Shown here: positions 1 through 47,310 of the stretch, in pieces | Numbering within the stretch: position 1 is the first letter of the stretch | Layout: every line of letters begins with the position of its first letter | Virus record (IMG/VR): IMGVR_UViG_3300017914_000233 | Span: 1 to 47,310 of that record | Origin: a virus | Taxonomy: Duplodnaviria > Caudoviricetes | Strand: one strand, 5' to 3' | Length of the DNA stretch: 47,310 nt | Notes under the pieces: model-generated | What the model was told of the DNA's origin: nothing | Databases searched by the model: none | What the model saw: only the letters and a program-made list of their open reading frames with translations | Position numbers and translations under genes: made by a program

Positions 1-183
1 ATACAATGCAGGATCATCTAAGTCAACCTCAGTAACACCTGCATCTCTAAAGTTTTCTTTAGCAGATTCCCAAGAGTTTTTAGCAAATGCTAGTGGGTTA
101 AAAGTATCTCTAGGTTTGCTTGGTGTTCTGTCATCATCTACTGCAGGTAGCATTGAGTCCATCTGAGAAGAAACGTTAGCCAT
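1..183 (-). CDS. Partial hypothetical protein (N-terminus MANVSSQMDSMLPAVDDD...), runs off the left edge
   Basis: Translated by hand: ATG at 183 overlaps the end of the 62-aa ORF; frame open to position 1. Confidence 0.7.
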   Translation of the reverse strand, partial: MANVSSQMDSMLPAVDDDRTPSKPRDTFNPLAFAKNSWESAKENFRDAGVTEVDLDDPALY

Positions 184-364
184 TCACTTTATCCCGCAGT
201 AGTTTTAGAGAACGAAGAGCACGAACTTCACCTTGAAGTCTGTAAATCTCTTCCATCTCATTACGTTGTTCTAGTTGTTTATGTGCAAATGTTATCCGAG
301 AGTCTAACTCTTCTAACAATGCATCCCAAGAATCTTTAGTATTTACGATAAGCTTTAGGCTCAT
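176..364 (-). CDS. Small helical hypothetical protein directly after portal
   Basis: 62-aa ORF, ATGA overlap with portal stop. Confidence 0.75.
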   Translation of the reverse strand: MSLKLIVNTKDSWDALLEELDSRITFAHKQLEQRNEMEEIYRLQGEVRALRSLKLLRDKVNG

Positions 365-2505
365 GCTGCACCTTGTTCACCAGTATTGCCTGAGAAGCCC
401 TGTTCTCCTGGCTGAGGGGCTGTACCGATTCCGATGTTACCACCCCCGCCTCCAGCTGTATCCCCTACTCCTGGGGCTGCTCCTTGGCCCTCTGGGGCTT
501 GCCCTTGTTGAGGTGGTAGTGGTTGACCATCTGGACCTACTTGAGGTTGTGGTTCTGGGGGATTAGCCTCTTGGAACTTCTTCAGAATTTCTGCTTGTAC
601 TGCAGCATCAGACATAGAGTTTACTAGCTTATCTGGATCAAGATCCATAGACTTAGCAATCTCACGAATGATATAATCCATCTTAGCAAACGGTGCTAGT
701 ACAGGGTTTTGTACAACTTGCAAGAACTGCATTAGTCGTTGGCTACGTACTTCGTTAGCCATCAAGCTTTCTGTACCACGAGCTTTTACATCTAAGTCAC
801 CTTTGATTTCTTCATCAAAGTCAAACTGCATGTTAAAGTGGAAGAATGCTTTTGCTAGAGGACCAAGTAGATAATCATCTACGTTTTTGATTACGTTACG
901 GATAGAGCCGTTGGCAGCAGACATAAGCATAGAAATACCAGAGGCAGTACGACCAACTCCCTGTACGCCTGTCTGACCATGTGCGAAGGAAGGGAAGCCA
1001 GTTGATTCATCTGCTAATACCCGTGCTTTATCGAACATCTGCATGTTCTCGTTTGATACGTTAGGAAACTTAGTGCCGAAGATAGCCTGACCAGGAGCAC
1101 CACCTTGACGGCGGAATACCTTACCAGGATATACTGACAGGTCTTGCCCAGGAACTAGGTTAGTCTCGTCAACTTCGATTAGCATGTTTCCTGACAGTGC
1201 AGCATTATCTACTGCCATACGCATAAAGCCATTCATCAATGTTTGAGTATCGTCCATGTTTTCTGCTAGACCAACACCAAACATGTTATATGGATTTACT
1301 TCGTAAGGAACTGCATAGTAAGGAATAATAGATGGGGTAAACGGATTCATCACTAGTCGTAGGACTTGGCCATTACATACCCAGATGTTTACGGATACTT
1401 GATCCATATCTTTTAGATCATCTGGGATGTCTACATCATGTCCTTCTAAGACTTCAGTATCAACATTTCCCCAAAACTCTAGAACTTCAAAACGTTCTGA
1501 ACGAGACTCTTGCGAGTCATCTTCCATAACTTGCTCCCACCACTCTTTGGTGTAAGACTCACCCATAGAGATTGAGGTATCAATAGCATTTGAACGGAAG
1601 AAAGGACGGTTTTTAAGTGCACGTAGTTGTGAACGTGACATCTTATGACGTTCTACTACATACTCTGCTTCGTCCATGTTTGCTGCATCTGGATCAGGAT
1701 AGAAGTTCCAAATAGATACAGAAGAAGTTTGTGGTACAGTTTTAAACTTAGGTGAGTAGTTACCTTCCCCATCCCAGTTAGGATATTCTTTGTCTATAGC
1801 AAACGGGCCTTTCATGACCCCAGTGCCAAACAAAGCACACTCAAATGCTGCTACACGTAGTTGTTTATTTGCACCAGACTCTTCTAGCTGATCATGGATT
1901 TTCTTTTCCATTTTCTTAGCTGAAAGCATTGCAGGGTGAATAGTAATCTCTGTAGCAGTTTTACCTTCACCTTCTTTAAGCTTGTCTGCAACTGGCTGAA
2001 GTTTATTTTTTAAACCTGCAAGACGTTCCTGCAAGTCTACAATAGTTTCACCAGGACGTAGTCTTGTTTCTTCAATACCAAATTGATCCTTAGCCTGTAC
2101 CATCTGGTCGTTAGACTCAAAGTGTACAGCTTCAGCTACACCCTCTGGCAAAGTTGTAGGATCAATAGTAATAGGAAACTTGTTGTTGCCAAACAATACG
2201 TCTACGATTTGACCGTAAGCAGCAAGCACTTTAGTTTTTGTAATTTTTACAAATACACGAGACTTTTCTGTAGAAGTAAACTGTACGTCTGATCCATACA
2301 ACCCACGGTAGTTACGATAAGCTTTTACCCAACGTTGTTCTTCTGTCTCACGTGCAGTAGATGCTTTGCTATAACGTTCTCTAACAAAACCCACAACTGT
2401 ACCAGACAAAGGATCTGAATACGTATCTTTATCTGTATCTTCTATGGCTTGGCTTTCTATAAAGTCCATTGCCATTTCATTTTCAAAGATGTCGTCTTCT
2501 TCCAT
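361..2505 (-). CDS. Portal protein (podovirus type)
   Basis: 714 aa, follows TerL; FYPDPDA, G.GLAE and TASGISML segments typical of podovirus portals; low-complexity Q/P/G tail; AAGGA RBS. Confidence 0.88.
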   Translation of the reverse strand: MEEDDIFENEMAMDFIESQAIEDTDKDTYSDPLSGTVVGFVRERYSKASTARETEEQRWVKAYRNYRGLYGSDVQFTSTEKSRVFVKITKTKVLAAYGQIVDVLFGNNKFPITIDPTTLPEGVAEAVHFESNDQMVQAKDQFGIEETRLRPGETIVDLQERLAGLKNKLQPVADKLKEGEGKTATEITIHPAMLSAKKMEKKIHDQLEESGANKQLRVAAFECALFGTGVMKGPFAIDKEYPNWDGEGNYSPKFKTVPQTSSVSIWNFYPDPDAANMDEAEYVVERHKMSRSQLRALKNRPFFRSNAIDTSISMGESYTKEWWEQVMEDDSQESRSERFEVLEFWGNVDTEVLEGHDVDIPDDLKDMDQVSVNIWVCNGQVLRLVMNPFTPSIIPYYAVPYEVNPYNMFGVGLAENMDDTQTLMNGFMRMAVDNAALSGNMLIEVDETNLVPGQDLSVYPGKVFRRQGGAPGQAIFGTKFPNVSNENMQMFDKARVLADESTGFPSFAHGQTGVQGVGRTASGISMLMSAANGSIRNVIKNVDDYLLGPLAKAFFHFNMQFDFDEEIKGDLDVKARGTESLMANEVRSQRLMQFLQVVQNPVLAPFAKMDYIIREIAKSMDLDPDKLVNSMSDAAVQAEILKKFQEANPPEPQPQVGPDGQPLPPQQGQAPEGQGAAPGVGDTAGGGGGNIGIGTAPQPGEQGFSGNTGEQGAA

Positions 2506-2514
2506 AGTTTTTCC

Positions 2515-4083
2515 TTAATATCCAAAAGTAGGGTCACTTGCTTGGAACCCGACCTTTTGTGTTGGACTGTAATCAAACAAGCTGCTTCTTGGTCTTGTCA
2601 TAACGCCATATCTTAATGCGTCATAAAGGTGATCTTCTGCATTTGTATCTACATCTTCTGGATTATTTTTATCCAAAGGTATAGCTGGTAGTTGAGAGAT
2701 TAGGTTCTTGCAAGTATTAAAGATAACCATTCTAGGCTCTTCTGTAAACTCATCTACTTGCAATCGTCTATGTATTTCGTTTTTACCTGAAACACGAGAA
2801 CCCTTTGATCTATCTGCAGGACGCCAACGGCAACCTTTTGTAATCATCTGCTCTGCTAGACTTGGACCAGTATCACCACGTTTATGCCACAAAGAAGAGT
2901 CGAGTACTCCATAACGTATCTTTTCGTCAGCTTCTTCATCTAGAATCATATCAGCTAAATCTGTAGCAAGAACTCTGCTAACGTACATTTCTCTGTATAC
3001 GATTAACTGTTCATCTGGTGCTACAGCAATCCATACGACACCAGAGTAAGAACCATAACCATAGTCACAGGCTCTAAATTTTGGCCAGTTGTAGGGAATC
3101 TCAAAAGGTTCTACCACATGAAGCTTGCGGCTAAACTCAGGGAAGGCTGCTCCCTCGTTAATGTCCCAATCGCCTTCCAGTAGTTGTCTTCTTTGATGTT
3201 CAGGGAGAGACAATAGGTTGGCTTCATACATCCCATCGTCAGACAGGTAAGGGTTATCAAACAGAGTTGCAGGGATAAACTTCCTTTTAAATAGGGGTTC
3301 ACCCTCCCTACTGTGTCCTTTAGGCCAACAGATTACTTCACCACTGTCTGTATCTGTAGCCCAGAATGCCTTGTTAGGTACTTGGGGATCAATAAAAGTT
3401 TTCTTTGCCCAAGCATGTCCTGGCCCACCTGGGTTGGTTGTAGCCCTCATATATAAAGGTAGCCCACTAGCTTTGGTTGAACGAAGACGTGACCTCATAT
3501 AGTTCCAAGGATAGGGTGTAGGCCATTGCGTTAATTCGTCAAAACCAATCCAGTTAAATGCCTGACCTTGATATCTCATAACGTCATCATCACGATCAAG
3601 GTAAGACATCCAGAGTGTAGCTCCACTAGGGGCTACCCAAGTCTTATCTCTTTCCATAAACTTAATACCAGGAATGGCTCTTGGATAAAGTTGTTTAGAA
3701 ACTGAGATAAGCTCTCTTAGTTCTTCTGTTGATCTACGGACAAGAAGCATTCTTGCCTGTGAGTTATTCAAGTATCTAACTGGGTCAGCAACCATTGCAT
3801 ATGATTTACCGCCACCAGCAGCACCACCATACAATACTTCTTGTTCTGTAGCAGAAAGAAAGGCTGTTTGTGGTCCTGGATTTGGCTCAAAGAGAATCTC
3901 ACGTTGAGCCTTTTCTACATCAATCGGTTCTGGTTTCGGAGTTGCTGGAGCTTTCGTCTCCACTAAAGTCTCTTCTGGCACCGATTCTTTCTTTTTCGAG
4001 CTTTTCCGCCTTTTCTGCTGCCTCTCTGTACCTTTGGGCATAGAAATCTTGGATTCTAGCTGCATTCTTACGTTTTTGCTCAA
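2515..4083 (-). CDS. terL: Terminase large subunit (true start uncertain, possibly GTG at 3981)
   Basis: Walker A YGGAAGGGKS, Walker B IGFDE, ATTNPGG coupling motif, DYG and DHLYDALRY nuclease motifs. Confidence 0.95.
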   Translation of the reverse strand: MSKNVRMQLESKISMPKGTERQQKRRKSSKKKESVPEETLVETKAPATPKPEPIDVEKAQREILFEPNPGPQTAFLSATEQEVLYGGAAGGGKSYAMVADPVRYLNNSQARMLLVRRSTEELRELISVSKQLYPRAIPGIKFMERDKTWVAPSGATLWMSYLDRDDDVMRYQGQAFNWIGFDELTQWPTPYPWNYMRSRLRSTKASGLPLYMRATTNPGGPGHAWAKKTFIDPQVPNKAFWATDTDSGEVICWPKGHSREGEPLFKRKFIPATLFDNPYLSDDGMYEANLLSLPEHQRRQLLEGDWDINEGAAFPEFSRKLHVVEPFEIPYNWPKFRACDYGYGSYSGVVWIAVAPDEQLIVYREMYVSRVLATDLADMILDEEADEKIRYGVLDSSLWHKRGDTGPSLAEQMITKGCRWRPADRSKGSRVSGKNEIHRRLQVDEFTEEPRMVIFNTCKNLISQLPAIPLDKNNPEDVDTNAEDHLYDALRYGVMTRPRSSLFDYSPTQKVGFQASDPTFGY

Positions 4084-4357
4084 GTTTGATCCTCTTAAAT
4101 AAACCTACGTGAGAGATATTTCTTCCAGAGGTGGTACTCAACCAAGCAGCTACTTGTCGATAACTATATTTTTTAAGGTGGGTCTTAGCTTGTTCAAAAA
4201 GCTCTAATTCTTCTGGAATTGGCAGTAGTATATCACAGTCTTCGGGGTCTTGTCTATACCCAAATGGTATAGTTCTACCAATTCTTACTACTGGAACCCA
4301 TTCATAGTTACCATTTACTTTTTGTGGTTTAGGTAATTGCCAAGTTTTAGTCTTCAT
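3920..4357 (-). CDS. Putative DNA-binding protein with recombinase-domain-like PFGY/HTH pattern
   Basis: IPFGY...EELELF...SYRQVAAWL pattern; lies between TerS and TerL. Confidence 0.55.
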   Translation of the reverse strand: MKTKTWQLPKPQKVNGNYEWVPVVRIGRTIPFGYRQDPEDCDILLPIPEELELFEQAKTHLKKYSYRQVAAWLSTTSGRNISHVGLFKRIKLEQKRKNAARIQDFYAQRYREAAEKAEKLEKERIGARRDFSGDESSSNSETRTD

Positions 4358-4712
4358 CTGCTTTTGGAGGCAGAATAAACAAAGGACTCTCAGCTTTAAC
4401 TTCGACTTTTTCTGTTTTTACAAAGCCAGCTCTATCAAGGAAGTCCTTAGCTGCTGCCATCTTCTCTTTATTGCCCAAGTCGGTGGGGTTTTGCATTACT
4501 TGCACCATAGACCAAACAGCTTTTGGTCCATTTTGTGCAATAAAATCACGAGTACGTTCAGCTACTTCATTCTTTAGAGATGCCATAACTGTAGTACTGG
4601 ATGTGCCTTCGGCATACCCTGCAATTTTTAATGCTTTTACAGGGTTGCCTTCGGCTTCATTAAACAGTGCATCTAAAAATGCTTGTTGTTTTTCAGTAAG
4701 CTGTCTTTCCAT
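4347..4712 (-). CDS. Terminase small subunit-like protein
   Basis: N-terminal LTEKQQAF...N...A.K.AGY HTH pattern; upstream of TerL. Confidence 0.7.
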   Translation of the reverse strand: MERQLTEKQQAFLDALFNEAEGNPVKALKIAGYAEGTSSTTVMASLKNEVAERTRDFIAQNGPKAVWSMVQVMQNPTDLGNKEKMAAAKDFLDRAGFVKTEKVEVKAESPLFILPPKADED

Positions 4713-4869
4713 TATAAACTACATCTCTAATCTGACCACGTCCGATACCAATATCTTGTAACTCTTTGTCAGACATAGAACCTAGTTGCATCATTGCGAT
4801 TCTACGGTCTGCTTCTGCTTGACGTGATTTTTGAATTGCGATTAATACTCTTTTTAAAAAGTTTAACAT
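4693..4869 (-). CDS. DUF1127 (YjiS-like) small protein, 58 aa
   Basis: LGSMSDKELQDIGIGRGQI matches the DUF1127 signature; AGGAG RBS before ATG at 4869 (shorter than the ORF-track call). Confidence 0.85.
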   Translation of the reverse strand: MLNFLKRVLIAIQKSRQAEADRRIAMMQLGSMSDKELQDIGIGRGQIRDVVYNGKTAY

Positions 4870-4926
4870 TTGTGTACTCCTATGTAAAGTAGCATTATTG
4901 CTACAAGGAGTAGTTTTACACATATA

Positions 4927-4955
4927 GTTATAACATACTATTGCTAATATTGCAA
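4927..4955 (-). promoter_or_regulatory. Sigma70-type promoter for the DUF1127 gene
   Basis: TTGCAA-N17-TATAAC on the - strand in the intergenic gap. Confidence 0.65.
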
Positions 4956-4960
4956 CCCCG

Positions 4961-5323
4961 TTATGCAGGTTGAAAATGTTCTTCACCTGAAAGAATAATA
5001 TGAAAGTCGCCACCAGATTCTTTGTGAGCTACAATCTTATCTCCAGCTTCTAGTGCAATATACCCACCACCTTGAATAAACTCATGCACTGTGTTTGCAT
5101 CTGGTTTAAACTCATCAGCAATGTGGTGATATATTGTAGTTGAAGCATCATACCAGTGGATACTTATTTTCTTTTGTGCATCACCGTTAGATACATGTAA
5201 GTATCTTACTAAAGAGATAAAATTATTAGGGCATGTATAAATCACATCAGAAGAAGCCCCACCTGAAGTGGAGCTAATATCTTTTGCTGCAGTAAAGAAT
5301 TTAGCTGTACTAATACTGGCCAT
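4961..5323 (-). CDS. Hypothetical beta-rich protein
   Basis: 120-aa ORF, TAATG coupling to upstream gene. Confidence 0.75.
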   Translation of the reverse strand: MASISTAKFFTAAKDISSTSGGASSDVIYTCPNNFISLVRYLHVSNGDAQKKISIHWYDASTTIYHHIADEFKPDANTVHEFIQGGGYIALEAGDKIVAHKESGGDFHIILSGEEHFQPA

Positions 5324-5976
5324 TACTTAAACAAACCTTTAGAACGGTGATCTGTGTGGCCAGTACGAGAACGAACTGAACCACCTGCCGCATAACCAGA
5401 TTTTTTCTTAGCCATACCACCTTTGTACATTTTACGTGGGTCTTTTTTCTTCCTATTAGAAAGCCCACCAGATCTTCTAAGGTTACTAAAAAATCTTACG
5501 ATGTCGTCCATGTAGGTAGTAGGATCATCTGCAGTTTCCTGTTCGATATCCTTCATAATTTTTTTGACACGTTTCTTATTAGCTTCTGATACTTCTGCAC
5601 TCTTAATGGCTTCTTCAGCCATCTTTTTAATTTCAGCTACAGTTTTACCACCTTTTTTAGCTACAGTTTTGTTGTCAGTTTTTTTAGAGTCTTCATTTGG
5701 AGTAACTCTAGAACGTCCACTATATACTTTAGGAGTATCTTTAGTTGAACCTGAATCTGGACGTAGCTTTGGACGAAGTGGTCCTTTATCTTTTAAATCC
5801 TCGGCATAAACAGCTAATTTAGCTTTACCATTTTTATCTGTGTAGTACAGTGAGCCAGCTCGTTTAGCTGCTGCAATACTTTTGTACTCACCTGCCTTCT
5901 TTTTAGCTTCAGAAGAAGACATACCTTTGTCTTTTAGCCATTTGTTGGCGTATTCTCTTAGTGACATCTTAGCCAT
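5323..5976 (-). CDS. Lys-rich hypothetical protein with C-terminal GG motifs
   Basis: 217 aa, GGAG RBS, TAATG coupling. Confidence 0.75.
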   Translation of the reverse strand: MAKMSLREYANKWLKDKGMSSSEAKKKAGEYKSIAAAKRAGSLYYTDKNGKAKLAVYAEDLKDKGPLRPKLRPDSGSTKDTPKVYSGRSRVTPNEDSKKTDNKTVAKKGGKTVAEIKKMAEEAIKSAEVSEANKKRVKKIMKDIEQETADDPTTYMDDIVRFFSNLRRSGGLSNRKKKDPRKMYKGGMAKKKSGYAAGGSVRSRTGHTDHRSKGLFK

Positions 5977-6401
5977 TATTTATCTCCACATCCTTTAATG
6001 CCAGTGCTTAATTTACCTGTTGACTTAACTAGACCACCTTCTTTGTAGCCTTTTTTAGCCATACCACCTTTATTCATATAGCCCATTCTATTACGTACTG
6101 CCGTTGGCAGTTTTTTCAAACCTGTTTGATTTGCTGCTGGTTTTTTCATAGCCATTCCACCTTCTGCTGCTCTGAATTTCCTTACTTTTTCTGCGACTTT
6201 TTTAGGTTGAGCCACAAACTGCTTACCTGCCTTAGTGCCTTTTCGTTTTGCTCTTGTAGTGGCTGCGTACTCAGAATTACTAAGAGACTTAATAGCCGCA
6301 GAAGGTAAATACCTCTCACCAGTCTTAGCACTAGGCTTCCCAGACTTGGTTCTCCACTTTTGCTTTGTCCACTTTTTGAGGGACTTTTGAGGAGCCTTCA
6401 T
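5976..6401 (-). CDS. Basic protein, DUF5872-like (141 aa)
   Basis: QKSLKKWTKQKWRT..GERYLP..GKQFV pattern; ATG at 6401 with GGAGG RBS and ATGA overlap. Confidence 0.7.
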   Translation of the reverse strand: MKAPQKSLKKWTKQKWRTKSGKPSAKTGERYLPSAAIKSLSNSEYAATTRAKRKGTKAGKQFVAQPKKVAEKVRKFRAAEGGMAMKKPAANQTGLKKLPTAVRNRMGYMNKGGMAKKGYKEGGLVKSTGKLSTGIKGCGDK

Positions 6402-6664
6402 GACTTGTAGCCTCCACCTTTTGCTTTGTATTGCTTGGCCACCATCTGGGCTTTTCTCGCAGACCATTGTCCAGGTTTGCCACCTTTTGAACCCGCCTTG
6501 ACTTGTTGTACAAGTTTTCTACGCATTGTAGGTTTTGTGTAGTTCCCAGCAGCATTAATAGTATCTCCACCTTTAGACATACGTATCGGTTTCTTTTTCT
6601 TAGCAGCTGCTTTCTTTTTAGCAATGGCTACTGCTGCTTGCTGTGCTCTGGATTTATAAGGCAT
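6398..6664 (-). CDS. Basic protein with KGGKPGQWSARKAQ motif (88 aa)
   Basis: ATG at 6664 (MPYKS), TAATG overlap, GGAG RBS. Confidence 0.7.
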   Translation of the reverse strand: MPYKSRAQQAAVAIAKKKAAAKKKKPIRMSKGGDTINAAGNYTKPTMRRKLVQQVKAGSKGGKPGQWSARKAQMVAKQYKAKGGGYKS

Positions 6665-6852
6665 TATGCACTGTCTCCTTTGACTTTGTGGCAGTGTGGA
6701 GTAGCATAAGCACCACCCTGTCTTACTTGAGTAGCCATCTGTTCTGCTTCTTCTAGGCAAGCTTGCTCACTGTAAAAGGGTTCTGACTTAGCTATGATCT
6801 TACAGGATAATGCCATAGGATCAAAACATACTAGTAAGATACCAATCCACAT
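6664..6852 (-). CDS. Small Cys-containing protein with hydrophobic N-terminus (62 aa)
   Basis: ATG at 6852 (MWIGILLVC), packed between neighbours. Confidence 0.6.
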   Translation of the reverse strand: MWIGILLVCFDPMALSCKIIAKSEPFYSEQACLEEAEQMATQVRQGGAYATPHCHKVKGDSA

Positions 6853-6856
6853 TTTA

Positions 6857-7174
6857 CTATTCTTTCTCTTCGTCCATCTCCATGCCTTCACACTCCCAAG
6901 CTTGGCAAGAAGCTTCTTGAGAACACATGAATTTAAACTTTAAGCAAGCACCTTGATCAGACTTACCCTTTAGTTTCTTTAAGGTTCTAGCTCTGTTATC
7001 AAAATACTCACAGTTACCACATTTTTTCAACTTAGCATAAGAAAGCTTTACGTCCCATGCTTTAGCTAACTCTTCTTCGGAAGCACCGTACATCCAATAT
7101 TCTTCTGCACGAGTTTTGTTTTTTGGATCTACTTCTGGTGTTTCATTTCCCACCATTAAACCGATTTTCATCAT
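6857..7174 (-). CDS. Cys-rich putative metal-binding protein
   Basis: CGNC...GAC...C...C..W pattern; ATGA overlap. Confidence 0.65.
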   Translation of the reverse strand: MMKIGLMVGNETPEVDPKNKTRAEEYWMYGASEEELAKAWDVKLSYAKLKKCGNCEYFDNRARTLKKLKGKSDQGACLKFKFMCSQEASCQAWECEGMEMDEEKE

Positions 7175-7473
7175 TTTTTAGCTTTCCTGTTTTTAGGTGA
7201 GGATTTAGTATTACCACCTGGACCCTTCCAGAGGAATCTACAAGCCCAGTATCTGGGGGTTAGTTTATCAGTGGCAGTGTCACATTTGTGCCTAGCTCTA
7301 AAAGACTTACGAGCTGCTGCACTGTAGTTATGTCCATAGCCAGTAGCACCAAAGTGAATAAGTTTGATCTTATCACCATCTTTGGCTAGTACCATGTACT
7401 TTTTACCTTCACGGTTACTTTTGATAGGTTTGTTGTAACCAGGAAATTTAGTACCTCTATATTCTACACTCAT
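7171..7473 (-). CDS. Basic conserved viral protein (DUF6321-like)
   Basis: HFG..G...RKSFRARHKC...RYWACR.LW pattern. Confidence 0.6.
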   Translation of the reverse strand: MSVEYRGTKFPGYNKPIKSNREGKKYMVLAKDGDKIKLIHFGATGYGHNYSAAARKSFRARHKCDTATDKLTPRYWACRFLWKGPGGNTKSSPKNRKAKK

Positions 7474-7727
7474 ACTCTTTTTCCTGCCCTACTGTTTCTA
7501 GGAAAAGATCTGTTAGCACGTTTGGTAGTTACCTGCAGATTTTTCCTAGAATTGTCTCTAGGATTACCGTTACGGTGATTTACGTCTTTACCATCACCTT
7601 TTTTAACTGCACCAACTTTAGTCAGGGTTCTACGTGCAGCATTTCTGCCAGCTCTATTCTTTTTTTGTTGAGCTGTACCTTGATACCTATCGTATTCTTT
7701 TCGGTAATTCCTAGCCATGTTATCCAA
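7470..7727 (-). CDS. Small HNH-like endonuclease (start may be 7718)
   Basis: KGDGKDVNH.NGNP.DN...NL...NRS, HNH pattern of packaging-linked nucleases. Confidence 0.7.
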   Translation of the reverse strand: MDNMARNYRKEYDRYQGTAQQKKNRAGRNAARRTLTKVGAVKKGDGKDVNHRNGNPRDNSRKNLQVTTKRANRSFPRNSRAGKRV

Positions 7728-7812
7728 TCTGTGAGGGGAACGAGGACGGTTCTCTGTTTACCCCCACCAGTTTATTATAAGTTCGTTAGTTAAAAAACTT
7801 ATACCGCCAAAT

Positions 7813-8286
7813 TTAACGAGTACGTCTTTGAGCAATTCTGCCCTGTCCCATACGTCTTCCTTTTAAATTTGTTATTTTACCTCGTGCTGGTCTACCTGGT
7901 CTAGTAGGCTTAATAGGCATAGGTGTAGGCTTACGTCTACCACGTACTGGTTTAGTAGGTCCAATTGGCATTGGGACTGGCTTACGTCTTCCACGTCCTG
8001 GTTTAGTGGGCATTCCAGGATTTTGTACAGGAGGTTTTTTTCTACCTCCACGACCTGGTTTAGTAGGCAGTAACGTTATAGGCATAGGTGTAGGCTTACG
8101 TCTACCTCTAGTCGGTGGCTTTGCAGGTCTACCAGGTTGGGTTCTACCGCCACCTGTGGGAGGTGATCCTGGAAATGGTACAGGTTTACGTCTACCACGT
8201 GTTGGTGGTTTTGCTGGTCTACCAGGTTGAGTTCTACCACCGCCTCTGGGGGGTGATCCTGGGAATGGAGTTGGTCTTCTTGCCAT
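7813..8286 (-). CDS. Pro/Arg/Gly-rich repeat protein, 157 aa
   Basis: AAGGA RBS; repeat copies differ mainly at synonymous positions, supporting real coding. Confidence 0.75.
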   Translation of the reverse strand: MARRPTPFPGSPPRGGGRTQPGRPAKPPTRGRRKPVPFPGSPPTGGGRTQPGRPAKPPTRGRRKPTPMPITLLPTKPGRGGRKKPPVQNPGMPTKPGRGRRKPVPMPIGPTKPVRGRRKPTPMPIKPTRPGRPARGKITNLKGRRMGQGRIAQRRTR

Positions 8287-8301
8287 TGTAATAACTTCCT
8301 T

Positions 8302-8772
8302 TTATGTTATAAGTTCAAAATGTGGTCCATCAATAAACGGCCTACGGCCTTGGGAACGACGAAGATCAATATACTCGTTCATTGCATCTTCCATGGTGCC
8401 TACGTACTTGGTGATGTCCCCAACCGACCAAGCTGCGCCCCATTTAATTTTACAGCCAACTTCATTAGCTGCTTCCGCCATTGCATCCGCAATGTCATCA
8501 TACACATTCAATTCCCATACCACATTCGGACCATCATAAGCTACAAGGTCTACTGCGTGTGAATATCCATCACCTTGAATCAAATGTCTAGACTTCATAG
8601 TCTGAGATCTACCAGAAGCATATAACTTCTTCTGCTCTTCTAGTGTACGTACACCATAGGTTACACCGAAGTCTACTTTCGTTAACTCGATAGCTCTTTT
8701 AACCGTAGCTACCATGTCTGGGTGTACGCCTTCTAGTTTACCCAGTGATCTGTTTGAAAGTTTAAACGCCAT
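8302..8772 (-). CDS. Endolysin, M15 family L-Ala-D-Glu peptidase
   Basis: G.RT..Q, S.H, AVD and DGPHFEL Zn-peptidase motifs. Confidence 0.9.
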   Translation of the reverse strand: MAFKLSNRSLGKLEGVHPDMVATVKRAIELTKVDFGVTYGVRTLEEQKKLYASGRSQTMKSRHLIQGDGYSHAVDLVAYDGPNVVWELNVYDDIADAMAEAANEVGCKIKWGAAWSVGDITKYVGTMEDAMNEYIDLRRSQGRRPFIDGPHFELIT

Positions 8773-9158
8773 TACTTTTTTCCAAAAAATTTAGTTGCTG
8801 AACGAATACCGAAGCTAGCTGCTACAATTACACCAACTGTATACTGATACCACTCTGGCATACCCTGTAGTGCAGCAAAACCATCTTCAACTATTTTACG
8901 TCCCCACTCTCCGCAAAATGATAGGATCAGGGGAATTGAGAATAAAATTGTTAGCCATTCGTCTTTCCATGAATTTTGGCTACCTTGAGCCATTACTCTT
9001 TCCCATTCAGCTTCTGATGTTGCAGCAGATAACATAATTTGTGCTTCAGCTTCAGCTTTAGCTACTTTAGCTCTAGTCTCTGCAGCTTTCTTCTCAATAG
9101 AACCTTTAAGGAAAGTACCTGCTAGTTCGGTGATTGGACCTATAAGTGCCTGTATCAT
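8772..9158 (-). CDS. Holin-like membrane protein
   Basis: Hydrophobic segments, SWKDEW motif, adjacent to endolysin. Confidence 0.6.
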   Translation of the reverse strand: MIQALIGPITELAGTFLKGSIEKKAAETRAKVAKAEAEAQIMLSAATSEAEWERVMAQGSQNSWKDEWLTILFSIPLILSFCGEWGRKIVEDGFAALQGMPEWYQYTVGVIVAASFGIRSATKFFGKK

Positions 9159-9358
9159 TTTTTAGTGGACTCCTTACCCATCCAGATACCAAAGCAACCA
9201 GTAAGAGCACCCATACACACTGAGACTAGACCTGCCTGTGCATTGCTGGGGTCTTCTAGAGCCATAAACCAGTGTACTGCTTGGTAGGTGAGGATAGTCA
9301 CTGCAAGCATCATTAGTCGTGGTAGGACTTTCCAGTCGTCTAGAATAGTAGCTGCCAT
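9155..9358 (-). CDS. Two-TM small membrane protein, possible holin or antiholin
   Basis: Two hydrophobic helices; probable start 9358 by TAATG coupling. Confidence 0.6.
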   Translation of the reverse strand: MAATILDDWKVLPRLMMLAVTILTYQAVHWFMALEDPSNAQAGLVSVCMGALTGCFGIWMGKESTKK

Positions 9359-9609
9359 TATTCCCAATCTCTTTTTCTATCTGGATCTAAGACATCGTAT
9401 CTGCTGAGGTGACCCTCTAGGTACATAGCTCTTTCTACTCTGTCGAGAGTGTACCGTACGCCTGTGTCTTGATGGATTGCTTCTCGTACATAGAATACAT
9501 CAGAACGTGGTATGTGTACTCTACGTAGTTTTGCTTCGTTTCCATCAATTAGAGCTGAATAAAAATCCTCTAGGATGGTCTCTGAAGCATATAGTTTTGG
9601 TTTGGACAT
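9358..9609 (-). CDS. Hypothetical protein, first gene of the leftward arm
   Basis: 83-aa ORF coupled to the next gene; no SD seen. Confidence 0.7.
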   Translation of the reverse strand: MSKPKLYASETILEDFYSALIDGNEAKLRRVHIPRSDVFYVREAIHQDTGVRYTLDRVERAMYLEGHLSRYDVLDPDRKRDWE

Positions 9610-9614
9610 GAGTA

Positions 9615-9642
9615 GTTATACTTTAAGTTTTGCAAAAGGCAA
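9615..9642 (-). promoter_or_regulatory. Candidate promoter directly abutting the ATG at 9609
   Basis: TTGCCT-N16-TATAAC, then 5 nt to ATG. Confidence 0.5.
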
Positions 9643-9798
9643 GTCTTTTTAGTGGGACGACAGAAAAAAGTTAAAGCCCGCCCCGTACTTTAAGTACACT
9701 TTAAGTACACTCTTAGTATTACTTATAGTATTTAATAACTTTTAATATTAGAAGTAATAAAAACTTAAGTGAAGCTTTATGTATACTTTATGTATATA

Positions 9799-9827
9799 AT
9801 TATATCCCGCCGGTCGTATTCTGTCAA
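9799..9827 (-). promoter_or_regulatory. Consensus sigma70 promoter for the leftward (late) arm
   Basis: TTGACA-N17-TATAAT, perfect match on the - strand. Confidence 0.85.
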
Positions 9828-9838
9828 GAGAAAAATGC

Positions 9839-9891
9839 TGTGATCACAAAAATAATTTTCCTTATATCGACTCTTAATTTGTGATCACAAA
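9839..9891. promoter_or_regulatory. Two TGTGATCACA palindromes, putative operators
   Basis: 9839-9848 and 9878-9891 (TTTGTGATCACAAA), just upstream of the -35 box. Confidence 0.6.
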
Positions 9892-10006
9892 ATACTTGTG
9901 GTTAACAGCCTTAAAAATACCCCCCTCTGTCACTGGGCGTATATATGTACGCATACACCCCCCGTGACCCATACGCCCCCCTCAATGCAATCAACGGGCG
10001 AGTCAC

Positions 10007-10602
10007 ATTCAATTTTTTGAATATGTACTATCATCGCATGCAAACATATGAATATGTGAATATGTTTAGACAATATAACATTATATTCGCATATTTGAAT
10101 ATGTTATAATGTAACATTTTGCTACTTGCGAGTCGTTCGCAAGAAGTATGCACCATATCATATTCACATATTACAATTCCTGAATGTATACCCCAACCAA
10201 CACATTCACATATCTGAATATGAGAATCATTCGCAAGTAGACACATTCAGTTTATTGAATATGTTATCACATTCAGATATTCATATGTTTGAATATGATA
10301 CACATTCAGTTTCTTGAATGTTAGCCCTAACAAAATACCCAAAAAATACACATTCAGTTTCTTGAATATTAAACGTAAAGGCCGTTTTTAAGGCCGTACA
10401 ATGGGGGCAAATTTTACCCTATGCCTGCCCTATAGAATTGAACCCCCTATTCAGTGAAGCTATTTGATAGGTCTACGTTCATATTCAACTTACTGAATAT
10501 GTTTTTTCTGGTATATGTGAAGGGTATTAACATATCCTTTTGGATAGGTTTGACTAGTACGAAAGTATAGGTTTTTGGCCTAACATATTCAACTTTTTGA
10601 AT
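10007..10602. repeat. Array of ATTC-N8-GAAT palindromes
   Basis: Nine exact copies starting at 10007, 10085, 10204, 10245, 10279, 10304, 10352, 10483, 10587; a tenth at 11289. Confidence 0.9.
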
Positions 10603-10712
10603 ACTATCATGCCTATACTAATGGATAGGTGTGTATCCCTATGCACCTCAAATTATGCCTCTGGATAGGTATAAAACCTGTTGACAAGTTGATATTCAGG
10701 GATTGCCGATAG

Positions 10713-11260
10713 GCCGTCGACGGACGTAAAACGGGGGTCACCCGATTAGCTTAACGGCGTCCAGTCTTATAGAGTAGGTCAGTGATACACCCCCACGTTG
10801 TTTGAAAATTGAATAGGACTAGGCGGATAGGCGAAAGCCGATAATTCCAGACAAAGCCTAAAAAGAGTAGGCCTAACCAATGGCCAAAATTTTCGGTTTT
10901 GTTATAGTCGCAATTACTAGCCTAGTCGTCATTTTCGATAATTTGCAAGCCCCATGGTTTTGGGGGCTTTTCCCGACATAATAATAAATCGGGACAATTT
11001 GGGGACCGTAACAATCGCAACCAAGTTGAAATAAAAGGTAGCAAACACAGCCATTGCTACGCAGATCAAAACCAGTCAATCAATACAAAATTAAGCCTTT
11101 GGGGCGTATGAGAAAACGTCTTAAAATACTAGCCCACACGATTTGACATATAGTCAAAATTTAGGTGGTGTTTCCATATAGGTTGGGACAGACGATAAAC
11201 CAAAGCAAGATTGACTAGCCCACTGCGAACGGTTGACCAGATCAACTTAGGTGGGCGCAA
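10713..11260 (+). ncRNA. Candidate structured RNA or long leader, family unknown
   Basis: Dense run of hairpins, GAAA tetraloop, duplicated structural unit, no long ORF. Confidence 0.35.
10880..10981 (+). CDS. 33-aa hydrophobic peptide MAKIFGFVIVAITSLVVIFDNLQAPWFWGLFPT
   Basis: Hand translation; one TM-like stretch; weak RBS (GAGTAGG). Confidence 0.4.
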   Translation: MAKIFGFVIVAITSLVVIFDNLQAPWFWGLFPT

Positions 11261-11347
11261 GCCTTGCCAGCTTGTAAAATACATTCATATTCCAATTATT
11301 GAATGTGTTTTATTTACTGGCAACGTCAAAACATGAAAGGAAACATT

Positions 11348-11845
11348 ATGACATATTCAGTGAAAGATTGGGGTTCAGATATCCGCAACGCAGAAACACG
11401 TTTTTTCCCAATGGTTGCAGATTGTTTGGAACAGTTAAACAATGGCAATTCGACAGACCTAGCAAAATTGCTATGCATCACGCATGGCAAAAAATCTAGC
11501 ATTATTACAGTGATTGAGGGTGAACGCCTAAAATTTGCAACGCCTTTAAAACGTATCTTGAACCATGCATTGGAAGGTGTTGAGATAAAATTTGATGCTA
11601 AGAAAAAATCGGGTGTCAAAATCAAGGTGGGTGACAATGGTGGCGCAAGCACTGATCGCATACAAGCATTGCGTCAATTAGGTAAAGCAACGGTTGCATC
11701 AAAAGCATTCAAGGATGCATTCCCTGCACCCGAAAAGGCTGCAAAGCAATTTGATGCGATCGCATGGGCAGAACGTGCGGTAAAATCAAATGGTGCTGAT
11801 CAATTGGAAGCAATGATCGCAGCATTGCAAGCAAAACGTGGGTAA
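11348..11845 (+). CDS. First early protein, hypothetical (165 aa)
   Basis: GAAAGGA RBS before ATG at 11348. Confidence 0.8.
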   Translation: MTYSVKDWGSDIRNAETRFFPMVADCLEQLNNGNSTDLAKLLCITHGKKSSIITVIEGERLKFATPLKRILNHALEGVEIKFDAKKKSGVKIKVGDNGGASTDRIQALRQLGKATVASKAFKDAFPAPEKAAKQFDAIAWAERAVKSNGADQLEAMIAALQAKRG

Positions 11846-11871
11846 ACTATCATCACACAAAAAATAAACAT

Positions 11872-11920
11872 TAGATAAGCACTTGTGGCACAAAGTGTCA
11901 CGAGTGTTTTCTTATGTCTA
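11872..11920 (+). other. Long intergenic hairpin, RNase III-site-like
   Basis: AAGCACTTGTGGCAC-AAA-GTGTCACGAGTGTTT, 15 bp with G-U pairs on the + strand. Confidence 0.55.
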
Positions 11921-11941
11921 TTTTATAGGAAAGGAAAAGAC

Positions 11942-12205
11942 ATGGAAGAACTGACATATCAGGTGATGGTTGGACATATTCAATACGGCCCACGTGATGA
12001 ATACATGGGCATGTCGTATTCTGTCGATACAACCCACGACACAAAAGAGGGTGCGGTGCGTGCAGCTGTAAAACTGGATCGTGAAATGCATGATCCAGAG
12101 TGTGAAATCATGGTGCGTCAATGGCCTTTTGGGTTTATGCAACGTGTGGATTATTGGATGCCAAAGGTGGATTTGCCGCATCCAACCGAAGAAATACCGT
12201 TTTAA
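11942..12205 (+). CDS. Early hypothetical protein (87 aa)
   Basis: AAGGA RBS before ATG at 11942. Confidence 0.75.
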   Translation: MEELTYQVMVGHIQYGPRDEYMGMSYSVDTTHDTKEGAVRAAVKLDREMHDPECEIMVRQWPFGFMQRVDYWMPKVDLPHPTEEIPF

Positions 12206-12229
12206 TGATGTGATGAAAGGGATTTTACA

Positions 12230-12457
12230 ATGACTAAGCCAATCTACATGGTGCGGTACGACATGAATGAGCCGAATGAGGCTCGTGATGACGATCTATA
12301 TGCACTCTATCGTTCGTTTGAACGTGCATTGCAGGGGGTAAAATTTGTTATTGGTGATGTACATGCAACACCTGTGACCGAAAATATCTCGTGGCGTTTG
12401 TGTGGTGATCATGGCATTGCCACAATAATTAAAACCTATATAGTTGATGAGGTGTAA
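12230..12457 (+). CDS. Early hypothetical protein
   Basis: 75 aa, AAGGGA RBS. Confidence 0.7.
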   Translation: MTKPIYMVRYDMNEPNEARDDDLYALYRSFERALQGVKFVIGDVHATPVTENISWRLCGDHGIATIIKTYIVDEV

Positions 12458-12458
12458 C

Positions 12459-12527
12459 ATGTTTGGGTTTGTCGTATTAGTATTGTTAGCATGTTGGGCA
12501 TTGGCATGGTGCATAGAAAACCGATGA
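12459..12527 (+). CDS. 22-aa hydrophobic peptide MFGFVVLVLLACWALAWCIENR
   Basis: GAGGTG RBS, fills the gap, ATGA overlap with next ORF. Confidence 0.6.
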   Translation: MFGFVVLVLLACWALAWCIENR

Positions 12528-12661
12528 AAATAGTTCAACGTGGTAAAAAGTGGGTGTTGTATGGTGACGATGGTAAGGTCATTGTCATCACGACATCTAG
12601 GTTAATTTGTGAATGGATGATGAAAAATGCAAGTACATCTACTGACAGCCCCAGTGTATAG
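12524..12661 (+). CDS. Small early protein (45 aa, MKIVQRGKKWVLY...)
   Basis: Hand translation, ATGA-coupled. Confidence 0.6.
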   Translation: MKIVQRGKKWVLYGDDGKVIVITTSRLICEWMMKNASTSTDSPSV

Positions 12662-12881
12662 CTGGGATGATGGAACCTACACCATTGGTGTATACAAAAG
12701 CATTGATGGTGCAATCAATGCAGCAAAAGAACATACTGAACTTGACGACTTGCAGTTTGTGCAATCTAGTAGTGATGATGTGGCATTTCTTGTGGAACCA
12801 GATGATGATCCAGAGGATGCAAAAGCATGGGGTGAGTATGCCTCTGAATATAAAATCATAACAAGGGAGTTGTTTGAATGA
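12627..12881 (+). CDS. Acidic early hypothetical protein
   Basis: 84 aa, in operon. Confidence 0.7.
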   Translation: MQVHLLTAPVYSWDDGTYTIGVYKSIDGAINAAKEHTELDDLQFVQSSSDDVAFLVEPDDDPEDAKAWGEYASEYKIITRELFE

Positions 12882-13093
12882 GTGTAGCATTATGTGGATG
12901 GTATGAAGTCGAGAACGGCTTGGAACCTGTGGATCAGGAGGGTGAGAACCTGAATGAAATAGTGTGTCGTCTGGTGAAAGAAGATCCAGACTTTGGTCAT
13001 ACCGATATGGAATTGGAGTTGACCTATGCCAATGGTGACACAAAAGATGTAACCAGTTTAGTTCATAGGTTGATACGTGATGGCAATCTATAA
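12878..13093 (+). CDS. Acidic early hypothetical protein
   Basis: 71 aa, GGGAG RBS, ATGA overlap. Confidence 0.7.
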   Translation: MSVALCGWYEVENGLEPVDQEGENLNEIVCRLVKEDPDFGHTDMELELTYANGDTKDVTSLVHRLIRDGNL

Positions 13094-13097
13094 ATCT

Positions 13098-13211
13098 GTG
13101 AAACTATATGTCAACGATGTGTTGATCTGTACACTTCCAATGGCCAGATTGGAAGGTACCTTAGCCGCCCTGCGTAGTAAGGGCATACGTAACATCCGTG
13201 TAGAGGAGTAA
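13098..13211 (+). CDS. Small hypothetical protein (37 aa, GTG start)
   Basis: Hand translation fills the gap; RBS weak. Confidence 0.45.
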   Translation: MKLYVNDVLICTLPMARLEGTLAALRSKGIRNIRVEE

Positions 13212-13215
13212 AAAC

Positions 13216-13566
13216 ATGGGACGTAAAAAAAGTGAAAAGAACTATGCAATCAACTTCAAGCATGAGGTGTGCCAATACTATGAGCACCACACGCAGAAGG
13301 AGACCATAGAAATGTATGGTGTCTCAGCAGTTAGCATATGGAAGTGGCGTGTAGCACTAGGTTACCGCAACAAACACCGTGGGTACAACCCGCACATGCA
13401 GCACATACAACCTGTGGTACCAACGCAACAAACCCGTGACTTTATGGTCACACGTGACGAAAATGGTAAGCTGCGAGCTGATCTTGCAGAGATTACACAG
13501 AAATATGTTGCACTTGAGCAACAGTTTACCGAGTTCAAATCTAAAATTATGGAGGCTCTACAGTAA
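13216..13566 (+). CDS. HTH DNA-binding protein with C-terminal coiled coil
   Basis: Y...FK..V...TIEMYGVSAVSIWKWR HTH pattern; heptad-like C-terminus; GAGGAG RBS. Confidence 0.65.
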   Translation: MGRKKSEKNYAINFKHEVCQYYEHHTQKETIEMYGVSAVSIWKWRVALGYRNKHRGYNPHMQHIQPVVPTQQTRDFMVTRDENGKLRADLAEITQKYVALEQQFTEFKSKIMEALQ

Positions 13567-14058
13567 ATGAACATATTTGCTTTCGACAAGTGTCCTGAGC
13601 AATCTGCATTGTGGTTGGATGACATTCGCAAGAACAAGATGATCTTGGAAAGTGCGCAGATGTTGTCCACCGCAATCAGAACACTCTGCCCCGACACTAA
13701 ACTGAAGGTCTACAAGGTTGCGTATCTGAACCACCCTTGTAGCATCTGGGCTAGAAAATCACGTGGTAACTTTCGTTGGTTAGTGGAACATATGACCTGC
13801 CTCTATATCCAAAAGAGTGGGTTACATAAATCTGCCAACCTGTTACCACAGTTCAATGAGTATGCAGAGGATGGTGACTTTCCCGATGAGGACTTGACCG
13901 ACTTTGCAAACTGCGCACGTAACTTAGAACGTGGTGTAGATTATTCAGATGTTGTTGACGTACACAAAGCATACCGCATGTACATGAACGACAGATGGAA
14001 AGAACGTAACATTACCCTCACATGGAAGTGGGGGGAGGAACCAGAATGGAGACTGTAA
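13567..14058 (+). CDS. Pyrimidine-dimer DNA glycosylase-like protein
   Basis: MNIF..D, KMILESAQML, NHPCSIW.R.S..N..WL motifs. Confidence 0.75.
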   Translation: MNIFAFDKCPEQSALWLDDIRKNKMILESAQMLSTAIRTLCPDTKLKVYKVAYLNHPCSIWARKSRGNFRWLVEHMTCLYIQKSGLHKSANLLPQFNEYAEDGDFPDEDLTDFANCARNLERGVDYSDVVDVHKAYRMYMNDRWKERNITLTWKWGEEPEWRL

Positions 14059-14059
14059 T

Positions 14060-15667
14060 ATGGCTACTTATACTATTCGTCCTGTAAACATGGACTTTGT
14101 ACGAGCACATGAACCTAACATTGCCGATGAGGTTGTACCTTACGGTGAACACAAGTTCGATGACATCGAGTGGACTATCAACATTGAGGGTGATCGTTTC
14201 CCTATGTCTGGTGTCGTACACCTATCCACTGGGGGGCAGTACCGTGTGTTTGCCCCTACACGTAAGGGCTTTGTCGTACAGAAGGCATACAAGATGGACA
14301 TGTCTGAGTCTGATGAGGTACTACGTGAGTGGGGTGACTACAACGAGTACAACATGTGGGAGTATGACGACAAACGTCTGCAAGACTGGTTGCAGGGTCA
14401 GGTCAGTGACATGGTTGACTACAATCACAACACATGCAAACCTACGTACCGCCTACGTGCCTTTGGCCCCAGACGTTCTGAAAAGTTCTTCGGCAAGATC
14501 ACACTGTGGCAGACACAGAAGAACCGTGATGACGATCGTCTCACTGCAATGAAACCTGCACGTGCAATCAAGATGATGTTTCCTGAGCTTGACCACAAGT
14601 CTCTCATCACGATTACCGATGCATTCCTACAGGAGTTTGCCCCACGTGAGCTTACCTTACACACATCCAAAGATGCAAATGAGTTTGCCTTCGCCTATGC
14701 AGGTGAGCAATCCCCAGCAGAGAACATCAAGACTACACCAGGACGTAAGTCAATGGCCTCTAGCTGTATGCGTTACGAGTTCGACAACCTTAGTGCTCAC
14801 CCTGCTACAGCATACGCAAGTGGTGACTTTACAATCATCTACACCACTGACCAAAATAACTTGGTGGCTAGTCGGTGTGTCGTGTACTACAACCAAGGTC
14901 AACCTAGACAGGCAGGGCCAGTGTACGGTGTATCTGAGCAGTCTATAGACATGATCGAAGAACACCTACACAAACTCAAGGTTACCCTGTATGAGAATGG
15001 TGCTTGTTGGATTGGTGCTAGGTTACAACGTATCGAAGAAGATGGTGGCTTTCTTGCACCATATCTTGACTTGACACCACAGTCACTAACTGATACTGGT
15101 GAGTACTTGGAAGTCAACCGCCGTGGTGAGATTGATGCCAGTCAGTACAACGGTATCCTTGGTGGTCACTACACTAGCTGTCATGAGTGTGGTGAGCATT
15201 TGTCTGAGGACGATTACTACTACTCAGAGTACAATGATAATCACTACTGTGAGCACTGTTACTACCAAGAGCACCTGTACTGTGACTATTGGCAAGAGAC
15301 TGTCCACCAAGATGAGACTGTCGTCTGTTGGCGTGTAGGTTACAACGGTCAGCATGAGTCAATCCGAGTGTATGAACGTATTGTAAATGACGGTGATGTC
15401 TTTGTCGAGTGTACTGACGGTGAGTACTGGCACATTGATGATGCTGCATTCTGTGAGTCTCAGCAAGAGTTCATATCCCCCGATGATATTGGTGACTACT
15501 TCACATCCGACTGGGATGGTGAGCTGTACCACAACGATCAGAGATGTGAGCTTGAGGACGGTGACATCGTATCCAGAGAAGAATTAGATAATGACCACAA
15601 CATCTGGCAAAAGAATGAAGATGATGTGTGGGAACAAGTGCAAGAGGAGTTAGAATTAGATGCATAG
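14060..15667 (+). CDS. Large early protein with SCM-motif domain and C-terminal Cys/acidic Zn-ribbon-like repeats
   Basis: 535 aa; SSCMRY; CHEC...YCEHC and degenerate repeats. Confidence 0.75.
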   Translation: MATYTIRPVNMDFVRAHEPNIADEVVPYGEHKFDDIEWTINIEGDRFPMSGVVHLSTGGQYRVFAPTRKGFVVQKAYKMDMSESDEVLREWGDYNEYNMWEYDDKRLQDWLQGQVSDMVDYNHNTCKPTYRLRAFGPRRSEKFFGKITLWQTQKNRDDDRLTAMKPARAIKMMFPELDHKSLITITDAFLQEFAPRELTLHTSKDANEFAFAYAGEQSPAENIKTTPGRKSMASSCMRYEFDNLSAHPATAYASGDFTIIYTTDQNNLVASRCVVYYNQGQPRQAGPVYGVSEQSIDMIEEHLHKLKVTLYENGACWIGARLQRIEEDGGFLAPYLDLTPQSLTDTGEYLEVNRRGEIDASQYNGILGGHYTSCHECGEHLSEDDYYYSEYNDNHYCEHCYYQEHLYCDYWQETVHQDETVVCWRVGYNGQHESIRVYERIVNDGDVFVECTDGEYWHIDDAAFCESQQEFISPDDIGDYFTSDWDGELYHNDQRCELEDGDIVSREELDNDHNIWQKNEDDVWEQVQEELELDA

Positions 15668-16616
15668 TTTAGTAGAGATGCTGCGTTACATGCGGCCAGA
15701 GGGTACAGTTACCCAACGAGAATTTTGTAAACGGTTCCTTGAACCTGTGTTTGGTAGACCAGATGAGCATGGCAATTACATCATGCAGGTTGGACATGAA
15801 CCACACCTGTGCTTTACTGCACACCATGACACAGTGCATAAGACCGAGGGTATGCAGAAGGTTGTCGTCACCAATGACATCGTGTCTGTAGCTGACAGCA
15901 AGACATCCAACTGCCTTGGTGCTGACTGTACCACTGGTATCTACATCATGCTCAATATGATTGAGGCAGGTATCGAAGGTACATACGTTGTCCATGCAGC
16001 AGAAGAAGTAGGCTGTAAGGGTAGTGCTGCATTGGTAGATGATATGCCTGACTGGTTGATGTATACCAAAGCTGTCATATCCTTTGACCGTTACGGTGAC
16101 AAGTCTGTGATTACACACCAGATGGGTATGCGTACTGCATCCGATGCATTCGCCAAGTCATTCGCAGATGCACTCAACATGCCTCAGCTCAAAGCTGATG
16201 ATGGTGGTTCGTACACTGACAGCAATGAGTATTCCCTGTTGATCTCAGAGTGTACCAACATCAGTGTCGGTTACTATGGACAGCATGGTGTCAACGAGAC
16301 ACAAGACCTTGAGTATCTTGACATGCTCATTGACCACCTAGTGTCTGCTGACTGGTCAAAGCTAGTATTCAAACGTGACCCATCTGTTATGGAGTCTTTG
16401 TACTACGACAAGAAGTCGTATGCCGTTGATAACACTAGGGAAACTGCTGACTTGGATGGTGTCATGGACTTGGTTATTGACTACCCACAAGCAGTAGCAG
16501 AGTTGCTCTGTGCATATGGCTTCACCCCATATAGTTTGATGGAAGAGTGTCAGATAGACGACATGTCACATTTTTACAACTATATGGATAATTACGCAAG
16601 TCGTAGGTATTCTTGA
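15660..16616 (+). CDS. M28/M20-like Zn-dependent peptidase
   Basis: AHHDTVH, LGADC..G, AEEVG..GS, SFDR, YTDS, QH...E motifs. Confidence 0.8.
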   Translation: MHSLVEMLRYMRPEGTVTQREFCKRFLEPVFGRPDEHGNYIMQVGHEPHLCFTAHHDTVHKTEGMQKVVVTNDIVSVADSKTSNCLGADCTTGIYIMLNMIEAGIEGTYVVHAAEEVGCKGSAALVDDMPDWLMYTKAVISFDRYGDKSVITHQMGMRTASDAFAKSFADALNMPQLKADDGGSYTDSNEYSLLISECTNISVGYYGQHGVNETQDLEYLDMLIDHLVSADWSKLVFKRDPSVMESLYYDKKSYAVDNTRETADLDGVMDLVIDYPQAVAELLCAYGFTPYSLMEECQIDDMSHFYNYMDNYASRRYS

Positions 16617-16618
16617 CC

Positions 16619-16663
16619 TTGACGAGGTTTTTAAGTTGACCTATATAATACTTAAAGTATAAC
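16619..16663 (+). promoter_or_regulatory. Overlapping sigma70-type promoters before tRNA and integrase
   Basis: TTGACG-N17-TATATA (from 16619) and TTGACC-N16-TATAAC (from 16636). Confidence 0.6.
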
Positions 16664-16727
16664 TTAGAGTTCTCTAATACTTTAGATATTTAAAGTAGTA
16701 GAGATACTTTAAGTAATACATATAGTA

Positions 16728-16804
16728 CCGCCCCTAGCTCAACTGGATAGAGCACCTGACTTCTAATCAGGGGGTTGCAGGTTCGAGTCCTGCGGGGCGG
16801 GCCA
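16728..16804 (+). tRNA. tRNA-Arg(TCT)
   Basis: Full cloverleaf: CCGCCCC/GGGGCGG acceptor, GCTC/GAGC D stem with A20, CCTGA/TCAGG anticodon stem with TCT at 16762-16764, GGTTCGAGTCC T arm, encoded CCA. Confidence 0.96.
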
Positions 16805-16816
16805 ATAGGAGTCCGC

Positions 16817-16864
16817 ATGGATGATCCACATGATGACTGTACACACTGGATAGGAAAGATATGA
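16817..16864 (+). CDS. 15-codon ORF MDDPHDDCTHWIGKI coupled to integrase
   Basis: AGGAG RBS; stop overlaps integrase ATG (ATGA). Confidence 0.5.
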   Translation: MDDPHDDCTHWIGKI

Positions 16865-17745
16865 AGTTAAAAGATGCTGTAGATAAATACCTCAACAACA
16901 GGCAATTCAATTCGTTGTCTAGATCCTCCCAGAGAAACTATGAGTATAATCTATTAGCTGTCTGTCGTATGTCTGTGATGGGCAAGACACTTGGTAATGT
17001 AAGAGTCGATAAGATTAATGCTGCCATGTGTATGGAGATGTACGATACATGGGAAGCAGAGACCTCAACCTCCAACGCAAACCATCTGTCACGAGTGTTC
17101 TCTGTTCTCATGAACTTCCTAATCACAATCGACATTGTACCTTACAACCCAATGGCAAGGGTAAAGAAACGTTCTAGTGAACCTCGTTCTGTCGTATGGA
17201 CACACGATCAGGTCATGAAGTTTCTTGATGCTGCTTTCTCTAAATTTGAATGGCGTAATATCGGACTCATCGTACTCATGTGTTACGAGTGGGGTCAACG
17301 TCCTGTGGACATTCGCCACCTCAAGTGGGATAACGTAGACCTAGATCAAGAACAGGTGACAATCACACAAACCAAACGTGGTGCTATTGTTGAACTACCC
17401 ATACCTGACAACTTAATGGAGATGTTAACGCAACAAAAAGAGGATTGGGACTTCCAACCATACGTAGTACCCAACCACAGGCCACAGGACAGTGCCTACA
17501 GGCCTCTAACCGTTTCTCAGATGACTACCCTGCTTGGAGAAGTTAAGGCTTCTGTAGGGCTTCCTGAGGAGCTTCAGGTGGGTGACCTTAGAAAGACAGC
17601 TATTGTCCAGATGATTGAGAGTGGGGTAGATCACCTTGCAATTCAATCTGTGTCTGGACACAAGAACGTTTCTAGTTTAAACCCGTATAATAAATTCAGT
17701 ATCAAGACTGCGAAGTCTGCTCTTGAAAGGAGACAAAGACAATGA
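16861..17745 (+). CDS. int: Tyrosine recombinase/integrase
   Basis: GQRPVDI..L.W, QTKRG, DLRKT, SGHK and C-terminal Y; SAM-like N-terminal domain. Confidence 0.88.
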   Translation: MKLKDAVDKYLNNRQFNSLSRSSQRNYEYNLLAVCRMSVMGKTLGNVRVDKINAAMCMEMYDTWEAETSTSNANHLSRVFSVLMNFLITIDIVPYNPMARVKKRSSEPRSVVWTHDQVMKFLDAAFSKFEWRNIGLIVLMCYEWGQRPVDIRHLKWDNVDLDQEQVTITQTKRGAIVELPIPDNLMEMLTQQKEDWDFQPYVVPNHRPQDSAYRPLTVSQMTTLLGEVKASVGLPEELQVGDLRKTAIVQMIESGVDHLAIQSVSGHKNVSSLNPYNKFSIKTAKSALERRQRQ

Positions 17746-18509
17746 TTGAAGTAACTCACATTGACCACATGGGTAGTGATTTATCTGTGGTGAATGCAGC
17801 ACGTGTTAGCTTTGGCAAAGAGTCAGTGTTTAAAGACGAATGCTTTAACTGCGGTGGACTTGCCCTAAGAAAGTATCCTGGCATAGACCTATATGGATGC
17901 CGTGAGTGCTACATAGACATACCCGCAGAAAGACTTATCTTGGAAGATAGAGATGCTAAGTTGATTAGATACCTAGCCAAGCACAACCACAAGTCACCGT
18001 TCAACCACACATTTGCTACATTCCGTGTAAAGGCACCTGTGTTTGTAGCACGTCAGCTAGTCAAGCATGAGTACATGCCGTGGAATGAGATTAGCCGTAG
18101 GTATGTGGATGATGAGCCTGAGTTCTACACGCCACCTGTATGGCGTGGACGTAGTGCTGACAAGAAGCAGGGTAGTGATGGTACAGTTGATCTTGATAAA
18201 CACTGGGATGACATACCTGATGATGGGGATTACCCTATGCCATCTCTTGCACATCAAGATGCTTTGTATTGCTACAGGGAACTTCTGAGAGCTGGTGTCT
18301 GCCCTGAGCAAGCACGTATGGTATTGCCACAGTCTATGATGACTGAGTGGTACTGGTCTGGTTCACTCTTTGCCTTTGCTAAGATGTGTGGACTACGATT
18401 GAAGGACGACACACAATATGAAACACGTGTTGTGGCAGAGAAGATCGAAGACAAAATGATGAAACTATTCCCTGTATCATGGGAAGCACTAAGGATGTAT
18501 GCAGAATGA
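17742..18509 (+). CDS. thyX: Flavin-dependent thymidylate synthase
   Basis: VNAARVS, H.SPF.H, ARQLVKH..WNEISRRY, EQARMVLP motifs. Confidence 0.93.
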   Translation: MIEVTHIDHMGSDLSVVNAARVSFGKESVFKDECFNCGGLALRKYPGIDLYGCRECYIDIPAERLILEDRDAKLIRYLAKHNHKSPFNHTFATFRVKAPVFVARQLVKHEYMPWNEISRRYVDDEPEFYTPPVWRGRSADKKQGSDGTVDLDKHWDDIPDDGDYPMPSLAHQDALYCYRELLRAGVCPEQARMVLPQSMMTEWYWSGSLFAFAKMCGLRLKDDTQYETRVVAEKIEDKMMKLFPVSWEALRMYAE

Positions 18510-18727
18510 CAGGAAAGATTGGAGTAGAGAATGTAGAGGAACATGAAGATGGTTCAGCTACATTCACAGTACAGCTAGACGATGATGTACGTGAGATGTT
18601 GGCTAGTGAGGGACTGAAGCTTGTACTCTACTGTGCAGCTGCTAAGTTAGACATGCAGGTAGTGTACGATTTTATAGAGGATCACATAAGGTATGAGAAC
18701 GATGAAGAGATACGCAGTAATGATTGA
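18506..18727 (+). CDS. Hypothetical protein
   Basis: ATG at 18506 overlaps thyX stop; EHEDGSAT motif. Confidence 0.7.
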   Translation: MTGKIGVENVEEHEDGSATFTVQLDDDVREMLASEGLKLVLYCAAAKLDMQVVYDFIEDHIRYENDEEIRSND

Positions 18728-18947
18728 CGTTGACGGGGACTGGATGTACGTCCCCGAAAACACATTTGGCTTTACAGCTGACTCAAAGGTACGTGTCTTT
18801 ACAGACAAGGCCAAAGCTGAGGAAGAGGCATCACGTTGGAACACTGGTGTGGTAGTGGACTATGACACAAAGCACATTCAACCGTTCACACAAGAGGAAC
18901 GGCAACGTGCCAAGGAGAGAGCAGAGGCTAACAATGTTCACCGTTGA
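18702..18947 (+). CDS. Hypothetical protein
   Basis: In operon; start 18693 or 18702. Confidence 0.7.
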   Translation: MKRYAVMIDVDGDWMYVPENTFGFTADSKVRVFTDKAKAEEEASRWNTGVVVDYDTKHIQPFTQEERQRAKERAEANNVHR

Positions 18948-19170
18948 GTTCGAACACGATGCATCCATTATCACTACGATAGATGAGAGTGGACAATGTG
19001 AGGACGTTGAAGTAATACTTGGCGATGATGGTCAAGTTTATATCAGGCAGTTTGATTATGACCTGAATGCCTACGATATGGTTATCATGGGCTATCAACA
19101 ATTCTTAGAAATCTTTACTGCAATCAACAGTACGGAAGGCGTGTTTAAGATACACGTAGAAAGGGGCTAA
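18934..19170 (+). CDS. Acidic hypothetical protein (MFTVEFEHD...)
   Basis: GAGG RBS before ATG at 18934. Confidence 0.7.
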   Translation: MFTVEFEHDASIITTIDESGQCEDVEVILGDDGQVYIRQFDYDLNAYDMVIMGYQQFLEIFTAINSTEGVFKIHVERG

Positions 19171-19359
19171 ATGCTAGATATGTTTACTGGTGCAGTTGTC
19201 ATGTACTTCCTTGGTGTAATCCTATTACTAGGTGTCACTGAATCAATAGATGAGGACTCACCCCACGCATCCAAAAGATTTGCCTTGACATGGCCTCTAA
19301 TATCAGTATTAGTGATATTGGAAATGTTAGTGGAGCTGTTCAATGGCAAGCAACGATAA
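19171..19359 (+). CDS. Small two-TM membrane protein
   Basis: 62 aa, two hydrophobic segments. Confidence 0.65.
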   Translation: MLDMFTGAVVMYFLGVILLLGVTESIDEDSPHASKRFALTWPLISVLVILEMLVELFNGKQR

Positions 19360-20947
19360 CCCACACTTAGCCTGTCCATACACGGATTGCGGTTCAAGTG
19401 ACGCATTCAACTGGAACGATGATGGTTTCGGCCATTGTCATTCTTGTGGTAACTCTTACCCGATGAAAGACATGCCAGAAGTCTTCGACTGGGTAAGTTC
19501 AGAATACAAACTTAAAGAGAGGAGAAACCCTATGGAAATACCTGTGGATGGTATGACATACGAGGGCATCAGAGGTATTGATGCTGACGTGTGTGAACTA
19601 TATGGAATACAGATACAGACTGGTGAAGGACGACCTGTACGTTATGCGTATAAGTATCCACACACAGTCAAGTATAGATTGTTTGACGACAAGTCTAAGT
19701 CTTGGATGAAAGACAAGGGACTTGGTATGCACTACCTGTTTGGGCCAGAGTTCAATGCAGGTACAAGTCAACGTATATACATCACCGAGGGTGAGTTCGA
19801 TGCAGCTTCTCTGTATCAGATCTTAGGTAAGACGTTTCCTGTAAAGTCACTACCCTCTGCATCCATCGGTGAAAAGTTTATCAAGCACAACCACGCCTAC
19901 CTGTCGTCTTTCAAAGAGATTGTATATGCAGGTGAGCTTGACGATGCTGGCCGTAGAGCAGCAGACAAATTATATCAGGCGTTCCCAGAAAAGTTCTGGT
20001 TTGTGCCTATGACAAAGCATAAGGATGCTAATGACTTCCTGACTGCAGGTGATGGTAAGGAACTGATGTGGGCTGCTAAGAAGCCACAACGTTACTCACC
20101 AGAGAACTTCTTCTGTTCTGATGCAGATGTGGAAGCAGCTATCCTAAATGAAAACCCTTACGAGTACGTACCCACTGGTCATTCTGGCCTCGATGACAAG
20201 ATACGTGGTATGGTCAAGGGTGGTCTTACCTTTATCAAAGCTCCTCGTGGTACTGGTAAGACCGAAGTTATCCGATACTTTGAGACTGGTCTACTACGTG
20301 ATGACAGCACACGCATTGCACTGCTGCACATGGAAGAGATGAAGTCTACAACGTATCGGGCTATGGCTACCTATGAGCTAGGTATCAATGTCCGTACAAA
20401 GGACGATGCAAGAGAAAATGGTTTTACTGAGCAGCAAGTTATTGAAGCTGCGCAGAAGCTTACACAAGGTGAACGTACAATCATTTTCGAAATGCGTAGC
20501 CATGACGATCCACTAAAGCTACTTGACTACGTGAGACTAGCTGCATCTGTTTATGGTGCAGACTTCGTATTCGTAGATCACGTACAACGACTGGCTTATC
20601 TATCCCAATCAGGGGTAGATGGTGCTACTAGCACACTAACAACCCTTGGCTCTCGTATGGCACAACTTGCCAAAGAGTTGAACATAGGTGTGGTATTTAT
20701 ATCACAGGTTAATGACGATGGACGTACTAAGTATGCAGCATCTCTTGAAGAGGAAGCTATTATCTGCGTAAAGATCGAACGAGATGTAGAGTCCGAAGAT
20801 GAGATACTTCAGAACACTACTGAATTTGTTGTTGACAAGAACAGGCCATTTGCTAAGTTGGGTAAAGCAGGATCAGTCTACTACGATCCAGAGACCACCA
20901 TACTTAGTGAAGAACCACCATACGAGGGGAGTGTAATAGCAGCATGA
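19343..20947 (+). CDS. T7 gp4-like primase-helicase
   Basis: N-terminal Cys4 Zn finger, TOPRIM ITEGEFDA and KDAND, Walker A APRGTGKT, VDH, ISQ, KNR motifs. Confidence 0.93.
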   Translation: MASNDNPHLACPYTDCGSSDAFNWNDDGFGHCHSCGNSYPMKDMPEVFDWVSSEYKLKERRNPMEIPVDGMTYEGIRGIDADVCELYGIQIQTGEGRPVRYAYKYPHTVKYRLFDDKSKSWMKDKGLGMHYLFGPEFNAGTSQRIYITEGEFDAASLYQILGKTFPVKSLPSASIGEKFIKHNHAYLSSFKEIVYAGELDDAGRRAADKLYQAFPEKFWFVPMTKHKDANDFLTAGDGKELMWAAKKPQRYSPENFFCSDADVEAAILNENPYEYVPTGHSGLDDKIRGMVKGGLTFIKAPRGTGKTEVIRYFETGLLRDDSTRIALLHMEEMKSTTYRAMATYELGINVRTKDDARENGFTEQQVIEAAQKLTQGERTIIFEMRSHDDPLKLLDYVRLAASVYGADFVFVDHVQRLAYLSQSGVDGATSTLTTLGSRMAQLAKELNIGVVFISQVNDDGRTKYAASLEEEAIICVKIERDVESEDEILQNTTEFVVDKNRPFAKLGKAGSVYYDPETTILSEEPPYEGSVIAA

Positions 20948-22791
20948 TTGTATTTGATGTAGAAGCTGACAACCTGTTGGACGATGCTACTATGATACAC
21001 TGCCTGTCTTATACTTCAGATGGTATGAACTACAAAACACTGTTTGATTATCAAGATATGCGTGATCTTATCTTGTCCCAACGTGGTTTGATTGGTCATA
21101 ACATTGTTCGATACGATGTACCATTGCTTGAGAAGATACTTGGTATCAAGATCACAGCACGGTTATTCGATACACTACCTATGTCATGGGTTCTAAACTA
21201 TAACAGACCTAAGCATGGTCTTGAGTCTTTCGGTGAAGACTTTGGTGTCCCTAAACCTAAGATTGATGACTGGCAGAATCTTACACGTGAGGAGTATGCT
21301 CACCGTTGTACTGAAGATGTTAAGATCAACTGGCTGCTCTGGAAAGACATACTCAAACGGTTCATGTTTATCTACAAGGACAAGAAAGAGTTGGATAAGT
21401 TCTTTCGTTATCTTGAGTTCAAGATGGACTGTGCAGCTACAGCCGAACAGATTGGTTGGAAGCTAGATGTCGGTTTAGCTACAAAATGTGTCGCAGACTT
21501 GACACAGCAACAGTCTGACAAAGTTGAAGAGCTTATGACTGTAATGCCTAAACGTAAAGTTACGGCTATCAAACGCAAGCCAAAGGTTTGCTTCAAGAAG
21601 GATGGCTCTGTCTCTTCCAATGGTGAGAGATGGTTTAACCTTCTTGATGAACAAAAGCTTCCCCGTCACTATGATGGTGAGGTTACAGTAGTTAAAGGTT
21701 GGAATGATCCTAACCCTAACTCTACTGAACAAGTAAAAGACTGGTTGTATTCCCTTGGTTGGGAACCTTGTACATTCAAGTTCAACAAGAACAAAGAAAC
21801 TGGTAAAGAAAAGAAAGTACCACAAGTCCGTAAGGATGGTGAGCTTACTGAGTCAGTTAAGCTTCTGATTGACAACAATCCATCAGTTGCAGTTCTTGAG
21901 GGTCTTACCATTATACAACACAGACTTGCTATCTTTCAAGGGTTCCTTGATTGTGAACGTGACGGTTATGTGAAGGCAGAGATTGATGGCCTCACCAATA
22001 CACTACGTTTCAAACATAAGAAGCCTTTGGTAAATCTTCCTGGGGTTGACAGACCTTGGGGAAAAGAAGTACGTGGCTGTTTGACTGCACCAGAGGGTTA
22101 CATTCTCTGTGGTGCTGACATGACCTCTCTTGAGGATACATGCAAACGTCACTACATGAAACCATTTGACCCAGAGTATGTAGAAGAGATGTCTCAAGCT
22201 GGCTTCGATCCTCATCTCGACTTGGCTAAACATGCTGGTGCAATCACTCAAGATGATATTGATGCTTACAACAGAGGTGAGAAACCAGAACTAAAAGCCC
22301 TACGTAAAAACTACAAGGTGGTAAACTACTCTGCCACTTACGGTGTTGGGTCACCAAAACTATCTCGTGAGACTGGTATGTCTATCAAGCAAGCACAAGC
22401 TTTGCTAGATGCATATTGGCAACGTAACTGGTCAGTCAAAGCTTTTGTAGATGCACAAAAGATTCGTACGATCAATGAAGAGATGTGGGTACAAAATCCT
22501 GTCAGCAAGTTCTGGCATTCATTACGATATGAGAAGGATGTGTTCTCTACACTCAATCAATCTACTGGTGCATACTGCTTTGACAAATGGGTTGCTTACT
22601 ACCGTAAACGTAGGCCAAACATCATCGGTCAGTTTCACGACGAATCAATTAACTTGGTAAGAGAAGGAGAACAGAATGAGCACAGTGATGCACTAAATTG
22701 GGCTATTGAAAAACTTAACGAAGATCTTAAATTAAATGTTGACTTGGGTATAGACATCCAGTATGGTCAACGGTACAGTGATGTTCACTAA
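20944..22791 (+). CDS. Family A DNA polymerase with 3'-5' exonuclease
   Basis: FDVE ExoI, GHNIVRYD ExoII, motif A ADMTSLE, motif B R..YK.VNYSATYG, motif C HDE. Confidence 0.95.
   Translation: MIVFDVEADNLLDDATMIHCLSYTSDGMNYKTLFDYQDMRDLILSQRGLIGHNIVRYDVPLLEKILGIKITARLFDTLPMSWVLNYNRPKHGLESFGEDFGVPKPKIDDWQNLTREEYAHRCTEDVKINWLLWKDILKRFMFIYKDKKELDKFFRYLEFKMDCAATAEQIGWKLDVGLATKCVADLTQQQSDKVEELMTVMPKRKVTAIKRKPKVCFKKDGSVSSNGERWFNLLDEQKLPRHYDGEVTVVKGWNDPNPNSTEQVKDWLYSLGWEPCTFKFNKNKETGKEKKVPQVRKDGELTESVKLLIDNNPSVAVLEGLTIIQHRLAIFQGFLDCERDGYVKAEIDGLTNTLRFKHKKPLVNLPGVDRPWGKEVRGCLTAPEGYILCGADMTSLEDTCKRHYMKPFDPEYVEEMSQAGFDPHLDLAKHAGAITQDDIDAYNRGEKPELKALRKNYKVVNYSATYGVGSPKLSRETGMSIKQAQALLDAYWQRNWSVKAFVDAQKIRTINEEMWVQNPVSKFWHSLRYEKDVFSTLNQSTGAYCFDKWVAYYRKRRPNIIGQFHDESINLVREGEQNEHSDALNWAIEKLNEDLKLNVDLGIDIQYGQRYSDVH
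22739..22767 (+). promoter_or_regulatory. Internal promoter for SSB
   Basis: TTGACT-N17-TATGGT in the end of the polymerase gene. Confidence 0.55.
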
Positions 22792-22806
22792 ACAATGGAG
22801 GGCCGC

Positions 22807-23316
22807 ATGGCTACACGTAAAGTAAAACTTTCTGGAATTGCCGAATGGGCAAAAGTATTTGAGCAAAATCGTGACATGAAAGGTTACGAAGGTGCTTACG
22901 AAGTACACGATGGTGCTTGCACTATTGATCTCATCATGGATGAGGCTAATGTAGCTGCACTAAAGGCTTCACGTTCAATCAAGCAACCACGGGACGAAGG
23001 TAATGGGCAATTCAGAACAAAATTTATCCGCAAATTCAACACAGGGCGTGACTGGGACAGTGGTGCACCTGTTGTTACGAAGTCTGATGGTACTCCTTGG
23101 GATTTCGATACTGATGGTGCCATTGGTAATGGGTCTACTGTAGAAGTAATCCTGTCCGTCTACGACACTTCCTATAAAAATCGTGCAGGTACACGACTTG
23201 ATTCTGTAAAAGTTATCAACTTTGTACCAGCCGATAACGTAATCCAAGCCGAAACAATATCGGCGGATACCGCAGCTGCTCCTGCTGCACCCAAAACAGA
23301 CGAAGTTCTGTTCTAG
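22807..23316 (+). CDS. ssDNA-binding protein, T7 gp2.5-like
   Basis: IGNGS.V.V and RL..VKV motifs, acidic tail ending in F, GGAGG RBS. Confidence 0.75.
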   Translation: MATRKVKLSGIAEWAKVFEQNRDMKGYEGAYEVHDGACTIDLIMDEANVAALKASRSIKQPRDEGNGQFRTKFIRKFNTGRDWDSGAPVVTKSDGTPWDFDTDGAIGNGSTVEVILSVYDTSYKNRAGTRLDSVKVINFVPADNVIQAETISADTAAAPAAPKTDEVLF

Positions 23317-23334
23317 TTTCCTTGCAACTTAACT

Positions 23335-23359
23335 GGCCCCCTTCGGGGGGCTACTTTTT
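23335..23359 (+). terminator. Rho-independent terminator
   Basis: GGCCCCC-TTCG-GGGGGCT followed by ACTTTTT. Confidence 0.8.
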
Positions 23360-23370
23360 AAGGATAAGAT

Positions 23371-24225
23371 ATGAAAACGATTGATACTCTAGTCGAGGAC
23401 ATTGAATCAGTTATCTACGGTCAAGGCGGCTGGAATAAATCTGTTGCAGAAGCTATGGGTAAAAGCATTGCTGACACTGCGAACAAAAGATTTAGCAAAC
23501 CACAGGAGCCTCGTGGGTATCTATCTCTGTCGTCCATCGGCACACCATGTAAACGTAAGTTATGGTACAAGATAAACAAACCAGGATTCGGTGAACCTCT
23601 TGGTGCTAACATGTTACTCAAGTTCTTCTATGGCGATATGATCGAAGAGCTAGTTCTAGCTATGGTTGTAGCATCTGGTCACAGTATGAAAGGTTCTCAA
23701 GACAGACTTACGGTACACGGCATTCGTGGTCACCGTGATGCTGTTATTGATGGTATGACTATTGACGTTAAGTCATGTAGTCCATACGCATTCAAAAAAT
23801 TCAAAGAAGGTAACCTACGTGAGAATGATCCATTCGGATACATCAGTCAGCTATCTTCTTATGTCTATGCAGCTAAAGATGACCCACTAGTTACAGATAA
23901 AACACGTGGTGCATTTCTAGCTATCGACAAAGTAAACGGAGAGATTTGCCTAGATGTTTACGACTTTACTGAAGAGCTTAAAACAAAAGAGCAAGAGATG
24001 CTTGCCGCAAAAGACTTGGTTGCAGGTGACATACCTACTGAACGTATACCACCCGTACCTGCCAGCAAGTCTAGCCCTAACACCAAGCTAGACAAGTCTT
24101 GTCAGTTCTGTGAATACAAGAAAGCTTGTTGGCCTAACCTAAAGATGTACCAATACTCCTACGGTATTGAATACCTAGTGCATGTAGAAAAGCCACCTAA
24201 AGTTCCAGAGGTAACTGATGGCTAG
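23371..24225 (+). CDS. PD-(D/E)XK exonuclease, Cas4/RecB-like
   Basis: LSLSSIG.PC.RKLW, GHRD, DVKS, YISQL..Y, CQFCEYK..CW. Confidence 0.85.
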   Translation: MKTIDTLVEDIESVIYGQGGWNKSVAEAMGKSIADTANKRFSKPQEPRGYLSLSSIGTPCKRKLWYKINKPGFGEPLGANMLLKFFYGDMIEELVLAMVVASGHSMKGSQDRLTVHGIRGHRDAVIDGMTIDVKSCSPYAFKKFKEGNLRENDPFGYISQLSSYVYAAKDDPLVTDKTRGAFLAIDKVNGEICLDVYDFTEELKTKEQEMLAAKDLVAGDIPTERIPPVPASKSSPNTKLDKSCQFCEYKKACWPNLKMYQYSYGIEYLVHVEKPPKVPEVTDG

Positions 24226-24574
24226 GACTGCAAAAAACAAAGGTAGACTTGGGCAAAATGAAATCAGGGACAAGTTACTAGAAGCTTTTCCAGAGTTTGA
24301 ACCAGATGACATCAAGTCTACTACTATGGGGGACACAGGAGAAGACATCCAACTGTCCCCTGCTGTAAGAAAAAAGCTACCCATCTCTATCGAAGTAAAA
24401 AGACGAAAAGCCGCACTTAAAACTGTGTATGATTTCTTAGATCAAGCTGCACATCATGGTAAAGGTGAACCAGTTGTGTTTTTTAGAGCTGATCGTAAAC
24501 CTTGGGTTGTAATGGTTGGCATTGAGCACTATATAGAACTAATACAATCGTGGGATAAAAAAGATGAAAGTTAA
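24218..24574 (+). CDS. Holliday junction resolvase-like nuclease
   Basis: K.KGR, GEDI, IEVK, QA, P.V.F motifs. Confidence 0.75.
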   Translation: MARTAKNKGRLGQNEIRDKLLEAFPEFEPDDIKSTTMGDTGEDIQLSPAVRKKLPISIEVKRRKAALKTVYDFLDQAAHHGKGEPVVFFRADRKPWVVMVGIEHYIELIQSWDKKDES

Positions 24575-24800
24575 AATATGGGGTGTAGTACAAGGACCAA
24601 TTAGTGTAGATGAATCAGGTGAAGATGCCCCTGACGGTGCTAATTGGTTCATGGTTTGCAAAGCAGAGGTAGATGGTGTTATGGGTGATGATAATTTCTG
24701 GTTTGAAAGTTTTGATGATGCTTACGAATGGGAATCACATTTTCAGAAAAGTATTGAGCCACTTGTCATTGACATGGGGCCATCTTCTGAATATAACTAG
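24564..24800 (+). CDS. Acidic hypothetical protein
   Basis: 78 aa, in operon. Confidence 0.7.
   Translation: MKVKIWGVVQGPISVDESGEDAPDGANWFMVCKAEVDGVMGDDNFWFESFDDAYEWESHFQKSIEPLVIDMGPSSEYN
24769..24797 (+). promoter_or_regulatory. Internal promoter for the nucleotide-metabolism block
   Basis: TTGACA-N17-TATAAC. Confidence 0.7.
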
Positions 24801-24809
24801 AGGTTCGCC

Positions 24810-24971
24810 ATGAAGTTTGAGATTCATATAACACTCGAAGTTGATCCCGATGCAAACTTTCTGGAGACTTGTGGTGACAACACAGACGTTATTTCTGAGT
24901 TGATTCAAGACTCCATATACGATATAGATGATGTTAAAATACTAGACTGTGAGGTAAAATATGATCAATGA
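24810..24971 (+). CDS. Acidic 53-aa protein (MKFEIHITLEVD...)
   Basis: Hand translation, GAGG RBS. Confidence 0.7.
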   Translation: MKFEIHITLEVDPDANFLETCGDNTDVISELIQDSIYDIDDVKILDCEVKYDQ

Positions 24972-25317
24972 AACTGATCTTGAAGCCTGGGACTACTATG
25001 ACTCAGGGCAGCTTAACGACTACCAACGTGCTGCTGCACACACTGCTATCTATAAGCAGGAACATGCTATTATCTACCCCGCATTGGGACTTGCTGCTGA
25101 AGCAGGTGAGGTAGCCAACAAGGTTAAGAAGATTATGCGTGATGGTAAGTTCGACCGTGAAGCTATTGCAGATGAAGTAGGTGATTGCCTATGGTACATT
25201 GCTGCTCTGTGTCGTGACCTTAACGTGGACTTGAAGGACTTAGCTGATGCTAACCTTCGTAAGTTATATGGACGAAAAGAACGTGGTACACTAACAGGAT
25301 CAGGAGACAAGAGATGA
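24961..25317 (+). CDS. mazG: MazG-like NTP pyrophosphohydrolase
   Basis: LGLAAEAGEVA..KK..RD, DEVGDCLWY, N..KL..R. Confidence 0.9.
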   Translation: MINETDLEAWDYYDSGQLNDYQRAAAHTAIYKQEHAIIYPALGLAAEAGEVANKVKKIMRDGKFDREAIADEVGDCLWYIAALCRDLNVDLKDLADANLRKLYGRKERGTLTGSGDKR

Positions 25318-27260
25318 GCAACTATTTACCTACTGACTATCAGTCATTCATTCACAAGTCACGGTATGCTAAATACTTTGATGGTAAGGGACGTGAGAAC
25401 TGGGATGAAACTGTTCACAGGTATATCTACGAGGTAGTCTACAAAGCCCTACCCAACAATGATTTTGACGGACCTGTAAGCAAAGAAGTTTATGACTTTG
25501 ATTGGGGTGCTGTTGAGAAAGAAATACACGATGCCATCTTGAACCTAGAGATCATGCCCAGTATGAGGGCAATGATGACTGCTGGTCCTGCACTAGAACG
25601 TGATAACACAGCAGGGTATAACTGTTCATATTTACCAGTGGACGACCCTAAGTCTTTTGACGAAGCTATGTTTATCTTGCTGTGTGGTACAGGTGTAGGC
25701 TTCAGTGTTGAACGACAGTACATCACCAAGCTTCCTGAAGTACCAAAGTTGTTTGAAAGTGATACCACTATCGTAGTTAAAGATAGTAAAGAGGGTTGGG
25801 CCAAAGCTTTCCGTCAACTGTTAGCACTACTATGGGCAGGTGAGATTCCTAAGTGGGATGTCAGTAAAGTACGTCCTGCAGGTGCACGACTAAAGACGTT
25901 TGGTGGTAGAGCTTCTGGCCCTGCTCCACTGGTTGAGTTGTTTAACTTTGCTGTATCTACCTTTAAAGCTGCACAAGGGCGTAAGCTTACATCTATGGAG
26001 TGTCACGACTTGATGTGCTTTATCGGTCAAATTGTTGTTGTAGGCGGTGTACGTCGATCAGCTATGATTTCTTTGTCTAATCTATCAGATGACCGTATGC
26101 GTCATGCTAAGTCAGGGCAATGGTGGGAGACTGCAGCACACCGTGCACTAGCTAACAATTCAGTATCATACACAGAGAAGCCAGATGTAGAAACATTTAT
26201 GCGTGAGTGGACTGCACTGGTTGAATCTAAATCAGGTGAAAGAGGAGTGTTCAATCGTGAAGCATCCAAGAAACAAGCTGCAAAGTATGGTAGACGTGAC
26301 TCTACGTATGACTTCGGAACTAACCCGTGTTCTGAGATCATCCTTCGTCCTTATCAGTTCTGTAATCTTACAGAGTGTGTTGTCCGTGCTACGGATACTA
26401 TCGACGATCTTGCTCGCAAGGTACGATTGGCTACAATCCTTGGAACAATCCAATCAACCTACACCAAGTTCCCATACTTGCGAAAGGTGTGGCAACGAAA
26501 TACCGAAGAAGAACGATTGCTCGGTGTGTCTCTCACAGGGATAATGGATAACCCATTACTTACTACAAAGAATGCTGCTCTTGAAAAAACTCTTCGTCAT
26601 CTGCGTGAAGTTGCTGTTGCTACTAATGCTGAGTGGGCTGATCGTCTCGGTATCCCTGTATCTGCTAGTATCACGTGCGTTAAGCCAAGTGGCACTGTCT
26701 CTCAGCTTGTGGATTCAGCATCTGGAATCCATGCTCGCCACTCACGGTTTTACATTAGGACTGTTAGAGGAGACAACAAAGACCCTCTTACTCAGTTCAT
26801 GAAAGATCAAGGCATTCCTAGTGAACCTTGTGTGTTTAAGCCTGACACTACTACAGTGTTTAGCTTTCCACAGAAGTCACCTGATAATGCTGTGACTCGT
26901 AACGACATGACAGCTATCGAACAGTTAGAGATGTGGTTAAGCTATCAAAGAGCATGGTGTGAGCATAAGCCAAGTGTAACTATCTCAGTACGTGATTCTG
27001 AATGGCTGGACGTAGGTGCCTTTGTGTACAAACATTTTGATGAAATGTCTGGTGTATCGTTTTTGCCACACTCTGATCACACCTATCAGCAAGCACCCTA
27101 TCAAGATTGCAGTAAGAGAGAGTACGAAGAACTACTGTCATCAATGCCAAAACGTATTGACTGGTCTAAGCTGTCTGAGTATGAGCAAGAAGACAACACT
27201 GTAGCAATGCAGACAATGGCTTGCTCTGGTGACTCATGCGAAATCGTAGACCTAACATAG
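25314..27260 (+). CDS. nrdJ: Class II adenosylcobalamin-dependent ribonucleotide reductase
   Basis: YNCS, G.GVG, GGVRRSA, TNPCSEI, CVKPSGT, C-terminal C...C; no small subunit nearby. Confidence 0.93.
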   Translation: MSNYLPTDYQSFIHKSRYAKYFDGKGRENWDETVHRYIYEVVYKALPNNDFDGPVSKEVYDFDWGAVEKEIHDAILNLEIMPSMRAMMTAGPALERDNTAGYNCSYLPVDDPKSFDEAMFILLCGTGVGFSVERQYITKLPEVPKLFESDTTIVVKDSKEGWAKAFRQLLALLWAGEIPKWDVSKVRPAGARLKTFGGRASGPAPLVELFNFAVSTFKAAQGRKLTSMECHDLMCFIGQIVVVGGVRRSAMISLSNLSDDRMRHAKSGQWWETAAHRALANNSVSYTEKPDVETFMREWTALVESKSGERGVFNREASKKQAAKYGRRDSTYDFGTNPCSEIILRPYQFCNLTECVVRATDTIDDLARKVRLATILGTIQSTYTKFPYLRKVWQRNTEEERLLGVSLTGIMDNPLLTTKNAALEKTLRHLREVAVATNAEWADRLGIPVSASITCVKPSGTVSQLVDSASGIHARHSRFYIRTVRGDNKDPLTQFMKDQGIPSEPCVFKPDTTTVFSFPQKSPDNAVTRNDMTAIEQLEMWLSYQRAWCEHKPSVTISVRDSEWLDVGAFVYKHFDEMSGVSFLPHSDHTYQQAPYQDCSKREYEELLSSMPKRIDWSKLSEYEQEDNTVAMQTMACSGDSCEIVDLT

Positions 27261-27433
27261 GTGCTGTGCCTTCACCCTGCATACTCATCTGTCAAATAAA
27301 AGATGGAGAGTGTGTAGGGTGTAAACGTACAATAGACGAAATCAGAGACTGGATCATTATGTCAGAGTATGAACAAAAGAAACTCTTATGCGAACTGAAG
27401 TGGAGAAAAGATGTACGTGATAATAACACGTGA
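27236..27433 (+). CDS. DUF1289 Cys-rich protein (start may be GTG at 27266)
   Basis: SPCI..C.I..GECVGC.RT.DEI..W. Confidence 0.8.
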   Translation: MRNRRPNIGAVPSPCILICQIKDGECVGCKRTIDEIRDWIIMSEYEQKKLLCELKWRKDVRDNNT

Positions 27434-27659
27434 CCAATGTAACTTTTGTGATAATGCCAAAGCATTGTTAAAAGGAGTCAATCAAAGCTATGTAGAATAT
27501 AATATACAATCTGCAAGTAGTAAGTGGTTGCTTTACCTTTTGAAAAGGTCTAGTATCACTACAGTACCTCAAGTATTTAATAGCCAAGGTACACACATCG
27601 GTGGTTACACAGAACTAAAGGAGTATCTGGAACATGAAAAGAACAAACAGACCATTTAG
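27411..27659 (+). CDS. Glutaredoxin
   Basis: CNFC, TVPQVF, IGGY. Confidence 0.9.
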   Translation: MYVIITRDQCNFCDNAKALLKGVNQSYVEYNIQSASSKWLLYLLKRSSITTVPQVFNSQGTHIGGYTELKEYLEHEKNKQTI

Positions 27660-28080
27660 TAGATCTCTATATGAAGCTTACGACAAACAAGCTAGAGATG
27701 TGTTAGTAGAGTACTTATCTAACAAAGGCCACAAGATTGTGAGTGACGAAGAAGACTATAACGTAGATGTCGTATCTCAAAAACATGGCTATACTTACTT
27801 CAACGAAGCAGAAGTTAAAGTTGCTTGGAAAGGTGATTGGCCAACTGGTTGGGAAGAGATACGCATCCCTGCACGTAAACGTAGGTTAATTGAGAAATAC
27901 AAAGAACAGAATGGTGTTCTTAACTTCTATGTTTTCAATCATGATCTATCTAAAGCATGGAGAATCCGTGATACCCTTATGACAGATGATACCATCAAAG
28001 AAGCTAGTGGTAGGAACATTTGGAAAGGTGAAACATTCTTTCACATCCCCTATACAAAAGCAGAGTTGGTTGAACTATGA
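27634..28080 (+). CDS. PD-(D/E)XK endonuclease-like protein
   Basis: VD...EAEVK pattern. Confidence 0.55.
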   Translation: MKRTNRPFSRSLYEAYDKQARDVLVEYLSNKGHKIVSDEEDYNVDVVSQKHGYTYFNEAEVKVAWKGDWPTGWEEIRIPARKRRLIEKYKEQNGVLNFYVFNHDLSKAWRIRDTLMTDDTIKEASGRNIWKGETFFHIPYTKAELVEL

Positions 28081-28787
28081 ACGTAGAAAACTTTCCAGAA
28101 AAGCCTAAACGTACTAGACGAAAGACAAACTACAAAAATGCTGCAAACAAGCAGGTGTCAGGTTTGGTTCCTAGAACCAATAAACAGAAAGATTTGATTG
28201 AAGCTCTCAAGAGTTCCAGTCAAATCCTAATACTTGGCCCTGCAGGAACAGGTAAGACGTATGTAACAGCTACTTATGCAGCTGATATGTACATCACCAA
28301 ACAGATTGATAAGATCGTTATTACAAGGCCTCACGTGGCTGTAGGTAAGGACTTAGGTTTTCTGCCAGGTACCCTAGAGGAAAAGACTTACCCCTGGGCA
28401 TTGCCTGTCCTAGACGTTCTCACAAAGCATTTAGGTAAGGGGTCTGTTGATACTGCTATCAAGAATGGTAACATTGAGATGGCACCACTTGCTCTCATGC
28501 GTGGTCGTAGTTTTGATGATTCATTTATTATCGTTGATGAAACACAAAACATCACCACTCACGAATTAAAAATGTTATTGACTCGTGTTGGAGAAAACAG
28601 TAAGATCGTCCTCAATGGCGATGTACAACAGTCTGACTTAAAAGAAGCTGATGGTTTATCTAAGATCATCCATCTTGCTAAGAAGCACATGTTACCGATA
28701 CCAATCATCGAGTTTGGTATTGATGACATTATCAGATCAGACATATGTGCTGAGTGGGTAAAAATATTTATGAAGGAGGGACTATGA
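28077..28787 (+). CDS. phoH: PhoH-family ATPase
   Basis: GPAGTGKT, LGFLPG, MRGRSF, DETQN, GD..QSD. Confidence 0.95.
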   Translation: MNVENFPEKPKRTRRKTNYKNAANKQVSGLVPRTNKQKDLIEALKSSSQILILGPAGTGKTYVTATYAADMYITKQIDKIVITRPHVAVGKDLGFLPGTLEEKTYPWALPVLDVLTKHLGKGSVDTAIKNGNIEMAPLALMRGRSFDDSFIIVDETQNITTHELKMLLTRVGENSKIVLNGDVQQSDLKEADGLSKIIHLAKKHMLPIPIIEFGIDDIIRSDICAEWVKIFMKEGL

Positions 28788-29032
28788 AAAAGATTGAGTT
28801 TCACAACGTTGTGCCAACAGACAACGTAAACAATCCTAAGCACTACGGTCAAGGTGACATCGAGTGTATTGACTATATCAAAGACATCTTAACAGATGAA
28901 GAGTTGATTGGTTACTATCGGGGTAACGTTGCTAAATACCTACACCGATGGCGATACAAAAATGGTCTAGAAGACTTGAAGAAAGCTCGTTGGTATCTTG
29001 AAGCTTTAATTCAACAACAGTCACGGAAGTAA
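28784..29032 (+). CDS. DUF3310 protein
   Basis: VNNPKHY, IECID, GN..KY..R...KNG.EDL.KA.WY; GGAGG RBS before 28784. Confidence 0.88.
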   Translation: MKKIEFHNVVPTDNVNNPKHYGQGDIECIDYIKDILTDEELIGYYRGNVAKYLHRWRYKNGLEDLKKARWYLEALIQQQSRK

Positions 29033-29033
29033 C

Positions 29034-29270
29034 ATGGAAGTAAAGAAACCTAGAGGCAGACCACCTAAAAAGAAAACCCTTGAGCAAGAAGCCCAAGAGT
29101 TTCGAAAAAATAAAGTTCCTGCTGAACCACCTATGACAGCTAGAGTATACCTTGCAGGTCAAGCACTTGCAGGGTTACTTGCTGCACACAGAGGTGGTTA
29201 CGTTAGGTTTGAAGATATACGACGAGAAGCTTATGAGTGGGCAGACAAAATGTTAGAAGATAAAGGTTAG
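29034..29270 (+). CDS. Hypothetical protein with AT-hook-like PRGRP
   Basis: KKPRGRPPKKK; AGQAL.GLLA...AY..AD.ML phage domain. Confidence 0.7.
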   Translation: MEVKKPRGRPPKKKTLEQEAQEFRKNKVPAEPPMTARVYLAGQALAGLLAAHRGGYVRFEDIRREAYEWADKMLEDKG

Positions 29271-29289
29271 GGGTTTATGCCCCTACCTT
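29263..29289. terminator. Hairpin at the convergence of the two arms, probable bidirectional terminator
   Basis: TAGGGG...CCCCTA extended by AAGG/CCTT, overlapping both stop codons; U tracts short. Confidence 0.65.
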
Positions 29290-32200
29290 AAATCTCTAAA
29301 GATACCATCATCTCTATTTTCAATAATGAACAAGATGTACTTAAGTTTCTCAAGTCCACCTTCCATTGTTTTAAGGTCTTCTATTTCACCATCGTAGTTT
29401 GCAATTTTTTTAGCATCTTCGATGTATCTCTTTTGCTTAGACATAACTTTATTCTCTAAGCTTAGAAGTTCATCATCTTTTTTAGTACTTCTTTCGAAGA
29501 CTTCTCTGGCCCTTCTACGGGCCTTTTCTTTTACCCTAGCAGCAATCTCTAACCTAGTGTTTAGGTCTTGGTTAAAGAAGTCGTTTTCTTCAATAGCTAC
29601 TGATGACTCGTAGTTTAGAATATCACTAATAATAGAGTCCATTCTGTTTTTATACTCTGGTGTACCATTCCATCTTATACCAGCCCAAGACTGTTCACCG
29701 ATAGACCCAAACAATCTTTCAGATGGTGTCATAGGTGCAGCTGATCTAGCTCCTCCAATAGTACGACCAATGTCTACAAACTCGTTACCTTCTCCACGAG
29801 TTGCTGTTTCTCTTTTAGGGGCATCCTTACCATACCCAAAGATTTTATCGACGTATCTCAAAGAGTCGTTAAGAATCTTATTACCTTGTCGTCTATCCAT
29901 CTGACTAAAGTCATCGGTAATAAACATAGCAATTTGATTTGCTGGTTCTAAGAATCGAGTACTACCAGATGCAATCCGTGATAGACCACCGCCAACAATC
30001 TCAAAAGACTTCTTCAACGTCTTGTCGCCATCAGCTTCAAGTACTGTCTCGTATAAATCTTTTAGTGTATTATATACTTCCCCAGAATCTCTAAACGTTT
30101 GTGAAACTAAGACAGAGAATGCTTCTTCTTTTAGTGCAGGTGGTACTTTACCATCCACTTCAATATGAGCAACCATTTGTGAAAGAAGCTCTACATAGCC
30201 ACCAGGAAATTCGTAAGTTTCTTCTCTTAGTGATCCATCAGGTAGCTGAGTTCTATTCCAAGGTATGCCATTTTTAATCTTTTGTTTAGCTTCATCTACG
30301 TTAGACTGACCATTTCCTTTTGGCCCATACAGTAATCCAAAACCAACTATACCTTTAGCCATCAGTTCTAAGCTTTCATCACTATAGAACTCTTTAAACT
30401 GACCCTTATAGCCGTTGTAGACAATGTGTCTAGCAGCATTAAAACCACTGTAGTCACCTAGTGTAGCTGTAGCTGTGTTAAAGAACCTACCAAAGGGTAG
30501 TACAAAACCACCACCTGCAGAGTTTGAAAATCTTTCAACACCTTTGGCAATACTCAGAAAGAATCCATTACCTTTACGTTGTGTCCAAGATGTAGAGTAG
30601 GTCTCTCTATTAGCTCTTTGTAGTGCTGGCTCTTGTACCTTTTCCATAAACTCTTGACTAAACATCTTTGAAAATGCATCTGGTTGAGACATAAACTCGT
30701 TATGTGTCATACCATAATGCTTCATAATGTTTTGATCAAAAGCACTGTAGAAAGACAACATCTTAGTTGTCTCATCCTGCAGCTTAACACCCATAGCTGT
30801 TTGAAGTGCATCAATAGCCTTCTCAGATAATTGATTTACTTTAGCATTAGGATCAAGGTTCAATCTTTCCATAATCTTAATGGTGTCTACACCACCAGCT
30901 CTTTCTGCAAAAAGTTTTTCTGCAATGTCTGGTTTAACTGCAATCAGATTTTGAGCAGCTGCAATAGTTGCATCATAGTCTATAATATTTACACCACGTC
31001 TAGCTGCACCAAGTATAGAACCTTTAGCACCTGTTACATCACCTTTAGCTAACAACAGTGGCGAAAGAACGACATCAGAAATATTATTCATAGTTGTCGT
31101 ATATGCCCAACCTTTAACGTTGAGTCCAACTGTAGATGGGTGTGATGTAACAAGTCTTTTCCACACAGATTGAATATACTTAATTCTGTCTGCGGGAGTT
31201 GCACCAACTTTTTTATTTGTTTCACCTGCTAAGTTTAACATATCCTTAACAGTAATTTCATTAGGATCTTTACTTAAGAAGTCTGATAAGACTCGTCTGT
31301 TATACAAAGTTTTACCAGCAAATCTACCACGGTTAAGGAACCAAGCAGATAGATCTTCAGCATTTTTAATTCTATTGATAGATGTAGGTAGTTTACCAAA
31401 TTGGGATCTAAAAGATTTTTTATAATCCTTGATGATATCATCAGGTAAATACTTTAAGGCATCTGCAAAGAACTTAGAAACATTGTCATTTTTTTCTCTA
31501 GGTACGAAAACAAATCCAGCATCTGCCATGCTCTTAGCAAAGCCATTTTCATTAAACATTAGTGTAACTTCAAAGAAGTCTTCTTGCATGGTAGGACTAC
31601 CAGCAATATCTTTTTTAGTTACTTGTTCTGCAGCTTCACCCCTAGCTTGCATATAAGGTACAAACTCTTCAAGTTCTAGATCATCTTTAAACCTTTGCAG
31701 TACACCACGAAGGTTTGAGGACACTTTGTCCAAATCAACATTGGACATAACAGCTTCTTCAATTTCATCAGCACCCTTGTTTCCATGTAATGTATATACA
31801 TTTAGATATTTTTCAAAAGCTGTGTTACCTGCCATAGCAGACTCTGTGAGGCTTGAAACACCTTTTTTAGCCGCAAGGATTGATGGTATTACTACAACGC
31901 CTACAGCTGCCCCTACAGACTGGGGTATACTGTATTTTTGCTGTACACCAGAACCAATCTTTAGTCTTTGGTAGGTGTAGTCCGCACCAACAGCCGCAGT
32001 CATATCAACGGAAGTAGCTGCAGCAGCAGCTTTAAACTTACTTCTACCTACTTGCTTGAAGCCTTCTGCAATAACTTTACGTTTAACTTCTCTTGCAGCC
32101 TCTTCTGATATACCCTTTTTAAGAGCAGCCTTAGCTGCTTCTTTAGCCGCAGTTCTAACTGCAAAAGCACCACCTTTTGCACCAGCTGCAGTAAATATAC

Positions 32201-32840
32201 GACCTACACCAAGGCCTAGTATAGTTGTAGGGTCCCATACAGCAGCTCTGACGTAATCTCTTACACCATCACCCATTTCTCTCCAAGTGGTATCATCACT
32301 CCAGATGCTTGGCATAGAGTCAAACAATTCAAAAGATGCACCCATATCTCTTTTTTGTAGATCGGTAGCACCTGCAAACCATGCAGCATCATTACCAGTG
32401 GTTACTGTTTGACCACCAGCAAGAGACCGCATCCAGTTCTGCCACTCTTCAAACACTTCCTCATCACTCAAGTCTCTGTCGTACTTATAATCAAGTGTGT
32501 AGTTGTTCCTAGTGTCTTCACTGAAACGAGACTTCATGATGTTTCTGATCGTACGAACAAGAGTGGGGTTTTTTAGGATAGCCTCTTTGTTCATTGGACC
32601 ATCTAAATCTTTTAGTTGTTCCATAACAATGGTGTAACTATCCAGATCAGATTCTTCTGCTGGAGATTTCTGAACGGCTTCAGAAACACCTAATGTATCG
32701 AAAAGGCGTCTTGGTGGTTCTTGTTTTGCAGGTCCGAGAGTATCAAAAATAGAAGGCCTATTTTGAATTGTTTTCTCTTCCTCTTGCTGTTGTACTGGAG
32801 AACCCAGTGTATCGAAAATACTATTAGCCAATTTAGCCAC
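29283..32840 (-). CDS. Large internal virion (ejection) protein
   Basis: 1185 aa, helical, last gene of the structural arm as in T7-like phages; positional call. Confidence 0.65.
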   Translation of the reverse strand: MAKLANSIFDTLGSPVQQQEEEKTIQNRPSIFDTLGPAKQEPPRRLFDTLGVSEAVQKSPAEESDLDSYTIVMEQLKDLDGPMNKEAILKNPTLVRTIRNIMKSRFSEDTRNNYTLDYKYDRDLSDEEVFEEWQNWMRSLAGGQTVTTGNDAAWFAGATDLQKRDMGASFELFDSMPSIWSDDTTWREMGDGVRDYVRAAVWDPTTILGLGVGRIFTAAGAKGGAFAVRTAAKEAAKAALKKGISEEAAREVKRKVIAEGFKQVGRSKFKAAAAATSVDMTAAVGADYTYQRLKIGSGVQQKYSIPQSVGAAVGVVVIPSILAAKKGVSSLTESAMAGNTAFEKYLNVYTLHGNKGADEIEEAVMSNVDLDKVSSNLRGVLQRFKDDLELEEFVPYMQARGEAAEQVTKKDIAGSPTMQEDFFEVTLMFNENGFAKSMADAGFVFVPREKNDNVSKFFADALKYLPDDIIKDYKKSFRSQFGKLPTSINRIKNAEDLSAWFLNRGRFAGKTLYNRRVLSDFLSKDPNEITVKDMLNLAGETNKKVGATPADRIKYIQSVWKRLVTSHPSTVGLNVKGWAYTTTMNNISDVVLSPLLLAKGDVTGAKGSILGAARRGVNIIDYDATIAAAQNLIAVKPDIAEKLFAERAGGVDTIKIMERLNLDPNAKVNQLSEKAIDALQTAMGVKLQDETTKMLSFYSAFDQNIMKHYGMTHNEFMSQPDAFSKMFSQEFMEKVQEPALQRANRETYSTSWTQRKGNGFFLSIAKGVERFSNSAGGGFVLPFGRFFNTATATLGDYSGFNAARHIVYNGYKGQFKEFYSDESLELMAKGIVGFGLLYGPKGNGQSNVDEAKQKIKNGIPWNRTQLPDGSLREETYEFPGGYVELLSQMVAHIEVDGKVPPALKEEAFSVLVSQTFRDSGEVYNTLKDLYETVLEADGDKTLKKSFEIVGGGLSRIASGSTRFLEPANQIAMFITDDFSQMDRRQGNKILNDSLRYVDKIFGYGKDAPKRETATRGEGNEFVDIGRTIGGARSAAPMTPSERLFGSIGEQSWAGIRWNGTPEYKNRMDSIISDILNYESSVAIEENDFFNQDLNTRLEIAARVKEKARRRAREVFERSTKKDDELLSLENKVMSKQKRYIEDAKKIANYDGEIEDLKTMEGGLEKLKYILFIIENRDDGIFRDLR

Positions 32841-33846
32841 CTAAAGCAGTATCAATAGTTGCCTGAGTTAAAGGCAGTATCTGCCCACCAAGTATAATTG
32901 TATCACCCTCTTTTAATATTCCAACTCTAATAGCCCTAGCTAAAAGCTCTTCACCATACTCATCCATAGTGAATGAAAGTGCTGCATTACCTACAATCAA
33001 ATTCATTTTAGGTGCAATTCTACGGTCACTTTCAGCAAGTGTAATAGCAGTTTCAGCACCAATAAGTTTTTGGGCTGGAAGTAGATTATCATTTTCCAAA
33101 GCTGCTAAAGCTTCGTCAATGGCAGTTGCCATACCTTCATTAACTTGTTGACCACTACTTTGAGCTTGAAGGATCATATCCTTTTCTGTTGTAAGAGCAC
33201 CCAACAATTGATTTTTATACAAAGTTCTATACTGAGTTACCTCAGTAGGGGTCAAAGACTCCATAGGTTTAGCAGCTGGAGTAATGGTAACTGAGGTATA
33301 TGTTTCTGGTTCTAGATATGTTTCTAGGTAGTCATTCCAATTTAATCCTGGAACAGGTGAATCACCTTCTAGATCAACTCCAGCTAGTTCAGCAAGTTCT
33401 TCAGCATTAAATGGTTTTTTGTCTTGTACAGTAGTTACGTAAACTTCTTCAAACAAACTTTCTGATTGTTCTGGACTCCAGTTTAAACCCGCAGAAGTTG
33501 CCCTATCTCTACCATCAGTAATAATCTTAAATGCTTGATCCAAAGTTTTAGTGTCTGCATTTGAAAGTTTAGTTACAAGCTCACTACCCTCTGGAAGTTG
33601 AGTCTTAATAGCTTTCAACAAACTTTGTTTTTCTGCACTAGTTTCAACAGAGTTTTCACTTGATCGACGACTAGATCTGCCACTACTATAAGTTGAAAGA
33701 AAACTTTGCATAGTCTTTAAACGATCTAAACCTAACTGCTCTTCAGCTAAGTCTAGCCTAGCTTGTTGTAGTGCTCGATCTTGTCGAGACTCTTTCATGG
33801 CTTGAACGTCTTTCCAACCTTGGTATAGGCCTTGATACACACCCAT
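32833..33846 (-). CDS. Putative internal virion protein
   Basis: 337 aa, coupled; positional call. Confidence 0.55.
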   Translation of the reverse strand: MGVYQGLYQGWKDVQAMKESRQDRALQQARLDLAEEQLGLDRLKTMQSFLSTYSSGRSSRRSSENSVETSAEKQSLLKAIKTQLPEGSELVTKLSNADTKTLDQAFKIITDGRDRATSAGLNWSPEQSESLFEEVYVTTVQDKKPFNAEELAELAGVDLEGDSPVPGLNWNDYLETYLEPETYTSVTITPAAKPMESLTPTEVTQYRTLYKNQLLGALTTEKDMILQAQSSGQQVNEGMATAIDEALAALENDNLLPAQKLIGAETAITLAESDRRIAPKMNLIVGNAALSFTMDEYGEELLARAIRVGILKEGDTIILGGQILPLTQATIDTALGG

Positions 33847-34367
33847 TATGCAGTCCTCCGTGCCATAAGACCTTTAGGTTTTTCTTCCTGCATAGGTTCT
33901 TCCTGTGGAGCTTCTTCCATAGGCATAGACTCTTCTAGAGGAGTTAGGTCAATTTCATCTGTTTCTTCGTATTCAGCAAGAATTTTTTCCGCAGCTCTTT
34001 CATTCAAAGAGTATGTAAGCTGTTCGTCAGAAAGTTCCTCATCTTCAAAACCATCATCATACTCAAGTCCAGCTGCTTCAGCTAATCCGACAATATACTC
34101 ATGAATTACTGGTGCAATAATCAATGACACATCAAGAGTGTGCTGACCATCAGCTACAGCACTGCGAAGGATACCTTCAGTTATCATGGTAACATCAAGA
34201 CCAAGTTCGATGAATTGCAAGATAGCTTTCATCTTCTCAGGTTTTTGAAGTCTGTCCATGTGCCACAGCAGGGCATCTTCTGGAGCATCATACTCAGGGG
34301 GGTTTTCCCAGTTAGCATTTTTTGGTTCAGATACTAAAGACTGTCCTGGAATTGGTGCACTAAACAT
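33846..34367 (-). CDS. Conserved acidic virion-associated protein
   Basis: APIPGQSL..EP...WE.PP start, GLMARR end. Confidence 0.6.
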   Translation of the reverse strand: MFSAPIPGQSLVSEPKNANWENPPEYDAPEDALLWHMDRLQKPEKMKAILQFIELGLDVTMITEGILRSAVADGQHTLDVSLIIAPVIHEYIVGLAEAAGLEYDDGFEDEELSDEQLTYSLNERAAEKILAEYEETDEIDLTPLEESMPMEEAPQEEPMQEEKPKGLMARRTA

Positions 34368-34370
34368 TAC

Positions 34371-35129
34371 TTATTTCCCTAGATAGAATTTTGATTTATT
34401 AAGTCTAGCTGACGCATTTGGTTTAGCTGGCCTCAAATAGGAGTCAGTAAATATTTTTGATGCTTGATTAACATTACTAGTGTTTTCAAGCCTCATCAAA
34501 ACTTTTTGATAATAAGGGTCAGATTTAAACTCATGGACCAAGAAGCCTAAGTTTGCTTCATAGGATTTAGGGTTTAAATTGTTTTCTTTAGACCACTCCA
34601 TAAATTTCACACGTCGAGGACCAGTCCACTGCAGTACTCCTGCACCACCTTTAGATCCTTTTACCAGTGGATCTAACTCTTGGAAGAACTGAAAGTCTCC
34701 TGTTTCGTAGGCAGCATTGCCAGCAATAGCAGCAGCTACGTGATCATCTATACCAAGAGCCTCTTCTAGGTCTTGTTTTAGTTTAATACCTGAATCTTGA
34801 CCAGATTCAAAAAGAAAACTTTCAACCTTAGAATCTGCATCAGGAACTTGACCCATCAGATTTTTCAACTGATCGTTGTTTTCGTAAACCTTTTGCAACA
34901 TATCATTGATGAAATCTTCTGATAAAGTTTCCTCTGGTTTACTAACTCTTCTCATAAGAGCATCACCAGTTTCTCTGATACCTTCCCCACTTAGAAGTTC
35001 AGAGTCTACAGAAGTATCACGACGATAGAAAGATGAGATAGGTTCTGTACCTCTTACTTGCCTACGTAAGGCACCCTCTTCTCTAGCAGTTCGACTTTGT
35101 TTTAGTCTCTCATGGTATTCAGTTGACAT
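34371..35129 (-). CDS. Virion protein with phage tail lysozyme domain
   Basis: AAAIAGN...E, G.G..QWTGPR, YLRP motifs (Phage_lysozyme2-like). Confidence 0.8.
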   Translation of the reverse strand: MSTEYHERLKQSRTAREEGALRRQVRGTEPISSFYRRDTSVDSELLSGEGIRETGDALMRRVSKPEETLSEDFINDMLQKVYENNDQLKNLMGQVPDADSKVESFLFESGQDSGIKLKQDLEEALGIDDHVAAAIAGNAAYETGDFQFFQELDPLVKGSKGGAGVLQWTGPRRVKFMEWSKENNLNPKSYEANLGFLVHEFKSDPYYQKVLMRLENTSNVNQASKIFTDSYLRPAKPNASARLNKSKFYLGK

Positions 35130-35140
35130 ATTATCTTACC

Positions 35141-37276
35141 TTATCTGAATAGAATGTTTGCTATTAATGCCCACTTAGATGTTTCTTCTGCATCAGCCCT
35201 TGCCTTAGCATACTCATCATACTTTTTATCAGCCATAATTAGCTCAAAAGCACGTTGTTTTTCATCCTCAGTAGCTTTAAAAGCATAGTCCATCAAGTCA
35301 CGTTCACGTTGCCACAATTGATCCAAAGCAGCTGTGGTAATAGCATTTACATTCTTTGCTTTTTCCATGTTAGCTTGGTTTTGTGCAGCAGTGTTAATTG
35401 TAGCTACATTTTGTCTCCACTGAGCATTTGCCTGTGCAACAACTAATCTGTTAGTAGCATTAAACTGATTACGTTGATTTTTAACTGATGCATTAAACTG
35501 TCTTGCAGCATTCTTCTGACCTGCATTAAACTGCCTAGTAGCATTTCTTTGTGTGGCATTAAATTGAGATACCTGTGTTCTCAAGTTTGCCATAAACTGC
35601 CTTGTTTGGTTTTCAGAAGCAGCATTAAATTGAGCAGCAGCATTTGTAGCAGCAGCATCTGTAAAGATAGACTGAGCAATAGATTGTGCTTTAAACATTT
35701 CAGCTTGTTGCTGATTGCTTAAGTTAGCCATATCCATCTCTAAGAATGCTTGAGCATTTTGAACAGCAGCTTGTTGCTCATTCGACAAGTTCTGTTGTTC
35801 TAGTTGAGAGATAGACGCAGCTTGAGCCATAACCATAGCTTGTCTATTATTTAGATTTGCTAACTGCATTGTGTTAGCTGCACGAGAGTTTTCAAGTGCT
35901 ACCTGCTGTTCAGCAGTAAAGTTCATATCTGCTATATCAGCAATACGAGATGCATTTTGAACTCTTGCTTGGAATGCTTGGTCAAACTCTTGGCCGATAA
36001 ACTGAGCACGTTGTTGTGCTGCAAGCATAGCACGTTGTTGTCTGTTCGACAAGTTCTGCATTTCAAACTGTGCTTGAGTTTGAGCATCTGCCATAGCAAT
36101 AGGTAGTGCAGATTCCATTGCAGCTTGTACAGTAGCCTGACCTGCAATAGACGAAGCACCAAGACCTCTTGCTGCCATCTGCCCCATAGCAGCTCTCATA
36201 GCACCAGCTGCCCATGCAGGTGTCTGACCACCTTCAAAGTCTTGCATCAAATTAGATAGCTGCTCTTGTACCATAGTTTGTTGGGATGGTTGAGCAGTTG
36301 CAGCTTGAACTTGTTCTGTAAATGCTGCAGCAGTTGCCGCATCAGCAGCACCAGTAATAAGTTCACCCTGTTGAATTTGTCTTTGAACAGGGTTGTTCAT
36401 CATAATGGCTGTACTTTGCTCGGCTTGCAAATTTTGTACAGCACTTGTCGTCGGGTCCATTGTAGCTGCTTGAGCAAGAGCTTGCGGGTCTACGGCACCT
36501 TGTGCTCCTTGTACACCTTCCATAGCTGTTGTAATATCAGCTTCTGTTCCTTGTGCCTGATACGTCTCAGTACCAATCTGACCAGGGGCTTGTGCTGTTG
36601 CAGCTGGACCTGCAGTAGCAGCAGTCATAGTAGCTGCTGGACCAACTTGACCAGTACCTGCAGCCATAGTAGTTCCTGGTGCATTAGGATCAATCTCAGA
36701 TACTTCTGTTTCAGTAACTAGAGATGCTGGATCTGTGTAAGCTGCAGTAGCCATCTCAGATTGAGCAGTTTGCATTTCTGCAGCAGCTTCAGCTTGAAGA
36801 GTCTGAATTTGATTTTCTAATTTTCGAATCTGCTTATTAGCAGCTTTAATAGCTTTTTGAGCATTGGTGTATTTGGTATTCTTTTTTTCAAAAGCTTTTA
36901 GTTTTTCTCGATACTCAGCAAAAGGCTTGTTTAGGTTAGCCAACATTGCTTTTGCTTTAGCAGCAACTTTTGCTTTAACTTTTGGGTTACTAAAATAGGC
37001 TGTATATTTTTTAGCTTTTGTTACACTATTTACCAGTACGCCACGTTGACGACCACCACTAACCTGATTATAAGCATGTTTAAACTTGCCTGGATTTTTT
37101 GGTTTATTAGTAGGTTTTTTTACACCCTGTAGTTGTTGAATCTTTTGCTGTAACTTAACTAGCTCTAGTTTTTTAGCATTTAGTGTATTAACCTTAGAGT
37201 TTCCTTCAGGTGCAAAAACTGCTCCACTAGTAAAACTAGTGTTAGGCATAAACATGTTTGGAAGTGTGTATTTCAT
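35141..37276 (-). CDS. Gln/Ala-rich coiled-coil internal virion protein
   Basis: 711 aa, RGLGASS motif, QFNA repeats. Confidence 0.7.
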   Translation of the reverse strand: MKYTLPNMFMPNTSFTSGAVFAPEGNSKVNTLNAKKLELVKLQQKIQQLQGVKKPTNKPKNPGKFKHAYNQVSGGRQRGVLVNSVTKAKKYTAYFSNPKVKAKVAAKAKAMLANLNKPFAEYREKLKAFEKKNTKYTNAQKAIKAANKQIRKLENQIQTLQAEAAAEMQTAQSEMATAAYTDPASLVTETEVSEIDPNAPGTTMAAGTGQVGPAATMTAATAGPAATAQAPGQIGTETYQAQGTEADITTAMEGVQGAQGAVDPQALAQAATMDPTTSAVQNLQAEQSTAIMMNNPVQRQIQQGELITGAADAATAAAFTEQVQAATAQPSQQTMVQEQLSNLMQDFEGGQTPAWAAGAMRAAMGQMAARGLGASSIAGQATVQAAMESALPIAMADAQTQAQFEMQNLSNRQQRAMLAAQQRAQFIGQEFDQAFQARVQNASRIADIADMNFTAEQQVALENSRAANTMQLANLNNRQAMVMAQAASISQLEQQNLSNEQQAAVQNAQAFLEMDMANLSNQQQAEMFKAQSIAQSIFTDAAATNAAAQFNAASENQTRQFMANLRTQVSQFNATQRNATRQFNAGQKNAARQFNASVKNQRNQFNATNRLVVAQANAQWRQNVATINTAAQNQANMEKAKNVNAITTAALDQLWQRERDLMDYAFKATEDEKQRAFELIMADKKYDEYAKARADAEETSKWALIANILFR

Positions 37277-37298
37277 ATTAGGAAATCTCTTTAATTAT

Positions 37299-37327
37299 AT
37301 TATAAACTACTTTGTTAGAAGAGTCAA
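37299..37327 (-). promoter_or_regulatory. Promoter for the internal virion protein block
   Basis: TTGACT-N17-TATAAT, intergenic. Confidence 0.75.
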
Positions 37328-37330
37328 GAA

Positions 37331-37798
37331 CTACCATTTACCTTGATTTTTGCCTACGAGGTACAAGACAAATAGAACCACTGCTAAACCTGTAATCAAA
37401 GCTAAGATACCGACAGTCCATTCAATGATACTTTGCTTTATCTGTTGTTTACGGAACTCGTGTTTCTTCTTTTGCTCTCTCATGTCCCTGAGAATGTCTT
37501 TGTACTCTTGTAATCCTGTTGGACCGTGTACAAACTGTATCATATTCTCAAGTTCTTTCTTAAGTTCTTGACCTTTTTTCTTTGCGGCAAAAGCTTCAGC
37601 AGCTTCTTTCTCTAAGCTAGATCCAAACGACTTATACCAAGGTGGATTCTTAGCTCTACGTTCAGCTTCGTTTAAGTCAGCCCAAGCACCAGCAAACTTA
37701 GTCATAGCTTGTGAGGTATCTCTACCTGCATTAATTAGCTGTCTCATTTGACCTACTGCAGTAGATGCGACAGACAAAGCTGTTAATGGATCAATCAT
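37331..37798 (-). CDS. Coiled-coil protein with C-terminal TM helix
   Basis: 155 aa, MIDP start. Confidence 0.75.
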   Translation of the reverse strand: MIDPLTALSVASTAVGQMRQLINAGRDTSQAMTKFAGAWADLNEAERRAKNPPWYKSFGSSLEKEAAEAFAAKKKGQELKKELENMIQFVHGPTGLQEYKDILRDMREQKKKHEFRKQQIKQSIIEWTVGILALITGLAVVLFVLYLVGKNQGKW

Positions 37799-37941
37799 AG
37801 GGTTATCTTTCTAGGACAAATAAATTCTGGATGAACCCTATAGTATTTTGTTTTATCGTCAGGGCATTTGTAAGTACAAGATTTATAAAAACCATCGTAG
37901 AAACTATGACCAAACCCTACAATGAATATTAGACAGGTCAT
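37795..37941 (-). CDS. 48-aa Cys-containing protein (MTCLIFIVG...)
   Basis: Hand translation; ATGA overlaps on both sides. Confidence 0.65.
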   Translation of the reverse strand: MTCLIFIVGFGHSFYDGFYKSCTYKCPDDKTKYYRVHPEFICPRKITL

Positions 37942-38078
37942 TTAGCAAAAGCATCATCAAGAAGTATGATCTCTAGCCTTTGCACCTGTAGCTGTAAATC
38001 ATTAGTTGTTTTAATGTTCCAACCAAGTAAGGCTATAAGGGATGCGGCAAGTACACCAGCTAATGCTTTATTATCCAT
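37938..38078 (-). CDS. 46-aa single-TM protein (MDNKALAGVL...)
   Basis: Hand translation; coupled. Confidence 0.65.
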   Translation of the reverse strand: MDNKALAGVLAASLIALLGWNIKTTNDLQLQVQRLEIILLDDAFAK

Positions 38079-38079
38079 G

Positions 38080-38262
38080 TTACTTTTCCGCAACCCTATT
38101 CCTGCGAACTAAAAAGTCTTCCCACATAGGCTTAATCATTTTGTAGTTCTCTTCCACCTTGTAAGTGATGACTGCCATATTAGCATTCATCTGATACAAT
38201 TGGAAAGAACCCCAACTTAATAACCCTAGTGCTAGAACACCTAATAGTTGCTCAGGTTTCAT
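38080..38262 (-). CDS. 60-aa single-TM protein
   Basis: GAGG RBS, hydrophobic N-terminus. Confidence 0.65.
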   Translation of the reverse strand: MKPEQLLGVLALGLLSWGSFQLYQMNANMAVITYKVEENYKMIKPMWEDFLVRRNRVAEK

Positions 38263-38487
38263 TTAGTCTGCCTCGTCTGCTACTTCTTCAGTTTCTACAG
38301 ATTGTGCTAACGCAGCCATGAATGCATCACGTCCTACTGATAGCTGATCTAAGTTAAACTTAGTTGATCGAATCTTACGTTCTAGATCAGTGATATGGTT
38401 AATGATAACCTTTTGTTGATCTGTAAGCTGATCTTCAGTGTATTTTTTGTCGTTGATTGTAATGACGTTTGTTTGTTTCTCTGTCAT
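38263..38487 (-). CDS. Small coiled-coil protein after tail fibre, possible chaperone
   Basis: AGGAAGG RBS; positional call. Confidence 0.6.
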   Translation of the reverse strand: MTEKQTNVITINDKKYTEDQLTDQQKVIINHITDLERKIRSTKFNLDQLSVGRDAFMAALAQSVETEEVADEAD

Positions 38488-38505
38488 TTTTAACCTTCCT
38501 TTTCT

Positions 38506-41500
38506 TTAGATTGCTTCTAATGCATCAAGTCTTGCCTTGATTGCGGTTTGCTCTGTTTCCAGAGTTTCAATTCTCTCCATAGCTTCTTGCAGTGCTTTGA
38601 CTGCTTTCATGTAAAGAATAGAATACTTGACACTATAGTGTTCTATCTGATTACCGTCTGCATCTAAGACTGGGTTATCCTCGTCATCTTTTTTAAAGTG
38701 TTGCTTTACTAGACCACCCATACCCGCAGCCTGTAAGTCTTGAGCAATCACACCCAACTGGTTTGGCGCATCTAGGCCTTCTTCAATCCAAGAGTATTTC
38801 TTGACCTGAACAGCTTTAATGTCATCCCACTGAGAGCCACAGGCAGTAATATTTTCCTTTAGTCGTTTATCCGATGTACCACCATATGAGTTGGTTGCAC
38901 TTCGGAAGTCGCCATTTTCTTCTATTTCAGATTTAGTCACACCTCGACGTTCATGCAACCAAACATAGTCACCTGCGGTTCCATCTCTAGCTTGCATTCT
39001 TACGGTGGTATCATTTGATCCACTTCCAGTGTGGTAAATGATAATAGCTTCCTCGGTAGAAGTATAAACATTACCGTGGCTTCTGCCTACTCTAATACCA
39101 CCATTTCTAAGATAGATATCACCTGCATCATCTAACTGCATAGACCCTTCTGAGCCATTTTCGTATGCATTAGCTACGGGATAAAACTCTAGGTTTGCGT
39201 TACCAGTACCGTCATCACAAGTGGCAATCATGCCCCCGAATTTATCAGCACCGGCGTCATTGGTTTTAAATAGGTAGCCACCGACATAGTCTCCTGCAAC
39301 AACGGCAGTGTCTGATCTACCTGCAACAAACTGTGTACCACCAGTAAAGAAATTAACAAAACTACGTTTACCAGCATTAAATGAGACTGGAATGTGACCC
39401 GCAGGGTCTGTAACGGACATGCCCACGTTGCTGTTAGAGCCATCCACAAAGAAAGCTGCTGTATCGTTGCCACTTTCAACACGGAAGTCAATGTCTTTAC
39501 TGTCTTCGTTAAAAACAGCTTCTGTTGCACCTATCTGAAAAGCATTACTAAGTGAATTGTTTTTCCGAATGTAAAACTCTTGACGACTATCTTCAGTTCC
39601 ATCAGTCACATCTGTTATTTTTGCATAGTGAGTGGCGTAAATAATAGTTTCATCTGCACTATTTTTTCCAGCAAAATGTATAGAACCTAAATAGTCATTG
39701 TCGGCAGGGGAAGGTGAGTTTCGTAATAAATATACATCTGGCCCAGTAGATGCACTGTCATTCGTACATTCTAACTGGAACATAGCAGGATTTGAAGTAG
39801 AGTTAGATGTTATATGCAAAAGGCTTACAGGATCAGTCTCGTTTATGCCAATATTACCAGCACTGTCAATCACCATACGTTGTGTTCCAGTGTTTGCACC
39901 ATCAGCAGTAGTCCAGAACTCTAAACTACCAGGCATATCGTCAACACCAGGAGTGCCATCAACACGGGCTATAATTTGAGCACCTATAGATGCAATGTCC
40001 GTACCGTCTGCCCCATAAAAGTTAAGTGCACCAAGTTGGTCGCCGTCCTGAACAATAGTAACATCACCTTTGGTGGATGCTCTTGATCTAGCAAAACGTA
40101 GTGCTGGCCCTGATCCTGTGTTCTGGTTTCGTAGAATACCTATAGAAGATGTTGCACCAGTTGTTCCAACAACTTGCAATGGTGGAGGCGTGGCTGAACC
40201 AATTCCTTGTGCTGTATGGTGACCCACAATAACAACATCACTCGCCGCATCGGTCACAAACAGATTAGATTCTGAGCTACCTTCAATGCGGAAATTAACG
40301 TCATTACCAGGTTCGTTGATAACAACCTGACCGTCAGTACCACCAGTGTCACCTCGCAAAGTGAGCATCTGACTTCCACCGCCATTACCTAAAACGTTAA
40401 AGGTTAAACGACCTTTTTCTGCACCATCCGTTGCATCTTCGATAAAGGCTTCAATCTTGGCGTACTGGTGTTTGCCGCCGCCATCATCTTCACCACTAAA
40501 GTAAATCTCACCGATAGAATCATCTGCTGCTGGTGTAGAAGAGTTGCGATATAGATCAAGAATTGGGCCGTTGTTTGCACCACTGTCAGTACCTTCAACC
40601 CGTAGTACGATAGGCTGTCCACTACCTTTTAAGTGTAGGTTGGCAGAAGGACTAGATTCACCGATCCCAACATTACCACTGCTGTCGATACGCATGGCTT
40701 CTGAGTTATCAACGTCAAACCTAATATAGCTATCTGCCGCCTCATCATTATCATCTGCACCAATTCTCAAAACACCTCCAACGTTTCGGATACGTGCTGT
40801 AGCACTTCCATCTACCATATCAAAGTTATGACCATTGCCACTTGTAGTGATTTCTAGGTGTGTACCTGTTGACGAGCCTGCGTCTACGGTCAAAGTCCCC
40901 GTGATGTCTAGAGTATCAAGATCACTATCAAACCTAAATGCTTCAGTAAGGCTACCATTACGCATTGAGTAGAATACTAAGTCAACCTCTTCGTCTGTTG
41001 GTGTTAAACCAGTTGTTACAATACGAATAGCACCGCCAGTTTCTACGTTACCAGCAGCAGTTTCTACTTGGAACTGCATACCGGTACCAATACCCACAGC
41101 AGGAGTACCACTAGACTGAGCTTTAAGGGTTAGTGTATTAATAACTGCGTTTGTTGTAGCACTCTCAACGTCCACAGTAGCAGTTTGACTAAAGGTTACA
41201 TTGCCACCAGAAGAAATAGTAATAGCATCAGCATCTGAGTCAGAACCGATTGTAGCACCATCATCAATTAGGATGTCTCCAAGGGTAGCTGTACCACTCG
41301 CATACAAGTCGTTAAACTGAACTAGAGCAGTACCTATATTAAGTCCATTATTGGTACTAGGTCTTACTTCGTTAGCAGTTGCAACAAACTCTTGGGTTGG
41401 ACCAAGTACAGTAATAGCAGCACCTTCAGCAGATGTACCATCGTGTGTGTGACCTGTAGAAGAATTAAAGGCAGCTTCAACTGCGTCAAATTCTCCATCA

Positions 41501-41574
41501 AGATCTGCCGCATCAATAACGTTACCGTCAGCAATGTTGTTTGCGGTGTCGTTTCTTGTGTAACCTGTTCCCAT
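38506..41574 (-). CDS. Tail fibre/spike with C-terminal peptidase S74 intramolecular chaperone
   Basis: MRIDSSGNVGIG repeats; SDKRLKENI, GVIAQD and terminal coiled coil. Confidence 0.9.
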   Translation of the reverse strand: MGTGYTRNDTANNIADGNVIDAADLDGEFDAVEAAFNSSTGHTHDGTSAEGAAITVLGPTQEFVATANEVRPSTNNGLNIGTALVQFNDLYASGTATLGDILIDDGATIGSDSDADAITISSGGNVTFSQTATVDVESATTNAVINTLTLKAQSSGTPAVGIGTGMQFQVETAAGNVETGGAIRIVTTGLTPTDEEVDLVFYSMRNGSLTEAFRFDSDLDTLDITGTLTVDAGSSTGTHLEITTSGNGHNFDMVDGSATARIRNVGGVLRIGADDNDEAADSYIRFDVDNSEAMRIDSSGNVGIGESSPSANLHLKGSGQPIVLRVEGTDSGANNGPILDLYRNSSTPAADDSIGEIYFSGEDDGGGKHQYAKIEAFIEDATDGAEKGRLTFNVLGNGGGSQMLTLRGDTGGTDGQVVINEPGNDVNFRIEGSSESNLFVTDAASDVVIVGHHTAQGIGSATPPPLQVVGTTGATSSIGILRNQNTGSGPALRFARSRASTKGDVTIVQDGDQLGALNFYGADGTDIASIGAQIIARVDGTPGVDDMPGSLEFWTTADGANTGTQRMVIDSAGNIGINETDPVSLLHITSNSTSNPAMFQLECTNDSASTGPDVYLLRNSPSPADNDYLGSIHFAGKNSADETIIYATHYAKITDVTDGTEDSRQEFYIRKNNSLSNAFQIGATEAVFNEDSKDIDFRVESGNDTAAFFVDGSNSNVGMSVTDPAGHIPVSFNAGKRSFVNFFTGGTQFVAGRSDTAVVAGDYVGGYLFKTNDAGADKFGGMIATCDDGTGNANLEFYPVANAYENGSEGSMQLDDAGDIYLRNGGIRVGRSHGNVYTSTEEAIIIYHTGSGSNDTTVRMQARDGTAGDYVWLHERRGVTKSEIEENGDFRSATNSYGGTSDKRLKENITACGSQWDDIKAVQVKKYSWIEEGLDAPNQLGVIAQDLQAAGMGGLVKQHFKKDDEDNPVLDADGNQIEHYSVKYSILYMKAVKALQEAMERIETLETEQTAIKARLDALEAI

Positions 41575-41580
41575 AGTAAT

Positions 41581-43758
41581 TTACCTTCTTGTATTTGTGC
41601 CGTATTCTAGAGTTATAGCATCGAGAGAAAATGGAGGATCTGTACCATCTGATGTGTACTGTAGAGAGGCAACAAAACCTGATCCTACTAGTTGAGTTTC
41701 AAAAAGTGTTAAAAGTTTAGTACTGTATACTGCTGATCCACCGAATGTTGATGAACCATAAAAAGCTACTTGTCCTGTAGCATTGTTAAGGTTTATTTTA
41801 TTAGGTTGAATACTGTCTTTTTGGTCAAAGTCTAGTTTCAAACTAACATCAAATGTTACACCACCTTGTGGATCTGTGTATAAAAACATTTTGTAGAATG
41901 TCTTACGAACTCTTGGGTCTGTAAGTGGCATAAATGGTGTAGAAAAGTTAGCTTTTATGTTTGATCCATCAAAGCTGTTACCATTTTCCATTTGGTATAA
42001 ATAACCATCGTTATTAGCAAACACAATAGTTTCAGCATTTTGATAGAATCTACTGTCTGCTACATAGGCTCTGATACCCCTAAGTTCTGCCCAGGCCATA
42101 CCTTCACCACCTTGACCTGCAAACTGAGTTCCTAGAATACCTTCTGCTGAAGATTTACCTATGTTGGCATTATACCCTAAGATTCTATACTGAGACTTGT
42201 TACGAATAACAACACTGCTAAAAGATGTATTAGAGCTTACAAACTCTGTGACTTTATCTTGAATGTCTTTTGATACGACACCTAATCCAAAGTCACCAAT
42301 TCTGTCTGTGCCACTTAATAGCCGTAGACCATCTGGGCCAAGGAACATTACATCCCCACCAATCTCTTGAATAGTGTCAACATCAACACAGCCAATATCT
42401 GCTGTAATAGGTTGTAGCTGAAAGTCTGAGATAGTGCTGCCAACAATACGTAGTATAGAAGATTCAGTAAAAATAATTAACTGTTCTCTAAATACTATTA
42501 GCCCTGTAATGTCTGCTCCTACAGATATTGTACCAGCACCTGCAGCAGCTGTAAAGTCATTATCTGTAAAAGGTGCTGTAAAAGTTAAAAGATTATCTTT
42601 ACCAAAAAATAGTTGATTCTTAAAACTAGTTACAAATTTTGCACCGTTTACATCGGATGGTGCATCATCAAGTGCTGTAAAAGTAGTACCATCATATAGT
42701 GCAGGTACGTTAGTACCATCTACTATAGCTATTTTTTCTGTTCCAGTATAGTTATACCTAGCAAATCTTGTTTTACCAGCATTTTCTCTTGACGTACTTA
42801 AAAAAGTTATAGCAGCATTATCTGCTGGAGAGCTATCAAGAGCAGGGTCAATAGTGAGTGTAGTTGCACCAGAAGTTACCGTAGGTGCTGCAGTAATAGT
42901 GTATATTAAATCTACACCATCAATCTTAAAAATGTCACCTAACTGTGGATCAGAATCTATGCCATCAATATCTAGACTTGAACCAGTTTGAGATGCACCA
43001 TTAACTAAGACAGTACCATATGAAGGGACATTAATCATAGAGTAGCCATTACCACTCGTCTTATATAAATCCTCATTCTTAGCTACGATTACACTGTCTA
43101 GAAAAACTCCACAACCAACGGCAAGGTAATTTGAGTTAGTAGATACAACCTTTACGTCATCACCATTACTTGGATTTACTACCATTGTTTGATCAAGGGT
43201 AAGAGTAGCTCTATTTACTGTGTCGTTAAATGAAACAGTAGCAATAGTGTACCTAAACGACAGAACAGCATCATCTTCTGGGGCTATTGCAATAGCAGGT
43301 GTAATTGTTAATGTAGAGGCTGTACCAGATAAAGCTGTAGCAGAGCTTACTGTATATACAGTTGTATCACCAGCTATGGTAAAAGTATCGTTGGCTGAAG
43401 GGGCTACGTCAAGGTTATCTACATCAAGGCTTGTACCAGTCTGAGTTGCCCCAGCTACTGCCCCACCTTCCATAGAAATAACATCATCAGCTTCTGGTGT
43501 TTCTCTCACATTAGCAAGAATAAGGTTAGTTCCAGTTTGTCCATCGCCGTGAACTACAGGAGCACCATAGGGTGGTATAATCTCCGAATCATATTTATCA
43601 TAACCTAAAATTCTTCTGTAACCACCTTCAATAGATGGTTCAAAGTTTCTCAGAGTACGAGCAGAGCCAGGCATGTTGATACCTTGCTGCAGTGGACTCA
43701 TATTAGTTATAAGACCACCACTAAACTGAATAGGGAATGTCTGGCGTGTTGTAGGCAT
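41581..43758 (-). CDS. Tail nozzle/stabilisation protein (tubular B or P22 gp10-like)
   Basis: 725 aa, GGL start, propeller-like segments, follows adaptor. Confidence 0.7.
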   Translation of the reverse strand: MPTTRQTFPIQFSGGLITNMSPLQQGINMPGSARTLRNFEPSIEGGYRRILGYDKYDSEIIPPYGAPVVHGDGQTGTNLILANVRETPEADDVISMEGGAVAGATQTGTSLDVDNLDVAPSANDTFTIAGDTTVYTVSSATALSGTASTLTITPAIAIAPEDDAVLSFRYTIATVSFNDTVNRATLTLDQTMVVNPSNGDDVKVVSTNSNYLAVGCGVFLDSVIVAKNEDLYKTSGNGYSMINVPSYGTVLVNGASQTGSSLDIDGIDSDPQLGDIFKIDGVDLIYTITAAPTVTSGATTLTIDPALDSSPADNAAITFLSTSRENAGKTRFARYNYTGTEKIAIVDGTNVPALYDGTTFTALDDAPSDVNGAKFVTSFKNQLFFGKDNLLTFTAPFTDNDFTAAAGAGTISVGADITGLIVFREQLIIFTESSILRIVGSTISDFQLQPITADIGCVDVDTIQEIGGDVMFLGPDGLRLLSGTDRIGDFGLGVVSKDIQDKVTEFVSSNTSFSSVVIRNKSQYRILGYNANIGKSSAEGILGTQFAGQGGEGMAWAELRGIRAYVADSRFYQNAETIVFANNDGYLYQMENGNSFDGSNIKANFSTPFMPLTDPRVRKTFYKMFLYTDPQGGVTFDVSLKLDFDQKDSIQPNKINLNNATGQVAFYGSSTFGGSAVYSTKLLTLFETQLVGSGFVASLQYTSDGTDPPFSLDAITLEYGTNTRR

Positions 43759-43761
43759 CTA

Positions 43762-44493
43762 TTAAGAAACTCTAGTTAGGTTTGATATTGTAGTGTTTAC
43801 AACAGTTGACCGTAAGTAATCATAACGGTTAATGTACAGACTTCTCATCTGTTTAATCTCTTGCTCAAAACGTTGTTGCATCATTGCAGCTTCTTGACTT
43901 TCACCTCTAAACATGTAGGCAAAATGCATAGCTCCATTGATGATAACATACCTAAACTGTTCAGGAATACTCGGAACATCTGTGTCGTTGATTAGATCTA
44001 CAGGTAACCTGTAGTATTCATAAACTAGTTTGTAAGCTTTATCTGGGGGATTAATTAAACCAAACTCTTGATCAGGTGTTTTAAAAACATAAGAGGGTAG
44101 TTGTCTGATACTTGTGTTAGTATTATATTCTAAGTCTACATGTTTCTCAAGATATTCTTCATAAGAAATAAGGTTTAACTTTTGAGTTTCGTTGTTTAAC
44201 GTAGTATCTCTTTTAATTCTAAAACTGTCAAAGTCGATAACCTTAGAGTCTGCTGGAGAACTATATCTAACAATACCAGGTGTTAGTATTTCTTCTTCAG
44301 TAACATGATTAAATGGCCACTCAAACTCATGTTGGTTAATAAAACGAATAGATGCATTAACTGCATCTTTAACCATTGCGTATTCGCCTTTGGCATTTAA
44401 AAAGTTAGCATTAGTACCTGTACCACCAACTAGTTCAACTTCATTCAATCTACGGTTTACGTCATTGACAAGTCCAATATAATCGTATGCCAT
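43762..44493 (-). CDS. Tail adaptor (tubular A-like)
   Basis: LVN.V..RLNE start, WPF, P.IPE.F motifs; position. Confidence 0.65.
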   Translation of the reverse strand: MAYDYIGLVNDVNRRLNEVELVGGTGTNANFLNAKGEYAMVKDAVNASIRFINQHEFEWPFNHVTEEEILTPGIVRYSSPADSKVIDFDSFRIKRDTTLNNETQKLNLISYEEYLEKHVDLEYNTNTSIRQLPSYVFKTPDQEFGLINPPDKAYKLVYEYYRLPVDLINDTDVPSIPEQFRYVIINGAMHFAYMFRGESQEAAMMQQRFEQEIKQMRSLYINRYDYLRSTVVNTTISNLTRVS

Positions 44494-44494
44494 A

Positions 44495-44842
44495 TTAACG
44501 TTCCTTTAGTTTTAGTTTTATACTACGTTCTGCGATACTGCCTGTGCTATCTAACATTCTGCAGAAAAAAGTATACTCTACGTTGTTTTGTCCGCCACCA
44601 ATGTTAATAGTTGCAACAGTAGGTGTACTTGTTTGAGACACATTTTGTATGCTGTCTGTAGTAGCATTACCTGAAGCTGTAGTTAAAGTTTGACCAGCAG
44701 CTAAAAGTGTTTTTGTGTCGTATAGGTTAGATTTAACATACCATGTCACAGAACTAATAGTAGCAGTATCTAAAAAACGTGACCAATCAACACTATAATC
44801 TAGTTGTTCATCTGGGTCTTTTGTAGGCCAACGAAAGCTCAT
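44495..44842 (-). CDS. Virion structural protein
   Basis: KDPDEQLDYSVDWS motif common in phage structural modules. Confidence 0.65.
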   Translation of the reverse strand: MSFRWPTKDPDEQLDYSVDWSRFLDTATISSVTWYVKSNLYDTKTLLAAGQTLTTASGNATTDSIQNVSQTSTPTVATINIGGGQNNVEYTFFCRMLDSTGSIAERSIKLKLKER

Positions 44843-44845
44843 TTA

Positions 44846-45016
44846 TTAATCCTCATTTGCAAATACAGTTCTGTCTGCGGAGTTTGGTCTTCTCTCTACA
44901 AAAACAACTCTGTTCTGCTCTCTAATTCTTACAGTTCTATTTTCGCCAAACAAGTCTATAAAAATTACCCTTGGTTGGTCAGGTATTCTTACTGTTCTTT
45001 CTGCTGCAGTAGACAT
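44846..45016 (-). CDS. 56-aa protein with RTV repeats (MSTAAERTVRIP...)
   Basis: Hand translation; TAATG overlap. Confidence 0.65.
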   Translation of the reverse strand: MSTAAERTVRIPDQPRVIFIDLFGENRTVRIREQNRVVFVERRPNSADRTVFANED

Positions 45017-45861
45017 TAAGCTGCCCTCGACACTAGGACTGTACGTCTACGGCTATACTGATTCTTAACAGCTTGGAAGTCAAAGACTACTGCAGTTACA
45101 GTGGGGCTTCCTATCTCACCAGTTCCTATAGCTTTTTCTGGTTTCTCTACAATGTGTGTAGTAACACTTCCGACAGAGCCTGTAGCCTCTACACCAGTGG
45201 CAATCTCTTCTGCAGGTCCACCACCTATTTGACCTACCTGACCTGTGCCTACGACACCAGTAAGTGTTACAGTATTACTATGTTCAAGAGAACCGATAGA
45301 ACCTGTTACTGATACACCAGTAGGTTTAGCAGCTAGGTTTACTGTAACAGTACCTATAAAACCTGTGGCTTCTACACTCTGTAGTGCTTCCAGTGTTTGT
45401 GGTTCTAGAGTACCTATCGTACCTGTTGCAGAAACTCCACTTACTGGAACAGTGTTTACTGATCTAACTGAAAGTCCTGCATCGTTGACAGTAAAGGTAG
45501 CTATAACACCTTCAAGCTTTTCTGTCGTATGTACAGTGACAGTGTTGATACTACCTGTTGCAGATACAGAACCAATAGGTTCGTCTACATTTGGACTTAC
45601 AGTCCCTACTGCAGATATTCCAGCAACACCAGATAAACCTGCAGTGGTGTGTAGTGTCAAACTACCTACAGAACCTGCAGCACCTTGTGCATTGTAGATT
45701 GGTTCTGTTACATCTACCTCAAATACATTGAGGTGAATGGTACGAGTGTTAGCTGTAGCACTGACACCCGTAACTTGTACAACTGGCGTTACTCTACCAT
45801 ATCTAGCAGAGCCATACGTACCTGTGCCGTAGATAGCATCTGCTGTATCATAGAACGCCAT
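45016..45861 (-). CDS. Repetitive G/V/T-rich structural protein (fibre-like)
   Basis: Roughly 20-aa GVSATG.IG repeats; AGAGG RBS. Confidence 0.7.
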   Translation of the reverse strand: MAFYDTADAIYGTGTYGSARYGRVTPVVQVTGVSATANTRTIHLNVFEVDVTEPIYNAQGAAGSVGSLTLHTTAGLSGVAGISAVGTVSPNVDEPIGSVSATGSINTVTVHTTEKLEGVIATFTVNDAGLSVRSVNTVPVSGVSATGTIGTLEPQTLEALQSVEATGFIGTVTVNLAAKPTGVSVTGSIGSLEHSNTVTLTGVVGTGQVGQIGGGPAEEIATGVEATGSVGSVTTHIVEKPEKAIGTGEIGSPTVTAVVFDFQAVKNQYSRRRTVLVSRAA

Positions 45862-45871
45862 GTTTTACCTC

Positions 45872-46309
45872 TTAGGCAATACGAATGATTGCGTTAGAAG
45901 CATCTGCTGTTGGAAACTCGATTGTTAGGTCACCTGCAGTAGCAGATACTGTACCACCAAAGTCAATCACACAGATTGCTTTGTTTGATTGAGATGAGTT
46001 ATAAATAATACAACCGTCACAGGATACTGTAACGTCTGCAAATACTTCATCTGTAAAATCTACAAGAGCAGTTGTGCCTGAAGTACTAATTGTAGCACCG
46101 TCTAGGTTTTGTCCACCTGCTGTGTAGTTTGTGCCAGTGGCCTCATCAGAGTTGCCAGTGACATCAGAATAATTTGTTGTTGCTGCACCATACGTACCTG
46201 TAGGTGAGTCTTTAATCAATGCAATTTTTAGTGTATCGGTATCCAAATCATGGGTACCGCCAAGAAGCTCTTGTTTAAAACTTGTACACATTGCCGTTGT
46301 AATAGCCAT
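45872..46309 (-). CDS. Virion structural protein
   Basis: SFKQELL.G.HD...KIAL, Y.AGG motifs common in phage structural modules. Confidence 0.7.
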   Translation of the reverse strand: MAITTAMCTSFKQELLGGTHDLDTDTLKIALIKDSPTGTYGAATTNYSDVTGNSDEATGTNYTAGGQNLDGATISTSGTTALVDFTDEVFADVTVSCDGCIIYNSSQSNKAICVIDFGGTVSATAGDLTIEFPTADASNAIIRIA

Positions 46310-46336
46310 GTTTGGATTCCCTTAAATTAAGTACAA

Positions 46337-46361
46337 TGGGGCCAGCATCTAGCCAGCCCCA
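46337..46361 (-). terminator. Hairpin after capsid/decoration genes, probable terminator
   Basis: TGGGGCTGGC-TAGAT-GCTGGCCCCA; G-U pairs favour the - strand; weak U tract. Confidence 0.6.
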
Positions 46362-46375
46362 AGGTTAGTCACTTA

Positions 46376-46783
46376 TTATGCTAGTAGATCACGGTCTACT
46401 TCTGCTGCACCTTTACCATCTACATCGGCAATCAAAGCCCATACACGGATCTTACCCGCAGTAGCTGTGCCTGTCAATGTATCAACAGTAACGTCCAGTG
46501 TATCCTCTTCACCGATGTAAGCAACACCTGGTAGTGAAGGAGCCACAGCACCCACTGCTTTAGAAGCTAGTGCATATGCTGCAACAAACTCGTCATCATC
46601 TGCACCTGTACCCAAGTCAAATGTTAGAGCTGTTGCACCTGCAAGTGCTTCAGTTACTTCAACGCCAGCAGCCAAGATGACTGTTTGCGCAGGAAGAGTT
46701 GCAACAGTTGTTGCACCTGTTGATGTTAGATCACCAGTTGCTGTCAACTCTTTAGAGATCATACGAAGTCCAGTTAAAGCCAT
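46376..46783 (-). CDS. Putative capsid decoration protein
   Basis: Ala/Thr-rich beta protein immediately after MCP; GGGGAG RBS. Confidence 0.6.
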   Translation of the reverse strand: MALTGLRMISKELTATGDLTSTGATTVATLPAQTVILAAGVEVTEALAGATALTFDLGTGADDDEFVAAYALASKAVGAVAPSLPGVAYIGEEDTLDVTVDTLTGTATAGKIRVWALIADVDGKGAAEVDRDLLA

Positions 46784-46797
46784 TGTTCAATCTCCCC

Positions 46798-47310
46798 TTA
46801 TGCTGCGTTGTACTTGGCAGTAACGATTGCTTCTGGACGAAGAATCTTACGACCGTATAGGTGCATACCACGAACGATGTCAGCAAAGCTGTCTGGATCA
46901 CGGTATGTTTCAGTCTTGTTGATTTGCTCCGCAGTTGCGACAGCAGAATCATGACCTGCAACAATAGCACCATAGTTAGTGTTTTGGTTTGCAGTACCAG
47001 TTGTACCTGGTCCTGTACCTACTGCTGGTAGGTTGCTTGAAGTGTATACACGGAAACCGTGGAAGTTGTTCAAGACAAGACCGTTGCGTAGGCCACCTGA
47101 CTCACCGAAGTCTGCGTTGAATAGACGAGAATCTTCGTCACGCAAGATTTCCATGAATACTGGGTCAACTACAAGCCAGCGTCCATCTTTATCAACTTGT
47201 TGTTGATCAAGTAGACGAGCCATACGAGCTACAACCATTGCTGGTGAAGCTGTTGCAGTTGGTAGTGCAGTTGCACCTGGCAAACGAGCTGCGACTGGGA
47301 TTGAGTGATC
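46798..47310 (-). CDS. Major capsid protein, C-terminal part (5' end outside window)
   Basis: GRWLVVDP, GF.VY.S.NLP, RDPDSFADIVRG.HLYG.K.LRP; frame open to the edge. Confidence 0.85.
   Translation of the reverse strand, partial: DHSIPVAARLPGATALPTATASPAMVVARMARLLDQQQVDKDGRWLVVDPVFMEILRDEDSRLFNADFGESGGLRNGLVLNNFHGFRVYTSSNLPAVGTGPGTTGTANQNTNYGAIVAGHDSAVATAEQINKTETYRDPDSFADIVRGMHLYGRKILRPEAIVTAKYNAA

Follow-up and report, generated by a model that had tools for sequence, protein, structure and literature searches.

Dense arrays of binding sites for one host regulator have been described in phages for CtrA, with 12 sites in 1.3 kb in the gap region of vB_BsubS-Delta and further arrays in the terminal repeats of phiCbK (PMC9437464). 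These arrays are described as having independent origins and turnover, and, CtrA being a cell-cycle regulator, they are read as cis control for lytic deferment. The same report describes LexA- and Spo0A-controlled phage switches, in which the phage carries host repressor boxes that overlap defined phage promoters.

The regulator most relevant to the locus described here is SqrR, the persulfide-sensing ArsR-family repressor of Rhodobacter, which in R. capsulatus recognizes the site ATTC-N8-GAAT (PMC9774250). Its minimal operator is symmetric and 22 bp long and is bound with a Ka of approximately 1e9 per M; base contacts come from Q61 and Q66, and ArsR clusters are reported not to crosstalk (bioRxiv 10.64898/2026.05.15.721447). 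An operator variant, ATTC-N8-ATAT, has also been described, and the spacer sequence ATAT recruits three SqrR dimers in vitro (bioRxiv 10.64898/2026.05.02.721436). Loss of sqrR in R. capsulatus raises sulfur-gene transcripts more than tenfold (PMC9995734) and alters c-di-GMP, biofilm and gene-transfer-agent output (PMC9143464), and in Hyphomicrobium sulfur oxidation is repressed by a related protein, SoxR (PMC10451225).

Known SqrR operators are single sites over host promoters. In contrast, the stretch of viral DNA analyzed here (47,310 nucleotides, IMG/VR record IMGVR_UViG_3300017914_000233, referred to as the window) carries ten such sites, mostly far from genes. The window is a phage contig that is approximately 85% complete. 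Its TerL is 82% identical to that of CRP-13/CRP-9, its polymerase is best matched by that of CRP-6 (57% identity) and an integrase is encoded; it is a phage of HMO-2011 type whose polymerase is CRP-6-like. In its HMO-2011-type morphogenesis, CRP-6-type replication and integrase it resembles the Group II recombinants of Zhai et al. (PMC8528129), and the available part of that report mentions neither this non-coding block nor the motifs in it. The phage's closest relatives in culture have RCA and HIMB11-like roseobacters as hosts, and its own host is probably a roseobacter as well. A tRNA-Arg(TCT) gene at 16728-16804, directly 5' of the integrase, is a possible attP; among 121 host-family genomes it had no perfect match, and the best match, 93-94%, was uninformative, so that it was dropped as a marker of host or attP. 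Small proteins at 4693-5013 and 27236-27433 carry DUF1127 and DUF1289 domains.

The sites lie in a non-coding block of approximately 1.7 kb (9610-11347), between the leftward late arm and the rightward early arm. From left to right, the block contains a late promoter, two copies of GTGATCAC, a conserved landmark, nine dyads, a boxA-like motif with a hairpin and the tenth dyad, after which the first early gene begins (Table 1).

Table 1. Features of the non-coding block and the additional core copy, in window coordinates
Feature	Position	Strand	Remarks
Clustered exact SqrR-type operators (n=9)	10007, 10085, 10204, 10245, 10279, 10304, 10352, 10483, 10587 (span 10007..10602)		Motif search
Tenth SqrR-type operator	11289..11304		Ends 43 bp 5' of first early gene
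Near-sites (one mismatch)	10038, 10162, 10170		8-bp register with neighbouring sites
ATTC-N8-ATAT variants, sqr-promoter type	10046, 10271 (span with near-sites 10038..10286)		8-bp register with neighbours; variant class from bioRxiv 10.64898/2026.05.02.721436
Eleventh exact core, in RNR gene	26713..26728		Without CAY/RTG flanks
Sigma70-type promoter match, 12/12	9799..9827	-	Faces late arm
AkgR-type half-sites GTGATCAC (n=2; 9840, 9881)	9840..9888		41 bp apart; published spacer 13 bp
Conserved landmark, inferred pac region	9898..9980		GTGGTTAAC-like core in 67/77 blocks
Presumed Zur-like box	10102..10116		In 6/29 relatives vs 0 in shuffles
Presumed Fur/Mur-like 7-1-7 palindromes (n=2; 10127, 10221)	10127..10235		Motif scan
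TATCC-N4-GGATA dyad, one exact and two degenerate	10533..10667		Motif scan
Presumed boxA-like motif, then DUF805b-like RNA hairpin	10797..10873	+	Downstream of nine-site array
First early gene, 165 aa, no family	11348..11845	+	Gene call, family search

All ten exact copies of ATTC-N8-GAAT named in a preliminary description of this DNA were found, as were its three one-mismatch copies; its list had missed the exact core in the RNR gene, which is probably a chance occurrence, and a further one-mismatch copy at 9818 that a scan of the window revealed. The 11 exact copies in the whole window compare with 0.83 expected and a maximum of 4 in 100 shuffles, and the 10 in the non-coding block with a shuffle mean of 0.04 and a maximum of 1 in 2000 shuffles. 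When spacer lengths from 0 to 20 were compared locally, strong enrichment was seen at 8 only, the runner-up being 16 with three copies. The strict 22-bp consensus is matched by five of the ten window sites and the 20-bp consensus AYATTC-N8-GAATRT by nine of the ten, or eight of the nine clustered ones. Contigs from two other studies span the array (10004-10340, with 8 differences, and 9000-10332), so it is no assembly artefact. The array is real and under selection. One RNA run had no reads over it, which bears neither way.

The dyad had been described as matching no known box; it is in fact the core of the SqrR operator. The phage sites share with the R. capsulatus operator (SqrR/BigR/YgaV/SoxR cluster) the core, the spacer length, the ATTC-N8-ATAT variant and the flanks, since the CAT before and GT after natural SqrR operators agree with the phage consensus. 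Their spacers are also rich in ATAT: of 38 distinct phage spacers, 10 include it, where 4.5 would be expected (p 0.008). The earlier view of a site for a dimeric protein was right. The patterns of FnrL, LexA, CtrA and CceR fail to account for the dyad, and IHF, ArgR, Lrp and LysR were ruled out by orientation or spacing. Because the dyad matches the SqrR operator, the binder of the array is most likely a host repressor, and on sequence grounds it is highly probable that a SqrR-type protein of the host binds these sites.

The host family was entered through a genome scan with a perfect 24-bp consensus, in which two of the 80 listed loci were from roseobacters and the loci were mostly from unrelated taxa. 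Genomes of the family of Cognatishimia coralii (Rhodobacteraceae) were used, 251 in the strict 22-bp scan and 121 in the 20-bp and repressor scans. The strict consensus occurred at 24 sites in 22 of the 251 genomes, against 2 for a reversed control that may be lenient. As raw counts, 12 of the 24 face YgaP-like (6), MBL/persulfide dioxygenase (3), YeeE-type, TusA or SoxC genes, 9 face thioredoxin, CMD, MsrP, RND adaptor, fatty-acid hydroxylase or FMN glutamate-synthase-like genes, and 3 have no assigned gene; one of the 24 is the site through which the family was entered. The 20-bp consensus yielded 144 sites in 74 of 121 genomes against 8 control sites, with a mean of 1.2 and a range of 0-6 per genome. 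Among 20 of these sites picked by hand, 11 face rhodanese (4), TsoY (2), MBL-fold (2), SoxB, YeeE-type or DsbD-TM genes.

A cognate repressor would have an R-Q..S-Q-Q helix and two cysteines; SqrR-like proteins are present in 86 of the 121 family genomes. They have the recognition helix RQAAVSQQL and SqrR as their best PDB match, and the 86 genomes include two of 2.1 Mb. Genomes with such a protein hold 1.37 sites on average and those without it 0.74 (p 0.012, in a comparison that ignores relatedness); the 35 genomes without a SqrR match still hold 26 sites. Self-regulation of sqrR through the ATTC-N8-GAAT core is rare, being seen in one of 30 gene neighbourhoods.

Related phage blocks were taken from the best 80 of 462 loci of the last late gene, the window, locus L053 and eight cultured phages, 90 blocks in all, of which 18 shorter than 900 nt were excluded and the remaining 72 collapsed to 29 clusters. 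A comparable motif recurs in these relatives, as the preliminary description would have it, with 32 boxes in 10 of the 29 representatives against 0.71 in shuffles. Leaving out the window and L053, which had been fetched by the motif, 20 boxes are counted in 8 of 27 representatives, two of them, in CRP-9, without flanks. Twelve further record ends added CRP-2 and CRP-603 with two boxes each and ten with none, four of these ten having fewer than 300 non-coding bases; no SqrR-type box was found in CRP-13. The box is absent from 19 of the 29 related blocks and is dispensable at the lineage level.

In 13 groups of orthologous sites, only one of which includes a window site, half-sites were variable in 6 of 104 columns, against 17 of 104 in the spacers (p 0.013) and 43 of 260 in distant flanks (p 0.004). 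The 3-bp flanks varied in 15 of 78 columns and are kept no better than background. An earlier and looser alignment that included misaligned blocks gave the same direction of conservation. In principle, duplication within an AT-rich spacer region could have produced the array without any selection: the copies at 10304 and 10352 have spacer and flanks in common, and in two other phages (L470 and L472) a box unit is duplicated in tandem. The fixed 8-bp spacer, the better-kept half-sites, the match to several real host boxes and the recurrence in unrelated phages make such an origin extremely improbable.

The preliminary description had proposed TerS, a 145-aa protein and an HTH protein encoded at 13216 as binders. 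TerS and the 145-aa protein are encoded both by relatives that carry the box and by relatives that lack it. The 13216 product does look like an HTH protein, and its homolog is found in 10 of 11 boxed contigs with a long early side against 12 of 27 without the box; it was not found, however, in the box carriers CRP-2, CRP-603 and CRP-9 or in five box-bearing records of other lineages, which makes it a weak candidate. Box-bearing phages have unrelated terminases. No ArsR domain was found in the proteins of the window, and no SqrR homologue in 22 phage relatives. Although the incompleteness of the contig leaves room for a binder encoded in the missing 15%, a phage protein of any of these kinds, with a merely convergent match to SqrR, is very unlikely.

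We favour the reading that the nine clustered sites form a decoy that would titrate host SqrR and thereby switch on sulfur and redox genes, so that "operator plus sponge", as first suggested, remains the preferred interpretation. Taken as a whole, this proposal falls slightly short of an even chance; if SqrR binding is granted, a decoy function would be an evenly balanced call. On entry of the phage genome, reduced SqrR dimers would bind the array, and replication would raise the number of sites far above the host's own. Titration would derepress sox, persulfide dioxygenase, sulfur-transfer and thiol-redox genes, which would yield energy from thiosulfate or sulfide and guard against oxidative stress and persulfide. 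For the tenth copy, an additional role as a true operator of the first early gene is possible.

A decoy is favoured because one phage genome brings nine consensus sites, against none to six in any of the 121 host-family genomes, because 29 of 30 sites are separated from the first gene by over 120 bp (with a median of 873 and crude gene calls), because the spacers favour multi-dimer loading and because the arrays need no integrase. Several observations speak against it. The array begins right at the inferred pac cut, which is unnecessary for a pure sponge, the box is missing from the 19 blocks noted above, and sites persist in host-family genomes without a SqrR match. In addition, the swapped-in AkgR is an activator, and its half-sites suit cis control, at distances of 13 and 54 bp from the -35 of the late promoter. 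The sponge had also been proposed to count genomes for a lysis/lysogeny decision. Besides the window, 19 of 22 relatives encode an integrase, but arrays of host boxes occur in CRP-9, CRP-13 and G261, in which no integrase was detected; this leaves genome counting unsupported, and the arrays are not confined to integrase-bearing phages as a switch would suggest.

The same sites could instead sense the host in cis, with SqrR and other host factors tuning phage promoters by looping, roadblock or counter-silencing and so coupling early/late expression, lysogeny or lytic deferment to the sulfur/redox state. The putative boxA-like motif near 10797 occurs exactly in 10 of 29 rows against a shuffle mean of 0.75, and the hairpin that follows matches RF02914 (DUF805b) with an E value of 2.4e-6 and 30.9 bits, which is under the Rfam gathering score of 35.6. 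The two likely mark the leader of an early transcript that lies beyond the array, and recurrence of the motif in relatives suggests that this long leader may contain an antitermination element. Of 69 host-type sites, 65 are located 5' of the boxA-like motif, in favour of a role in cis. A near-identical strain (L013, 503-1000 compared with window 10830-11347) has an unrelated early leader and a first gene that is 72% identical; despite the replaced leader, it retains a box approximately 70-80 bp 5' of the same first gene.

Cis sensing is further consistent with the AkgR half-sites that abut the late promoter, whose -35/-10 pattern has a similar counterpart in 46 of 77 relatives' blocks, with the frequent integrase, and with the precedent of CtrA arrays in a phage gap region (PMC9437464). 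Only one of 30 boxes, however, lies within 120 bp of the first gene, promoter-like matches within the array are no commoner than chance would give, arrays occur in the three phages without a detected integrase, and nine sites are more than one switch needs. The candidate promoter that had been placed at 11264-11291 (TTGCCA-16-CATATT) is present as sequence, but it scores 9/12, a level reached by 11 sites against 7.8 +/- 3.4 in shuffles; the tenth copy overlaps this and a 10/12 match, both at chance level. Nine of the ten window sites overlap no convincing promoter, unlike the boxes of LexA/Spo0A switches (PMC9437464), with which the window otherwise shares the carriage of host repressor boxes. 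On balance, we regard cis sensing as rather doubtful.

The position of the array also bears on packaging. For the distant relative phiM6, PhageTerm predicted a pac cut at position 1, with terminal redundancy (PMC6256558), and its opening 110 bases can be aligned, though weakly, to the window landmark. Since the landmark aligns with the phiM6 pac start, we infer a cut near 10010-10030 in the window, and since the phiM6 cut carries redundancy, the genome ends are probably permuted. The first-entering genome end placed here by the preliminary description is a conjecture: the contig ends of relatives are scattered, with no clustering at a terminus, and phiM6 points to pac packaging with redundancy. 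The landmark, common to most relatives, is a candidate packaging signal for the whole group.

Boxes as recognition repeats for packaging, another early suggestion, do not fit their absence from the box-free related blocks or their presence alongside an unrelated terminase: in a phage with a T7-like terminase, the late genes are separated from the early ones by a region with six boxes and one of LexA type. A structural role, in which any tight-binding host protein coats the segment by the pac or leading end and shields the free end that a pac cut leaves, insulates the packaging site or ratchets DNA entry, would agree with this placement in the T7-like phage, with the start of the boxes in four clusters at 60-80 bp from the core of the landmark, at the inferred cut, and with the substitution of different host boxes for one another at this place. 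We consider it unlikely: low-copy, signal-released repressors would presumably make poor roadblocks, several relatives lack any tested box, and the cut position comes from one distant, weakly aligned relative while contig ends are unclustered.

The SqrR-type sites are not the only host boxes in the block, and relatives' blocks carry other host boxes in varying mixes. The motif GTGATCAC is that of AkgR sites (PMC4323418) and, like the other motifs, was chosen by eye from these same blocks, where it occurs 20 times against 0.31 in shuffles; it is found in 35 of 41 host-family genomes, often 5' of sucC, sdh and GntR genes. A dyad TTTAA-N2-TTAAA is present in 16 of 61 host-family genomes, with a control that was not clean, and 12 of 16 fetched copies adjoin genes for malic enzyme, pyruvate dehydrogenase or lipoyl synthase. 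Presumed LexA-type direct repeats number 26 in relatives' blocks against 0.56, and the Zur-like and Fur/Mur-like elements of Table 1 are likewise putative. The dyad TAGTTTAACGTTAAACTA was seen both in phage blocks (L058 9690-9750) and 5' of host maeB, pdhA, lipA and aceE (L391-L406). TATCC-N4-GGATA is present in 25 of 51 host-family genomes and clustered in some, with no consistent gene context among its neighbours there; relatives have up to four exact copies (L065, L072).

The SqrR array thus sits within a modular cassette of host boxes. More broadly, we tentatively propose that marine phages carry a modular non-coding decoy cassette, with arrays for host regulators (SqrR, LexA, AkgR, pyruvate-node, metal-uptake) that are swapped among relatives, have independent origins in unrelated phage families and would rewire sulfur, carbon and stress regulons by titration. 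Such a cassette, if real, would provide an auxiliary metabolic function that needs no gene. Surveys of how phages control host sulfur metabolism usually count auxiliary genes. A 600-bp non-coding decoy in an abundant marine phage group would have a similar predicted outcome, changed expression of host pathways, and would escape gene-based surveys. The boxes also give a gene-free clue to the host family and to host signals relevant to infection. Cultured members of this group infect roseobacters, the box carriers CRP-2, CRP-603 and CRP-9 are in culture, and with SqrR biochemistry established the decoy is directly testable.

Compared with described systems, the window and the CtrA phages both have dense arrays of one host regulator's box in the inter-arm gap or termini, with independent origins and turnover in each case (PMC9437464). 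The window differs in its mosaic of several host boxes swapping among relatives and in the regulator, a metabolic/redox sensor rather than a cell-cycle regulator. Synthetic decoy binding sites in metabolic engineering share the predicted outcome of changed host pathway expression (PMC7826281), and the window may be a natural, non-coding version. Dense host-regulator arrays are already known for CtrA; full-text searches of open-access literature gave no mention of phage-borne SqrR boxes, nor of this block in phages of HMO-2011 type.

Variation in the tested boxes extends to CRP-207 (L356 1700-1800), in which a long CA/GC-rich low-complexity tract and GAATCA repeats replace them, and one host-family genome (G009) has 61 strand matches to TTGTGATCACA against 0-12 elsewhere. 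A triple-site viral scan was set aside, as only 2 of its 57 loci had matches to proteins of the window, the rest being mostly repeats at regular spacing. The two-site viral scan gave 19 loci, ten of which belong to this phage group. SqrR-type boxes were also seen in non-coding blocks of other lineages (L470 4900-5240; L461; L466 2757-2817; L468 592-655; L472 5001-5124), and in one other-lineage phage they take the form of a 36-bp tandem array.
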